Virus record (IMG/VR): IMGVR_UViG_3300048858_000024
Coordinates: 1-45,289 of that record
Reading direction: 5' to 3' (one strand)
Length of the DNA stretch: 45,289 nt
Origin: a virus
Taxonomy: Duplodnaviria > Caudoviricetes
Shown here: in pieces, positions 1 through 45,289 of the stretch
How positions within the stretch are numbered: position 1 is the first letter of the stretch
Layout of the letters: every line of letters begins with the position of its first letter
The notes under the pieces: generated by a model
Told to the model about the DNA's origin: nothing
What the model saw: the letters and a program-made list of their open reading frames with translations, nothing else
Database searches by the model: none
Program-made: the position numbers and the translations under genes

Positions 1-46
1 GCTTCCCAAGCTGAATACGGGGGTTCGATTCCCCTCACCCGCTCCA
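1..46 (+). repeat. attL core = 3' half of host tRNA-Gly(CCC)
   Basis: GCTTCCCAAGCTGAATACGGGGGTTCGATTCCCCTCACCCGCTCCA: anticodon loop TT-CCC-AA, T-loop TTCGATT, CCA end; identical to 45244-45289. The 5' half of the tRNA would lie left of the window. Confidence 0.95.
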
Positions 47-74
47 GCGCTCTAACCCTCAGAAATCTGGGCTT

Positions 75-1343
75 TCATACCACCTTTAGAACAACACCGG
101 AAGTCGTGACGTGCGGTAACCGCGCGGTAAAGGCCCCCGGAACACGCGATTCGATCTGGTCAATGACGCTCTCGGTCGCCGCCAAAGCGAGGCCGAGATT
201 GGCCGGGTCCGGGATGGCGTAAATGTCCGAAATGCTCGCCTTGCGATGCCCGAGCATCATCTCGCCCTGCGTCCAGTTCGCCTCGCCAATGATTCTGCGG
301 CAGATTGTCGCCATCGACCGGCGGATAAGCTTCTGCCCCGCCTCACCACCGCCCGGCAGTCCAAGGTGCTTGCGCATCGATGCCCAGCCATGATGGATCG
401 TCGAGACCGGCAGGTAATTGTCCCTGCTCATGGCTTCATCGAGGCAAGGCGCGAACTGGCGCGCGACCGGGATGGCAGGCCGGAACTTCTTCGTCTGCGG
501 GCGACCGGGTGGGTTCAGGTTCAAAACGCCAGCTTCACGCAGCCATTGGCCCTTCGCCTTCAAGTCGTAGATCGCATCAGGACGCGACCATGTGGCGACT
601 GCGGCGCGCAGATAGCGAAGTAGGTTCTCGCGAGTAGCGATGACCATGGCGCGCTCTTTGTCTGTCCAACCCCGGCCGCGCGACGCCACGCCGCCGGTAG
701 GCACGGGCGGATCGATGCAGAACCGGAACATCTCTGCCAGCGTGTCAACGCTCGCGCGATAGGTCGGCGACTGCGCGGCCTCCTTGACCGACTTCGCCTT
801 GAACTGCGCCTCATACCCAGGTGCGGCGTTGACCACCGCTGCGAGCTGAAGAACGCAGCCCTCCACACCGCCCAAAGTGCGATCGCGTGACACCGTGCCG
901 GCGTGATTGGTTACCGGCTTAGCGAGCAACCACTTGCGGAACCTGGCGATCCAAGCCTCGTTGACGGCCGGCAGGGTTACGCTCGGGTCCGTCTCGGCGA
1001 CATAGCGGATGACATGCGCCAGGCGGGACTTCGTCGAGCGCTTGTAGCCTGCCTGCCCCTCGCTCTTGATCATGTAGTCGGTGATCGCGTTGAGCAGGAG
1101 AACCGCGGTCTCACCGTTCGTTTCCTTGCCGCACGTTGGGCAGAAGTGCGTACCGTTCTCGGAAAGGTAGCGCCGGTCCAGCGCGAGCTTGGCTACTTCA
1201 ACATCTGCTGAGCCCGCGCTAACGCTTCGTTCGCGTTGGGCGGTTTCGTCGTACCAGACAATTTCATGGTTCCGGCCCGCGCGGGGGTAGAGCTTGAAGA
1301 TGCCCCGCTGATAGAGCGGTTTCGGGCGCTTCGTTCTCGGCAT
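75..1343 (-). CDS. int: Tyrosine recombinase (phage integrase)
   Basis: Next to att; R (SRPDAI), KxxR in place of HxxR (KLIRRSMAT), LGH, Y (DIY). Start moved to MPRTKRPKP at 1343 (GAAG upstream). Confidence 0.88.
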   Translation of the reverse strand: MPRTKRPKPLYQRGIFKLYPRAGRNHEIVWYDETAQRERSVSAGSADVEVAKLALDRRYLSENGTHFCPTCGKETNGETAVLLLNAITDYMIKSEGQAGYKRSTKSRLAHVIRYVAETDPSVTLPAVNEAWIARFRKWLLAKPVTNHAGTVSRDRTLGGVEGCVLQLAAVVNAAPGYEAQFKAKSVKEAAQSPTYRASVDTLAEMFRFCIDPPVPTGGVASRGRGWTDKERAMVIATRENLLRYLRAAVATWSRPDAIYDLKAKGQWLREAGVLNLNPPGRPQTKKFRPAIPVARQFAPCLDEAMSRDNYLPVSTIHHGWASMRKHLGLPGGGEAGQKLIRRSMATICRRIIGEANWTQGEMMLGHRKASISDIYAIPDPANLGLALAATESVIDQIESRVPGAFTARLPHVTTSGVVLKVV

Positions 1344-1498
1344 TGCTTCTTCCTGAAATCCTGAGCTGCCTTCACGATGGCATCGTAGGCTCCGCATTCG
1401 ACAAGTAGATCCTGCTCCTCGGGAGACAGCTGGATCGTTTTGCGCTGGTCGAGCTTCTTCTCGAACTTGCGCTGTAGGTCGGTGGGATGGACCGTCAT
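1193..1498 (-). CDS. Hypothetical protein in excisionase position
   Basis: ATGA-coupled to upstream MTase; C-terminal tail overlaps int start; function is positional inference only. Confidence 0.55.
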   Translation of the reverse strand: MTVHPTDLQRKFEKKLDQRKTIQLSPEEQDLLVECGAYDAIVKAAQDFRKKQCRERSARNRSISGASSSSTPARAGTMKLSGTTKPPNANEALARAQQMLK

Positions 1499-2157
1499 TG
1501 CGCCTGCTCTTGTGTGTGGTTGGGGTGGTCAGGGGTGTCGGGCGCGGGATAGTCTCCGGCGCGCTCAAGCTTCTTCCGGCACGGCGCGATCCAGCGCAGT
1601 TTCGTATCGCCCTCGCGATTGGCCCATACGAGCCAGGCATAGGCGGTCGCGGTTGATCCCTCTGGGGCTAGCCGGCCCTTGTGCATTACAACGCGCTCGG
1701 TGAACTGCAGGACGTGGCTCGGCGGGGTCTTGGCGAACAGCCGCTGGAATCGCCCCTGCCCTTCCAGGAAGGCCGCGCGCACGATCATCGCCACGCCGCC
1801 ACTGGTCGCCAGTGCGCGTTCGATGAACTGCTCGGCGAGCCGGAACGGCGGGTTGGTGATCGTCCAGTCGACCGGCGCCGGCATTGTGCCGAACAGGTAA
1901 TCCTGCACCGGATAGCCGGCGCCGTAGTCGTAGGCATCCGCCGCTTCGACCTGGTAGAAATACTCCATCAGCGGCTTGACCATGTGCCCGCGATTTGCAG
2001 CCGGCTCGCGGCAGATCAGACCTTCGATCTCGTGGCCTTCCGATCGCAGCCAGCTGCAGAGCGCGCGCGTTGCCCAGGGCGGTGTCGGAAAGTCGTCGAG
2101 CGAGTCCTTTGCCTCGCGCCGTTGCTGCACGACTGCTGAGCTTGTGTTCTGGCTCAT
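1495..2157 (-). CDS. Orphan DNA amino-methyltransferase (NPPF type)
   Basis: DFPTPPW, EPAANRGHM (SAM-binding motif I-like), DYL, ITNPPF catalytic motif IV. Confidence 0.85.
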   Translation of the reverse strand: MSQNTSSAVVQQRREAKDSLDDFPTPPWATRALCSWLRSEGHEIEGLICREPAANRGHMVKPLMEYFYQVEAADAYDYGAGYPVQDYLFGTMPAPVDWTITNPPFRLAEQFIERALATSGGVAMIVRAAFLEGQGRFQRLFAKTPPSHVLQFTERVVMHKGRLAPEGSTATAYAWLVWANREGDTKLRWIAPCRKKLERAGDYPAPDTPDHPNHTQEQAQ

Positions 2158-2300
2158 ACCGCCCCCGGCCCAACAGTGCAGAACACCATCACAGCAAACC
2201 CGATCGCCACCAGCGCGCTAAGGATGCAGTAGCGTAGGAGGCCAGGGCGATGCTTGGAGAGGGGCGGATCGACGTTGCGCATGGCTTGGGAGTGCATCAT
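2154..2300 (-). CDS. Small single-TM protein (48 aa, not in ORF track)
   Basis: MMHSQAMRNVDPPLSKHRPGLLRYCILSALVAIGFAVMVFCTVGPGAV; ATGA overlaps at both ends. Confidence 0.65.
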   Translation of the reverse strand: MMHSQAMRNVDPPLSKHRPGLLRYCILSALVAIGFAVMVFCTVGPGAV

Positions 2301-2650
2301 GCGCCGGCTCCCGACTGGCGGGCGCGGGTGAGAGCGCCTTGAAGCGTGGCCCTGATCGTGCTGAGCTTGCCATGGGTAGTATGGCCGATGCCGTAGAATT
2401 GCCGCGATGACAGGCGCTCGTTTATCTCGTCGATCAACACGATGGCTTCACGCGCGGCCTTCTCGACCAGCCCCTCCTGATCGGTGGAGGGCATGGATGC
2501 GTAGAGCTTAGCGCCGACATCGAACGGCATCGTTCCATTCTGCCGTGGGATCACACGAACAATCGCCTGACATTCCAGCGCCCGGTAGCTCAGCACTTCC
2601 GCCGCCGCCTCTACGCTATCCGCGACGGGCTTGGTGGTCGGCGCGGTCAT
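2297..2650 (-). CDS. Hypothetical protein
   Basis: Start MTAPTTKP by ATGA coupling. Confidence 0.65.
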   Translation of the reverse strand: MTAPTTKPVADSVEAAAEVLSYRALECQAIVRVIPRQNGTMPFDVGAKLYASMPSTDQEGLVEKAAREAIVLIDEINERLSSRQFYGIGHTTHGKLSTIRATLQGALTRARQSGAGA

Positions 2651-2790
2651 GGTCGAGCACCGAAAGCGTACGCGATGCGCTCCCACAACGTCAGAAAGCG
2701 ACACCGGCCATCTCCTTCTACCCGAAGGATACCGTCGCGCTTCTCGTGATAGGAAGCGCGGTGTTGAGCATCATTGGCCGGCGCGGTCAT
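2647..2790 (-). CDS. Hypothetical protein (47 aa, not in ORF track)
   Basis: MTAPANDAQHRASYHEKRDGILRVEGDGRCRFLTLWERIAYAFGARP; ATGA overlaps at both ends. Confidence 0.6.
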   Translation of the reverse strand: MTAPANDAQHRASYHEKRDGILRVEGDGRCRFLTLWERIAYAFGARP

Positions 2791-3053
2791 GCGGGGGTGC
2801 CTTTCGTGCGGGCGAGGAAGAACCGGATTTCAGCAGCCGTGACGTCCATCATCACGCGTGCGAAATGGACCTGCCCGTTCTCGTCGGACGGGAAGCACTC
2901 AGGCCCGAAGGTTTCGAGCATTGTCGCGCAGCTGGCGAGGCTCTCAAGGGTGCCATCGACATCCTGAGCGGGTACAGCGGCGCAAGGTCCATCGTGTCCG
3001 CCAGCACGAGTGCAGGCCCAGCCTTCAGGCGGTACGGTGCAGGTATCGGTCAC
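2787..3053 (-). CDS. Hypothetical protein (CTRAGGHDGPC metal-binding-like motif)
   Basis: Coupled ORF in the leftward operon. Confidence 0.65.
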   Translation of the reverse strand: MTDTCTVPPEGWACTRAGGHDGPCAAVPAQDVDGTLESLASCATMLETFGPECFPSDENGQVHFARVMMDVTAAEIRFFLARTKGTPA

Positions 3054-3244
3054 TTGAACCTCCCAATCTCGATGTCGGCTGATTCGATGTCGCCCATCAG
3101 CTTGTTCAGCATGGCGCGGCTATCGTGTTCGGGATGCTGGTCACGCGACACGGCATCAATCAGGTCGAAGGCTTGGCCCAAGCGGCCATCTGCCCAGCCC
3201 CCAAGACCTTCGTAGGTGGTGCGAGCGCACGGAAAATCGCTCAA
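3050..3244 (-). CDS. Hypothetical protein
   Basis: Coupled ORF in the leftward operon. Confidence 0.6.
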   Translation of the reverse strand: MSDFPCARTTYEGLGGWADGRLGQAFDLIDAVSRDQHPEHDSRAMLNKLMGDIESADIEIGRFK

Positions 3245-3420
3245 CCCCTCACTCCTTCAATCTGGCCCCTAGCCCGCTCAGCCTCTCGGGCGATGGCAGC
3301 CTCGTTCTCACGCGCGTCGATCTCGTCGGCATGGGCGTGATAGCGCTCTTGCCATGCAGGCCAGAGGGGCTCGTATGGGACGTGCGGAATGGTGAAGCCG
3401 TGCGAGTGGGTGGCCATCAT
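3241..3420 (-). CDS. Hypothetical protein
   Basis: Start MMATHSHG is ATGA-coupled to the SPFH stop. Confidence 0.6.
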   Translation of the reverse strand: MMATHSHGFTIPHVPYEPLWPAWQERYHAHADEIDARENEAAIAREAERARGQIEGVRG

Positions 3421-4286
3421 TGCCCCCCTTGCACACAGGGCTGCGCTGCCGAGCAGTAGACCGTCTGCGGCATCTGCCCGTTCCAGCGCTTCACCCATTC
3501 GTAGGCGACAATCTTCTGGTTGGTCGCGATAGCTTCGGCCCGGGTGCGGATCGCGTTGGCTTCGGACTCGGCCTGGATCTTGCGCGCGGTCGCTTCTGCG
3601 GTGGCCTTAGCCACGGACGCTTCACCCTTCGCACGTTCGGTCTCGACTTGCGCTCGTGCCGCGATTGCCGCCTGTTCGGTTTGCGCGCGGGCGTTGATCC
3701 GCTCCTGAATGTTCTCGGGGATGCGGATAGGGCCCGCCCACTCAAGCTGATCGACGTTCAGGCCCATCGGCTCGAAGTAGCGCCGGGTGCCAGCGAGCGC
3801 GCGATTGATCAGCACTGTCTTGCCGCTGCTATAGACTTGCTCGACGGTCATCGTGGATGCCGCCTTGACGATCTCGGAGCGCACCTTGTTACGGATAGGG
3901 CCGGCGACAAGCGCCTCCATATCCATGCGGTAGATTTGGTAGAGCTTGGGCGCGAGCTTGGGGTTCACCCGGAAGGCGACCGTGGCATCTGCCGAGACGA
4001 TCAAGCCGTTCTTGTCCTGGAAGCTAATCTCCTGATTGGAAGTGGTGGTGCCATCTTCATTCTGCGCGCCGCGTGACCACGTATAGGTCTGGGTCGAAAC
4101 GGGGTACGGAATGTAATCGACACCCCAGAGCGAGAAGTAGGTGCCAACGCCGACCGCATTATTCTCCACACCGGAGCCCGAGCCGTAGCGATTGACCTTC
4201 ACGCCAACTTCGCCGGGTTCGATGCGAGTGCAAGCTGCGGTGCCGACGCCAAGCAGCAGAAGGGCGGTGAGCTTAATCTTCTTCAT
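3417..4286 (-). CDS. SPFH/band-7 (prohibitin-like) lipoprotein
   Basis: MKKIKLTALLLLGVGTAAC lipobox; IEPGEVGV; FQDKNGLIVSADATV; Ala/Glu-rich coiled coil; KRWNGQMP ending. Confidence 0.88.
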   Translation of the reverse strand: MKKIKLTALLLLGVGTAACTRIEPGEVGVKVNRYGSGSGVENNAVGVGTYFSLWGVDYIPYPVSTQTYTWSRGAQNEDGTTTSNQEISFQDKNGLIVSADATVAFRVNPKLAPKLYQIYRMDMEALVAGPIRNKVRSEIVKAASTMTVEQVYSSGKTVLINRALAGTRRYFEPMGLNVDQLEWAGPIRIPENIQERINARAQTEQAAIAARAQVETERAKGEASVAKATAEATARKIQAESEANAIRTRAEAIATNQKIVAYEWVKRWNGQMPQTVYCSAAQPCVQGGQ

Positions 4287-4500
4287 TTTCGTGCTCCTTG
4301 ACGGCTTCGGCCCACAGCGAGCCAACCTGTTTGATGATCAGAAAATCTGCGGTGAGAGTGACCGCCCCGAGCAGGACCGCGCCGATGAGCGCTGGTGTGC
4401 TATGCGAATTGACGAGGCTCGGAATGATGATGCGGAACACCACGAAGGTGCCGAAAACCATGACCCCGACTGTCCAGGCGAGGATGACACCGCGGCTCAT
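4273..4500 (-). CDS. Small 2-TM membrane protein
   Basis: MSRGVILAWTVGVMVFGTFVVFRIII...PALIGAVLLGAVTLTADFLII. Confidence 0.7.
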   Translation of the reverse strand: MSRGVILAWTVGVMVFGTFVVFRIIIPSLVNSHSTPALIGAVLLGAVTLTADFLIIKQVGSLWAEAVKEHENEED

Positions 4501-4604
4501 GATGCCGGCCCCATGATGTAGCCAACCGCACCGCTCGACATCCCGAGGACGAAGATCCAGGCACCCCAGAAGAGAGGTAGCTCCCCTATGCTGCGGGCGG
4601 TCAC
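4497..4604 (-). CDS. Small TM peptide (35 aa, GTG start)
   Basis: VTARSIGELPLFWGAWIFVLGMSSGAVGYIMGPAS; GTGA/ATGA overlaps fill the gap exactly. Confidence 0.5.
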   Translation of the reverse strand: MTARSIGELPLFWGAWIFVLGMSSGAVGYIMGPAS

Positions 4605-4777
4605 ATCGACACCATGACTTTTGCGCCACCGATCAGCGCGATCCAGGTCAGCACGCCCAGGCCAAGCATGCAGACACCCTTCCCCAATCGGATCAGGACA
4701 TCGCGGTTCGCCTCGGCTGCGAATTGACGGACAACGCCGGGGTGGCGGTGTAGCGGGGTGTAGGTGGGGACGGTCAT
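4601..4777 (-). CDS. Small TM protein (58 aa, not in ORF track)
   Basis: MTVPTYTPLHRHPG...GVCMLGLGVLTWIALIGGAKVMVSM; ATGA coupling. Confidence 0.6.
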   Translation of the reverse strand: MTVPTYTPLHRHPGVVRQFAAEANRDVLIRLGKGVCMLGLGVLTWIALIGGAKVMVSM

Positions 4778-5181
4778 CCTGCACCTCGAACTGTGGAGAG
4801 CACGGCGTCGATCGCGTCCAAGCGCTGGCGCAGCTTTTCGGGCACACCGTCCCAGCGGCTCTCGCTCGGATCTGGGCAGCGGCCGATCTCGACCATGACC
4901 TGGGTGCGCAGGATCGACAGCGTTGTACGCGCCTCTTCGATCTCTCGGCGCAGGTCCGCATTGTGGCGACGGGCATCCGAAGCCTCACGCTCAGCCGTGC
5001 TGATGCGGCTCGCAATGTTGAACGCCAGATTGTCCTTGAGGTAGTCCTGCGTGGCGTCCAGCAAGCCGGCGTAGATGTCGTCGACCGCCTTCTTGAGGAG
5101 CGGCTGAACCGCCTGCTCGATAGCGCCGGTCACATCGTCGGCCACGTCTTCCCATGGCTGGTTGAGGATTGCAGTCGTCAC
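4774..5181 (-). CDS. Hypothetical coiled-coil protein
   Basis: Coupled ORF in operon. Confidence 0.7.
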   Translation of the reverse strand: MTTAILNQPWEDVADDVTGAIEQAVQPLLKKAVDDIYAGLLDATQDYLKDNLAFNIASRISTAEREASDARRHNADLRREIEEARTTLSILRTQVMVEIGRCPDPSESRWDGVPEKLRQRLDAIDAVLSTVRGAG

Positions 5182-5402
5182 GCCGCTTTCCTCCCCACCA
5201 GTGCTTCGTTCGCCTCAAGGCGCCAGAGAAGCGTTGCGGTGTCAGTGGGGGTGCTGCCGTACTTGGCGGGATCACCGAAGCGCCGGGCAATCCGCTTAAG
5301 CCGCTGATGCTCGGCCCGATCGGCAATGTGCTGGAAGTGATGGGCAGCGAAGGCGCGGCCACGCATGTCGGGGCCAGCGTAAGAGGCTTCGGCGTAGATC
5401 AT
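5178..5402 (-). CDS. Hypothetical protein
   Basis: Start MIYAEASY with GGAGG RBS and ATGA overlap. Confidence 0.65.
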   Translation of the reverse strand: MIYAEASYAGPDMRGRAFAAHHFQHIADRAEHQRLKRIARRFGDPAKYGSTPTDTATLLWRLEANEALVGRKAA

Positions 5403-5644
5403 GCTTCCCTCCGCAGGTCGGCGAGCATACCCGTGACCATCCCGTAGTCCTCGACTACTCGCCAAGCGCACGTACCCTCCTGAGCGTCGATCATCGTCGT
5501 CCAGATGTCCGTGCCGTCGAGCTCAGTCGCGTTTCCGGAGTGATCGAAGTCTACCGCAGGGTAGAGCGCGACAATCTGATCAGCGTTGATGGCAAGGGGC
5601 TTCGGGGTGTCGTCGATAAGGCGGGTGAGGAAAAGGAAGTTCAT
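5399..5644 (-). CDS. Hypothetical protein
   Basis: Start MNFLFLTRL with AAGGAG RBS and ATGA overlap. Confidence 0.7.
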   Translation of the reverse strand: MNFLFLTRLIDDTPKPLAINADQIVALYPAVDFDHSGNATELDGTDIWTTMIDAQEGTCAWRVVEDYGMVTGMLADLRREA

Positions 5645-5814
5645 GCTGCCTGCTCCTTGTTGAGTTGGGCCCGGCGTTCGGGCGAAAGGCTGGCGAGGTG
5701 ATTTGCGAGGTGCATGGCCTCGATCGCGCAGGCGTGGCTGTCTTCGCTCTGCTCGCGTGCGTGGAAGTGCCGTGTCTTGACCGCCCATGCGTTCACGTCG
5801 GGACGGCCGATCAT
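5641..5814 (-). CDS. Hypothetical protein (57 aa, not in ORF track)
   Basis: MIGRPDVNAWAVKTRHFH...LNKEQAA; ATGA overlaps at both ends. Confidence 0.6.
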   Translation of the reverse strand: MIGRPDVNAWAVKTRHFHAREQSEDSHACAIEAMHLANHLASLSPERRAQLNKEQAA

Positions 5815-6179
5815 GCTGCCATGGCCTTGGTGACTGCCGCAGGCCGCGCTGCTTCCAAGTCGCGCGCATGGCGCAAATACTTGTTGGCCATATCCTGATA
5901 GTGGGTCTGCAAACCCCGAAGAGCGCGAGCGAGGGTTACATCGCCATTCTCATGCAGCCACTCTGCGCGGCGACCAAAACCTGCCGAGCGGGCGGTGTAC
6001 CAGTCGACCCCGTTCTTAGTGGAGCAGCGCACTTCCAATGTGGAAAGCCGATTGAACCCGCTGGACTGGATGCCCGTCGCAGTAAGCGATTGCCCGCCTT
6101 TCGTCTGGCGATGCACGGTCCAAGCGTAGCCAGGCATCACTGCGGCCAGCTTTTGCCGGAATGAGTTGGCGTCCATCAT
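5811..6179 (-). CDS. Hypothetical protein
   Basis: Start MMDANSFRQK by ATGA coupling. Confidence 0.7.
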   Translation of the reverse strand: MMDANSFRQKLAAVMPGYAWTVHRQTKGGQSLTATGIQSSGFNRLSTLEVRCSTKNGVDWYTARSAGFGRRAEWLHENGDVTLARALRGLQTHYQDMANKYLRHARDLEAARPAAVTKAMAA

Positions 6180-6478
6180 GCCGCTTCTGCCAGCACCGGA
6201 GCCGTGACACGTGCCCACTCAACGCGAGCTTCGGCCATGTGCTCTTCGCGGCGAGCTTCCCAAGCCTTCAGCCATGCACGGTCGCCGATGGTGTTCAGGC
6301 TGTTCGGCACGCCCAGGATCGGACGGTTTGCGTAGTCGTGCTGCTGGTGCATCTGAGCAAGCTCAAGCTCGATGCTCGCAGCCGGGTCACACCGGAACTT
6401 GCGGCACATGGCCTGCACTTCGGTGAGGCGCGCTATGTCGGCGTCGGTAAGGTGGAAGGGGCTTGCCTGGTTGGGCAT
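6176..6478 (-). CDS. Hypothetical protein, first gene after second leftward promoter
   Basis: GGAGA RBS; follows operator/promoter at 6513-6568. Confidence 0.7.
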   Translation of the reverse strand: MPNQASPFHLTDADIARLTEVQAMCRKFRCDPAASIELELAQMHQQHDYANRPILGVPNSLNTIGDRAWLKAWEARREEHMAEARVEWARVTAPVLAEAA

Positions 6479-6512
6479 CGAAGGTCTCCGTCAGCGCTTT
6501 GCTGTTGAGACC

Positions 6513-6568
6513 CTTATGTGCCCTGTTGGGGCATATGTAAAGAACTAATGTGCCCCATGTGGGTGTAT
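6513..6568 (-). promoter_or_regulatory. Leftward promoter PL2 with two repressor operators
   Basis: ATGTGCCC-TGTTG-GGGCATAT (6516-6536), ATGTGCCC-CATGT-GGGTGTAT (6548-6568); minus-strand TTTACA-N17-CATAAG. Confidence 0.75.
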
Positions 6569-6602
6569 TTATTCCGCCGCCGTTTCCCTACCCTCCCACA
6601 CG

Positions 6603-6635
6603 AAAACGGCCGCTCAAGTTTCCCTGAGCGGCCGT
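6603..6635 (-). terminator. Intrinsic terminator after bstA-like gene
   Basis: 11-bp stem ACGGCCGCTCA/TGAGCGGCCGT ending in a short T-run on the minus strand. Confidence 0.75.
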
Positions 6636-6662
6636 GGTGGTGATCGGTGCCGGTTGGTGCGG

Positions 6663-7586
6663 CTAGCTGGCTTTCGTCAGCTTCTTGACGCCGAACGCTG
6701 CAATCGCAGCGGTGGCGCTTGGCGCGGGCAGCTCGCCTTGCTTCACCTTGGACTGCAGGTAGTTAGGGAGCTGCTTAGGAATATAATGGTCGCGAACCCA
6801 CTTGCGGAATTCGCCCAACGCATCGTCAGGATAGCATTTGGGAGCCTGAGGGTTAGACGCCGCTTGCGGAAAGTATGCCGGGTAGTTGTGCTCGTATTGC
6901 TTGCTGGGTCCGTAGATAACTTCGAGGTTTTCCGCTTTCCAGAACTTCGACCAAGCCATGCCAACACTGATGTCCGGGATAAAGGTATTTCCGAGTTCGG
7001 CACCTTGGCGGATCAGCGTCACCAGCATGTCCGCTACTTCCTTGAACACACTGAAATAGCCATCTGGCACGGTATGATAGGACAAGCCCACGCGATCGTG
7101 GAATTGCTGCCACGCCACGCTCGGCGCCCCAGTCGGATTGTACCCGACCTGAGCATAGATGAACTGCTGAAAGCCCTTGCGCGCCAGGATGCGGTAGCTT
7201 TGCGCGGCCTTGTCATTCGACGTTTTTGCTTCGAATGCATAGTATTCTAGCACCGCCATGCAGACGGCAGATGGGACGATGTGATTGATCGTCCCACTTT
7301 TCGCCACAGCGATGAAGGCGACTTTGTCATCAGCGCCTTGCGCCCGCACCAACTCACGAATCTTTTGCTCGCGAGGCTTTAGTGGCGTGGCGATCCAGTC
7401 CGCAGTGATCCTGGTGATCAGCGAGTGATCGACGCCGCACATGGCGGCAAGCCCGCGGATGTTGAGAAAAGGCGAGCCATCGCTCAGCACGCCCATACCG
7501 ATTCCATCCACCTCACGCTCAACCTCAATTTTGAGGTCTAACTCGAACTGCTGAGGGGTGATGCTCTGAGAGCCTATTTTTGACAT
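6663..7586 (-). CDS. bstA: BstA-family abortive-infection / phage-defence protein (307 aa)
   Basis: Motifs recalled for the family: DGIGMGVLSDGSPFLNIRGLAAMCG, VCMAVLEYYAF, FIYAQVGY, WQQFHDRV, VPDGYFSVFKE, PDISVG, HNYPAYFPQAASNPQ, YPDDALGEFRKW; prophage location and size fit. Confidence 0.8.
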   Translation of the reverse strand: MSKIGSQSITPQQFELDLKIEVEREVDGIGMGVLSDGSPFLNIRGLAAMCGVDHSLITRITADWIATPLKPREQKIRELVRAQGADDKVAFIAVAKSGTINHIVPSAVCMAVLEYYAFEAKTSNDKAAQSYRILARKGFQQFIYAQVGYNPTGAPSVAWQQFHDRVGLSYHTVPDGYFSVFKEVADMLVTLIRQGAELGNTFIPDISVGMAWSKFWKAENLEVIYGPSKQYEHNYPAYFPQAASNPQAPKCYPDDALGEFRKWVRDHYIPKQLPNYLQSKVKQGELPAPSATAAIAAFGVKKLTKAS

Positions 7587-7691
7587 ATTCGCTAGCCTTA
7601 TCAATAAGTTGAGGTGGTGCTCAACTCAGCTAGTCGCGATCTTCCCTCTCAACTAGAAAGGGGTTGCACAGACGGCGGCTCAACCGAGCAA

Positions 7692-7719
7692 AGCCTGGGG
7701 CGGTAATCTGCCCCAGGCT
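7692..7719. terminator. Hairpin between early-left operon and bstA-like gene
   Basis: AGCCTGGGGC...GCCCCAGGCT 10-bp stem, short T-run on minus strand. Confidence 0.55.
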
Positions 7720-7775
7720 GCCAACCTAGCAGTGGCTCTTCAGCCCGGCGAATCGATCTTGCTTAAAATTCAGGG

Positions 7776-8213
7776 TTAAGCTGCGTTAAGAGCTTCTTCT
7801 CTCAGCGTCGTGACATCTACGCCACACCAAGTGCTCCAGAGTTGAAGCGCCTTGTCGGTGAAGGCCGCGCGATCAGCCTCATTCATCGCGCGGTTGCTGG
7901 TGGACCGCCGTCGTCGGTAGACCTCGCCTGATGGCAGCACTTGCTCATCATACAAACGCAGTTTGTCGCGGGTGATGTCGTGCAAATCCTGCTCGTCGAG
8001 CGTCAGTTTGTGCAGGTCATTTAAGAGAGGCGCCACTAGGGCGGCGACTGTCCAGTAGAGACCTCGGCGGCGCTGGTTGGCCGTGCCGCCCTTGATCTCG
8101 ACCCGCACCTTGCCCTTGATCTCGCGCATAGCTTCCTCGGCTGCGCGGTTCGCCGGCCGCAGCATGCCTAGGCGAACCTCGAAGACCAGAGGCGGCTTGT
8201 CAGCTCCGGGCAT
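7776..8213 (-). CDS. NinB/DUF1367-like protein
   Basis: ANQRRRGLYW and RRSTSNRAMNEADRAAF motifs; start MPGADKPP with GGGAG RBS. Confidence 0.6.
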   Translation of the reverse strand: MPGADKPPLVFEVRLGMLRPANRAAEEAMREIKGKVRVEIKGGTANQRRRGLYWTVAALVAPLLNDLHKLTLDEQDLHDITRDKLRLYDEQVLPSGEVYRRRRSTSNRAMNEADRAAFTDKALQLWSTWCGVDVTTLREEALNAA

Positions 8214-8598
8214 CGCCACGCTCCCGTTGTATGTTCCTGATCTCTGCGGCTCGAGGCGAAGCCTTCGCGAGTTCATCCAGAAGCTGGTCGATGGTCTGCC
8301 CCTTGGTACCGGCGTAGTGGTTCCAGAAGGTTCGTTCGCCGATGTCGTGCTGCCGGTTGTGGCAGCCAGGCTGACCGTCGATACCGCTCCAGGGGCCATC
8401 GCAGAGCGGAACGGTTCGCCAGTCGTCCGGCTTAGCGCCTAAGGCCGTGTGGCTGCCAATGCGAACGTGCGCGACGATTACGTTGGTGGTCGAACCGCAG
8501 TTGCAGCAGGCAAAGCCCCTGATCCATGTACAGTGGGCGGGAGAACGCCAACGGTCGGACCGCTTGCGCTCTTTAGGTATCCGGCGAGGGAGTGCCAC
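8200..8598 (-). CDS. DUF968-like Zn-binding putative HNH nuclease
   Basis: RSPAHCTWIRGFACCNCG, AHVR, KPDDWRTVPLC, CHNRQH. Confidence 0.75.
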   Translation of the reverse strand: MALPRRIPKERKRSDRWRSPAHCTWIRGFACCNCGSTTNVIVAHVRIGSHTALGAKPDDWRTVPLCDGPWSGIDGQPGCHNRQHDIGERTFWNHYAGTKGQTIDQLLDELAKASPRAAEIRNIQRERGDARS

Positions 8599-8609
8599 AA
8601 CCGCGCCCC

Positions 8610-9242
8610 TTAGAACGGAATGTCGTCATCGAGGTCGTCGCCGAACCCGCCGCCACCACTGTTCTGCTGGTAGATCACGACATCCTTGATCTGGTCGTCG
8701 ACCTTCTTGCGCAGCCACTCGGGCAGGTCATCATAGGCGCTGGCGTTGTCTTCGTCGTAGATCAGTAGGCCGATCGTGGACCGGGGCGGGTTATCCTTGA
8801 GCGCCTTAGGTAGCGGGGTGACGGCGGCGACGTTCGCGTAGGTCTTGCCGCCCTTCTCGACATGCGTGACGTTGACCATGCAGGGGACGCCAAGCAACTT
8901 CGAGATGTCAAAGCCGGCAAGCTCTTCACGAGTGAACGGACGTCCGCGCCAGCTTTCCAGATCGCCGCGCAAGGCCGCGTTCTCGTGCAGCGAGACCGTG
9001 TACGTCTTGCCGATGACCCTGGCGCCGGCCTGCTTGTTGCCGTCGCGATCGGTCCATTCCATCACCTCGTCTGGGGTTTCCCAGCGAATGTAGACCTGGT
9101 GCTTGATCTTCTCGCCGTACTGCTGCGAGACAGTGCGCTGCTTGCCGAGATCCGCGACCAAGTTGCAGACCGCTACGTGGTTGCCCTGCGGCATGGGGCT
9201 GAAGTCGCCGCCACCGCCATTGTCGGACGCCATGATTGCCAT
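8610..9242 (-). CDS. Phage replication/ssDNA-binding protein (NGO0469-like)
   Basis: YTVSLHENAALRGDLESWRGRPF, LLGVPCMVNV, KTYANV; SSB-type acidic tail DDLDDDIPF. Confidence 0.75.
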   Translation of the reverse strand: MAIMASDNGGGGDFSPMPQGNHVAVCNLVADLGKQRTVSQQYGEKIKHQVYIRWETPDEVMEWTDRDGNKQAGARVIGKTYTVSLHENAALRGDLESWRGRPFTREELAGFDISKLLGVPCMVNVTHVEKGGKTYANVAAVTPLPKALKDNPPRSTIGLLIYDEDNASAYDDLPEWLRKKVDDQIKDVVIYQQNSGGGGFGDDLDDDIPF

Positions 9243-9266
9243 TGTACTTTCTCCTAGGGGGTGGGG

Positions 9267-9938
9267 TTAAGCCGCCTGCTTCTCAGGGGTAATTTCAACG
9301 CCGGGCATCTCGCGCACGCCGGCTGCGACCTTCTGCCGCACCAGCTCGTTGAGCATGTCAGCCAGATCCTCGGGATAGCGTTCCTTGACGTGCTTCAGCA
9401 GCTCGCCCCGGCTGACGATGCGATGCGTCCAGCGGGTGCGCAGACCGATCGAGGTGCGATCCAACTTGTTCGCCACGGCGGTTAGCTTCTTCGCGCCCTT
9501 GAGCTTCTGCTCTGCCTCGAAGCGCTCTTCCATGTCGTCGGACGAGCGCAGAGCCTCCTGCGCCTCGCGCTGCTGCTGTTCCGCAGCTTCGCGTGCCTGC
9601 CGCGCTTCCTCGTCGCGAGCGCGCTGCTTGCCTTCCCGATAGGGCGTCAGCAGCCTCTTGATCTGGAGTGCTGCCATGTCGCAGCGATCGAGTAGCGGCT
9701 TCCACTTGGCCTGGACAGCTTTGGCAGCGTCATCGTGCGGCTTCTTCTCGGTGGCACGCTCGGTGTCGGCATCCTTCTTGGCCTGGCGTAGATCGTCCAG
9801 CAGCCCGTCGAGTACCTGCTCTGTCTCGTCATCTTCGACGGCGCTGGCTGTCGTGCCGTTCACCAAGGCGAACAGGTCTTCGATGTGAAGCGAGTGAGCT
9901 TCGAACGCGGGCGGGTTGTTGTGGCCGGCGCCGGTCAT
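9267..9938 (-). CDS. Hypothetical coiled-coil phage protein
   Basis: GHNNPP N-terminus, long helices, GVREMPGVEI C-terminus common in phage early regions. Confidence 0.75.
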   Translation of the reverse strand: MTGAGHNNPPAFEAHSLHIEDLFALVNGTTASAVEDDETEQVLDGLLDDLRQAKKDADTERATEKKPHDDAAKAVQAKWKPLLDRCDMAALQIKRLLTPYREGKQRARDEEARQAREAAEQQQREAQEALRSSDDMEERFEAEQKLKGAKKLTAVANKLDRTSIGLRTRWTHRIVSRGELLKHVKERYPEDLADMLNELVRQKVAAGVREMPGVEITPEKQAA

Positions 9939-10138
9939 GCCTGCCCCCGCGCATTGGCGAACGCCTCGCCTACGGTCTTGCCGCAGCCCATCTTGTCGCC
10001 GGTCAGGTAGACGTTGAAATTGTCGTCAAAGCGACCGATCCGCAGGATGCCATTGCCCTGCATGAAGGTGGTAAGGTCGAAGCCGTCGCGGCCATCATCG
10101 ACGATGGCGGGAGGGCGGATTTTCGTGATTGCTGTCAC
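9935..10138 (-). CDS. Hypothetical protein, first gene after PL1
   Basis: GTG start with GGAGA RBS downstream of the operators; the longer ORF-track start lies inside the promoter. Confidence 0.6.
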   Translation of the reverse strand: MTAITKIRPPAIVDDGRDGFDLTTFMQGNGILRIGRFDDNFNVYLTGDKMGCGKTVGEAFANARGQA

Positions 10139-10157
10139 GGGTGATCTCCAGAGGGCG

Positions 10158-10232
10158 ATGTGCCCTGCTGAAGCCGGTATGTGCCCTATCCGGGCATATG
10201 TCAACGTAAAAAGATGCCCGTGCTGGGCACAT
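10158..10232 (-). promoter_or_regulatory. Leftward promoter PL1 with OL operators
   Basis: ATGTGCCC-TATCC-GGGCATAT (10179-10199), AGATGCCC-GTGCT-GGGCACAT (10212-10232), half-site at 10158; minus-strand TTGACA-N17-CATACC. Confidence 0.8.
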
Positions 10233-10235
10233 TAT

Positions 10236-10619
10236 TCATTCGTCGTCGTACACCTCGTCCGGGTAGAAGTCCGGCTCGGGATCGCGGAACTGGTCGGGCG
10301 GAAGGTCCGGATCGTTCCCGTCGAAAGCCACACGGACCAAGCCGCCATTGCCCCTAAGCCCCTGGTAGATGGCCCGAACCTCTGCGCCTTGCCTGAATAG
10401 CTGAGCGATGCGCACAGCGCGCACAGAGGGAATGTAGCCGAGCTGTATGCCCCGGCAGGAGTAGACGGCGACGGCATGCTCATCAGCGGGATTGTCGGGC
10501 TCGGGCCGAAGCTCAATCGGCTCTCCGATGCGGCAAATCTCAAGCTCGAACCTGCGCCCCGGCCCTCGCTTATTGGGGTAGTCAACGCCGACGATCGGAA
10601 GAGTGATGTCGGGAACCAC
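10236..10619 (-). CDS. HIRAN-domain protein
   Basis: IVGVDY, LRPEPDNPADEHAVAV, QLGYIP signature. Confidence 0.85.
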   Translation of the reverse strand: MVPDITLPIVGVDYPNKRGPGRRFELEICRIGEPIELRPEPDNPADEHAVAVYSCRGIQLGYIPSVRAVRIAQLFRQGAEVRAIYQGLRGNGGLVRVAFDGNDPDLPPDQFRDPEPDFYPDEVYDDE

Positions 10620-10622
10620 GAC

Positions 10623-11282
10623 CTATAGCTCGCGGCCAATCCAGATCGCACGCCCCTCAATCGTCAGGTCCTGCAGATCAACTAGCATAGGGTCGAAGTC
10701 ATCCTTGTTCTCGGAGATGACTTCCACTTTGCCGCCCGGCGCCGGACGCAAGCGCTTGAGCCCATGTGCGCCATAGAGCGTGATCCAGTAATAGCCGTCG
10801 ATCCGAGTGAGGTTCCGCTCGGTTGTGTCTACCAGGATGCGGTCGCCCGTATAGAACTTCGGCTCCATGCTGTTGCCGATGCCTCGAACGATGCGAAGGC
10901 GATGGTACGGCGACCGGGTGATCGTCCGCAGCAAGCCGATGTCGAACTCGACAGGCTCGCTTTCTACGAACTCCTCGATCGGAGTGCCCGGCCCCATTGA
11001 AAGCGACAGATCCAAGGACACGATAGGCGTTGTTTCGCCTTCTGAGGCCCCTTTCACGGGCACCTGATCTGGCGCGAGATTGATGGGCACGGCAGAGTCG
11101 AGCAGCAGGTGCGGCTCCATGGCAAGCGCATTGCCAAGCTTCTCCAGCCAGACCGTATCGAGCTTGCGGTCTCCACGCTCGAGCTTGCCGAGCATGTTGA
11201 GCGTTGTTCCAATCCGATCAGCTAGGTCGCTCTGAGAGAGCCCAGCGCGCTTACGGTAATATGCGATGTTGTTGCCGGACAT
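10623..11282 (-). CDS. cI: CI-like repressor (XRE HTH + S24 peptidase)
   Basis: RKRAGLSQSDLADRIG...LERG HTH; GNSMEP (Ser) and LKRL (Lys); divergent from cro; start set at MSGNNIAY. Confidence 0.92.
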   Translation of the reverse strand: MSGNNIAYYRKRAGLSQSDLADRIGTTLNMLGKLERGDRKLDTVWLEKLGNALAMEPHLLLDSAVPINLAPDQVPVKGASEGETTPIVSLDLSLSMGPGTPIEEFVESEPVEFDIGLLRTITRSPYHRLRIVRGIGNSMEPKFYTGDRILVDTTERNLTRIDGYYWITLYGAHGLKRLRPAPGGKVEVISENKDDFDPMLVDLQDLTIEGRAIWIGREL

Positions 11283-11289
11283 AACGCCC

Positions 11290-11372
11290 ATGTGCCCAAC
11301 TAGGGCAGAGAACGATAGAGGACGGGTGGGGCACATTTGCCCCTTGCGCGATGTGCCCAGATAGGGCATATC
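11290..11372. promoter_or_regulatory. OR operators and PR
   Basis: ATGTGCCC-AACTA-GGGCAGAG (11290-11310), half-site GGGCACAT (11329-11336), ATGTGCCC-AGATA-GGGCATAT (11351-11371); TTGCGC-N17-CATATC ends 7 nt before the cro ATG, implying a leaderless mRNA. Confidence 0.8.
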
Positions 11373-11379
11373 AGGGCGC

Positions 11380-11586
11380 ATGAAACTGCTCGACTATCTC
11401 CAGGCCGAAAAGCTGCCTGTCTCGGAGTTCGCTGCGCGCGTCGGTGTAGCGGATAACACCATCCGCAAGATCGTCTACGGTCAACGCCAGCCCTCCTTGC
11501 CGCTCGCGGTGAAGATCAGCGAGGCGACGGGCGGCAAGACGCGGCCGAGCGACCTGATCGTCGAGCAGCGGGATGCAGCCGCATGA
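11380..11586 (+). CDS. cro: Cro-like HTH protein
   Basis: 68-aa HTH ([23 protein letters not shown]...ATGGKT), divergent from cI. Confidence 0.88.
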
Positions 11587-11894
11587 TCGGCCTCACCCAT
11601 AAGCAGAGAGACTGCCTCTCCTTCATCCGTGCCTACATGGCCGAGCACGGCATTTGCCCCAGCTACCGGGAGATGCGGGAGGCTCTGGCCCTGAAGAGCA
11701 CCAGCGGCTCCGCGCGCTTGGTCCTGGCTCTGGAAGAACGAGGTCATATCCGCCGACTTCCTGGACGGGGCCGCGCGATCGAGATCGTCGAGCACAATCC
11801 GCTCGCTGACGTATCGACATCAGCGATTGTCAAAGAGCTTGTGCGTCGGCGCGACATGACTGCCGGGTCGATCGTTTCGGCGATCAACGCATGA
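11583..11894 (+). CDS. LexA DNA-binding-domain-only protein
   Basis: LTHKQ...PSYREM...[30 protein letters not shown] matches the alphaproteobacterial LexA N-terminus; no peptidase domain. Confidence 0.85.
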
Positions 11895-12985
11895 GCGTCC
11901 AGATCCTCATCGGTGACGCACGCGAGCGCCTCAAGGAATTGCCGGCTGCAAGCATCGATTCCTGCGTCACCGATCCGCCCTATCATCTCACCAGCATCGT
12001 AAAACGCTTCGGCGCTGCCGATGCTGCGCCGGTCAAGGCAGGTAAGACCGGCGCTTATGCTCGCGCTTCGCGCGGCTTCATGGGCCAGACTTGGGATGGC
12101 GGCGACGTTGCCTTTCAGCCTGATACTTGGGCCGAAGTCTGGCGCGTTCTCAAGCCTGGCGCTCATCTGGTCGCCTTCTCGGGCACCCGCACTTATCATC
12201 GTATGGCCTGCGCCATCGAAGATGCTGGCTTTGAGATCCGCGATCAACTCGCGTGGGTCTACGGTTCCGGCTTCCCCAAGTCGCACAATCAAGCTGGTGG
12301 ATGGGGTACCGCGCTCAAGCCCGCTTGGGAGCCGATCGCCTTCGCCCGCAAGCCGTTGGCCGGGACTGTCGCCGCGAACATGGCTGTCCACGGTACCGGC
12401 GCGATCAACATCGACGGCTGCCGGATCGACGCAACGGACAATAAGACGTTCGCTCGTGACGCGGGCGATCGATCGCGCGAGCAGTATCGCACTGGCACGA
12501 CGATCGGTGGCGCGATTCCGACTGACCAGGGACGCTGGCCCGCCAACATCATTCATGATGGCAGCGCAGAAGTGCTCGCCGCTTTCCCTACCGTCGCATC
12601 CGGCACGCCCTCTGGCATCAAGGCCGGTGGCAGCAAGAACGTCTACGGCGACTTCGCGGGCGGTATCCCCGTCACTGGATACGGCGATGAAGGTTCGGCA
12701 GCGCGGTTCTTCTACTGTGCCAAGGCCACCAGCGAAGAGCGCGGCGAAGGCAACACGCATCCGACCGTCAAGCCAATCGAGCTGATGCGCTGGCTCTGCC
12801 GCCTCGTCACCCCCGCTGGCGGCACCGTACTCGATCCATTCACCGGCTCCGGCTCCACTCTGGTCGCCGCCGATATGGAGCAGTTCAGTGCGATCGGCTG
12901 CGAGCTGTCGGCTGACTTCGCCGCGATTGCTGAACGCCGCGTCCGCGCCTCTGCCGGCATGTTCGCTCAAGTGGAGGCTGCATAA
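11891..12985 (+). CDS. Orphan DNA methyltransferase (beta class, N6A/N4C)
   Basis: TDPPY precedes HPTVKP and [10 protein letters not shown]. Confidence 0.92.
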
Positions 12986-13237
12986 ATGCCCCACACTGAC
13001 GCCATCATCCTCGCTCGCAAGATCGGCCTCGGCCCAATCGGCAGCGCCAAGATCAACGAACTGAGCCCGTCCGCCGACAACCCGGCGAGCGATCTCACCG
13101 AAACAACGCGCGTCTTCTGCTTGGAGCGCGCCCGCGTCGGCAGCCCTGTCGACCCAACTGCGCCGGCGACGACCAATTGCCCCCCGCTCGTCGCCGGCAT
13201 CTTCTCTGATTTCCCTGTTCATGGACACGATCAATGA
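12986..13237 (+). CDS. Possible hypothetical protein
   Basis: Abuts MTase stop and is ATGA-coupled downstream, but contains a terminator-like hairpin. Confidence 0.35.
   Translation: MPHTDAIILARKIGLGPIGSAKINELSPSADNPASDLTETTRVFCLERARVGSPVDPTAPATTNCPPLVAGIFSDFPVHGHDQ
13162..13207 (+). terminator. tR1-like hairpin
   Basis: 11-bp stem GCCGGCGACGA/TCGTCGCCGGC followed by a pyrimidine-rich tract. Confidence 0.45.
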
Positions 13238-13776
13238 CGCACCGCAGCAATAACGTCGTTCCCGTTGTGCAGCCGCTAACGGAAGAGGAGTTCCAACTTA
13301 ACTGGCTCGCGACCGTCTCGCGCCTTTGCCTCCTTCACGGTGACGGCAAGGTCGCGCAGTGGCTCGGCGTCTCTCTGCGCCACCTTCGCAACGTCAAGGC
13401 TGGCACTTCGATGCCGACCGCGGACAAGGTGTGGAACCTGCTGGCCTACGACCAGTCGGCACATGACGAACTGGACGGCGCCTTCGGTGTGAAGAACGTG
13501 GATGCCAATAGCGTCTGCACCACCGACCCAATGACGCTCGACATGATCGCGGTGGCCCACGAGGTCGCGGAGCACGAGAACCCGCAGAGCCACGGCGGCA
13601 TCAACACGACCGATCACGAACTGCGCCAGAAGGACGAGGCTCGCCTGCGCCGCGTCCACCGGGTCGTCGGCACTTGGCTCCACCGCCTCGACACGATGCG
13701 CGGTGTTGCCCGCTTCCCTGACCGCTCTGCCGCGCGCGCCAAGCTTCACACGATTGGCGGCGCCAGCTCGCTCTAA
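13234..13776 (+). CDS. HTH regulator in CII position
   Basis: KVAQWLGVSLRHLRNVKAGTSMP HTH; SHGG motif; CII role is positional inference. Confidence 0.65.
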   Translation: MTHRSNNVVPVVQPLTEEEFQLNWLATVSRLCLLHGDGKVAQWLGVSLRHLRNVKAGTSMPTADKVWNLLAYDQSAHDELDGAFGVKNVDANSVCTTDPMTLDMIAVAHEVAEHENPQSHGGINTTDHELRQKDEARLRRVHRVVGTWLHRLDTMRGVARFPDRSAARAKLHTIGGASSL

Positions 13777-13797
13777 TCCCCCTGAAAGGACAATCCC

Positions 13798-14034
13798 ATG
13801 GCCGAGAACACCGATGACCGCCTTCGCCTTCTGATCGAACGAGTGGAGCGCCTTGAGGAAGAGAAGAAGGGCATCAGCGACGACATCAGGGATGTGTACC
13901 TGGAGGCGAAAGCCGTTGGGTACGACGCCGGCATCATGCGCCAGATTGTCCGCCTGCGGAAGATGAACCCCGAAGATCGCGCCGAGATGAACATGCTGCT
14001 CGACGTGTACAAGTCGGCCTTGGGGCTCGGCTGA
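13798..14034 (+). CDS. gapR: GapR/DUF2312 family nucleoid-associated protein
   Basis: LRLLIERVERLEEEKKGISDDIRDVYLEAKAVGYD..IMRQIVRLRK. Confidence 0.93.
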   Translation: MAENTDDRLRLLIERVERLEEEKKGISDDIRDVYLEAKAVGYDAGIMRQIVRLRKMNPEDRAEMNMLLDVYKSALGLG

Positions 14035-14213
14035 TGCTCTGGCCCTTCACCAAGCGCAAGCAGCCGACAGCGAGTGATGCAGCGCGCATCCTCGCCGCGG
14101 CGCGCGGTCAGAACTATCGCGAGATGAAGCGCGCGATGGCCAACCAGATGCGTGCCGACATGCGCGCTAAGGGCACCGCTGATCTCCCGCCTATCGACTG
14201 GAGTGCGCTGTGA
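14034..14213 (+). CDS. Hypothetical protein (59 aa, not in ORF track)
   Basis: MLWPFTKRKQPTASDAARIL...PIDWSAL; TGATG overlaps at both ends. Confidence 0.65.
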   Translation: MLWPFTKRKQPTASDAARILAAARGQNYREMKRAMANQMRADMRAKGTADLPPIDWSAL

Positions 14214-14782
14214 TGCGCCCCTGCATCGCTGACATGGTGACGATCGCCGCCCGCTTGTCGAGGACGTCTGAGTCTGACGTCGTTGGTGAGCGCAGGTTCG
14301 CCTACCTCTGTGCCATCCGTTACGCCGTGTACGCCACCGCTCGCGAGTGGGACTATTCGTACCCTGCCATCGGTAGGCTGGTCGGCAATCGTGACCACTC
14401 CAGCGTCATCAACAGCATCCAATCTCGCGAGCGGTTGGCGCTCCAGTTCAAGAACTTTGATCTGTTCTGCGCGGAAGTCTCGCGCTGGGCTGACGAGCTA
14501 CCGCCCTTCGTGAAGGACACTGGATGGAAACCACCTCGCACGTTCCGGCTCGCGGTGAGCGAAGCTGCGCGGCTTAAGCGGGACCGTGAGAATGCGCAGC
14601 GGGCAAAGGCTCGCAAGCAGCGGATCGCGATTAAGCGCAGTAAGCCACCCCAGCTAATCGCCGCCGCTCCCACACCATCTGCGATCGAGCAGGCGCCCGA
14701 CGCGCAATACATGCGCATGGTCAACGGCGGCATCGCCCGAGGCTCGGCTAGCCTCCTCAAAGCACTGAGAAAGGCTGCATGA
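14213..14782 (+). CDS. DnaA C-terminal-like HTH protein
   Basis: SYPAIGRLVGNRDHSSVINS matches the DnaA domain IV motif. Confidence 0.8.
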   Translation: MRPCIADMVTIAARLSRTSESDVVGERRFAYLCAIRYAVYATAREWDYSYPAIGRLVGNRDHSSVINSIQSRERLALQFKNFDLFCAEVSRWADELPPFVKDTGWKPPRTFRLAVSEAARLKRDRENAQRAKARKQRIAIKRSKPPQLIAAAPTPSAIEQAPDAQYMRMVNGGIARGSASLLKALRKAA

Positions 14783-15114
14783 TCACGCTGCCGTTCCCTC
14801 CATCCAGCCTCTCGGGGCACGCCAAGGGCAAGCACTTCTACGCGAAGGCTCGCACCACTGCGCAATGGCGTCAGTGGGCCTACCAGGCTGCGCTGGCGGC
14901 GAAGGCAACGGCACCTGATGCGGGCGACATCCGCATCCATGTCCGCTTCATCCCGAGTAACCGCCGCGGCGATCGAGTGAACTTCCCCAACCGCATGAAG
15001 CCGGTGTTCGATGGCATCGCCGACGCTCTCAAGGTCAACGATAGTCGGTTCTTGCCTTCGTACGAGTTCTGCGAGCCCGAGGCTCCGGGGCGTGTCGAGG
15101 TGACCTTCCCGTGA
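14779..15114 (+). CDS. RusA-like endonuclease
   Basis: LPFPPS, RRGDRVN..NRMK..FDGIADALKVNDSRF, GRVEV. Confidence 0.8.
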   Translation: MITLPFPPSSLSGHAKGKHFYAKARTTAQWRQWAYQAALAAKATAPDAGDIRIHVRFIPSNRRGDRVNFPNRMKPVFDGIADALKVNDSRFLPSYEFCEPEAPGRVEVTFP

Positions 15115-15815
15115 GCATCATCGCCACAGCCGTAAAGCATCTGCTCGCCGCCGGCGTGACTGGTGACGCGCTTGTGGCGGCTATCGCCGAGATGGAAGAG
15201 CAGGTCCGTGCCGAGCCTAAGCCCCGCAGCGCCGGAGCTATACGCCAGGCGCGGTACGAGGATCGTAGGCGTCAGAAGGCGTCAGAAATGACGGAAACTG
15301 ACGCCTCTGACGCGGTGGGTTCCCTTTCCCTCCTCCCCAATGAGAATAAATCTAACCCTACCACCCATACCCTCCCGGAGAGAGACACCCCGCGTACGTG
15401 CGAGGCTCGTCCGGTTTCTGACGACTGCGCCGCGGTGATGGCGAGTTGGAACGAGATGGCTTCGGCCACCAGCCTCCCTGCCTGCCAAAAGCTCAGCCCT
15501 GCTCGCCGCAAGGCCTGCCAAGCCCGGCTGCGGGACGATGGCCTCGCCGCGATCCAGCAAGCGATCCAGCGAGTGCCGGACAGCGCATTCCTCCGCGGCG
15601 AGACCGGAAGCTGGTCTGGCGCGAACATAGATTTTCTCCTCCGCCCCGACACCGTGACCAAGATCCTGGAAGGCAAGTACGATGACCGACCTGTCCAACC
15701 CGCCACGAGTACCCGGGACGCTTGGCGAGGTGCTTCCCGCGTTGTCGACAACCGCGATGGCTTCACCCGGGCAATCGACGAACTCGCATTCGGCGCTGGC
15801 GGTTCGCCTCACTGA
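15111..15815 (+). CDS. Putative replication initiator (O-like)
   Basis: Internal iteron-like repeats; C-terminal FLRG...ANIDFLLR....KILEGKY domain of phage replication proteins. Confidence 0.65.
   Translation: MSIIATAVKHLLAAGVTGDALVAAIAEMEEQVRAEPKPRSAGAIRQARYEDRRRQKASEMTETDASDAVGSLSLLPNENKSNPTTHTLPERDTPRTCEARPVSDDCAAVMASWNEMASATSLPACQKLSPARRKACQARLRDDGLAAIQQAIQRVPDSAFLRGETGSWSGANIDFLLRPDTVTKILEGKYDDRPVQPATSTRDAWRGASRVVDNRDGFTRAIDELAFGAGGSPH
15267..15360. other. Candidate replication origin
   Basis: AGGCGTCAGA x2 direct, CTGACGC x2 inverted, then a pyrimidine tract and AATGAGAATAAATCTAA. Confidence 0.55.
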
Positions 15816-16437
15816 CAGCCAGCTTGCTGCTGCCGAGGCCCTCGCCGCCGCGCCGCTTCCCGCGTTGGTCGCCGCTGACACGCAGTTCTTCGCGCAGTGC
15901 CTTCGCCTGCTCGACACCTTACCGCGCCGGAAGGATGACGATGTGGGCGGGCAGCTACGAGTCCGCGCTTACGAGCTGGCGATCGGCAAGCGCTCGAAGG
16001 TCGAACTCGAGTTCATGGTCACCGAGGCTCTGCGCAACAGCAAGTTCTTCCCCAGCACCTCGGAGTGCGTGGAGATCCTGTCGCGCTGGTCGCGAGATGA
16101 CGAGGCCGTGAAGGAGCGCAACCGCGCTGAGACGGCTGCCCGCCATGAGCGCCAGGCCCGCTTCGATGACGTCATGCGCCGGCTGTCCCGCGGCGAGTGC
16201 GATCAGGCCGCGATCGACGCATTGCCCTACCGCTGGAAGACCATGGCCGAGACTTACGGCTACTTGCGCTGTGATGAGGATGGGCGCTTCGTTCTGCGCT
16301 CGATTGCCCCCTCAGCAGAGCCCGAGAAGCCAGCGCGCCGTGCGCCCCGATGCCGTGGCTGCCAGGACGTAGGTCGCATCCTGACGCTTGAGGGCGAGGA
16401 AGCCGATTGCCCCGCTTGCGCCATGGTGCCGGCATGA
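15682..16437 (+). CDS. Replication-module protein (P/loader position) with C-terminal Zn finger
   Basis: KFFPSTSEC motif; CRGC...CPAC; start uncertain. Confidence 0.6.
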   Translation: MTDLSNPPRVPGTLGEVLPALSTTAMASPGQSTNSHSALAVRLTDSQLAAAEALAAAPLPALVAADTQFFAQCLRLLDTLPRRKDDDVGGQLRVRAYELAIGKRSKVELEFMVTEALRNSKFFPSTSECVEILSRWSRDDEAVKERNRAETAARHERQARFDDVMRRLSRGECDQAAIDALPYRWKTMAETYGYLRCDEDGRFVLRSIAPSAEPEKPARRAPRCRGCQDVGRILTLEGEEADCPACAMVPA

Positions 16438-16468
16438 CGCGGCTTGATAGCACGAAGGAGCGCGGCTG

Positions 16469-16873
16469 ATGTACAAGGCAACGGCATCCGGCCTTCGCCG
16501 TGCAACGGGCGTCCACAAGATCACTCCTGTGGCGGTTGCGGTGGAAGAGGATCTGATCCCGACCGCTGCGAACATGACCATGCGGCAGGTCCAGGAAGAG
16601 CGGCAGAAGCTCACCATGGAGATGGTCCGCACGGATCAGGAAATCGCGGTCGCTCGCCGAGAAGGCGACCTCAATCTGGTGAAGTTTCTGGGCAGCCGCA
16701 GGGCAGCGCTACAGTCGCGCATGTCTCTGATGCACCAGCGCCGGCTACAGCTCGTGCAGGACGCTGAGTACCCGTCTTTCAGGGCGGCGGTGAAGGAGAT
16801 CGTGCCAGAAGAGATGCTGCAGGCGATCTACAAGCGGCACACTCAGCTCCGAGATCAGGAGGTCGGCGCATGA
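16469..16873 (+). CDS. Hypothetical protein
   Basis: AAGGAG RBS; in operon. Confidence 0.65.
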   Translation: MYKATASGLRRATGVHKITPVAVAVEEDLIPTAANMTMRQVQEERQKLTMEMVRTDQEIAVARREGDLNLVKFLGSRRAALQSRMSLMHQRRLQLVQDAEYPSFRAAVKEIVPEEMLQAIYKRHTQLRDQEVGA

Positions 16874-17005
16874 CGCGACCTGCGAAAGCGATCGAAGCCC
16901 GAAGGGCGGCGACCTTGGGCGCCGTTCACGAGAGCGCGTCCGCGCCAGCGGTTCGCCCAGAACATGTGGCCCAACCAGGTCTGTACCGAGAGAGGAGAAG
17001 CGCGA

Positions 17006-17359
17006 ATGGCTGACATCGCATACGTGAAGGCACTGTTCCGGGTGAAGAAGGCCCTGATGCGCGCTAGGGAGGAATACCCCATCCTTGCCGCTCCTGATGG
17101 CACTGTCACCGTCAGCATCGTCGATCTCGCTTGCGTGCTTGAGCAGATGGACGGAATGCGGAACACGCTGGCCTTGAGCGGCTCGTCATGGCGCGAACGC
17201 TGGAACGGTTCACCTCCGCAACGGGGCTCGTCGATCGAGACGGACGAAGGTGCATTGGTCGCATACCTTGGCGGCGACGAGGACACGCATGCGGCGGCAG
17301 GCCAGATCGTACTGGCCCACAATGCTGCCATGCGGGCTATCTCGGACACCCCCGCATGA
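17006..17359 (+). CDS. Hypothetical protein
   Basis: GAGGAG RBS before MADIAY. Confidence 0.6.
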   Translation: MADIAYVKALFRVKKALMRAREEYPILAAPDGTVTVSIVDLACVLEQMDGMRNTLALSGSSWRERWNGSPPQRGSSIETDEGALVAYLGGDEDTHAAAGQIVLAHNAAMRAISDTPA

Positions 17360-17925
17360 CCATCAACGACACCCTAGCCGAACGCGGTGGAGCGAAGGCA
17401 TTGCTTGCTGCGCTCGAAACGCTCGTCCCGCAGACCACGCAGGCCCCTTGGCACGTTTGTCAGCACCTCAAGAGCGTGGAGGCGGATGCTGCCTGCAGCT
17501 GTGGCTATCGAGGCGTCGTTTTCGGCCCTGACGAAGACGTGGCCTATGCCGTCATGCAGCCCGGTCACGAGAAGCCACGACGCGAGGAAGAGTGGGGATC
17601 CGAGCCGCCCAGTTACCCGCGTCCGCAGCAGATCGCGGACATGCAACTGGTGGCCCTACTCCGCAACAACCTTCCGGCGATCATGGCAGCGTTGCGCGGT
17701 GGATGGCAGACGATCGAGACTGCGCCGAAGGATGGAAGCTACTTCCTGATCTGGCGTGACGATCCCTGGGGCCACGAGACTACGCATGTTGCTCAGTGGG
17801 ACGATGACTACTGGCAGATCCACGACGGCAAGAGTTGGCACATGCTACGCGGAGTTGAGCCAACTCACTGGATGCCCCTCGCCCCTCCTCCTGACGAACG
17901 CGGTGGCACGGGAGAACAGGGATGA
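17356..17925 (+). CDS. DUF551-like domain protein
   Basis: WQTIETAPKDG...PTHWMPL C-terminal domain; ATGA-coupled start. Confidence 0.75.
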   Translation: MTINDTLAERGGAKALLAALETLVPQTTQAPWHVCQHLKSVEADAACSCGYRGVVFGPDEDVAYAVMQPGHEKPRREEEWGSEPPSYPRPQQIADMQLVALLRNNLPAIMAALRGGWQTIETAPKDGSYFLIWRDDPWGHETTHVAQWDDDYWQIHDGKSWHMLRGVEPTHWMPLAPPPDERGGTGEQG

Positions 17926-18092
17926 GCGGACTGATCAGAGCATTTTGCATCGTCGTGTCCCTCCTGAATGGAGCGGTCGGCTTGGCCATGGACAGTGAGA
18001 TGTCGATGATCATCGGCAATGTGTGGGCGGCGGTCGGTGTGCTGACTTGGCTGCCGGCCCTTCGCACCACCAACCAAGGGGACAAGCCGTGA
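17922..18092 (+). CDS. Small 2-TM protein (56 aa, not in ORF track)
   Basis: MSGLIRAFCIVVSLLNGAVGLAM...IIGNVWAAVGVLTWL; coupled at both ends. Confidence 0.55.
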   Translation: MSGLIRAFCIVVSLLNGAVGLAMDSEMSMIIGNVWAAVGVLTWLPALRTTNQGDKP

Positions 18093-18364
18093 CCGACATC
18101 ACGCAAAGCGATCGGCTGTGCTGCCACTGCCGGTTCTTCCACGGCATGAACCAGCGCGATCTGTGTTTGGTGCGCCGTAGCTATGATCCGGTTCGCGGGG
18201 AGAAGAGACATCCACGATGGGCCCCGTCAATGCGCTCAGGCGGCTTCCTGGGGCTGTTCAAGGGCCAATGCGGACCCGAGGGCAGGCTATGGGAGCAGAA
18301 CCCGCTTAGCACGCCTCCTACGGGCGGCAGTGGTGCCACCAAGCCAGCGAGGCCCCCACGATGA
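18089..18364 (+). CDS. Cys-rich hypothetical protein
   Basis: CCHCRFF...CGPEGRLW; GTGA coupling. Confidence 0.6.
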   Translation: MTDITQSDRLCCHCRFFHGMNQRDLCLVRRSYDPVRGEKRHPRWAPSMRSGGFLGLFKGQCGPEGRLWEQNPLSTPPTGGSGATKPARPPR

Positions 18365-18396
18365 CCAACCAACCACACCAGCAGGAGGGATAGCCG

Positions 18397-18990
18397 ATGG
18401 TACGCAAGGGACGCCCGTCGAGCCGATCAGGCAAGCGCGAGAAGAACGGCCGGCTGAAGCGCAACAGCCATGCCGAGCCCTCCTACGATAAGGGCAGCGA
18501 GTGGGTGCAGGCCATGCGCGAGCGCTACGGCACGTACTACAACACGCCGCTTGGTCGGGCTTACGCTGCTGGCCTGCTGGGCGACCTCGACACGGAAGCA
18601 GAGCTGGCCCTCAACCGGTATCAGGCAGGGCGTCGCTTCGCCTCGCTCTATACCAAGATCATCGGCAGCGATGTGTATCGTTGCGCCTTGGACCGCACCC
18701 CTCGTGGCGCTGCGAACGACATCGAGGATAGCGATACGTTGGAGCGGGAGAAGGCAGAGCAGGACTGGCTCATGGATGCGATGGACAAGGTGGACAGGTC
18801 GGGCACCAGGCCTTGGCTTGATCAGTTGCTATCTCGCCTGAATACCGATGCTGGTCCCTACTGGCTTGATGCCCTGCTGGTGGGAGGCAAGCAGTCAGCG
18901 GATACTCGCGTCCTCAAGGCAGCAGTCGATGCGCTGGACATCTTGGCTCCTGCGCCACAGCGATCCCGCATTCGTGTCGTCCATAGTTGA
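18397..18990 (+). CDS. Putative late-gene regulator (Q position)
   Basis: GGAGG RBS; basic N-terminus; last early gene before a promoter-terminator pair; function positional. Confidence 0.6.
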   Translation: MVRKGRPSSRSGKREKNGRLKRNSHAEPSYDKGSEWVQAMRERYGTYYNTPLGRAYAAGLLGDLDTEAELALNRYQAGRRFASLYTKIIGSDVYRCALDRTPRGAANDIEDSDTLEREKAEQDWLMDAMDKVDRSGTRPWLDQLLSRLNTDAGPYWLDALLVGGKQSADTRVLKAAVDALDILAPAPQRSRIRVVHS

Positions 18991-19066
18991 CATTCGCTGA
19001 GAAACCGGCATTGTCAGTAAATCGTAATTGGAACTGCGCCCGCGGCTCATGGCTTGCGGGCGTTTC
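18987..19066 (+). promoter_or_regulatory. Late promoter followed by attenuator hairpin (pR'/tR'-like)
   Basis: TTGACA(18987)-N16-CATTGT; hairpin CGCCCGC...GCGGGCG-TTTC at 19037-19066. Confidence 0.6.
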
Positions 19067-19083
19067 GCGTTCTGGGGCTGGCA

Positions 19084-19377
19084 ATGGCATGGTCCCGCAC
19101 CTCACGACATGAGCGTGGGTACGGATCAGCTTGGGATAAGCTCAGGGCTCGCATCCTCACCAAAGACAAGCACCTCTGCCAGGCCTGTAAGCGCAAGGGC
19201 AGAGTGACCGCAGCTAACCAGGTCGACCACGTAAAGCCCAAGGCTAGGGGTGGCACGGACGACGAGAGCAACCTGCAGAGCCTGTGCAAGCCCTGTCACG
19301 ATGCGAAGAGCGTCGTGGATGCAGGTGGACGCGCACGGGTCGAAATCGGCGCTGACGGGTGGCCCGTTCAGGGTTGA
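19084..19377 (+). CDS. Terminase-associated HNH endonuclease
   Basis: RGYGSAW, CQAC, VDHVKP...GG.DDESNLQSLCKPCH. Confidence 0.92.
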   Translation: MAWSRTSRHERGYGSAWDKLRARILTKDKHLCQACKRKGRVTAANQVDHVKPKARGGTDDESNLQSLCKPCHDAKSVVDAGGRARVEIGADGWPVQG

Positions 19378-19459
19378 GCTTCTCAGGATGAACCGAACCC
19401 CGCCAAAAGAGCGGAATTTCCCGAAAACGACAGCAAAGCGACCAGAAACCTGAACCGCG

Positions 19460-19500
19460 CAACAATATTACGGGGGGGGTATCCGAAAGTTGCCGTCCTT
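19460..19500. other. Candidate cos region
   Basis: G-run (CGGGGGGGGT) between HNH and terS, the usual cos position in HK97-like phages; exact site unknown. Confidence 0.4.
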
Positions 19501-19566
19501 CGGCCTCTGGACCGCTCTGGGACCACAAATCTCGCGTTTGCAGATTGATTGTCTGAGGTGACCAAT

Positions 19567-19968
19567 ATGGCGACGCGAGGAGCGAAGCCGAAACCGGCCC
19601 GTTTGCGACTGGTCGACGGCACGAACAATGTAACCCGGCATGGTCCTGAGGAACAGACCCGCAAGGTTGCTGAGAGCGCAGACACACTGTTCGGTAAGCC
19701 GAGTATGCCCGCGGGTATGAAGGGCGAGGCTGCAAAAGCTTGGAAGAGATACATCGTGCCTGCCGCCTGGATCGACGGATCACGGGAGGCTGCGGCTATC
19801 GCGTTCTGCGAGCTGTGGCAGGAATTCCGGTTTGCGCCGACTTCCTTCCCCGCATCGAAGCATGGCCAGATGCGCGCCTACATGAGCGAGCTTGGCCTTA
19901 CCGACGAACGGAACAGGTCGGATCATGGCAAGGAAAAGCCAGAAGACGAGTTCTTCGGCGCCGACTGA
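19567..19968 (+). CDS. terS: Terminase small subunit
   Basis: RGAKPKPARLRLVDG N-terminus; SELGLT; precedes terL. Confidence 0.85.
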   Translation: MATRGAKPKPARLRLVDGTNNVTRHGPEEQTRKVAESADTLFGKPSMPAGMKGEAAKAWKRYIVPAAWIDGSREAAAIAFCELWQEFRFAPTSFPASKHGQMRAYMSELGLTDERNRSDHGKEKPEDEFFGAD

Positions 19969-21802
19969 CCGCGGCACGCAGTACGCGCTCGATGTCGCCG
20001 CGGGGAAGTTCGTTGCCGGGCCTCACGTTCGCAATGCGTGCCGCCGGCACTTGGACGACTTGGAGCGCGGCCACGAGCGCGGGCTAACCTATTCGGTCGA
20101 GAAGGCCGAGCGTGTTCTGAAGTTCTTTGAGACGCGGCTTAGGTTGAACGGCGGGCAGTTCGAGGGCAAGCCGTTCCTGCTGCACGCCAGTCAGGCATTC
20201 AAGCTCTCTTGCCTGTTCGGGTGGCTGCGGGCGGATGGAACGCGCCGCTTCCGCCGTGCCTACATCGAAGAGGGCAAGGGCAACGGTAAGTCGCCCTTCG
20301 CTGGTGGCATCGGGCTTTACGGCATGATGGCCGATGATGAGCCCGGCGCCGAGATATACGCCGTGGCTGCGCATCGAGACCAAGCCAAGATTCTGTTCAA
20401 CGACGCTGTCTCGATGATGGAACAGTCGCCGGATCTGGCTGGCCGCATCACCCCTTCGGGTGGGCCGGGTCGGGTCTACAACATGGCGTGGTTGGCGAAG
20501 GGGTCATTCTTCCGGCCGCTCTCGCGATCGGCGGGAAAGTCGGGTTCCGGTTTGCGCCCTCACATGGGCTTGGCTGACGAGTTGCACGAGCATCCGAATC
20601 GTGACGCGGTGGAGATGATCGAGCGCGGGTTTAAGTTTCGCCGGCAGCCGCTGCTGCTGATGATCACGAACAGCGGGTCGGATCGCAACTCGATCTGCTA
20701 CGAAGAGCACGAGCATGCGGTGAAGGTCGCCGCCGGCACACTGACGCCGGGCGAGGATTTCGCCTATGTCGGCGAGCCGATCGATGACACGACTTTCTCG
20801 TTTGTGTGTTCTCTGGATCCTGACGACGACCCGCTGAAGGATCCGACCTGCTGGGCTAAAGCGAACCCCCTGCTGGGGACTATCCTGACGGAGGAATATC
20901 TCGCCGGCGTGGTGGCGCAGGCCAAGGCTCTGCCCGGCAAGCTCAATGGTATTCTACGGCTTCACTTCTGCCAGTGGACGGACGCTGACACCGCGTGGAT
21001 GTCGCGTGCTGTGCTTGAGCCCTGCCTTGCTTATTTTGAGCCGCTTCAACTTCACGCGGGCAAGCGCATCGCGCAAGGCCTGGATCTTTCGCAAAACCGA
21101 GACATCACCGCGAAGGCGTCGGTGGTCGAGACTGGCAGCATCGACGTCGAGATTGAAGTTGAAGGCGAAAAGAAGATTGTCGCCAAGCCGACCTACGATG
21201 CGTGGATCGAGGCGTGGACGCCTGGAGACACGATCGCTGAGAGGGCTACGCGAGACAAACAGCCCTACGAAGTCTGGGCAGCGCAAGGTTTTCTGAACGC
21301 GCCACATGGGCAAAGCATCCGCTTCGACCATGTGGCGCAATCTCTAGCTGACGACGACCGGGCCTTTGATATCGGCATGGTCGGATATGATCGATACGCA
21401 TTCCGGCGCTTCGAAGAAGAGGTGGCCAAGCTCGGCCTGAGCATCCCTTTCGTTGAGCACCCGCAGGGCGGCACCAAGAAAGGCAAGCCGACTGAAGAGA
21501 TGATCGCTGCGGCAAAGCAGGAGCAACGCGAGCCCGAGGGCCTGTGGATGCCCGGCTCACTGCGCGCTCTCGAAGAGGCTTTGCTCGAAGGCCGCATCCG
21601 CTTGCAGCGTAATCCAGTGCTGATCTCGGCGATGATGTCGGCGGTCACGGATGAAGATCGCTGGGAAAATAGGTGGCTCGCGAAAGAGCGGGCCACGAAC
21701 AAGATCGATGCCGCGGTGGCGTTGTGCATGGCGTTGGGGGTTGCGATGGCTATGCCAAGGACCAACAGCGTCGATGACTGGCTTGCGGGCCTCGCCGCAT
21801 GA
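19925..21802 (+). CDS. terL: Terminase large subunit
   Basis: Walker A GKGNGKS, Walker B LADELH, GLDLS, KIDAAVA. Confidence 0.96.
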   Translation: MARKSQKTSSSAPTDRGTQYALDVAAGKFVAGPHVRNACRRHLDDLERGHERGLTYSVEKAERVLKFFETRLRLNGGQFEGKPFLLHASQAFKLSCLFGWLRADGTRRFRRAYIEEGKGNGKSPFAGGIGLYGMMADDEPGAEIYAVAAHRDQAKILFNDAVSMMEQSPDLAGRITPSGGPGRVYNMAWLAKGSFFRPLSRSAGKSGSGLRPHMGLADELHEHPNRDAVEMIERGFKFRRQPLLLMITNSGSDRNSICYEEHEHAVKVAAGTLTPGEDFAYVGEPIDDTTFSFVCSLDPDDDPLKDPTCWAKANPLLGTILTEEYLAGVVAQAKALPGKLNGILRLHFCQWTDADTAWMSRAVLEPCLAYFEPLQLHAGKRIAQGLDLSQNRDITAKASVVETGSIDVEIEVEGEKKIVAKPTYDAWIEAWTPGDTIAERATRDKQPYEVWAAQGFLNAPHGQSIRFDHVAQSLADDDRAFDIGMVGYDRYAFRRFEEEVAKLGLSIPFVEHPQGGTKKGKPTEEMIAAAKQEQREPEGLWMPGSLRALEEALLEGRIRLQRNPVLISAMMSAVTDEDRWENRWLAKERATNKIDAAVALCMALGVAMAMPRTNSVDDWLAGLAA

Positions 21803-23025
21803 GCTGGTGGCAGAACGCTTTATCCTGGTTCGGCATCCCGACCGGAGGCCAGGATGGGGATAATTTCCGCACGAACCGGGTCACGCTGGAGCAGTACAAC
21901 GATTCTGGCGCGGCGAGCGAGGGTTCTGCACTAGGGCTTTCGGCCACCTGGGCGTGCGTCAACTTCTGGGCCGGCAACATCGCTGGCTTGCCGGTGACTG
22001 TCTACCGAAAGGGGGCAGACGGGGTTCCTATCGAAGCGCGCGATCACCCACTGTTTTGGATACTCCACGACAGCCCCAACTACGATCAAAGTGCCTATGA
22101 CTTTTGGGAGTTCATGTGCGCCTGCCTTGAGCTGCACGGCAATGCGTATGCCGAGATGGACAAGCGCGATGATGGGTCGATCATCTCGCTCACTCCGGTG
22201 CGGCCAGACATCATGCGGGTCGCCCGCTTAGCCTCAGGTGAGATTGAATATCGCTGGGAGGCTGACGGTCGGCGCGCGGCTCTGACGCAAGGCAATGTGT
22301 TGCACATCCGCGGGTTCGGCGGCGGGCCGCTTGGCGGGCTCTCACCATTACAAGTGTGCCGGCGCTCGTTCGGTGCCGCGGTGGCGACGGATCGTGCGGC
22401 TAGTGCAATGTTCGCCAACGGCGTTCGGCCATCTGGCATCCTTTCGACCGATGAGAAGCTAGTCGGCGATCAACGACCGAAGCTTGAGAACTTGTTGCAA
22501 GAGAAGTTCGTCGGCGCCGCCAATTCAGGGCGACCCATGGTGCTCGATAACGGTGTCAAATGGGAGCAGCTGTCGATCAGCCCCGAAGATGCGCAGATGC
22601 TAGAAAGCCGGCAGTTCAGCGTGGAAGACATCTGCCGAGTTTTCGAGGTCGATCCACATCTGGTGGGACACACCGCAGGCAACACTCAGCTGGGAAGCAG
22701 TATTAGCGATCAAACGCTCTCGCTGCTCAAGTTCAAGATGCGCAAGCGCCTGAAGAGGATCGAAGGCGCGTTAGAGAAGCAACTGTTGACCCGCGCCGAT
22801 CGCCTGTCTGGCATATCGATCGAGTTCAACGTCGAGGGCTTCCTGCGTGCCGATAGTGCTGGTCGCGCCGAATACTACGAGATCATGCAGCAGTTCATGA
22901 CGAAGAACGAGATACGTGCGCTTGAAGGCCTGAAGCCTGTTGAGGGCGGTGATGTTCTCATGGCCCAGATGCAGGACGTTCCACTCGCCAAGGCGCTTGC
23001 CGGGCCAGCGGAGAAAGACACATGA
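21799..23025 (+). CDS. HK97-family portal protein
   Basis: LHGNAY, VLHIRG, GLSP, FANG.RPSG, DAQMLESR, NEIRALEGL. Confidence 0.95.
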   Translation: MSWWQNALSWFGIPTGGQDGDNFRTNRVTLEQYNDSGAASEGSALGLSATWACVNFWAGNIAGLPVTVYRKGADGVPIEARDHPLFWILHDSPNYDQSAYDFWEFMCACLELHGNAYAEMDKRDDGSIISLTPVRPDIMRVARLASGEIEYRWEADGRRAALTQGNVLHIRGFGGGPLGGLSPLQVCRRSFGAAVATDRAASAMFANGVRPSGILSTDEKLVGDQRPKLENLLQEKFVGAANSGRPMVLDNGVKWEQLSISPEDAQMLESRQFSVEDICRVFEVDPHLVGHTAGNTQLGSSISDQTLSLLKFKMRKRLKRIEGALEKQLLTRADRLSGISIEFNVEGFLRADSAGRAEYYEIMQQFMTKNEIRALEGLKPVEGGDVLMAQMQDVPLAKALAGPAEKDT

Positions 23026-23201
23026 CCCAGGCTGACAACGCTACCGAGAAGCTGGCCGCGCATATGGCCCGCTTGCAGACTGCGGGCGCGGTGCCGATGA
23101 CAGTCGATGAAATCCTGTCTGGAGAGACACAGGCTGGTGTGCCACGGCCCAAGTTTTTGTCTGATGACGTTGAACAGGAGGCCCCTCATGGAGCGCATTG
23201 A
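23022..23201 (+). CDS. Hypothetical protein (59 aa, not in ORF track)
   Basis: MTQADNATEKLAAHMARLQ...EAPHGAH; GGAGA RBS and ATGA overlap with portal. Confidence 0.5.
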   Translation: MTQADNATEKLAAHMARLQTAGAVPMTVDEILSGETQAGVPRPKFLSDDVEQEAPHGAH

Positions 23202-23865
23202 GGTCAAGTTCGCCCCTGAAGACATGAACGCGAAGACCGGCGAGTTTTCTGGGTACGCCGCGATCTTCGGCACCGTTGACAGTCACGGCGACGTGATCGA
23301 GCCCGGCGCATTCCTGTCGTCGCTGCAGCAGTGGCAGGCGAAGGGTTCGCTGCCGGCCATGAAGATGATGCACGGCACTACGGTCAACCCTTTCTCCGGG
23401 TCCGATCTGCCAGTCGGCAAGTGGAACTCGATGAAGGAAGACCAGCGCGGCCTGCTCGCGCACGGCAAGCTGTCCGGCATGGATACCGACCGGGGCCGCT
23501 ATCACTACGCGCTGATGGAAGACGGCGCGCTGTCGGGCCTCTCGATCGGCTTCAAGCCAGTGAAGCAGGCCCGTGGAACCGGGAACGTGAAGCGCCGCCT
23601 AGAGACCATCAACCTGCGCGAAGTGTCGCTAGTCCCTGACGGGTCGCATGATGATGCACGGATCACCGATCTGAAATCTTGGAACGATGGGCAGATGCCC
23701 TCGCTCTCCCAGTTTGAGGATTTCCTGCGAGAGGCAGGGTTCTCGAAGAGCCAGCGCACCTTCATCGCGACGAAGGGCTTGGCACCGTTGCTCCGGGGTG
23801 AGCCCGGCAACCCCACCGACGCCGAGGAATACTTCCAGGCACTTGCTGCGCTGACGCGCGGCTAA
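23188..23865 (+). CDS. HK97-family prohead protease
   Basis: FSGYAAIFG.VDSHGDVI.PGAF, H, GLSIGF, LREVSLV; AGGAGG RBS. Confidence 0.93.
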   Translation: MERIEVKFAPEDMNAKTGEFSGYAAIFGTVDSHGDVIEPGAFLSSLQQWQAKGSLPAMKMMHGTTVNPFSGSDLPVGKWNSMKEDQRGLLAHGKLSGMDTDRGRYHYALMEDGALSGLSIGFKPVKQARGTGNVKRRLETINLREVSLVPDGSHDDARITDLKSWNDGQMPSLSQFEDFLREAGFSKSQRTFIATKGLAPLLRGEPGNPTDAEEYFQALAALTRG

Positions 23866-23890
23866 TCTCACCCCAGACAAGGAAACTACA

Positions 23891-25105
23891 ATGTCCGACG
23901 AAACCAAGTCGGTGGCGGATCTCGCCATCGAGACCAAAGCTGCGTTCGATCGCCGCTTCGACGAAGTGAAGGGCCTCGCTGAGCAGGCGCTCGGTAAGCT
24001 CGAAGCCGGTGAACTCCTGCCCAAGGGCGACAAGGAGAAGATCGACGCCGCGCTCATCACCATGAACGAGACGAAGGGGCGGCTCGACGAGCTGGAGCAG
24101 AAGTCCGCTCGCCGCGGCAACCAGGGCCCCGAGCGTCAGCCGACGATCGGCGAGCAGTACGTCGAAAGCGACGAGTACAAGTCGGCTTTTGCCAGCGGCG
24201 CACGCCAAGGCCAGAATGTCGGCATCGAGGTCAAGGCCATCACCAGCCTCACCACCGATGCGAACGGCTCGGCCGGCGACATGGTGCGCCCCGATCGCAT
24301 TCAGTCGCCCATGACCATGCTGCCCGACCGGCAGATGACCATTCGCGCGCTGATCGCACCGGGTCAGACCGCCTCCAGCTCGATCGAGTACGTGCAGGAG
24401 ACCGGGTTCACCAACAACGCCGGCATGGTCGCCGAAGGCACGCTGAAGCCGGAATCGACCCTCAAGCTCGACCTGAAGAACGCACCCGTTCGCAAGATCG
24501 CGCACTGGTTCTTGGCCTCGGCCGAGATCCTGGCCGATGCTCCCGGCCTGCGCTCGATGATCGACAACCGCCTGCGCTATGGCCTCGCGTTCGTTGAGGA
24601 CGTGCAGCTGCTCAAGGGCGATGGCACCGGCCAGAACCTGACCGGCATCAAGCCCCAGGCAGCCGACTACGCCGTGCCTACTGGCTTGACCGGCTTCACC
24701 ACCCCCTCGATGATCGACAAGCTGCGCATCGCTCAGCTGCAGGTCGCTCTGGCGCTGTATCCGGCTGATGGCCAGGTTCTGCACCCGATCGACTGGGCCA
24801 TGATCGAGATGATGAAAGACGGCGAAGGCCGCTATCTCATCGGCAACCCGCAAGGCACGCTGGCTCCGACCCTCTGGGGTCTGCCGGTGGTCCCGTCCAT
24901 GGCGCAGACCGTGGGCGAGTTCACCGTTGGCGCTTGGAAGATGGGCGCGCAGTTGTTTGATCGTGAACAGTCGGGCGTTCTGGTGTCGACCGAGGATGGT
25001 GACAACTTCCGCAGGAATATGATCACCATTCTCGCAGAAGAGCGGCTTGCGCTGACGGTCTACCGTCCCGAGGCCTTCGTCGATGGCGCGTTCGCCAACG
25101 CCTGA
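23891..25105 (+). CDS. Major capsid protein (HK97 fold)
   Basis: N-terminal coiled-coil delta domain; VAEGTLKPES; GDGTGQNLTGI; KDGEGRYL; AEERLAL.VYRPEAF. Confidence 0.96.
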   Translation: MSDETKSVADLAIETKAAFDRRFDEVKGLAEQALGKLEAGELLPKGDKEKIDAALITMNETKGRLDELEQKSARRGNQGPERQPTIGEQYVESDEYKSAFASGARQGQNVGIEVKAITSLTTDANGSAGDMVRPDRIQSPMTMLPDRQMTIRALIAPGQTASSSIEYVQETGFTNNAGMVAEGTLKPESTLKLDLKNAPVRKIAHWFLASAEILADAPGLRSMIDNRLRYGLAFVEDVQLLKGDGTGQNLTGIKPQAADYAVPTGLTGFTTPSMIDKLRIAQLQVALALYPADGQVLHPIDWAMIEMMKDGEGRYLIGNPQGTLAPTLWGLPVVPSMAQTVGEFTVGAWKMGAQLFDREQSGVLVSTEDGDNFRRNMITILAEERLALTVYRPEAFVDGAFANA

Positions 25106-25157
25106 TCGGAATAAGGGGCGGGCTCTCGGGCTCGCCCCGCTTCGAGGAGTACCCAAC

Positions 25158-25445
25158 ATGGCCGACAAGCACACCTATACCGTGAACCGCGCGATGCACG
25201 GCGACGGCAAGGACTACGTTCGCGGCGACACGCGCGAACTGACCGAAACCGACGCCGCCGCACTGGTTGCGACCGGCGCGCTATCACTTAAGGGCAAGGA
25301 GCCCGTTGAGCGTGAACCGGCTGTTCGCCACACTTTCGGCACTGAGCCCAGCGCGGTGAACGAGGGCGGCTACACGACTGCCATCGGCGAAGGCGTCTCC
25401 GTGAACCGCGCCCCCGCTACCAAGCCGGCAGCCAAGAGCAAGTAA
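25158..25445 (+). CDS. Hypothetical virion-region protein
   Basis: GAGGAG RBS; follows capsid. Confidence 0.75.
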   Translation: MADKHTYTVNRAMHGDGKDYVRGDTRELTETDAAALVATGALSLKGKEPVEREPAVRHTFGTEPSAVNEGGYTTAIGEGVSVNRAPATKPAAKSK

Positions 25446-25940
25446 GTGGCCGTCACCCTCGCCCTCGCCAAGCAGCAGGTTCGCGTGCTGCATAACAAGG
25501 AAGACGGCTTGATCGCCGTCCACCTGGCCGCGGCGAAGGCATGGGTCGAGAACTACACCGGCAAGAAGCTCACCAGAGGCTCTGTGGAGCAGCGCGAGGC
25601 ATCGCTCTGCTCGTATGTGCCGCTGCTGTGGGGCCCAGAGCCTGAGAGCGTCTCTGTGGCCTACGTGGATGCTGCGGGAGACGATCAGGCCTTCACCGAT
25701 GCCTGCCTGGTGCGCGATCGCCTGTACAGCCCGGCAGCGGGTTGGCCTTCGATCGCTGAGAGCACGCCGATCGTGCTGACCTACACCGCGGGTTTCGACG
25801 AGACGCCGGCCGACCTGGATGCAGCTGTGCTTTTGCTGACAGCAGACTTCTATCAAAATCGAGAGAGCGGCAACGCGACCCCGGCGACCACTGCCGCGGT
25901 GCGGGCCCTTTGCTCGCCCTATCGCTCGGTGCTGGTATGA
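25446..25940 (+). CDS. Head-tail connector (gp6-like)
   Basis: VTLALAKQQVRV...AAVLLLTADFYQNRE. Confidence 0.88.
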   Translation: MAVTLALAKQQVRVLHNKEDGLIAVHLAAAKAWVENYTGKKLTRGSVEQREASLCSYVPLLWGPEPESVSVAYVDAAGDDQAFTDACLVRDRLYSPAAGWPSIAESTPIVLTYTAGFDETPADLDAAVLLLTADFYQNRESGNATPATTAAVRALCSPYRSVLV

Positions 25941-26308
25941 CGGCGGGCGCTCGCGACACCATCGTCATTTTCGAGCAGCGCCAGACCACCCAAGACCCCG
26001 TCTACGGCACCACCATCGAAGGCGACTGGACCGAGTACTGCCAAGCTTGGGCCGAAGTGCAGGATATGCTGCCGAGCCGGTCGGAGAACGTGGACGAGAC
26101 CATCTCGATCGCACGCCGCCCTGCCCGGTTGCGGATCGACTACCTCGACGGCGTAGGTATCACCTCGAGCATGCGTGTGCGGATCGAAGCGGATGAGTTG
26201 TTCCCCGAGCGCATCATGCAGATCATCAGCGGGCCGGCTCACAAGCGCGACAGTGACGAGCTTGAGTTCGTCGTCGAGCAGATGAGCACGCAGGGAGAGG
26301 CGCCTTGA
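25937..26308 (+). CDS. Head closure / head-tail adaptor
   Basis: AGARDT, DPVYG, WAEV, ITSSMRV. Confidence 0.82.
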   Translation: MTAGARDTIVIFEQRQTTQDPVYGTTIEGDWTEYCQAWAEVQDMLPSRSENVDETISIARRPARLRIDYLDGVGITSSMRVRIEADELFPERIMQIISGPAHKRDSDELEFVVEQMSTQGEAP

Positions 26309-26871
26309 GCAAGGCTTATCCTGTCACTGGCGGCAAGGAGATCGCTGCCACGCTGAACGCGCTCGGCAAGCGCATCGAGAGCCAGCTTGTCCGCTCTGGT
26401 CTGACGGCAGCTGCTAACCCGCCACTTGAAGAGGCGCGCCTCGGTGCAATGGGTTGGTCCAGTGCCGTATCTGCGGCTATCAAGAAGGGTTCCCCGCGCC
26501 GCAATCAGGACGGCACATATTCGATCCGCATCTATGTCGATCCGACCAAGCCCGGTGCCTATACCGCTTGGTGGGGTGAATACGGCGTGCGACCTCACTT
26601 GATTGCCAGCACCGGAGCCGGCGAGGGCCGTGTTGCTGTTCGCAAGGCAGCAGCGGGCAACGGCACCGTGAAGAACGGCGTCATGAAGATTGGTGATCGC
26701 TACCTCTCGGGCATTATCCACCACCCGGGACACGTTGCGCATCCCTTCATGCGCAAGGCTCTCGATGTGAGGGCGGAAGAAGCAATCCAGGCATTCGCCG
26801 CGAAGATCCGCGACGGCGTGGAGAAGCGCACCGGCTTTAACCTCGCAGCTGATATGGACGAGGCCGCATAA
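26305..26871 (+). CDS. HK97 gp10-like tail component
   Basis: EYG...HPG..AHPFMRKALD. Confidence 0.82.
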   Translation: MSKAYPVTGGKEIAATLNALGKRIESQLVRSGLTAAANPPLEEARLGAMGWSSAVSAAIKKGSPRRNQDGTYSIRIYVDPTKPGAYTAWWGEYGVRPHLIASTGAGEGRVAVRKAAAGNGTVKNGVMKIGDRYLSGIIHHPGHVAHPFMRKALDVRAEEAIQAFAAKIRDGVEKRTGFNLAADMDEAA

Positions 26872-27278
26872 TGGACGGCGTTGCTGCGATCCGCTCGGTT
26901 TTGGTGGCGGACGCACCGGTGGTGGCTCTGGCTCCTGTTGCGCGCATCTTCGAGGGTCCGGCTCCCCTCGGAACCGCGCTGCCGTTTGTCATGCTGGAAA
27001 GCATCTCGACGGTAGACCTGAATATCCCGTCGCCTGGGGCTGACCGCTTTGTAACCGAGCGCGTGCAGGTGACAGTCGTGGCCAAGAACGTGCCGGAACG
27101 CCAAGCCGTCAAGCGGGCGGTTAAGCGCGCCGCTGCCGACAAGATCAACCCTCCCGTCCCCGGCATCTCTGGCGTCACGATCCACACGGATAGCGCCGGA
27201 CCTAACGGCTATGATCCCGACTACGCAGGTTGGCGCGGGAGCCAGGACTTTCGCGTGAAATACACGGAGCAACGCTGA
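26871..27278 (+). CDS. Tail completion/terminator protein (DUF3168-like)
   Basis: Synteny; RIF...AP.GT.LPFV, RVQVTV. Confidence 0.78.
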   Translation: MDGVAAIRSVLVADAPVVALAPVARIFEGPAPLGTALPFVMLESISTVDLNIPSPGADRFVTERVQVTVVAKNVPERQAVKRAVKRAAADKINPPVPGISGVTIHTDSAGPNGYDPDYAGWRGSQDFRVKYTEQR

Positions 27279-27472
27279 TGATCGACGTAATCGCCACGCG
27301 CCGCACGACCCTGAACGGCAAGCCGTACGAGAAGGACGAAGCTGGCAAGATGCCGCTTCAGCAGTTCCAGGATCTCGAGCCGACTGGCCGCTTCAAGCGC
27401 GCGCCGGCTGAGAAGAAGGCCGCTGCGAAGGCCGCCAAGACCGATCCAAAGTCGAGCGCTTCTGCCGACTGA
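27278..27472 (+). CDS. Small hypothetical protein
   Basis: TGATG coupling; Lys/Ala tail. Confidence 0.65.
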   Translation: MIDVIATRRTTLNGKPYEKDEAGKMPLQQFQDLEPTGRFKRAPAEKKAAAKAAKTDPKSSASAD

Positions 27473-27500
27473 CCGAGATTGCCGTTCCGGCAATGACACG

Positions 27501-27524
27501 GCCTCGCTTCGGCGGGGCTTTTTT
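27501..27524 (+). terminator. Intrinsic terminator before major tail gene
   Basis: GCCTCGC-TTCG-GCGGGGC-TTTTTT. Confidence 0.75.
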
Positions 27525-27541
27525 GTACCTGGAGAACCCTC

Positions 27542-28009
27542 ATGACCGTGTTTACCTCGGCCGGAACGACGCTGGCCATCTCGGCAGCTGCGCCCGCCAC
27601 CTACAACGAAGCTGGCTACGAAGCCCTGACCTTCACCTCGATCGGTGAAGTCAGCGATCTCGGTGACATTCCGAGCCGCGTCTACGACGTGGTGAACTGG
27701 CGGAACATCGCTAACCGCGGGGATAGCAAGGCCAAGGGCGGCTACACCTTGGGCTCGCAGACCATCACGGTTGGTATCGATCCCGATGATGCCGGACAGG
27801 CCCTGATCGACACCGCGACGAACTCGGACGACGCCTACTCGATCAAGATCAGCAACCCGAACCTCGGCGACATCTACGCGCGTGCCCTCGTCATGGGCGG
27901 TGCGCGCAACTACGGTGATGTGAACACGATCGCGACCCGCACAATCGTGCTGGAATATACGATCGTCAGCCAGACCGAGGACGGCCTGGTCTACGTCGCT
28001 GCCGCGTAA
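27542..28009 (+). CDS. Major tail (tube) protein
   Basis: Position between tail terminator and chaperones; IGEVSDLG, KAKG, DPDDAGQ. Confidence 0.85.
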   Translation: MTVFTSAGTTLAISAAAPATYNEAGYEALTFTSIGEVSDLGDIPSRVYDVVNWRNIANRGDSKAKGGYTLGSQTITVGIDPDDAGQALIDTATNSDDAYSIKISNPNLGDIYARALVMGGARNYGDVNTIATRTIVLEYTIVSQTEDGLVYVAAA

Positions 28010-28111
28010 TCCTTCCTGATAGCCCCTGAGCTTACCGCCCGCTTCTGCGGGCTCCTTTGTCGGTCCCGCCATCAGGGTGGCGGGGCCGGCACCCTTCCCT
28101 GAGAGGTTACC

Positions 28112-28534
28112 ATGACTTTTGACATCACCCGCAAGCGCGTTGCCGAAACGGCCAAGATTGAATTGACGGACGGCGACGGCGCCCCGCTGCTCGACGACGA
28201 AGGCACCCGCCTCACCGTCACCCTCTGCGGCCCCGGCTCCAAGACCTGGCAGCAGGCCGATGCTGAGCGTTCGCGCCGGCAAGCAAGCCGCGCCGAAAAG
28301 AACCCGCGCAAGATTGCCAGTGCCATCGCCGATCATCGCCGCGACGACGAGATCGACTTCCTGGTGGCGATTACCGTGAGCTTCAATGGCTGGACCTATC
28401 CCGGCGAGTACCCCTCGCAGCGCGACATGTTCAAGGCTGCGTACTCGGATGACAGCATCGGCTACATCCGCGACCAGCTCTCGAAAGAGGGCAATGACTG
28501 GTCGGCGTTCGCGCAGGGAAACTCGAAGCCCTAA
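28112..28534 (+). CDS. Tail assembly chaperone (gpG-like)
   Basis: Position; ends just after slippery site G-GGA-AAC. Confidence 0.82.
   Translation: MTFDITRKRVAETAKIELTDGDGAPLLDDEGTRLTVTLCGPGSKTWQQADAERSRRQASRAEKNPRKIASAIADHRRDDEIDFLVAITVSFNGWTYPGEYPSQRDMFKAAYSDDSIGYIRDQLSKEGNDWSAFAQGNSKP
28516..28522 (+). other. -1 programmed frameshift site GGGAAAC
   Basis: X-XXY-YYZ heptamer in the correct phase; -1 frame reads GKLEALTLYARQ... into 28537-28974. Confidence 0.85.
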
Positions 28535-28974
28535 CCTTGTACGCTCGGCAGATGGCTTGGCTTCATACCGCGCCTGAATCCGAGCATACGGGCAAGGGCA
28601 AGCAGCCCGATCCGGTCACCCGCGTGAAGGCGATGGAGGGCCGGGGAGAGCATCCACGCTTCCCCCCGGTTGCTCACCAGTACCTTGTGCGCTGGTGGCT
28701 CGACATTGGGCCGACGATGCCGGCAGGAATGGGCGATGCCCCCCTGCCCTTGCGGTACATAGCGGACGAGATGGGAACGCTTGGCGTCGATATTGGGCCA
28801 TGGGAGGCCCAGGCGATCCGGGCGATGTCTCGGGCCTTCATCTCAGAGCGGCATGAGGCTCGAAAGCGTGGGCACCCTGCGCCGTATAGCGAGGAACTGC
28901 CTAAGGAAGTGCAGGACCGGGTTACTTCGCAGTTTGCGGCTCTGGTTGCTGCGATGGGGCGGCGGAAGGGCTAG
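28516..28974 (+). CDS. Tail assembly chaperone frameshift extension (gpT-like)
   Basis: Open -1 frame with no clear RBS; WEAQAIRAMS. Confidence 0.78.
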   Translation, partial: GKLEALTLYARQMAWLHTAPESEHTGKGKQPDPVTRVKAMEGRGEHPRFPPVAHQYLVRWWLDIGPTMPAGMGDAPLPLRYIADEMGTLGVDIGPWEAQAIRAMSRAFISERHEARKRGHPAPYSEELPKEVQDRVTSQFAALVAAMGRRKG

Positions 28975-29410
28975 GCTCCGGCTTAGCATCTTCTAGAATG
29001 CGCGTGAGGTCTGCGCTGGTCTCAGGTTCACGCGTTGCGGTTTGGCCGAACAGGCTTGTCTCTTCAGTGAAGATGCCCGCTTGCACGCGGACACTCTTTC
29101 CTAAAGGTATCAGAGTGAAGCGCACTAAGGAGCGGGCCTCAATTCGGCGCCGGCTGAAGGCGGCAACGCGCTGGTAAAGCAAAGACATCTCGCGGTCCTC
29201 GCAGGTTACGACCGGCGCCTCTGGCGATATGACAATCCATTTCCGCTCGACGCACGCGGTTGCGAACTGCGCCGCAAGAGCGGGCAGATCAGTACCGACG
29301 TACTCAGCTTCAGCAATTCCTTTGCGTGTATCTGCGGCGTGTGCTGCGCCGGCGCCGAATGAAGCCGCAGCGCAAAGTCCGGTCGCCACTACGGCGGTAC
29401 ATAGCCTCAT
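28922..29410 (-). CDS. Exported protein (moron), opposite strand
   Basis: Signal peptide ending AHA-A; two Cys in mature part; GAGG RBS. Confidence 0.7.
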   Translation of the reverse strand: MRLCTAVVATGLCAAASFGAGAAHAADTRKGIAEAEYVGTDLPALAAQFATACVERKWIVISPEAPVVTCEDREMSLLYQRVAAFSRRRIEARSLVRFTLIPLGKSVRVQAGIFTEETSLFGQTATREPETSADLTRILEDAKPEPSPSAAPSQQPEPQTAK

Positions 29411-29537
29411 GAAGAATATCCCTCAGCCTGAGTCGAAGCCAGCCTCTTAACATTTCGGCCGGCTATCCCGCACCGCCAATCTCCACGAGTCCAGGGCGCC
29501 CTGCGGCTTCCCTCGTCCTGCCTGAAAGGAAACGCTT

Positions 29538-32500
29538 ATGGCTGGAGGGGTGCCTGCGGGCCGGTTGAGTATCGAGATCGTGGCGGAGGTCGCGAGACTC
29601 ACCCAAGATCTTCAGCGAGTGAAGGGCCTTGTCAACGCAGCCTCTGGCGAAATCGCGAAGTCCGCGCGCGCTGCGAACGACAATCTCGCGGCTATCGGCA
29701 AAGGGGCGGGCGCTGGCGTTCAGCAATTCTCGCGGGACGTAGCGGCACTGAAAGCGCAACTCGATCCTGCATGGGCGTCCATGCAGAAGTACCGGCAAGC
29801 TGTTGATGTCGCGAAAACGGCACTTCAGCAGGGCGCCATCACACACCAGCAGTATGTTCAAGCACTACGCCAGGCCGCAGACGCGGCAGGGCTCTTGAAG
29901 GCCAAGCAAGCTGAAGCTGCGGTAGCTGCGAACGCGGAGGCTGATGCGCTTCGGAAAGTAAACTCGCAGCTTGCTGAGCAGGCGCAGCTTCATGCTGCCA
30001 TTCAGCGGAACACCGGGGCGGGACGTGGCAAGGCCACTGACGCGGGCGCAGGCTACTCGGCGCTTGCAGCAAAGTTCTTAGAAGATGAGGCGCGAGCAGC
30101 GCAATCTGCGGCAGCGGCGCAAAAGCGGCTGGCGGACGAACATGAGCGTCTCGCAGCAGCCGTCCGCAACTCGCACGCGGCGCAAGTGGCGGATGCCGCT
30201 GCTGCTGAGCGCCTGCGGGAGGCAACAGATCCTCTCTATGCAGCGACAAAGCGGCTGAATGCGGAGATTGCCGAAAGCACTCGCCTTTATCATGCGGGGG
30301 CCACCGCGCCGGCTGAATATGCACGGCAGCAGATGGTGCTCAATCAAAGCGTCAAGCAGGTCGGAACCTCCCTGAAGCTGACAGCGCGTGACGGTTTGAA
30401 CCTAAGCCGCCAGTTCTCAGACATCGGCGTCACGGCTGCCATGGGCATGAACCCGCTGATGATCGCGATTCAACAGGGGCCGCAGCTACTCGACATTTTT
30501 CAGGAAAAGGCGATTGCGACAGGCACCACCATTGGCGCAGTCGCGAAGGCTGCCGGTGCCCAGATTTGGGCTGCGGTCGCTCCGCTGCTTCCGATTCTTG
30601 CTGCCGTCGCCGCAGCCGCAGCGCTCATCGGTAGCGCTTTTGCCCTTGGCGCTCGCGAGATCAACAAGGGCAACAAGTCCGTCATCGACGGCATGGGCCT
30701 CACCGAAAAGCAGCTTGAGCGGGTAAAGAAGGCTGGCACCGAGACCGGCGTCACAATCGGCGACACGTTCTTCGCGTTCTTCGAGGTTGTCGGCGATCGT
30801 CTCACCAGCGCCTTCGATGGCCCACTCAAGTGGCTAAAGGATGCCTGGGACGGCACCCTCAATTTCATCACCACCTATGGGTCCAAGGCGATAGAGTTAA
30901 TCGTCGGCGGCTTTGTGGGCGGTGTCTATGCGATCAAAGCCGCGTGGAAGATCCTTCCCGCTGCCATCGGCGACATCGTCACTTCCGCGGCGAATGTCAC
31001 GCTCTCCGGCATCGAGTGGATGATCAACAAGACGATCAATGGCCTGAACGGGCTGATCGACCTTGCCAATCAAGCTGCCGCCAAGGTCGGCATGGCGGGC
31101 TTTGACAGGCTCCAGAACGTGCAGGTCGGCAAGATCGATAATCCATATGCAGGGCAGGCCGACGCGCTTGGCTCCGCTGTGTCCGATGGCTTCAGCCAAG
31201 GCCTGAGCGAGAGCAAGGGGATGCTCAACCGCTTCTGGGCTGATGTCGCGAAGGAATCTCGGAACAACGCCCGCGCTCGCATCAGGAAGGCCGCTGGCGA
31301 AGCTGAGAAGGCGCGCAAAGGACCAAAGACCGAGGCCGAGAAGTTCGCCGACCTTGTAGCCGATGTGCAGCGCCAGATTGCGATGCTTGAAGCGCAACGG
31401 AAGGCACTGGCCCTATCTGACGACGCAGCCCTACTGCTGACCAACCAGCAGAAGCTGCTCAATGATGCGCAGGCCAAAGGCATCCACATCACCGAGCAGC
31501 AGCACGCGGTCCTGATGGCCTTGGCCGATCAGCTTACCGAGGCTCAGATTGCCCTTCGCAAGGCTCAGAACTTGAAGGCCGCCAACGAGGGATACGCGAC
31601 CCAGGTCCGCGCTATCGAACAGGCGGGCGAGCAGATTGGTGTCTACGGCAAAGAACTCACCGCCCTGACAGCATACCAGGAGCTTCTGAACAAGGCGACG
31701 AACGGCGGCAAGGATGCGCTCGACGATCTGACGGATGCGCGCTTGCGTGGGAAGGCCGCGACCATCGCCGACAAGCAGGCGGCAAACGACAACAGGAAGT
31801 TCATGGAAGACCTCATCGTCAACACTGAGGCGATGCAGAGAGCCATGGAGGCCGAACGCGGCGGGCTTGGGCTGACTGGCGCCGCGCTGCATGCCTACCG
31901 CTTTGAGCAGGAGGCCCTCGAAAAGGCGCGGCAGGATCACATCGACCTGACCCCCGCGCAAATCGACGCAATCAAGGCAACAGGCGCAGCGTTCGGTGAG
32001 ATGCGCCAGGAGATCGACAACGCGGCATCGCGCCTAGACGCCCTCGCCAGCGCTCTCGGAAACATGAAGGGCCTGGGCCCGCTCGGTCAACTGATGGGCA
32101 TCCTGACGAGCGGCGATCCGACCGCAGCCCTACTTGGCAGCGGTGGGCTGGGTACGCTTGCGGGCATTTTCACGAAGGGCGGTCAGGACGCCTACAAGAA
32201 GCAGGCAGAGATCATCTCTGACGGCCTGAAGAGCGTCTTCCCGGAGCTAGGCGACACTTTGGCGGGCACTCTTTCCGGCGCACTCCAGGGCGTGGGGATC
32301 GGCGGCGCAGTAGGCGGCGTCCTTGGCGGCGGGAAAACATCTCAGCTCGGCAGCCAGCTCGGCGGTGCGATCGGTCAGGCGGTCGGCACGAAACTTCTCA
32401 GCTCTCTGGGCGCTGCGGCGGGGCCTGTCGGTGCGATCGGCGGTGCACTGCTCGGCGCGGTGGCCGGCGACCTCATGAAGGGCATTCTCAACCCCAACCG

Positions 32501-34436
32501 CTCAGCCAGCGCCAACATCACCGGCATCAATAACACCAGCGTCTCGGGCAAGGACCGGGCACAGTACGGCGCAGCGAATGACCTCGCTGGCAGCGTAACG
32601 TCGGGCCTAAAGCAAATCGCAGACGCGTTCGGTGCGACGGTAGGCGCTTTCCAAGTAGCCATCGGCGTCCGCGGGGATCAGATCAAGGTCAACACTTCGG
32701 GCAGCAGCCTCAAGACCGGTGCTGGCGCGAAAGGCTTTGGCGAAGACGCAGAAGCAGCCGCGCGCTACGCCATTCTCGACGCGATTAAGGACGGCGCGTT
32801 GTCGGGCATGCGTGAGGGTGCAAAGCGCCTTCTGGAATCCGGTAAGGACCTGGATGCCGCGCTGCAGGACGCCCTCGCCTTCAACAGCGTCTTCGACCAA
32901 CTGGAGCAGCTGAAAGATCCCACTGGCTTCGCGCTGAAGCAGCTCGACAAGGAGCTGACGGAACTGCGGGACAACTTTGCTCGAGCCGGTGCATCGGCAG
33001 CGGAATATGCGCAGCTTGAGGAGCTTTACGGCATTAAGCGCGCAGAGGTGTCCGAGCAGACGAAGGACGCGACGGATGCCTTGGAACTGGAGCGCACCCG
33101 GCGCGGCATGGAAGCCGAACTGCTACGCCTCTCTGGTGACGAGATCGCGGCTACCGCAATTGCCCGGCAGCTTGAGCGCGAACAGCTCGAGCCCTCCCTG
33201 CAGGCCCTCTACGATCAGATTGCCGCCAAGCAGGACGAGATTGCTGCGAACGAAAAGCTGACCGCCGCGCAGGAGGAAGCGAAGGCAGTGGCAGATGCGG
33301 CCGCTCAAGCCGCGGTCGAAATCCAGAAGGCACGCACCTCGCTGCAGATCGAATTGCTCGAAGCTCAGGGCAAGGCGGAAGAAGCGCTCGCCCTCACCCG
33401 CCAGCAGCAGCTGGCCGACATGGATCCGCTGCTGCGCGGTCTGCAGCAACAGATCTGGGCGGCACAGGAAGCCACCAAGGCCCAGCAGGGCCTGGCCGAA
33501 GCACAGAAGGCAGCTGCTGATGCTGCTGATGCGGCACGGGAAGCTCAGCAAGCTGCGGCGAATGGCCTTGTGAGCCTGCGTGAGCGTCTCCTGCAGGCCC
33601 AAGGCAACGATGCCGGCCTGCGCGAACTGCAGCGAGCACTCGAATGGGAAAAGGCCTCTGCGGCCGAGCGCGAGGCTATGGAGCAGATCTACAAGGCCGA
33701 GGACGCGGCTCGCAAGGCGGCAGATGCAGCAGCCGCCCGGGCAGCACGTCAGCAGGCAGCCGAGGAAGCCGCAGCCAAGGCGGCCCAGCTTCGGGAGAGC
33801 CGCACGCGCCTTGAGATCCAACTCATGGAGGCCCTGGGCGACAAGACCGGCGCCCTTAAGAAGCAGCGGGAGCTTGAACTCGCCGGCATGGACGCGAGCC
33901 TGCGCGGATTGCAGCAGCAGGTGTGGGCCGCGCAGGAAGCTGCGGCAGCCGCAGAGAAGTGGCGCGATCTGGGCAAGAGCCTGCGCGAGTACCGGAACGA
34001 GCTGACGGCGGGCGATCTGGCTACGGCCAACGCCTACCGCAATGCGCAGGTCGCCTTCATGACGACGAGTGCTCTGGCACGCGCCGGCGACGAAGCGGCG
34101 ATCGGCAAACTGCAGGGCGTGAGCCAGTCGTTCCTGGATGCCTCGCGATCGAATGCTGGTTCGCTCGAGCAATATCAGCGCGACCTCGCTGCAGTGCTGC
34201 GCTCGGTCGACGACACGCTCGACTACACGGATGGCCAGATCGACACGGCTCAGGCCCAGCTGGATGCGATCTCCAAGGGGAACAACATTCAGACTGAGGT
34301 TCGGGACCAGATCGCTGGGCTTCGGGCTGAGAACAAGGCCGCCCAGACTGCCATGGCGATTGCGCTCGACCGCATCCGCGTCCTGAACGAAGGCGAGGAT
34401 GGCGACGGTGTGCTTCGGGTCAAGGTGGAGGCCTGA
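29538..34436 (+). CDS. Tape measure protein
   Basis: 1632 aa, Ala-rich helical; QFSDIG...GMNPLMIAIQQGPQL lambda-type TMP motif. Confidence 0.95.
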   Translation: MAGGVPAGRLSIEIVAEVARLTQDLQRVKGLVNAASGEIAKSARAANDNLAAIGKGAGAGVQQFSRDVAALKAQLDPAWASMQKYRQAVDVAKTALQQGAITHQQYVQALRQAADAAGLLKAKQAEAAVAANAEADALRKVNSQLAEQAQLHAAIQRNTGAGRGKATDAGAGYSALAAKFLEDEARAAQSAAAAQKRLADEHERLAAAVRNSHAAQVADAAAAERLREATDPLYAATKRLNAEIAESTRLYHAGATAPAEYARQQMVLNQSVKQVGTSLKLTARDGLNLSRQFSDIGVTAAMGMNPLMIAIQQGPQLLDIFQEKAIATGTTIGAVAKAAGAQIWAAVAPLLPILAAVAAAAALIGSAFALGAREINKGNKSVIDGMGLTEKQLERVKKAGTETGVTIGDTFFAFFEVVGDRLTSAFDGPLKWLKDAWDGTLNFITTYGSKAIELIVGGFVGGVYAIKAAWKILPAAIGDIVTSAANVTLSGIEWMINKTINGLNGLIDLANQAAAKVGMAGFDRLQNVQVGKIDNPYAGQADALGSAVSDGFSQGLSESKGMLNRFWADVAKESRNNARARIRKAAGEAEKARKGPKTEAEKFADLVADVQRQIAMLEAQRKALALSDDAALLLTNQQKLLNDAQAKGIHITEQQHAVLMALADQLTEAQIALRKAQNLKAANEGYATQVRAIEQAGEQIGVYGKELTALTAYQELLNKATNGGKDALDDLTDARLRGKAATIADKQAANDNRKFMEDLIVNTEAMQRAMEAERGGLGLTGAALHAYRFEQEALEKARQDHIDLTPAQIDAIKATGAAFGEMRQEIDNAASRLDALASALGNMKGLGPLGQLMGILTSGDPTAALLGSGGLGTLAGIFTKGGQDAYKKQAEIISDGLKSVFPELGDTLAGTLSGALQGVGIGGAVGGVLGGGKTSQLGSQLGGAIGQAVGTKLLSSLGAAAGPVGAIGGALLGAVAGDLMKGILNPNRSASANITGINNTSVSGKDRAQYGAANDLAGSVTSGLKQIADAFGATVGAFQVAIGVRGDQIKVNTSGSSLKTGAGAKGFGEDAEAAARYAILDAIKDGALSGMREGAKRLLESGKDLDAALQDALAFNSVFDQLEQLKDPTGFALKQLDKELTELRDNFARAGASAAEYAQLEELYGIKRAEVSEQTKDATDALELERTRRGMEAELLRLSGDEIAATAIARQLEREQLEPSLQALYDQIAAKQDEIAANEKLTAAQEEAKAVADAAAQAAVEIQKARTSLQIELLEAQGKAEEALALTRQQQLADMDPLLRGLQQQIWAAQEATKAQQGLAEAQKAAADAADAAREAQQAAANGLVSLRERLLQAQGNDAGLRELQRALEWEKASAAEREAMEQIYKAEDAARKAADAAAARAARQQAAEEAAAKAAQLRESRTRLEIQLMEALGDKTGALKKQRELELAGMDASLRGLQQQVWAAQEAAAAAEKWRDLGKSLREYRNELTAGDLATANAYRNAQVAFMTTSALARAGDEAAIGKLQGVSQSFLDASRSNAGSLEQYQRDLAAVLRSVDDTLDYTDGQIDTAQAQLDAISKGNNIQTEVRDQIAGLRAENKAAQTAMAIALDRIRVLNEGEDGDGVLRVKVEA

Positions 34437-34437
34437 T

Positions 34438-35313
34438 ATGCAGTTTATCCGCCCCGTATCGATCGACGATGATGCCAAGCTGATCGCGTCATCCGTTCCT
34501 GAGACCGCGCCGCTCTACAACCCGGCCACCAGTTATATGGCAGACGAAGAGGTTCGCGTTGGCCATCTGATCTACAAGAGCGCGGCGGGCAACAACGTTG
34601 GCCATCCAGTAACCGATCCTGCCTGGTGGCTTGGACCCAAGTTCAGCAATCGTTGGGCAGCTTTCGACGGCGTCAACGCCACCAAGACGGTCGCCGAGGA
34701 GGTCTCCTTCACGGTGCGCCCTGGTCAGCTTATCGACAGCCTGGCTCTGCTCGATGTTTCTGCAACGGCGGTCACGGTTGTGGCGGTCAGCGCAGTGCAG
34801 GGCGAGGTCTACAACAAGACCTTCCTGCTATCCAACGAAGTGCCCGAGTCCGACTTCTGGGTCTGGTTCTTTGAGCCGATCGTGCGCAAGAAAGTCCTGT
34901 TCGTTCCAGACTTGCCGATGATGGCCGACCTCGACGTGACCGTCACCTTGGAAGGCGACAACCAGTCACTCGCCACCTTCTCGATCGGCAACCTTTGGAC
35001 AATGGGCGGGACGGAGTACGGCGCTGAGATCGGCATCGACGATTATAGCAAGTACATCGACAATGGCTTCGGTGACGAAACGCTGATCCAGGGTGCCTAC
35101 TCCAAGCGCGGCAACTTCACCGTCTACTGCAGCAAGGATGTTGCCGACGCGACGGCCGATGTTCTCACAGAATACCGCGCTACCAACCTGGTCTGGATCG
35201 CTAGCAAAGAGTTCAACTCGACGGTGATCTTTGGCTACGCGAAGTCGTGGCGAGCGGTGATCTCCTACCCGACGATCTGGGTCTACTCTCTCGAAATTAA
35301 GGGGCGCACTTGA
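34438..35313 (+). CDS. Tail-tip structural protein
   Basis: First gene after TMP; YNPATSY...IYKS carbohydrate-binding-like insert; GIDDYSK...FG. Confidence 0.7.
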   Translation: MQFIRPVSIDDDAKLIASSVPETAPLYNPATSYMADEEVRVGHLIYKSAAGNNVGHPVTDPAWWLGPKFSNRWAAFDGVNATKTVAEEVSFTVRPGQLIDSLALLDVSATAVTVVAVSAVQGEVYNKTFLLSNEVPESDFWVWFFEPIVRKKVLFVPDLPMMADLDVTVTLEGDNQSLATFSIGNLWTMGGTEYGAEIGIDDYSKYIDNGFGDETLIQGAYSKRGNFTVYCSKDVADATADVLTEYRATNLVWIASKEFNSTVIFGYAKSWRAVISYPTIWVYSLEIKGRT

Positions 35314-35633
35314 TGGCCTTCACCACGATTCCCACGCCACCGCCGACCCCGGCTCGCAACCAAGATCCCGAGACCTTCAACGTCCGGATCGCAGCTTTCC
35401 TGGCGTTCTTCGCCTCGCTCACCGAAGCGCTGAATTCCTACGCATCAGAAGTGCCCGGAGAGGTTGACACGGCAATAGCCGATGCCGTCGCCGCCTACGA
35501 CCCTGATGGCCAATACTCCGCAGTCCAGATCGACGGCTTCCTCGCGGCGAAGGCGGACAACTCTCGCATAACCGTCAGCACCGCGCCCCCATCGGGCGGC
35601 GTCGACGGCGACATCTGGTTCAAGGTGGATTGA
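35313..35633 (+). CDS. Tail-tip / fibre anchor protein
   Basis: PPPTPAR..PETF N-terminus; STAPPSGGVDGDIWFK C-terminus typical of fibre joints. Confidence 0.65.
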   Translation: MAFTTIPTPPPTPARNQDPETFNVRIAAFLAFFASLTEALNSYASEVPGEVDTAIADAVAAYDPDGQYSAVQIDGFLAAKADNSRITVSTAPPSGGVDGDIWFKVD

Positions 35634-35636
35634 GCG

Positions 35637-36305
35637 ATGACAACCGCCGTTTTCCACGATGGTCTATGGAAGGAACCTCAGGTGATCTACGCAAAGCATG
35701 ACGGCGTCTTCAAAGAGGTCGCCGCGCCTGCGCTGCGGCTGATCGGAGCGCAGTATGTATCGTCAAATAGCCTGACGCTAACCCCTTGGGAGACGCTCAA
35801 GGAGGGTGACCTGATTGTCCTCTTTGCGGGTCGCAACGACACGAATGGCGCGATCTCCACCCCTGCCGGGTTCACGCAGATCAAGACCACCAGCGTCGGT
35901 ACGAGCGATCGCCTTTCCGCTTTCTTTCAGTTCGTTGGTGACACACCGATCGCCGCGATTACGGCGCCGAGCGCCCAGACACTCCACGCTTTGGTTTACC
36001 GCGGCGCAGCGGGGATCGGTGTCTCCGCGCAGAACGTGGTCGCTGGCAATGTGGCTACACAGACAGTCACCGTTGCCGTGCTGACCGAAGGTTCATTGGT
36101 CGCCGCCGGCACGCCTTTCGTCAGCCAGTTAGCCGGCCCATCGGGGGCGCTGAACCTTGGCTTCTCCCGGCCTAACGGAGCAGGCATCGCGGCCACGACG
36201 CTCGGGCCCGTTCCTTCTACTACCACCTCCCTGACCCCCTCCTTCACCATGACATCGGCGACGAGGCCGACGAACATGATCGCCGTGGAGATCCTCACGA
36301 AATGA
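35637..36305 (+). CDS. Putative receptor-binding/fibre protein
   Basis: DGLWK...YAKHDGVFK N-terminal adaptor; beta-rich GDLIV...TPAGFT domain. Confidence 0.6.
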   Translation: MTTAVFHDGLWKEPQVIYAKHDGVFKEVAAPALRLIGAQYVSSNSLTLTPWETLKEGDLIVLFAGRNDTNGAISTPAGFTQIKTTSVGTSDRLSAFFQFVGDTPIAAITAPSAQTLHALVYRGAAGIGVSAQNVVAGNVATQTVTVAVLTEGSLVAAGTPFVSQLAGPSGALNLGFSRPNGAGIAATTLGPVPSTTTSLTPSFTMTSATRPTNMIAVEILTK

Positions 36306-36823
36306 CTTACGCTCTCGTGGTCGACGGCCAGATCAGCAAGCTGGGGCCGCGTCCGTCCTGGCGTATCGGTGAGACGTTCGAGAACTCTCGACCGCTTACT
36401 GATGAGGAGCTTGCCGAACGTGGCTGGTTCTGTGTGGCCGCCGCACCCGCGCACAACCCGGACACGCACAAGCTGGTGGAAATCCCCCTTGCCGAATGGA
36501 CAATTGGAAGCGCCACAGTTGGCCCGCAGTTTCGTGCGGTGCCGCTTACTGCCACTGAACTGATTGAGCGCGCCGAACAGCGCCGCCTAGCCGCCCTGCC
36601 TAGCCCTGTAACCACGCGCCAGGCCAAGCTAGCGCTGCTCGCGGCCGGGTTGCTGGATCGGGCAGAAGCGGCTGCTCATCAAGCTGGTCGTGCTGCTCAG
36701 ATCGAGTGGGAATATGCGACCGAGTACCAGCGCGACAACCCATTGATCGGCGCTATCGGCGAAAAGCTCGGGCTCACCGAAGAGCAGATCGACGACCTGT
36801 TCCGGGATGCTGCGGCACTGTGA
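36302..36823 (+). CDS. Tail-fibre-associated chaperone-like protein
   Basis: VTTRQAKLAL...IEWEYA...LGLTEEQIDDLF..A motif. Confidence 0.7.
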   Translation: MTYALVVDGQISKLGPRPSWRIGETFENSRPLTDEELAERGWFCVAAAPAHNPDTHKLVEIPLAEWTIGSATVGPQFRAVPLTATELIERAEQRRLAALPSPVTTRQAKLALLAAGLLDRAEAAAHQAGRAAQIEWEYATEYQRDNPLIGAIGEKLGLTEEQIDDLFRDAAAL

Positions 36824-36859
36824 GCCAGGCTGCCACCTAGCCGCCTAGGAGACCACATA

Positions 36860-37384
36860 ATGACGGTGACTACGTCGGCGGGGACCATCTTCGCCTTGAG
36901 CGCGGCTGCGCCTGCCACATTCGACGATGAGGGCTACGAGGCACTTGTCTACACTGAGGTAGGAGAGGTCGGCGACCTGGGCGATCTGCCCACGAAGGTT
37001 TTCGAAATCGTGCCCTGGCGTAACATCGCGAGCCGCGGTGAGACGAAGGCCAAGGGCGGGTTCTCCTACCCTCCGCAGACAATAATGGTCGGCTTTGATC
37101 CTGACGATGCCGGCCAAGCGCTGCTGACCGTCGCGACCGAACAGGACAACTTCTACACAGTCCGCATCTCGCACCCGAACCTCGGTGACTTTTACGGGCG
37201 CGCTCTTGTCATGGGCGGGCCGACCAACCTGGGCGACGGCAGCGTGGTCGCGACCCGGCAAGTGACGCTTGAGTACGTGGATGCGCTGTACGTGAGCCCT
37301 GCCCCGCTCATTCCGGCCGGCATTCTCGGGCTCGGCAATCTTATCCTCGGCCTCAACGGCTTCGATCTGGGAATTGCAGCATGA
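36860..37384 (+). CDS. Second tail-tube paralogue with C-terminal extension
   Basis: 86/139 identical residues to 27542-28009 by hand alignment without gaps; AGGAG RBS. Confidence 0.88.
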   Translation: MTVTTSAGTIFALSAAAPATFDDEGYEALVYTEVGEVGDLGDLPTKVFEIVPWRNIASRGETKAKGGFSYPPQTIMVGFDPDDAGQALLTVATEQDNFYTVRISHPNLGDFYGRALVMGGPTNLGDGSVVATRQVTLEYVDALYVSPAPLIPAGILGLGNLILGLNGFDLGIAA

Positions 37385-39174
37385 CCTTCACTGTACGGGA
37401 CGCAAACGGCAATCCAGCTCCTGCTTCGCCTGAGCAGATCGCGCAAATTCAGGCCGAGTTGGCCATTCCTACGACCGCCGCTGACATCGACGCAGCGGGT
37501 GGCCTCACGAAGGAACAGGCCGCTTCCGGCCAAGGTGTCCTCGCCTCTGGGCTGGCTCCGGGGAGCGAGGCGGATGTGCGGGTCGGTGAGCTTGAGGAAG
37601 GCGCGGCGAGCATTCCGGTCGCGGTCATCGAAGCGGTGCAAGCGCGAGACCAGGCAGTCGCAGCAGCAGCAACCCCGGCCCTAGCCATCCAGAAAGACCC
37701 GGCCACCCCAACCGTACCGCCTGCAGGTGTTGCGAGCGGCAGCCAGTATTGGGCCGCAGTGGCTGATGGCCTCCAGCTTTACCTCAACACCGGGGGTGTT
37801 GGTGCGCCGGTGAGTCCGGCTGTGGTGCAGTATGGGAAGGCGGCGGTAGATGCCATCGCTAGCAGAGTACCGACTGGTCGATACTACTTCGAGGGTAAGC
37901 AGGTTGTCTCGGCCATCGTCGATGACAAGCTGATTCCTACTGAAGTCACTTTTATCAACTACACGCATGTCAACCGCGCAAAGCCGTTTGGGCCGACATA
38001 TGTGGAAAGCCTTGCTCTGCAGGATTGGGGCATCAGCCCTGGTGAGCGGTACTATCTGGCCGGACGCCAAGTTGATTACGCCACGGTCAGCCGGAACCTA
38101 CAGCCAAGCGAAGCCCGATTCTTGGATGGCTCCCCCTACAAGCCGCCAGCGCCCGCAGATTGGGCTCAAATATCTGGTGATGGTCGGCAATACGTTGGTT
38201 ATGGCGAAGTCGGCTTCGCGGTCGTCGATAAGGATAGCCGGGTTGCCAGCGCGGTCTTTCAAGACGGTTCCGGCTACGATCCCACTGCCAGTGTCACAGC
38301 AGCAGTCGGAGATCCAATCCTTTGTAATGGCGACAGTCTCACCGCAAGCAATTACCCAGAGGCTCTTGCGGCGCTAACAGGCCGAGAGGTATTCAAGCTC
38401 GCCATGGGGGGGCAAACGAGCCGACAGATCGTCGGGCGGGCTTCGGCTGTCGCGTACAGGCTTACGTTGAGCGGCGACCAGATCGTCGCCGGGGCTAATA
38501 GTGTTACAGCTATCAATGGACAACCGATCCAGGGCTACACCTCGCTGGACAATACAAACGTCCAGTTCCTCTCCACGCCGCAGAACAGCTCGCCTTTAAG
38601 TGCAACCGGTTTCTTGGGTGCTGTACATGGAACGCTGACAAGATCCGCATCTGGCGGCATTCCATCTACTGCGGAAACGTATAGTTTCGTCCCTGATGCG
38701 GGCTATCCCCTTCCGCTCAAGCTCCAGCCAGAGACACCGTTTATCGTTGATCTTAACAAAGACAACTGGGTGGTCATCAATTGGATGGGTTCCAACAATA
38801 AGAGTGACTTCACGCAGGTCATGGCCGATTTTGACGCGGTTTACCGCCGCTTCGGGCCTGATCGGTTGGTCTTTATCGGCCCCTTGGGGAACGCCAACGA
38901 TATTATCGGCTCGACCGGGCATGGTTACACTCAAGCGATCCAAAATGCGCTCGCGGAGAAGTATCCCCGCAACTTCTTGCCGTTGAGGCGGCAGTTGATT
39001 GACTTGGCGCTGTCGGAGCTTGGCCTCCAGCCCACCAATCAGGACTTGATCGACCAAGCTAATGACATCCTCCCAGCGCAGCTACGCAGCGATGAGGTCC
39101 ACCCAACCGCTTTCGTGAACACCAATTTCATCGCCCCTAAAATAGCGGCATTTCTTACAATGAAGGGTCTCTAA
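37381..39174 (+). CDS. Tail-associated SGNH/GDSL hydrolase (esterase spike)
   Basis: Blocks GDSLT, GGQTS, GSNN, DEVHP; N-terminal structural part with three RYY-type repeats. Confidence 0.82.
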   Translation: MTFTVRDANGNPAPASPEQIAQIQAELAIPTTAADIDAAGGLTKEQAASGQGVLASGLAPGSEADVRVGELEEGAASIPVAVIEAVQARDQAVAAAATPALAIQKDPATPTVPPAGVASGSQYWAAVADGLQLYLNTGGVGAPVSPAVVQYGKAAVDAIASRVPTGRYYFEGKQVVSAIVDDKLIPTEVTFINYTHVNRAKPFGPTYVESLALQDWGISPGERYYLAGRQVDYATVSRNLQPSEARFLDGSPYKPPAPADWAQISGDGRQYVGYGEVGFAVVDKDSRVASAVFQDGSGYDPTASVTAAVGDPILCNGDSLTASNYPEALAALTGREVFKLAMGGQTSRQIVGRASAVAYRLTLSGDQIVAGANSVTAINGQPIQGYTSLDNTNVQFLSTPQNSSPLSATGFLGAVHGTLTRSASGGIPSTAETYSFVPDAGYPLPLKLQPETPFIVDLNKDNWVVINWMGSNNKSDFTQVMADFDAVYRRFGPDRLVFIGPLGNANDIIGSTGHGYTQAIQNALAEKYPRNFLPLRRQLIDLALSELGLQPTNQDLIDQANDILPAQLRSDEVHPTAFVNTNFIAPKIAAFLTMKGL

Positions 39175-39175
39175 A

Positions 39176-40039
39176 ATGGCTAATTCTCTTTTGTTCAAGT
39201 CGCCGACTTCATTCGCCGCTGATCGCCCTGTACTCACTAAAGACCCGATGATCCGGCCCGGTTCGAAGTTTACTTTCGACTTCACGGACGCGCGTTGCCA
39301 CCCTGGCGGCGTGATCACGCAGGGAGCAGTCGCGGCGGGTGCCAAGTTCGCATCACTCGATGCCGCGCCCGTCGAGGCATCTCTTGGCGGAACCAACCCC
39401 GGTATTACAGTAGCTGCTGATGGCTCCATCGTCTTTGATGGAACCGGAGGTTCGGGGCAGTTTCTCCAGATCGGCACCGTGGGGCAGTTCGACATGAGCA
39501 CCGCACCTTACGAGATGGTGTTCATTGCGCACTTGAAAGTCCCGGCCTCTGGTTACACGGCCACGGACAGTTGGAATTTGATGCGCAGTGGCGGCACTGC
39601 CAACGAAAGCCAGTTCTACTTGGGCATGGGCACTGGCGGCTTGGTCCCCCGGTTCTCGGTCGGCAACGGTAGTGGATCGTCGGGCGGCTCGCCTACACTC
39701 GGCAACATCACGCCTGGACAGATCATCCAGCTTGGCGTGCGGTTTGATCCCGGTGCCTATATCGGAAACTTCCGCGATGGCTCGCCTGTCGGCACGCCTT
39801 CTACGTCCGGGGTTACATCGACACTGGGCGCCAACCAGACCTATGGCATCAACTTCCTGAACGTCGGAAAATACACTCTCTCGCGCGTTGAGTTGGTCAA
39901 CATCGATGCGTCTCTCGCCAAGGAAACCGTATGGGGCCTTGCTGACGCCGACAAGCTATCTGCCGCGATGCACATCCAGCGCGACTACCAGTTTTGCAAG
40001 AACTTGCTGACTGCCGCTCCGAAGGTGCCGTTTGCATAA
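39176..40039 (+). CDS. Beta-rich Gly/Ser/Thr protein (lectin-like?)
   Basis: Follows SGNH gene by 1 nt; fold is a guess from composition. Confidence 0.65.
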   Translation: MANSLLFKSPTSFAADRPVLTKDPMIRPGSKFTFDFTDARCHPGGVITQGAVAAGAKFASLDAAPVEASLGGTNPGITVAADGSIVFDGTGGSGQFLQIGTVGQFDMSTAPYEMVFIAHLKVPASGYTATDSWNLMRSGGTANESQFYLGMGTGGLVPRFSVGNGSGSSGGSPTLGNITPGQIIQLGVRFDPGAYIGNFRDGSPVGTPSTSGVTSTLGANQTYGINFLNVGKYTLSRVELVNIDASLAKETVWGLADADKLSAAMHIQRDYQFCKNLLTAAPKVPFA

Positions 40040-40130
40040 CGGCCCGATCTAATCCGTGCACCCTCTGACCTATGCCCCCGCGCATGATCCCGAGAGGCCA
40101 TCCTGATGCCTGATCGCGAAGGAATTGCCC

Positions 40131-40475
40131 ATGCCTGATGGAAACGCCGCACAGGTCCGCGCCATCGCCGACCAGGTGGCAGAGGCGGCAATCCTCAAAT
40201 TCACGTCGGAGCACCCGGTCATCGCGAAAGAGCTGCCCGACGCCAAGGTGCCTGCTCCGCTCAAGTGGGCTGGCGTGATCGTCGCGGGCATCATGTCGGT
40301 AGGTTCTGCCGGGATGCTGTTCTGGATGATCAGCTCCATCAGCCAGATGCAGCTCACCCTGGCCCGCATGGACGAACGCCAGTCGTCAAACACGACGAAC
40401 TGGGAGGCCAAGTTCCGCGGGCTCGATGAGCGCATGGGACGGCTTGAGGCGCAGAAGGAGAAGCGCGATGAGTGA
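40131..40475 (+). CDS. Single-TM coiled-coil protein of lysis cassette
   Basis: WAGVIVAGIMSVGSAGMLFWMI; AAGGA RBS. Confidence 0.7.
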   Translation: MPDGNAAQVRAIADQVAEAAILKFTSEHPVIAKELPDAKVPAPLKWAGVIVAGIMSVGSAGMLFWMISSISQMQLTLARMDERQSSNTTNWEAKFRGLDERMGRLEAQKEKRDE

Positions 40476-41181
40476 TCTACGCAAGATCCAGGCCCACCTT
40501 GGCGTGCCTGCTGACGGGCTGCTCGGTCCTGCCACGCTGGCCGCGATCGCGAAGGCGCTGGGGCTTAGCGAGCCTCGTCACGCACTTGCCCGCCCCGCCG
40601 ACTTCTTCGCCGCTGTACGTAAAATCACCGGGCCGCTCGACAACACGCAGGTCGCGACGATCAACGGTCTACTGGAGGCAGCTGCGCACTGGCCGATCGG
40701 GTGGCTGGCTTACGGGTTCGCGACCGCCTGGGGTGAGTGCAAGCTCCGCCCTATAGACGAGATCGGCAAGGGTCACGGCAAGGCCTACGGAAAGCCGGGT
40801 GCCCGCATGAAGGCCGTCCCGAACCCGCCGAGCTATGGCGGGCAGATCCCCTACGGGCGCGGCTTGGTGCAGCTGACTTGGTGCGACAACTTCGAGTGGG
40901 CCGACAAGGTCTGCGCTGAGGCTGGGCTCATCAAGAAGGGTGACATCCTCGCCAACTTCGACCTCGTGAAGCGGCCGGACATTGCAGCCTTCATCCTTGT
41001 GAAGGGCATGGAAACGGGTGCCTTCACCGGCAAGAAGCTAGCGGACTATATCACCGCCCGCGGCAGCCCTGTTGAGTTTGTACCGGCGCGCCGGATCATC
41101 AACGGGAATGACAAGGCGGCGCAGTTCGGGGGTTACGCTGAGGGCTTCTTGGTGGCGCTGGATGCGGGAGGCTACGCATGA
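40468..41181 (+). CDS. Endolysin, GH19-like with short peptidoglycan-binding N-terminus
   Basis: DGLLGPAT; AY.FATA.GE; YGRGLVQLT; ARRIING. Confidence 0.9.
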   Translation: MSDLRKIQAHLGVPADGLLGPATLAAIAKALGLSEPRHALARPADFFAAVRKITGPLDNTQVATINGLLEAAAHWPIGWLAYGFATAWGECKLRPIDEIGKGHGKAYGKPGARMKAVPNPPSYGGQIPYGRGLVQLTWCDNFEWADKVCAEAGLIKKGDILANFDLVKRPDIAAFILVKGMETGAFTGKKLADYITARGSPVEFVPARRIINGNDKAAQFGGYAEGFLVALDAGGYA

Positions 41182-41480
41182 CCTGGACCACCGCCCTACG
41201 CGGCACCAGCGGCACGATCGAACTCAACCGGCTCGTCGGCTTCGTTGGAGGCATGGCCTACGTCGGATGCGCCAATGTCTTCGTGGCCTGGGACACGATG
41301 GTGAAGGGCCACGACTTCGACATCACCGCCTACTGCCTCTCGTTCCCCGCCGGCCTGGCTGTGGTCGCTGGTGGCACTGCGGCGGCTGTCGCGCTCAAGG
41401 ACCGGCAGGTTGCTACGGCCCATGTCATCCAAGAGACGGGCTCTCAGCCAGGCAAGGCTGCGGAAGGAGCGGCGGCATGA
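41178..41480 (+). CDS. Putative holin
   Basis: Two hydrophobic segments; between endolysin and spanins. Confidence 0.65.
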   Translation: MTWTTALRGTSGTIELNRLVGFVGGMAYVGCANVFVAWDTMVKGHDFDITAYCLSFPAGLAVVAGGTAAAVALKDRQVATAHVIQETGSQPGKAAEGAAA

Positions 41481-41887
41481 CCCTGATCCTCCCCCTGCTC
41501 GCGCACCTCGGTATCCCTGACACCCTTCGTAAGCCAGTCCAGTACCTCGTACTCGCCCTGGTGGCAGCCGGCCTCATCTGGGCAGCCGTGGCAGCCTACA
41601 ACGCCGCAGTAATCGATCGCCACGAAGAGCGCCGCGCCGTCGACCAGATCCCCGCAATCGAGAAGTCGGCCGAGGAACGCGCGATCGATGCGGTCACGAA
41701 CATCATGGCGGAGAAGGAGCGTGAAGCGGAGATCGACAAGGTAGCGCGCGACGAAGCTGCCAAGCCTCCCGAAGCGCGCGCCACCCTAGACCCCTATGCC
41801 ACCGCTGCCGCGTGCACCGTGCTCAGGCAGCAGCATTCCGCCGCCGTGCTGGCCAAGCTCGAGAACTACAAGGAGATGTGCCGGTGA
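41477..41887 (+). CDS. i-spanin (Rz-like)
   Basis: N-terminal TM YLVLALVAAGLIWAAVAAY followed by helical domain. Confidence 0.65.
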   Translation: MTLILPLLAHLGIPDTLRKPVQYLVLALVAAGLIWAAVAAYNAAVIDRHEERRAVDQIPAIEKSAEERAIDAVTNIMAEKEREAEIDKVARDEAAKPPEARATLDPYATAAACTVLRQQHSAAVLAKLENYKEMCR

Positions 41888-42147
41888 AGTACGCCACTTG
41901 CCTGCTCGCCCTGGCACTCGCTGGCTGCAACACCACCAAAGGTGCCATCCTAGTCGGCCACCCACCTAAGGCCGACGTGGTGGCAGTGACCGAAGCCAAA
42001 CCGGTCGCCGGCGCGGACATCCTCACGCCTCAGGGCAATGCGCGGTACAACTCGGCGGTGTCAGCCTGGGGGAATAGGATCGCGAGCGCGGGACTGCGTC
42101 TTTGCCGGTTCTTCAAGGCTGGCGGGATGGATGTGGAGTGCCAGTAG
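41884..42147 (+). CDS. o-spanin (Rz1-like lipoprotein)
   Basis: GTG start; MKYATCLLALALAGC lipobox. Confidence 0.7.
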   Translation: MKYATCLLALALAGCNTTKGAILVGHPPKADVVAVTEAKPVAGADILTPQGNARYNSAVSAWGNRIASAGLRLCRFFKAGGMDVECQ

Positions 42148-42148
42148 C

Positions 42149-42222
42149 TGGTTCCCCGTCATGGATTCGAACCACGATCTGCGCGCTCAAAACACGCGGT
42201 CCTGCCGTTAGACGAACGGGGA
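42149..42222 (-). tRNA. tRNA-Gln(TTG)
   Basis: TCCCCGT/ACGGGGA acceptor; GTC/GAC D-stem; GCGTG-TTTTGAG-CGCGC; CGTGG-TTCGAAT-CCATG; A-CCA. Confidence 0.9.
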
Positions 42223-42223
42223 A

Positions 42224-42295
42224 TGGCACCAGAGGAGGGGATCGAACCCTCGCAGCGCGGTTTTGGAGACCGTCTGGCGTCCTACGCTCTCTGAT
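42224..42295 (-). tRNA. tRNA-Trp(CCA), aberrant D arm
   Basis: ATCAGAG/CTCTGGT acceptor; CGGT-CTCCAAA-ACCG; GAGGG-TTCGATC-CCCTC; G-CCA; D arm reduced to GCGT-AGG-ACGC. Confidence 0.78.
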
Positions 42296-42296
42296 G

Positions 42297-42370
42297 TGGA
42301 GCCCCGCCAGGGAGTTGAACCCTGCTCACCGAGTTACAAGGACGGTGCATCGCCACAATGCTTGAAGGGC
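42297..42370 (-). tRNA. tRNA-Thr(TGT), mismatched anticodon stem
   Basis: GCCCTTC/GCGGGGC acceptor; GCAT/ATGC D-stem; CCGTC-CTTGTAA-CTCGG; CAGGG-TTCAACT-CCCTG; T-CCA. Confidence 0.8.
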
Positions 42371-42371
42371 T

Positions 42372-42447
42372 TGGTCTGGGTGAGAGGTCTCGAACCTCCG
42401 ATCTCCGGCTCCCAAGGCCGGCGCTTTACCAACTAAGCTACACCCAG
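42372..42447 (-). tRNA. tRNA-Pro(TGG)
   Basis: Canonical cloverleaf: CTGGGTG/CACCCAG; GCTT/AAGC; CCGGC-CTTGGGA-GCCGG; GGAGG-TTCGAGA-CCTCT; A-CCA. Confidence 0.95.
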
Positions 42448-42451
42448 ATAA

Positions 42452-42642
42452 TGGTGCAGCCGCCTGCGTCACCATCACCAAAGAGGTGTGGGTCGCGGTC
42501 GCTGTTGTTGGCGGGTCGTTCGGTTCATTGCGCTTACTTATCAGGTCGCGCCTCGCGCTGCAAGGCCGGTTCTGCTTGTCGATCGCCTACTAAACACAAG
42601 CCGCGTTGTGTATCGTGAAAGCCGGTTTCACGAACGACAAGC
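42452..42642 (-). ncRNA. Candidate structured RNA(s) leading the tRNA array
   Basis: 42452-42562 closed by TGCAGC/GCTGCA then CCA; 42575-42642 closed by GCTTGTCG/CGACAAGC around two hairpins. Confidence 0.35.
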
Positions 42643-42662
42643 TTGACCGACTCGCCTCCAAT

Positions 42663-42677
42663 GTTCTCCTAGTGTTC
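42663..42677 (+). promoter_or_regulatory. Alphaproteobacterial LexA (SOS) box
   Basis: GTTC-TCCTAGT-GTTC, 2 nt before ATG at 42680. Confidence 0.78.
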
Positions 42678-42679
42678 TC

Positions 42680-42856
42680 ATGCGCCGCATCGCTCTCGAA
42701 CAACCGGATGGTACGCTCTACAGCTGGCCCGATGGCAAGCCTGTCACCTTCAAGACGGTGTCGCTGGCAAGCCGCTTCGTGGCACCGGGTGAGCGCCTGA
42801 AGCCCATCGACGTGCCTGACGACCACGTGGACGCTGGTGTCTCTGGTCCGCACTGA
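42680..42856 (+). CDS. Small protein behind SOS box (58 aa, not in ORF track)
   Basis: MRRIALEQPDGTLYSWPDGKPVTFKTVSLASRFVAPGERLKPIDVPDDHVDAGVSGPH; TGATG-coupled to next gene. Confidence 0.65.
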   Translation: MRRIALEQPDGTLYSWPDGKPVTFKTVSLASRFVAPGERLKPIDVPDDHVDAGVSGPH

Positions 42857-43116
42857 TGCCGAAGAAGGATCGAAACCGGCCTGCCTGGACGGAGAGCCTT
42901 GGCGCCCTGATCGCTGCCGGACGCGAGGTGCGAGCCTGGTGCGATACCTGTGACGCCCCGTTCGTGGTGGTGGATTTGGTGAGGCTGGCGGCTCTCAAGG
43001 GAGCGTCGTATAGTTTATGGAATCGCCACACCAAGTGCCGGCTCACCGAGGGCTGTGAAGGCTGGAACCGCTTCTATTGCGATGGGCGGAGCATGTTTGA
43101 GAAGATGAGGGACTAG
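42856..43116 (+). CDS. Small Zn-ribbon protein
   Basis: VRAWCDTC...VDLVRL...KCRLTEGC. Confidence 0.75.
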   Translation: MPKKDRNRPAWTESLGALIAAGREVRAWCDTCDAPFVVVDLVRLAALKGASYSLWNRHTKCRLTEGCEGWNRFYCDGRSMFEKMRD

Positions 43117-43313
43117 CTCTCAGCCGGTGTCTGGATCAGGTGGAGACGCCAAACCCCGTCGCCCCGGTCCTCGACGCGATCAACAATGGCGTGATCATCG
43201 CCTAACTTGACGGCATGGCCGGTCCAATCCTTCCGGCCTCTGTCGTGCCAAGCGAGGGCATCTGCGTGAATGTCCGCCCACATACCAGCGGGGGTGACTG
43301 TGATCTGCATCAT
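43113..43313 (-). CDS. Hypothetical protein
   Basis: Last gene of coupled right-end operon. Confidence 0.6.
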   Translation of the reverse strand: MMQITVTPAGMWADIHADALAWHDRGRKDWTGHAVKLGDDHAIVDRVEDRGDGVWRLHLIQTPAES

Positions 43314-43561
43314 GCGCCCTCAGCGATGGCCGCATCGATCATCGTGTGGTAGACGGAGATCGGCTGAACCCCTTCACCTCGAAGTACGATCAGGTGGTCA
43401 CCGGCGTCTAGCATCGCATCACTCGGCTCCCTGATCGCCTCCAGCACCGCCTTTACGCTCTCGATCACCTGCTCCTGAAGCTCAGGCTCAAGCGCGTCGA
43501 AGCTGTCGGTGCCGCTTTCCTTGAGGACGAGGGCGCGGGCTGCTCTAGCGAGTGGCGTCAT
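43310..43561 (-). CDS. Hypothetical protein
   Basis: AIREPSDAML...MIDAAI motif; GGAG RBS. Confidence 0.7.
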   Translation of the reverse strand: MTPLARAARALVLKESGTDSFDALEPELQEQVIESVKAVLEAIREPSDAMLDAGDHLIVLRGEGVQPISVYHTMIDAAIAEGA

Positions 43562-43694
43562 GTCGTATCTCCGGTCCAAACCGCATCGTCTTTAGCTCTG
43601 CTGCCAGAATGCGCAGCCTGATACTATCGCCCACCCTGCCCTGGCGTTGGAGCTTCACGGCGTTGCGGATGATCTGGTGTTGTTCGTCGGTCAT
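43545..43694 (-). CDS. Hypothetical protein (49 aa, not in ORF track)
   Basis: MTDEQHQIIRNAVKLQRQG...; ATGA coupling. Confidence 0.5.
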   Translation of the reverse strand: MTDEQHQIIRNAVKLQRQGRVGDSIRLRILAAELKTMRFGPEIRHDATR

Positions 43695-43948
43695 GGCGAC
43701 TCGGTAACATCGGGCGCGGGGTGTAGGAAAGCGCTGCTTTGTCGCTTCATGTCCACCGCGCCCTCAGCCATCCAGTCAGCGATGATCCGCATGCAGCTTG
43801 CTGTGTCGTCACCGGTCGTTTCGATCAGCGGGCCATCCATGTAGACGAGGCGGCTGCGGATTGAGCCATCCGGCTGCCGGTAGAACTCGACCGTGCACAG
43901 GTGGCTGCCCTGTGGCTCGGCTTGGCGAAGGCTTACTAGTTCACCCAT
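43691..43948 (-). CDS. Hypothetical protein
   Basis: AAGGAG RBS before MGELVSL. Confidence 0.65.
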   Translation of the reverse strand: MGELVSLRQAEPQGSHLCTVEFYRQPDGSIRSRLVYMDGPLIETTGDDTASCMRIIADWMAEGAVDMKRQSSAFLHPAPDVTESP

Positions 43949-44129
43949 CGTGCTGCTCCTTGCTGGCGAGGAAGGCATTACCGTTTGCCCGTTCGATGAC
44001 CGTCTGCGCGAAGTCGTGATCGCAAACCTTCATTCCCGGCCATGTCCAGACGACGCGGGCAACCTCGTTCCACTCTTGCGCTGTGAGCCCGCCGAGCCTC
44101 ACCTCACCCGGCTTGAGTTCCTTGGTCAC
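43941..44129 (-). CDS. Hypothetical protein
   Basis: Coupled ORF. Confidence 0.6.
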   Translation of the reverse strand: MTKELKPGEVRLGGLTAQEWNEVARVVWTWPGMKVCDHDFAQTVIERANGNAFLASKEQHDG

Positions 44130-44398
44130 TCCCGCACGCCTTCAAGGGCGGCGATGATGCGCAGCCAGTCGCGATCCTCCAGCACTAAGTCTTGGCTGTC
44201 GGGCGCCACACCTAAGAGGCGCGTCTTGATCAGGCGAGCCAAGTCGTCATTCGCTGGTGAAGGTGAAGCGGACGTCGACCTATGGCGTGCACAGAAAGCC
44301 TCATCCGCTGGCGCGCGTTTCCGGCAATTCGGGACGATGCACCATGCATCCTCCGGCACACTCTGGGCGACGGCGAAGACCTTTGGGTCACGGTTCAT
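44126..44398 (-). CDS. Hypothetical protein with Cys/His Zn motif
   Basis: CIVPNC...FCARH. Confidence 0.65.
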   Translation of the reverse strand: MNRDPKVFAVAQSVPEDAWCIVPNCRKRAPADEAFCARHRSTSASPSPANDDLARLIKTRLLGVAPDSQDLVLEDRDWLRIIAALEGVRE

Positions 44399-44772
44399 GG
44401 CAAGGTTTCTCCGTTTTCTTTACACGTCGCTCGGACCTGCAAAGATTGTGCGAGTTTCTTTCTGTTCGTGCCCGCTACCGCCCCTTGAACAGACTCAGGA
44501 ACCCACATGGCCTCCCGAACGACTCCGTGATGGCCGCACTCGTGGCAGCCGCTGCCTCGGCTATCAAAGCCGTACCCGCAGCCCGAGCAAGCGGCGGTCC
44601 ACGATACCGAGCGGCATAGACCGCCTTCGACGAAAGCCCATGACCGCCGCCGATCAAGCCTTCGACCCACGCGCGCGTCTGCATCCTCCCAGGTGATGGG
44701 CTGATCGTCGTGCTCGATCATGCCGTCGCTGGTGATGGTGGTCTCGCCACGAACGATGACGCTGCCGGCCAT
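44395..44772 (-). CDS. Hypothetical Zn-finger protein
   Basis: CSGC...GCHECG. Confidence 0.65.
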   Translation of the reverse strand: MAGSVIVRGETTITSDGMIEHDDQPITWEDADARVGRRLDRRRSWAFVEGGLCRSVSWTAACSGCGYGFDSRGSGCHECGHHGVVREAMWVPESVQGAVAGTNRKKLAQSLQVRATCKENGETLP

Positions 44773-45191
44773 TAGCGCGCCTCCCCTTGGGTGGAGAGGC
44801 GGGTGATAGCCTCAATCCGCGGGAGCATCTGGCGCGAACACCAGAAGTCGTCCTCGTGACCGGCGACCGTGTTGAGGTCGACCAGGAAGTCTCCAGCCTC
44901 TTCCTCAACCTCGCACTCTGCCTTCAGCGCGTCCCAAAGCTCCTTGGCCTGTTCGTCGCTCCGAGCCGGGAAATTGGCGATCGTGAAGACACGGTTATCC
45001 TCATGATCAGACCCGCAAAGGTGCACACCGGGGAAGTGCGGTGCAAAGGTGCGATTGGCCCAGCGGATCTCGCTCTCGCCGGGGCGCTGCCGTGTAGTTT
45101 CGGCAGTTGGCCAAGCGCGAGTTTCGGGGTGCGGTAAACCCGCGGCAACAACCCCCGCGATTCCCGATTTGTTCGGCAGATGTTCGTGCAT
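44772..45191 (-). CDS. Hypothetical protein
   Basis: GAGGAGG RBS before MHEHLPNK; TAATG coupling. Confidence 0.65.
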   Translation of the reverse strand: MHEHLPNKSGIAGVVAAGLPHPETRAWPTAETTRQRPGESEIRWANRTFAPHFPGVHLCGSDHEDNRVFTIANFPARSDEQAKELWDALKAECEVEEEAGDFLVDLNTVAGHEDDFWCSRQMLPRIEAITRLSTQGEAR

Positions 45192-45243
45192 TAGAAACCT
45201 CCTCAAACGGGAGATTTCTGCGGGTTATAGGAAGCCGTCGTAT

Positions 45244-45289
45244 GCTTCCCAAGCTGAATACGGGGGTTCGATTCCCCTCACCCGCTCCA
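45244..45289 (+). repeat. attR core
   Basis: Identical to 1-46; not preceded by a tRNA 5' half. Confidence 0.95.

Follow-up and report, generated by a model that had tools for sequence, protein, structure and literature searches.

A diverged second tail-tube gene in a siphophage, with a three-repeat peptide predicted to seat a neighbouring putative esterase

Introduction

The closest described systems are siphophages that carry a plain and an extended tail-tube subunit in one phage: SPP1 (gp17.1/gp17.1*) and the lactococcal 936 group (MTP-TpeX), where the extension is dispensable in SPP1, whose two forms mix 3:1, and binds host sugars in TpeX (PMC8718954, PMC6669499). There a frameshift yields both forms from a single gene, with a binding domain fused on as the extension, whereas the locus analysed here has a separate diverged gene and an enzyme cargo that is predicted to be held by a peptide. 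In T5 a duplicate of the tube gene encodes p140, which makes up a single ring and by its C-terminus holds the p132 collar, so helping to mount the side fibres (PMC10038345). The p140 protein is 9% identical to its tube protein, occupies one fixed ring, occurs family-wide and needs the collar protein; in contrast, the copy described below is 62% identical to its main tube protein, patchily distributed and apparently of repeated origin, with no collar gene seen.

Other virion proteins resemble parts of the present system. In Mu, a gp48 loop about 23 residues long holds the trimeric fibre gp49 by its N-terminus, but this loop sits in a myophage baseplate wedge protein (PMC11915804). The epsilon15 gp20 petal esterase removes O-acetyl groups from the O-antigen (bioRxiv 10.64898/2026.07.31.742079) and, like SGNH receptor-binding proteins of Klebsiella prophages (PMC13123978), has an SGNH fold with an inserted subdomain, as is predicted for the protein studied here; those proteins are tip spikes, however, whereas ours has no beta-helix match and a different anchor. 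The carbohydrate esterase gp84 of phi24B is another virion enzyme that is not at the tip: it decorates the capsid (bioRxiv 10.64898/2026.04.10.717836), where it is bound to the hexons via its own N-terminal domain and not via a tube subunit. In the papers compared, tail-tube decorations are passive binding domains, fused or frameshifted, and the esterases of virions are tip or capsid proteins.

Results

Two tail-tube genes in one phage

The window, by which we mean the whole stretch of 45,289 bases that was analysed, is a whole virus record with terminal repeats and the gene order of an HK97/lambda-like siphophage. The nearest named relatives of its tube proteins belong to Novosphingobium and Sphingobium prophages, which points to a sphingomonad host. 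An integrase-like gene (75-1640) and a repressor-like gene (10623-11381), neither with an NCBIfam match, were recognised by eye, as were, by motif, DNA methyltransferase-like genes at 1495-2157 (- strand) and 11891-12985 (+ strand). Promoter and terminator scans gave results at chance level.

The main tube gene (27542-28009, + strand; 155 aa; phrog_158 major tail protein, E 1e-8) lies in the usual place, 5' of chaperone-like and tape-measure genes, with the tape measure (PF06791) downstream and a slippery site, GGGAAAC at 28516, inside the gene next after the main tube gene. A 162-aa gene (28922-29410, - strand) with a signal-like start and no family match, possibly a moron, separates the chaperone genes from the tape measure. 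The second tube gene (36860-37384), about 9 kb downstream of the first, also matches phrog_158, and BLASTP reproduced the gapless match to the major tail gene that a first-pass annotation of this DNA had counted by hand (86/139 identical, 62%; 0 gaps; E 1e-67; tube domain residues 1-139, 36860-37276, + strand). Its own ribosome binding site (AGGAG, 36847-36851, + strand), its different, longer C-terminal tail and its ATGA overlap with a 597-aa gene (37381-37384) are likewise present as that annotation had described. The window system would work like SPP1 and TpeX, yet it differs from them since the frameshift that defines them is replaced by a separate gene with its own ribosome binding site, and XXXYYYZ sites are absent both from the end of the main tube gene and from the junction of copy and cargo.

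The tube domain of the second copy was modelled by AF2 with pLDDT mostly >90 (mean pLDDT 86) as a beta-sandwich with one helix and a long inter-ring hairpin, the lambda gpV fold, and in Foldseek lambda-type tube proteins rank first (lambda gpV, TM 0.68, E 5e-7; 9mfe, 8k36 and 7t2e, TM 0.64-0.68). An assembly artefact is unlikely, given the synonymous divergence between the copies and the same layout in a related prophage (L008). Viral contigs scanned with the second-copy protein alone, or with the esterase part of its neighbour alone, gave no matches.

The copy had been placed after the fibre genes; the position holds, and the upstream genes are only weakly fibre-like by PHROG (304 aa, phrog_6278, unknown; 107 aa, weak tail-fibre match; 222 aa, no PHROG match; 173 aa, unknown). 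The interval after the tape measure (34399-36823) holds only the 304-aa protein and three small genes, with no hub or central-fibre gene recognisable by PHROG and no PDB match. Several relatives have a further, partial match to this 304-aa gene directly upstream of the gene itself.

The adjacent cargo genes

The 597-aa fibre-like protein (37381-39174, + strand) consists of an anchor, a stalk and a putative SGNH esterase with an inserted subdomain (about residues 313-597). It matches phrog_11419 (tail fibre, E 6e-37), and residues 327-588 align with a solved tailspike esterase domain, the tail spike of PDB 9SIJ/9SIM (E 5e-7). The SGNH catalytic set (Ser, Gly, Asn, His, Asp-x-x-His; blocks I, II, III and V) is present as GDS at 317-319 (S319), G344, N473 and D571/H574, of which all except S319, which precedes the aligned stretch, are aligned to the solved chain. 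The spacing of Gly, Asn, Asp and His in 9SIJ equals that of G813, N937, D1035 and H1038 of epsilon15 gp20; from this spacing 9SIJ is probably gp20, whose four residues would thus align with those of the window cargo. The ESM Atlas model of the protein falls in SGNH clusters (TM 0.74 by target), and single-sequence AF2 gave pLDDT 35. The open reading frame has no Pfam or NCBIfam match, but the first-pass assignment as an SGNH hydrolase agrees with the motifs, the solved-structure match and the Atlas clusters. The enzyme would likely strip acetyl or other acyl groups from a host surface polysaccharide, the substrate being our inference.

Stalk residues 89-157 are 78% identical to those of a homologue (P0127) with a different head, and the cargo genes have a GC3 of 0.62-0.69 vs 0.82-0.84 for the capsid and main tube genes, which together suggest a swapped head. 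The downstream gene (39176-40039, + strand) encodes a 287-aa protein with no Pfam, PHROG, HMM or PDB match; the beta-rich character given to it earlier can be narrowed to a likeness to LamG-like jellyrolls, by ESM Atlas model features only (7/30 matches, 0.97, PF13385 cluster). It is likely a LamG-type carbohydrate-binding partner of the esterase and may attach to it.

The three-repeat peptide and the complex model

The extension of the second copy, previously described as hydrophobic, proved to be an ordered peptide of three 7-residue repeats centred on L156-G157, L163-G164 and L170-G171 (residues 155-174 plus the stop codon, 37322-37384, + strand). The same pattern ends seven close homologues of 167-204 aa (P0002, P0003, P0018, P0031, P0073, P0075 and P0078) and also occurs in L127 and L128, which belong to a tube subfamily only about 36% identical and whose tail is close to that of P0002, so that the peptide either moves between lineages or is strongly constrained. 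A tail-only profile recovered only its own training sequences among 11,711 ORFs of the fetched loci (4 matches; 1 in shuffles), and among 301 genomes only G142, with the remainder at E above 0.002. An opposite-strand ORF of the window (19383-19754, - strand), missed by this profile, contains PFIPAGILGL (cf. PLIPAGILGL in the tail), probably a chance likeness.

The peptide has low confidence when modelled alone by AF2 and is ordered in a model of the complex, for which the input was the tail peptide and three copies of cargo residues 1-160, with a trimer assumed and our own 9-row alignment. Three runs scored 0.66, 0.66 and 0.62, and the best of three controls 0.01; the score mark is reached by 116/157 solved and 2/215 mismatched pairs, a calibration that is rough here as the job, with three copies, is unlike it. 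The runs have at least 85% of contacts in common, with partner pLDDT of at least 69. The predicted interface on the cargo comprises residues 1-15, 19, 22-23 and 26 in three copies, and the N-terminal strand and helix (residues 1-26, 37381-37458, + strand) are the predicted peptide socket: one peptide would bind three N-termini, with strand F3-T4-V5 of each subunit pairing with a repeat of its own, and cargo helix 19-26 would pack on the peptide leucines. Cargo residue 4 of copies 2, 1 and 3 contacts tail residues 157, 164 and 171 in the model, i.e. one repeat per subunit. Compared by sequence with solved chains in the PDB, neither the tail nor the cargo start showed likeness (best E 0.26 and 1.4), and neither a known docking-loop nor a gp9/10 N-terminal domain sequence (Mu-type, T4-type) was found in them; PF07880 (T4 gp9/10) is absent from the window cargo. 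The docking of the esterase on the extension, as proposed in the first-pass annotation together with a complex model as its check, is supported as a prediction by the controlled model, trimer assumed, and by the fusion of tube copy and esterase in relatives.

Split and fused pairs in relatives

Two copies within one prophage occurred in 2/50 records, in 6/50 further records (one cut at the contig end) and in four prophages from 3 of the 21 genomes that matched among 401; another 401 genomes, 10 of them matching, added no new genome with a second copy. These rates are rough because the records are redundant and many are incomplete. In cultured phages the match was to a single place each (9/9 and 30/30 records), and a sequencing-run search listed one DNA run, possibly the source, and no RNA run. 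With a second copy in only 2/50 and 6/50 records, the copy appears to be dispensable. Twelve pairs including the window were compared; G482 (22 residues at a contig end) counts in the 6/50 and not among the pairs, and G029 (two equal-score matches 40 kb apart) and G041, G042 and G349 (different contigs) were left out.

In all 12 pairs the second copy is the longer one, and in the 11 prophages other than the window it is fused to its cargo in five and split from it in six. The fusions carry GDS and D..H motifs behind a Pro-Thr linker (L129), a GQSN motif (L171), a cargo with no SGNH match (L172), GH5 (L203) and Calx-beta, cut (L209). The split copies end in the three-repeat peptide (L008, L127 and L128, as in the window), in other short tails (L086, L137), or in a longer extension, the cargo behind it having a T4 gp9/10-type virion anchor, PF07880, at its start (L130). 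GDSL-type Pfam matches or motifs were found in the cargo of L008, L127, L130 and L137, and the L086 cargo has a tail-fibre PHROG match only. L127, where the tail is followed by a separate 494-aa GDSL-like gene, and the fused L129 occupy the same place before the plain tube gene, with cores 87% identical.

As to the co-occurrence that the first-pass annotation suggested surveying, a paralogue with downstream or fused cargo recurs; of the four peptide-type copies with known neighbours, two lack a directly adjacent esterase. In L008 a 123-aa gene intervenes; in L128 (8444-9539) a copy with an intact docking tail is followed by the plain tube gene, with no adjacent cargo, and the contig ends in the tape measure. 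The same genome contains a second prophage, L127, whose cargo could supply L128 in trans; a search of the genome for another match to this cargo gave none.

Six copies lie behind the tip genes (window, L008, L086, L171, L172 and L137), those of L127-129 precede the main tube gene, and those of L130, L203 and L209 come after the lysis genes. With cargoes and gene positions differing between relatives and cargo GC lower, the idea of a swappable module is supported. Beyond the pairs, tube-first fusions to GDSL (P0196, P0221), SASA (P0232), GH16 (P0218), LamG (P0152) and GH5 (L226) were found, and among the best 150 of 1,627 profile-matched representatives twelve tube domains lie in proteins of 292-1,464 aa (our own count of proteins with long C-terminal additions), several of which carry GDSL, SASA, GH16, LamG or Calx-beta domains.

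Further arrangements were noted. In Falsirhodobacter sp. 1013 (L114, 1217-6724) one run of genes encodes a tube copy, a fibre of 670 aa, a beta-rich protein of 264 aa and a sulfatase of 711 aa that carries RTX-type calcium repeats, and the 264-aa protein after the cargo looks like the 287-aa protein of the window. At two loci (L108, 1706-2646; L088, 9353-10261) a pair of tube-like genes lies in tandem, both of normal length and lacking extensions. Genes behind second copies in L226 (11488-12705) and L229 (7010-7582 and 7585-9822) have, by eye, signal-peptide-like starts, and the 190-aa protein of L229 continues like the first residues of the window cargo (TRDANGN vs VRDANGN).

Divergence of the second copies

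Between the window copy and its main gene dS is about 1.0 and dN/dS 0.32 (Nei-Gojobori, with GC bias that will understate dS), which indicates an old duplicate under selection; decay or a very recent duplication is ruled out by these values. Second copies generally show dN/dS of 0.15-0.40 at dS 0.7-1.3 and are under purifying selection. They are 60-76% identical to their own main copy, with a median to all 167 tube proteins of 33-46%, and the own main copy ranks first of 167 in 5/12 pairs and at most 13 in all; the window copy is closer to the L003 tube protein (70%) than to its own main (62%, rank 10 of 167). On a quick tree (129 rows, 146 columns, 85/155 single copies kept) the second-copy label needs 9 changes, at least 6 by starred branches, and a single clade of second copies is rejected (AU p 8e-10; 10 vs 22 rows, with L128 and L129 left out as near-copies). 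This nesting within lineages and the rejection of one clade suggest that the arrangement arose several times, or that copies were re-matched to the local tube gene. In the window lineage the peptide-type copies cluster (support 87, not starred). With this grouping, and with the window's own main gene ranking only tenth, the cassette seems also to travel among close relatives.

Ten pairs were compared by region with matched main-main pairs, with totals matched so that gains and losses are coupled, and with surface labels assigned by analogy to lambda gpV. The N-arm was kept above expectation in 9/10 pairs and strand 61-69 in 8/10, and strand 119-131 was also kept better than expected. The inter-ring hairpin (40-60) was conserved as expected (5/10 pairs above expectation), and strand 132-139 (2/10), helix 84-97 (1/10) and loop 15-31 (0/10) were less kept.

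Discussion

We consider it probable that the second copy is a minor tube subunit whose peptide seats one trimer of the neighbouring esterase, which likely deacylates host polysaccharide. The copy would join the growing tube among the main subunits, its last strand would lead outward to the peptide, each peptide would seat one esterase trimer, and the seated trimer would deacylate host polysaccharide during approach. Entry into the tube is indirectly suggested by the selection on the copy, its kept N-arm and its match to the resident lineage, and a low copy number by its being a separate gene 9 kb downstream. With a tube copy whose peptide is predicted to grip the esterase, the phage likely mounts the enzyme on the side of its tail, and the arrangement recurs, split or fused, in relatives.

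The strongest competing explanation, which we regard as unlikely, is that the copy has a single ring of its own, at the tip or neck end of the tube, which carries up to six esterase trimers, as T5 p140 does with its collar; this arrangement has the docking step in common with the minor-subunit explanation. The p140 precedent of a tube-gene duplicate in a single ring, with its C-terminus holding the fibre collar, speaks for it, as do the lack of a PHROG-recognisable hub or central-fibre gene after the window tape measure and the position of six copies after the tip genes, and a homo-ring would explain the outer-surface divergence equally well. However, p140 is far more diverged from its tube protein than these copies and lies in the tip module, whereas the copies are missing from most relatives and occur in three gene positions, two of them away from the tip genes (ahead of the main tube gene and behind the lysis genes), and their N-arm is kept and their hairpin not eroded.

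It is improbable that the copy enters the tube with a different partner on its tail, or with its frame linked to the next by frameshifting, and that the esterase is attached at another site. L128 without adjacent cargo would fit such a different partner, as would cargo N-termini that have no clear common sequence after the tails, and the cargo frame is open for 36 codons upstream of its ATG; but no XXXYYYZ site was found at 6/6 junctions, the tails of all paralogues stop at similar positions, and the model, so much above its controls, uses a free cargo N-terminus. Least probable of all is that the pair is no part of the virion tail, acting after release at lysis as free rings or tubes that bear the enzyme, or as a lysogen product, since three copies after lysis genes and signal-peptide-like starts in neighbour genes of relatives (L226, 405 aa; L229, 190 and 745 aa; by eye) would agree with this, but a free particle need not match the resident tube lineage as 12/12 copies do, the window cargo has neither a signal-like start nor its own promoter match upstream, and the L130 cargo starts with a virion anchor.

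Returning to the tube-borne minor subunit, a wider generalisation can be put forward tentatively, and we hold it somewhat more doubtful than not: alphaproteobacterial siphophages may repeatedly duplicate their own tube gene for an enzyme-armed shaft with interchangeable mounts, namely direct fusion, a T4 gp9-type socket and a 20-residue three-repeat trimer-capturing peptide, such that polysaccharide-modifying cassettes are swapped without touching the tip.

A search of mostly open-access literature listed no description of an enzyme carried or docked by a separate paralogue of the tube protein, and the accessible parts of papers on JBD30, PVC, Bas63, phiCbK and Nocturne116 describe no second tube gene of such kind. 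New here are the split form with its three-repeat socket and controlled model, the split and fused pair at one locus and the test for repeated origin. The small, testable peptide-trimer socket, as predicted, could serve as a display tag. If the proposed mounting is true, a separate, lineage-matched, enzyme-mounting tube subunit would add a route for host-range change, and genes annotated as a 'second major tail protein' would mark receptor-modifying cassettes.

Follow-up and report, generated by a model that had tools for sequence, protein, structure and literature searches.

A four-tRNA cassette with a structurally variant tRNA-Trp in a temperate siphophage of a probable sphingomonad host

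The phage genome and the layout of the cassette

The window, i.e., the whole stretch of DNA analyzed here (45,289 bases), represents an entire virus record bounded by a 46-base terminal repeat and encoding a terminase, a major capsid protein, a repressor, an endolysin, a tape measure protein, and an integrase-like protein (weak SAM-domain match). Since the repeat matches tRNA-Gly(CCC) and is accompanied by such a set of phage genes, the record is that of an excised, complete temperate siphophage. Its host is probably a sphingomonad, judging by sequence relationships: the nearest named relatives of the endolysin reside in Novosphingobium and Sphingomonas genomes. For this reason, sphingomonad genomes were used as host proxies (mainly the tRNA set of G001), and all host comparisons below refer to them and not to the phage's own host. 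The tRNA cassette and its surroundings comprise the following features:

1..46, plus strand: left att repeat, the same 46 nt as the 3′ end of Novosphingobium tRNA-Gly(CCC)
41884..42147, plus strand: o-spanin-like lipoprotein gene (lipobox LAGC), the last of the endolysin–holin–spanin cassette, converging on the array
42149..42222, minus strand: tRNA-Gln(UUG), 74 nt, U1-A72, anticodon stem without CNG
42224..42295, minus strand: tRNA-Trp(CCA), 72 nt, non-canonical, with a 1-nt linker (A8), a 4-bp D hairpin, and an AGG triloop
42297..42370, minus strand: tRNA-Thr(UGU), 74 nt, built on an A8-bearing scaffold widespread in phages, anticodon stem of only 3 bp
42372..42447, minus strand: tRNA-Pro(UGG), 76 nt, canonical cloverleaf with C1-G72, A73, and G35-G36-G37, paired CNG kept in the anticodon stem
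42448..42534, minus strand: leader of the predicted precursor, with a putative start near 42528; an RNA contig reaches 42511
42535..42563, minus strand: predicted sigma70-type promoter (−35 TTGCAG, 17-nt spacer, −10 TAAGTA)
42663..42677, plus strand: GTTC-N7-GTTC site preceding two small rightward ORFs, the right-hand neighbor of the cassette
45244..45289, plus strand: right att repeat, the same 46 nt as the left one

An earlier note on this DNA described a minus-strand array of Pro-UGG, Thr-UGU, Trp-CCA, and Gln-UUG genes, and ARAGORN calls exactly these four in the window, with the same coordinates and anticodons. The further details of that description were confirmed as well: CCA is encoded in all four genes, the spacers are single bases (A, C, and T), one base (42148) lies between the last CCA and the o-spanin stop codon, and a simple scan reveals no terminator-like site between the spanin gene and the array. 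An assembly artefact was considered and rejected, as a single contig of the probable source run (depth ~64) spans 40000–42706 with zero differences.

The endolysin matches PHROG 181; the holin and the spanin, with no family match, owe their names to gene order and sequence. To the right of the cassette, the GTTC-N7-GTTC site at 42663–42677 is presumably the alphaproteobacterial LexA box motif, and a second such site is found at 45171–45185. Other elements in the probable source run have contigs that share 42579–42858 but lack the array, so the right border of the cassette is placed near 42579. Just beyond it, two neighboring inverted repeats are present at 42594–42632. The segment 42576–42632 displays 75% identity (E 3e-4) to the start of an o-spanin gene in another locus (L018), where both repeats are partly retained; the repeats may be a remnant, an operator, or a product of chance.

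The tRNA genes differ in their closeness to the canonical form. Their Rfam RF00005 scores are 70.2 bits for Pro, 48.1 for Gln, and 32.1 for Thr, with Trp below the cut-off of 29 bits; the 50 tRNAs of G001 score 48.6–76.4 bits. All four genes possess a 7-bp acceptor stem (with one mismatch in Thr), a T-arm, and a 7-nt anticodon loop. At the same time, Pro and Gln show the canonical two bases (U8, 9) ahead of the D stem, together with a full D-loop and an anticodon stem of 5 bp; Thr departs with A8 and its 3-bp stem, and Trp with one linker base, a triloop, and a predicted extended arm.

Tandem 77-base repeats, each containing the tRNA-Gly(CCC) 3′ end, which is the integration site of this phage, were observed at G381:C6:44787–45041 (L269, L276, and L278). 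A role of the array in tRNA-dependent lysogeny, as outlined in the available text of PMC10865867, was ruled out: instead of an att core of ~10 bp that leaves the host tRNA not rebuilt, the phage has a 46-bp core stretching from the anticodon to CCA, and the array lacks a Gly gene although attB is tRNA-Gly(CCC).

Transcription of the cassette

Two observations support the suggestion of the earlier note that the cassette has a separate promoter: a sigma70-like site on the minus strand and RNA contigs confined to the array region. The site (TTGCAG-17-TAAGTA, 42563–42535) is the sole match in the 45-kb genome to a pattern written after the site had been seen; a stricter standard promoter scan missed it and returned only a chance-level site on the plus strand. 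In an RNA run from another study (X2), two contigs cover 42118–42511 with zero differences at depths of 5 and 14, these being two low-depth contigs of one run that carry neither strand nor level. In the rest of 40000–45289, X2 covers nothing except the att end, where a contig of host tRNA-Gly lies. Because X2 is kept as contigs, the absence of lysis-gene RNA is weak evidence on its own, and the RNA may originate from another phage carrying the same cassette. Overall, there is a hint of a discrete transcript, or precursor, of the array region.

In a DNA run from a third study (X3), 42143–42274 is represented with one difference and 42279–42532 with three differences and a gap. The flank at 42513–42671 displays 19 differences in 159 bases, i.e., the identity is ~99% in the array vs. 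88% in the right flank, and the first contig diverges just beyond the Gln end.

Folding of the whole precursor revealed nothing significant (z −0.84). A leader hairpin at 42451–42475 (minus strand), which stops three bases before Pro and bears CCA near its 3′ end, was noted by eye and is absent from the precursor fold.

Compactness and relatives of the array

The earlier note regarded the compactness of the array as its surprise and overlooked the non-canonical bodies of two of the four tRNAs. The array is indeed ultra-compact, but this is not unusual, since gaps in viral arrays are most often 1 nt. A compact triple of CCA-encoding tRNAs is harbored, according to an estimate from a pattern search, by ~1000 of the IMG/VR stretches stored. 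In the 128 loci listed from these matches, a sample chosen for compactness, gaps of exactly 1 nt account for 216 of the 1005 between neighbors, and at least four tRNAs with 1-nt gaps are found in 8 loci. The cassette resembles the small arrays of temperate phages (e.g., Met-Lys/Arg-Thr-Gly, 11 of 28 small arrays), which comprise 3–5 tRNAs with 1–3-nt spacers and encoded CCA, but it differs from them in its isotypes, in the strand opposite to the late genes, and in the non-canonical Trp. Thr(UGU) occurs in 12 of 17 distinct small viral sets.

Close relatives of the whole array were found neither in annotated phages, nor in viral contigs (searched with a Pro-Thr and a Trp-Gln pattern), nor among 114 endolysin-related loci. 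An array behind the spanin gene is present in just one of these 114 loci (three duplicates), namely in L092, which carries other isotypes (Ser, Ser, and Thr) that share their strand with the lysis genes, i.e., in the orientation opposite to that in the window. A solitary Gln gene with 96% identity to the window Gln is situated beside other genes in a related phage. Such variability of content, place, and orientation is like that of accessory genes. The L092 array (L092:7666–7917) follows a prophage o-spanin gene in a similar lysis cassette from a bin labeled Methylocystis, and its Ser-CGA gene appears degenerate.

A compact-pair pattern was matched in 18 of 401 sphingomonad genomes, and no compact tRNA pair was seen on inspection in 16 of these. 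The remaining two are a short contig with an Asn-Met pair and the genome G339, where a compact, phage-like Ser-Ser-Tyr-Gln array (L279:10009–10359) is embedded amid host-type genes; no protein similarity to the phage under study was found within 20 kb of it.

Fold and covariation of the tryptophan tRNA

The window tRNA-Trp has 15 bases from the acceptor stem to the anticodon stem vs. 18–19 in canonical genes, and this short type makes up 4 of the 39 distinct Trp-CCA genes of the compact-array sample (window included). A search with the acceptor start and anticodon arm fixed and with the D segment and variable loop left free yielded 50 hits (the window, 18 viral, and 31 metagenome), corresponding to 35 distinct sequences. 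In this family, the D segment consists of one base, a 4-bp stem, a triloop (NGG in 33 of 35), and three further bases; G73 is present in all 35, and the encoded CCA is absent in 10. The D hairpin accounts for 127 of 140 pairs compared with a mean of 85.3 after shuffling, a value of 127 being reached by 0 of 5000 shuffles; as the family members are related, such shuffle counts should not be read as probabilities.

In 23 forms, whose variable loop is 5 nt long, the three bases following the hairpin form a predicted extra helix with that loop. Its pairing is 82.6% as compared with 55.6% in shuffled and 25–44% in slid sequences, Watson–Crick pairs number 50 of 69 vs. 25.5 after shuffling, and changes on both sides are seen at all three pairs. 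The same positions of 423 canonical viral tRNAs exhibit no Watson–Crick excess (378 vs. 375 of 1269). The proposal of the helix came from the viral sequences and preceded the metagenome scan; the ten long-loop sequences found afterwards display 26 of 30 pairs. The helix is lacking in the 11 members with a 4-nt variable loop (12 of 33 pairs); one form with a 6-nt variable loop was excluded from the helix counts. The whole structure is 94.5% paired, and RNAalifold, unaided, predicts the same extended arm, in which base 43 is bulged; folded as a single sequence, the window Trp does not adopt the proposed structure.

Thus, covariation strongly suggests that the extra helix lengthens the anticodon arm to ~8 layers in 23 of the 35 forms. 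In the window Trp, the predicted helix (CAG with CUG) is located above the 27.43 pair, which is unpinned, and an anticodon stem of 4 bp. This pair is open (A.C) in the window and closed in 11 of the 23 long-loop members; the view of the mismatch as a plain 4-bp stem was abandoned after the covariation analysis. The longer anticodon arm would compensate for the small D-arm. According to Steinberg and colleagues, the normal D-anticodon domain is said to comprise twelve layers, which 8 + 4 would match.

Of the bacterial tRNA-Trp identity set, the window Trp retains G73, the CCA anticodon, and A1-U72 (the identity elements used here are listed in the accessible part of PMC9976931). The B. subtilis Trp pairs G2-C71, G3-C70, and G4-C69 are absent, their places being taken by U2.G71, C3-G70, and A4-U69. 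The earlier note held that pseudogene-level scores for all four tRNAs with no conservation in relatives would speak against the array; the Trp score is indeed low, whereas its architecture is conserved and covaries. Being shared and covarying at the sequence level, it marks a tRNA that is not decayed.

Among known molecules, tRNA-Pyl and type I mitochondrial tRNA-Ser(UCN), as described in the available text of PMC7609411, are similar in the single base that separates the acceptor stem from the D stem, the small D-loop, and the elongated anticodon stem; the mitochondrial tRNA also resembles the phage Trp in that the GG and the T-loop motif are kept. The phage Trp differs from both in its triloop D-arm, ~8 layers and a bulge where those tRNAs have 6 bp, a paired variable loop, the CCA anticodon, and its occurrence in phages, which must use bacterial machinery. 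With tRNA-Pyl in particular, it shares only the 1-nt linker, the small D-loop, and G73, without the CUA anticodon, G1:C72, 6-bp anticodon stem, and 3-nt variable arm of that class. The accessible text of the same review of non-canonical tRNAs does not mention "phage" or "virus", and a description of the triloop-D/extended-arm Trp fold was not found in the openly available literature searched.

Other unusual tRNAs were encountered as well. Escherichia phage Av-05 carries an unannotated tRNA-Trp (L404:181–262) with approximately nine extra bases after the acceptor stem and, beyond this insertion, a 4-bp hairpin with a TGG triloop. A short D region is found in 24 of 966 distinct tRNA genes of the compact-array sample (e.g., in L132, L134, L160, L181, L221, and L234), including Arg, Ala, Gln, Met, Cys, and Gly isotypes, several of them with a GG mini-loop and a 6-bp anticodon stem. 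Their sequences suggest that short-D forms of other isotypes may constitute a wider class.

Occurrence and annotation of the tryptophan tRNA

A single Trp-type match is found in 80 of 81 sphingomonad genomes, with a length of 73 nt in 79 of them and 91 nt in one; the short form (69 nt) is present in none of the 81. Likewise, the short-Trp patterns occur in 0 of 151 alphaproteobacterial genomes and in none of 101 phylum-wide genomes. The cultured phages BDU-MI-1, vB_CbaS-RXM, Manuel, Annadreamy, and Wakanda carry related forms in which the extra helix is the same and the D-loop is slightly longer. The form from Bradyrhizobium phage BDU-MI-1 is annotated as a pseudo-tRNA, and those of Manuel and Annadreamy are unannotated. 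The related cultured-phage forms score 56–72 bits and host genes 44–53 bits with the covariance model R1, which separates poorly, as some canonical phage Trp genes reach 59 bits. Default ARAGORN finds 24 of the 35 family genes and misses 11. The metagenome carriers are not classed as viral; most of the genes lie within tRNA arrays, and several repeat viral contigs. A second Trp-CCA was not detected in the fetched flanks of any locus, even in arrays of more than 20 tRNAs. The array is an ordinary kind of phage accessory locus, and its Trp would be a new structural variant of tRNA.

Few tRNAs that serve bacterial ribosomes are known to depart from the cloverleaf; a family of phage genes combining a triloop D-arm with a compensating, longer anticodon arm would, if true, add one. 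Such a family would test whether phages evade tRNA-cutting immunity by shape as well as by sequence. Annotation is affected too: beyond the 11 genes missed by ARAGORN, Rfam overlooks the window Trp, and the BDU-MI-1 relative is filed as a pseudo-tRNA; if the fold is real in other isotypes, a wider class would be mislabeled as pseudogenes or missed by annotation tools.

Threonine, glutamine, and proline tRNAs and nuclease motifs

In the window Thr, U30.U40 and C31.C39 are unpaired, U6.C67 is mismatched, and both the CNG motif and the UAAUCA site of AriB are lacking. The Thr scaffold family comprises at least 91 distinct members, from at least 121 loci. Among these matches listed, A8 is universal (91 of 91), the 31-39 pair is open in 35, CNG is kept by 44, and the AriB site by 26. 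The U30.U40 mismatch is unique to the window among the 91 relatives listed, so it may represent decay. The Thr(UGU) of G001 has a paired CNG, A37, and the UAAUCA site; compared with it, the phage Thr(UGU) has changed positions 39–41, a shorter stem, and neither CNG nor UAAUCA. The AriB site is absent from the Thr(UGU) of three other sphingomonad hosts.

These motifs are known from anti-phage nucleases acting in E. coli. As reported in the accessible text of PMC12445682, P2-OLD prefers paired CNG and A37, and, per the available part of PMC12409363, the site of AriB (PARIS) is UAAUCA. The features of the OLD-resistant phage Thr(UGU) and of the T5 tRNAs defeating AriB in the same sources, i.e., altered CNG, a shortened stem, and changed positions 39–41 in the same isoacceptor, are present in the window Thr. 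The published OLD-resistant tRNAs, judging by the accessible text of PMC12445682, are shortened at the top of the stem and not beside the loop, whereas the window stem is opened at the loop end (two pairs); moreover, its host is a probable sphingomonad, and its resistance is a prediction. According to the available portion of a preprint (10.64898/2026.07.10.737580), the five tRNAs depleted by OLD include Thr(UGU) and Pro(UGG). In the consulted parts of these sources, neither Trp nor Gln is named as a main target of OLD or AriB. Among the 17 distinct small arrays from viruses, the tRNAs met most often (Gly-UCC, Thr-UGU, Met-CAU, and Pro-UGG) bear four of the five OLD-depleted anticodons; the CAU genes may be Ile2 and not fMet.

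CNG is kept by the phage Pro and Trp. In G001, it occurs in all four cognates and in 19 of 45 distinct tRNAs. As candidates for such nucleases, OLD-like Toprim domains were found in 11 and DUF4435 in 3 of 61 sphingomonad genomes, the Toprim matches including DNA-cutting proteins of the Gabija type. The window Gln shares 50 identities with the G001 Gln(CUG) class vs. 38 with G001 Gln(UUG), and a Gln(CUG)-like body presumably suits GluRS1 rather than GluRS2. The window Pro shares 56 identities with the G001 tRNA-Asp, which has the same anticodon stem, vs. 57 with tRNA-Pro(UGG).

As to Trp, no anti-phage nuclease reading its D-arm was found in the literature searched; retron Eco2 cleaves tRNA-Trp in the acceptor stem, as stated in the accessible part of PMC12916289. 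For retron Eco7, a strong promoter alone suffices, according to the available text of PMC11555353.

Function of the cassette

The earlier note had proposed both replenishment of nuclease-destroyed tRNAs and supply of rare codons; the former is favored here on the grounds of sequence features, and the latter fits ACA and CAA, but CCA only poorly and UGG not at all. With a rough probability of 55%, the locus would be an accessory cassette of a temperate phage, likely with its own promoter, whose tRNAs have kept the main charging signals and anticodons on remodeled bodies and likely replace host tRNAs cut by nucleases. A single precursor from this promoter would carry all four tRNAs, and the cassette may be expressed in the lysogen. 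Maturation of tRNA generally involves RNase P cleavage at the 5′ end and trimming at the 3′ end; here, RNase P would cut each 5′ end, and the 3′ side would be trimmed by one base to the encoded CCA. The phage tRNAs would be charged by host synthetases and would decode, their remodeled bodies would resist cleavage, and, by analogy with the cases of OLD, PARIS, and retron Eco7, they might refill the pools depleted by tRNA-cutting defenses. For Trp, a matching anti-phage enzyme was not found in the literature searched. Against this reading also count the Thr scaffold relatives, which avoid these nucleases only in part, the sphingomonad hosts whose own Thr(UGU) has no AriB site, and the CNG kept in the phage Pro and Trp.

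More tentatively, and with clearly less than even odds, the Trp could represent a working fold evolved in phages: a triloop D hairpin on an 8-layer arm, with base pairs replacing the tertiary core, which would be charged while staying unseen by shape-reading nucleases and would extend to other isotypes.

It is unlikely that the tRNAs mainly boost the supply for codons used more by the phage than by its host. Two codons do fit: ACA and CAA are enriched 2.5- and 2.4-fold over the host proxy, ranking 6 and 7 of 61 (52 phage genes vs. 91 host-proxy ORFs), with the ratios inflated by filtering of the proxy at GC3 ≥ 0.72. However, CCA (1.3-fold, rank 23) and UGG (0.94-fold, rank 34) do not follow, none of the five most enriched codons is served by a phage tRNA, G001 already encodes all four cognates, like sets occur in viral loci of 30–32% GC (L136 and L199), and the remodeled bodies are left unexplained. 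In the accessible parts of the literature, no codon effect is reported for the set of PMC10264068, and codon patterns are host-dependent in PMC13015707.

The odd Trp and Thr RNAs might instead be decoys or non-translating mimics binding nucleases, synthetases, or sensors, and the low Rfam scores (Thr 32 bits, Trp below 29), the lack of U8 and of a normal D-loop in Trp, and the 3-bp anticodon stem of Thr would agree with that. Still, this appears quite unlikely: G73, the anticodon loop, the T-arm, and the acceptor stem are kept (in Trp, partly preselected, since the anticodon arm and the first acceptor pairs belonged to the search pattern), and no locus has a second Trp-CCA in the fetched flank. 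Furthermore, published phage tRNAs facing OLD replace the depleted tRNAs and do not inhibit the enzyme, as far as the available text of PMC12445682 and of the preprint 10.64898/2026.07.10.737580 goes.

Less probable again is a passenger array in early decay, acquired from a larger phage and no longer under selection. The rarity of arrays behind the spanin (1 of 114 endolysin-related loci) and the U30.U40 mismatch, unique among the 91 Thr relatives listed, are compatible with it, but the oddities of Trp are shared and covarying, those of Thr recur among the matches listed (A8 in all 91, and 35 with the 31-39 pair open), and in X3 conservation is higher in the array than in its flank, the array also being present in the RNA run X2.

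For the open 27.43 pair of the window Trp, a parallel exists: in E. coli, a tRNA-Trp with an unpinned top pair increases UGA readthrough ~2.5-fold, and the tRNA-Trp(CCA) of Blastocrithidia-like type, which has a 4-bp stem, shares this unpinned pair of the anticodon stem (available text of PMC13092985). Readthrough extending or deregulating proteins is nevertheless highly improbable, because TGA is the main stop: it closes 34 of the 52 genes in the phage, four lysis-region genes among them, compared with 39 of 63 ORFs in the host proxy, and by a crude count it leads the ORF stops of 26 carrier loci as well (152 of 293); moreover, the pair is closed in 11 of the 23 long-loop members. The Blastocrithidia-like tRNA, in turn, has a normal D-arm as opposed to the non-canonical body of the window Trp, no sign of the lowered UGA stop use that accompanies it is seen in the window, and the word "phage" is absent from the accessible text of that paper.

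Finally, a leftward transcript whose main role is to slow the lysis genes, as an antisense RNA or by collision, would suit an array converging on the spanin gene with no terminator-like site and an RNA contig extending 30 nt into that gene, but it is hardly credible given the shortness of this overlap and the fact that position and orientation are not conserved, as the related L092 array lies in the sense orientation and the 96% identical Gln stands alone elsewhere.
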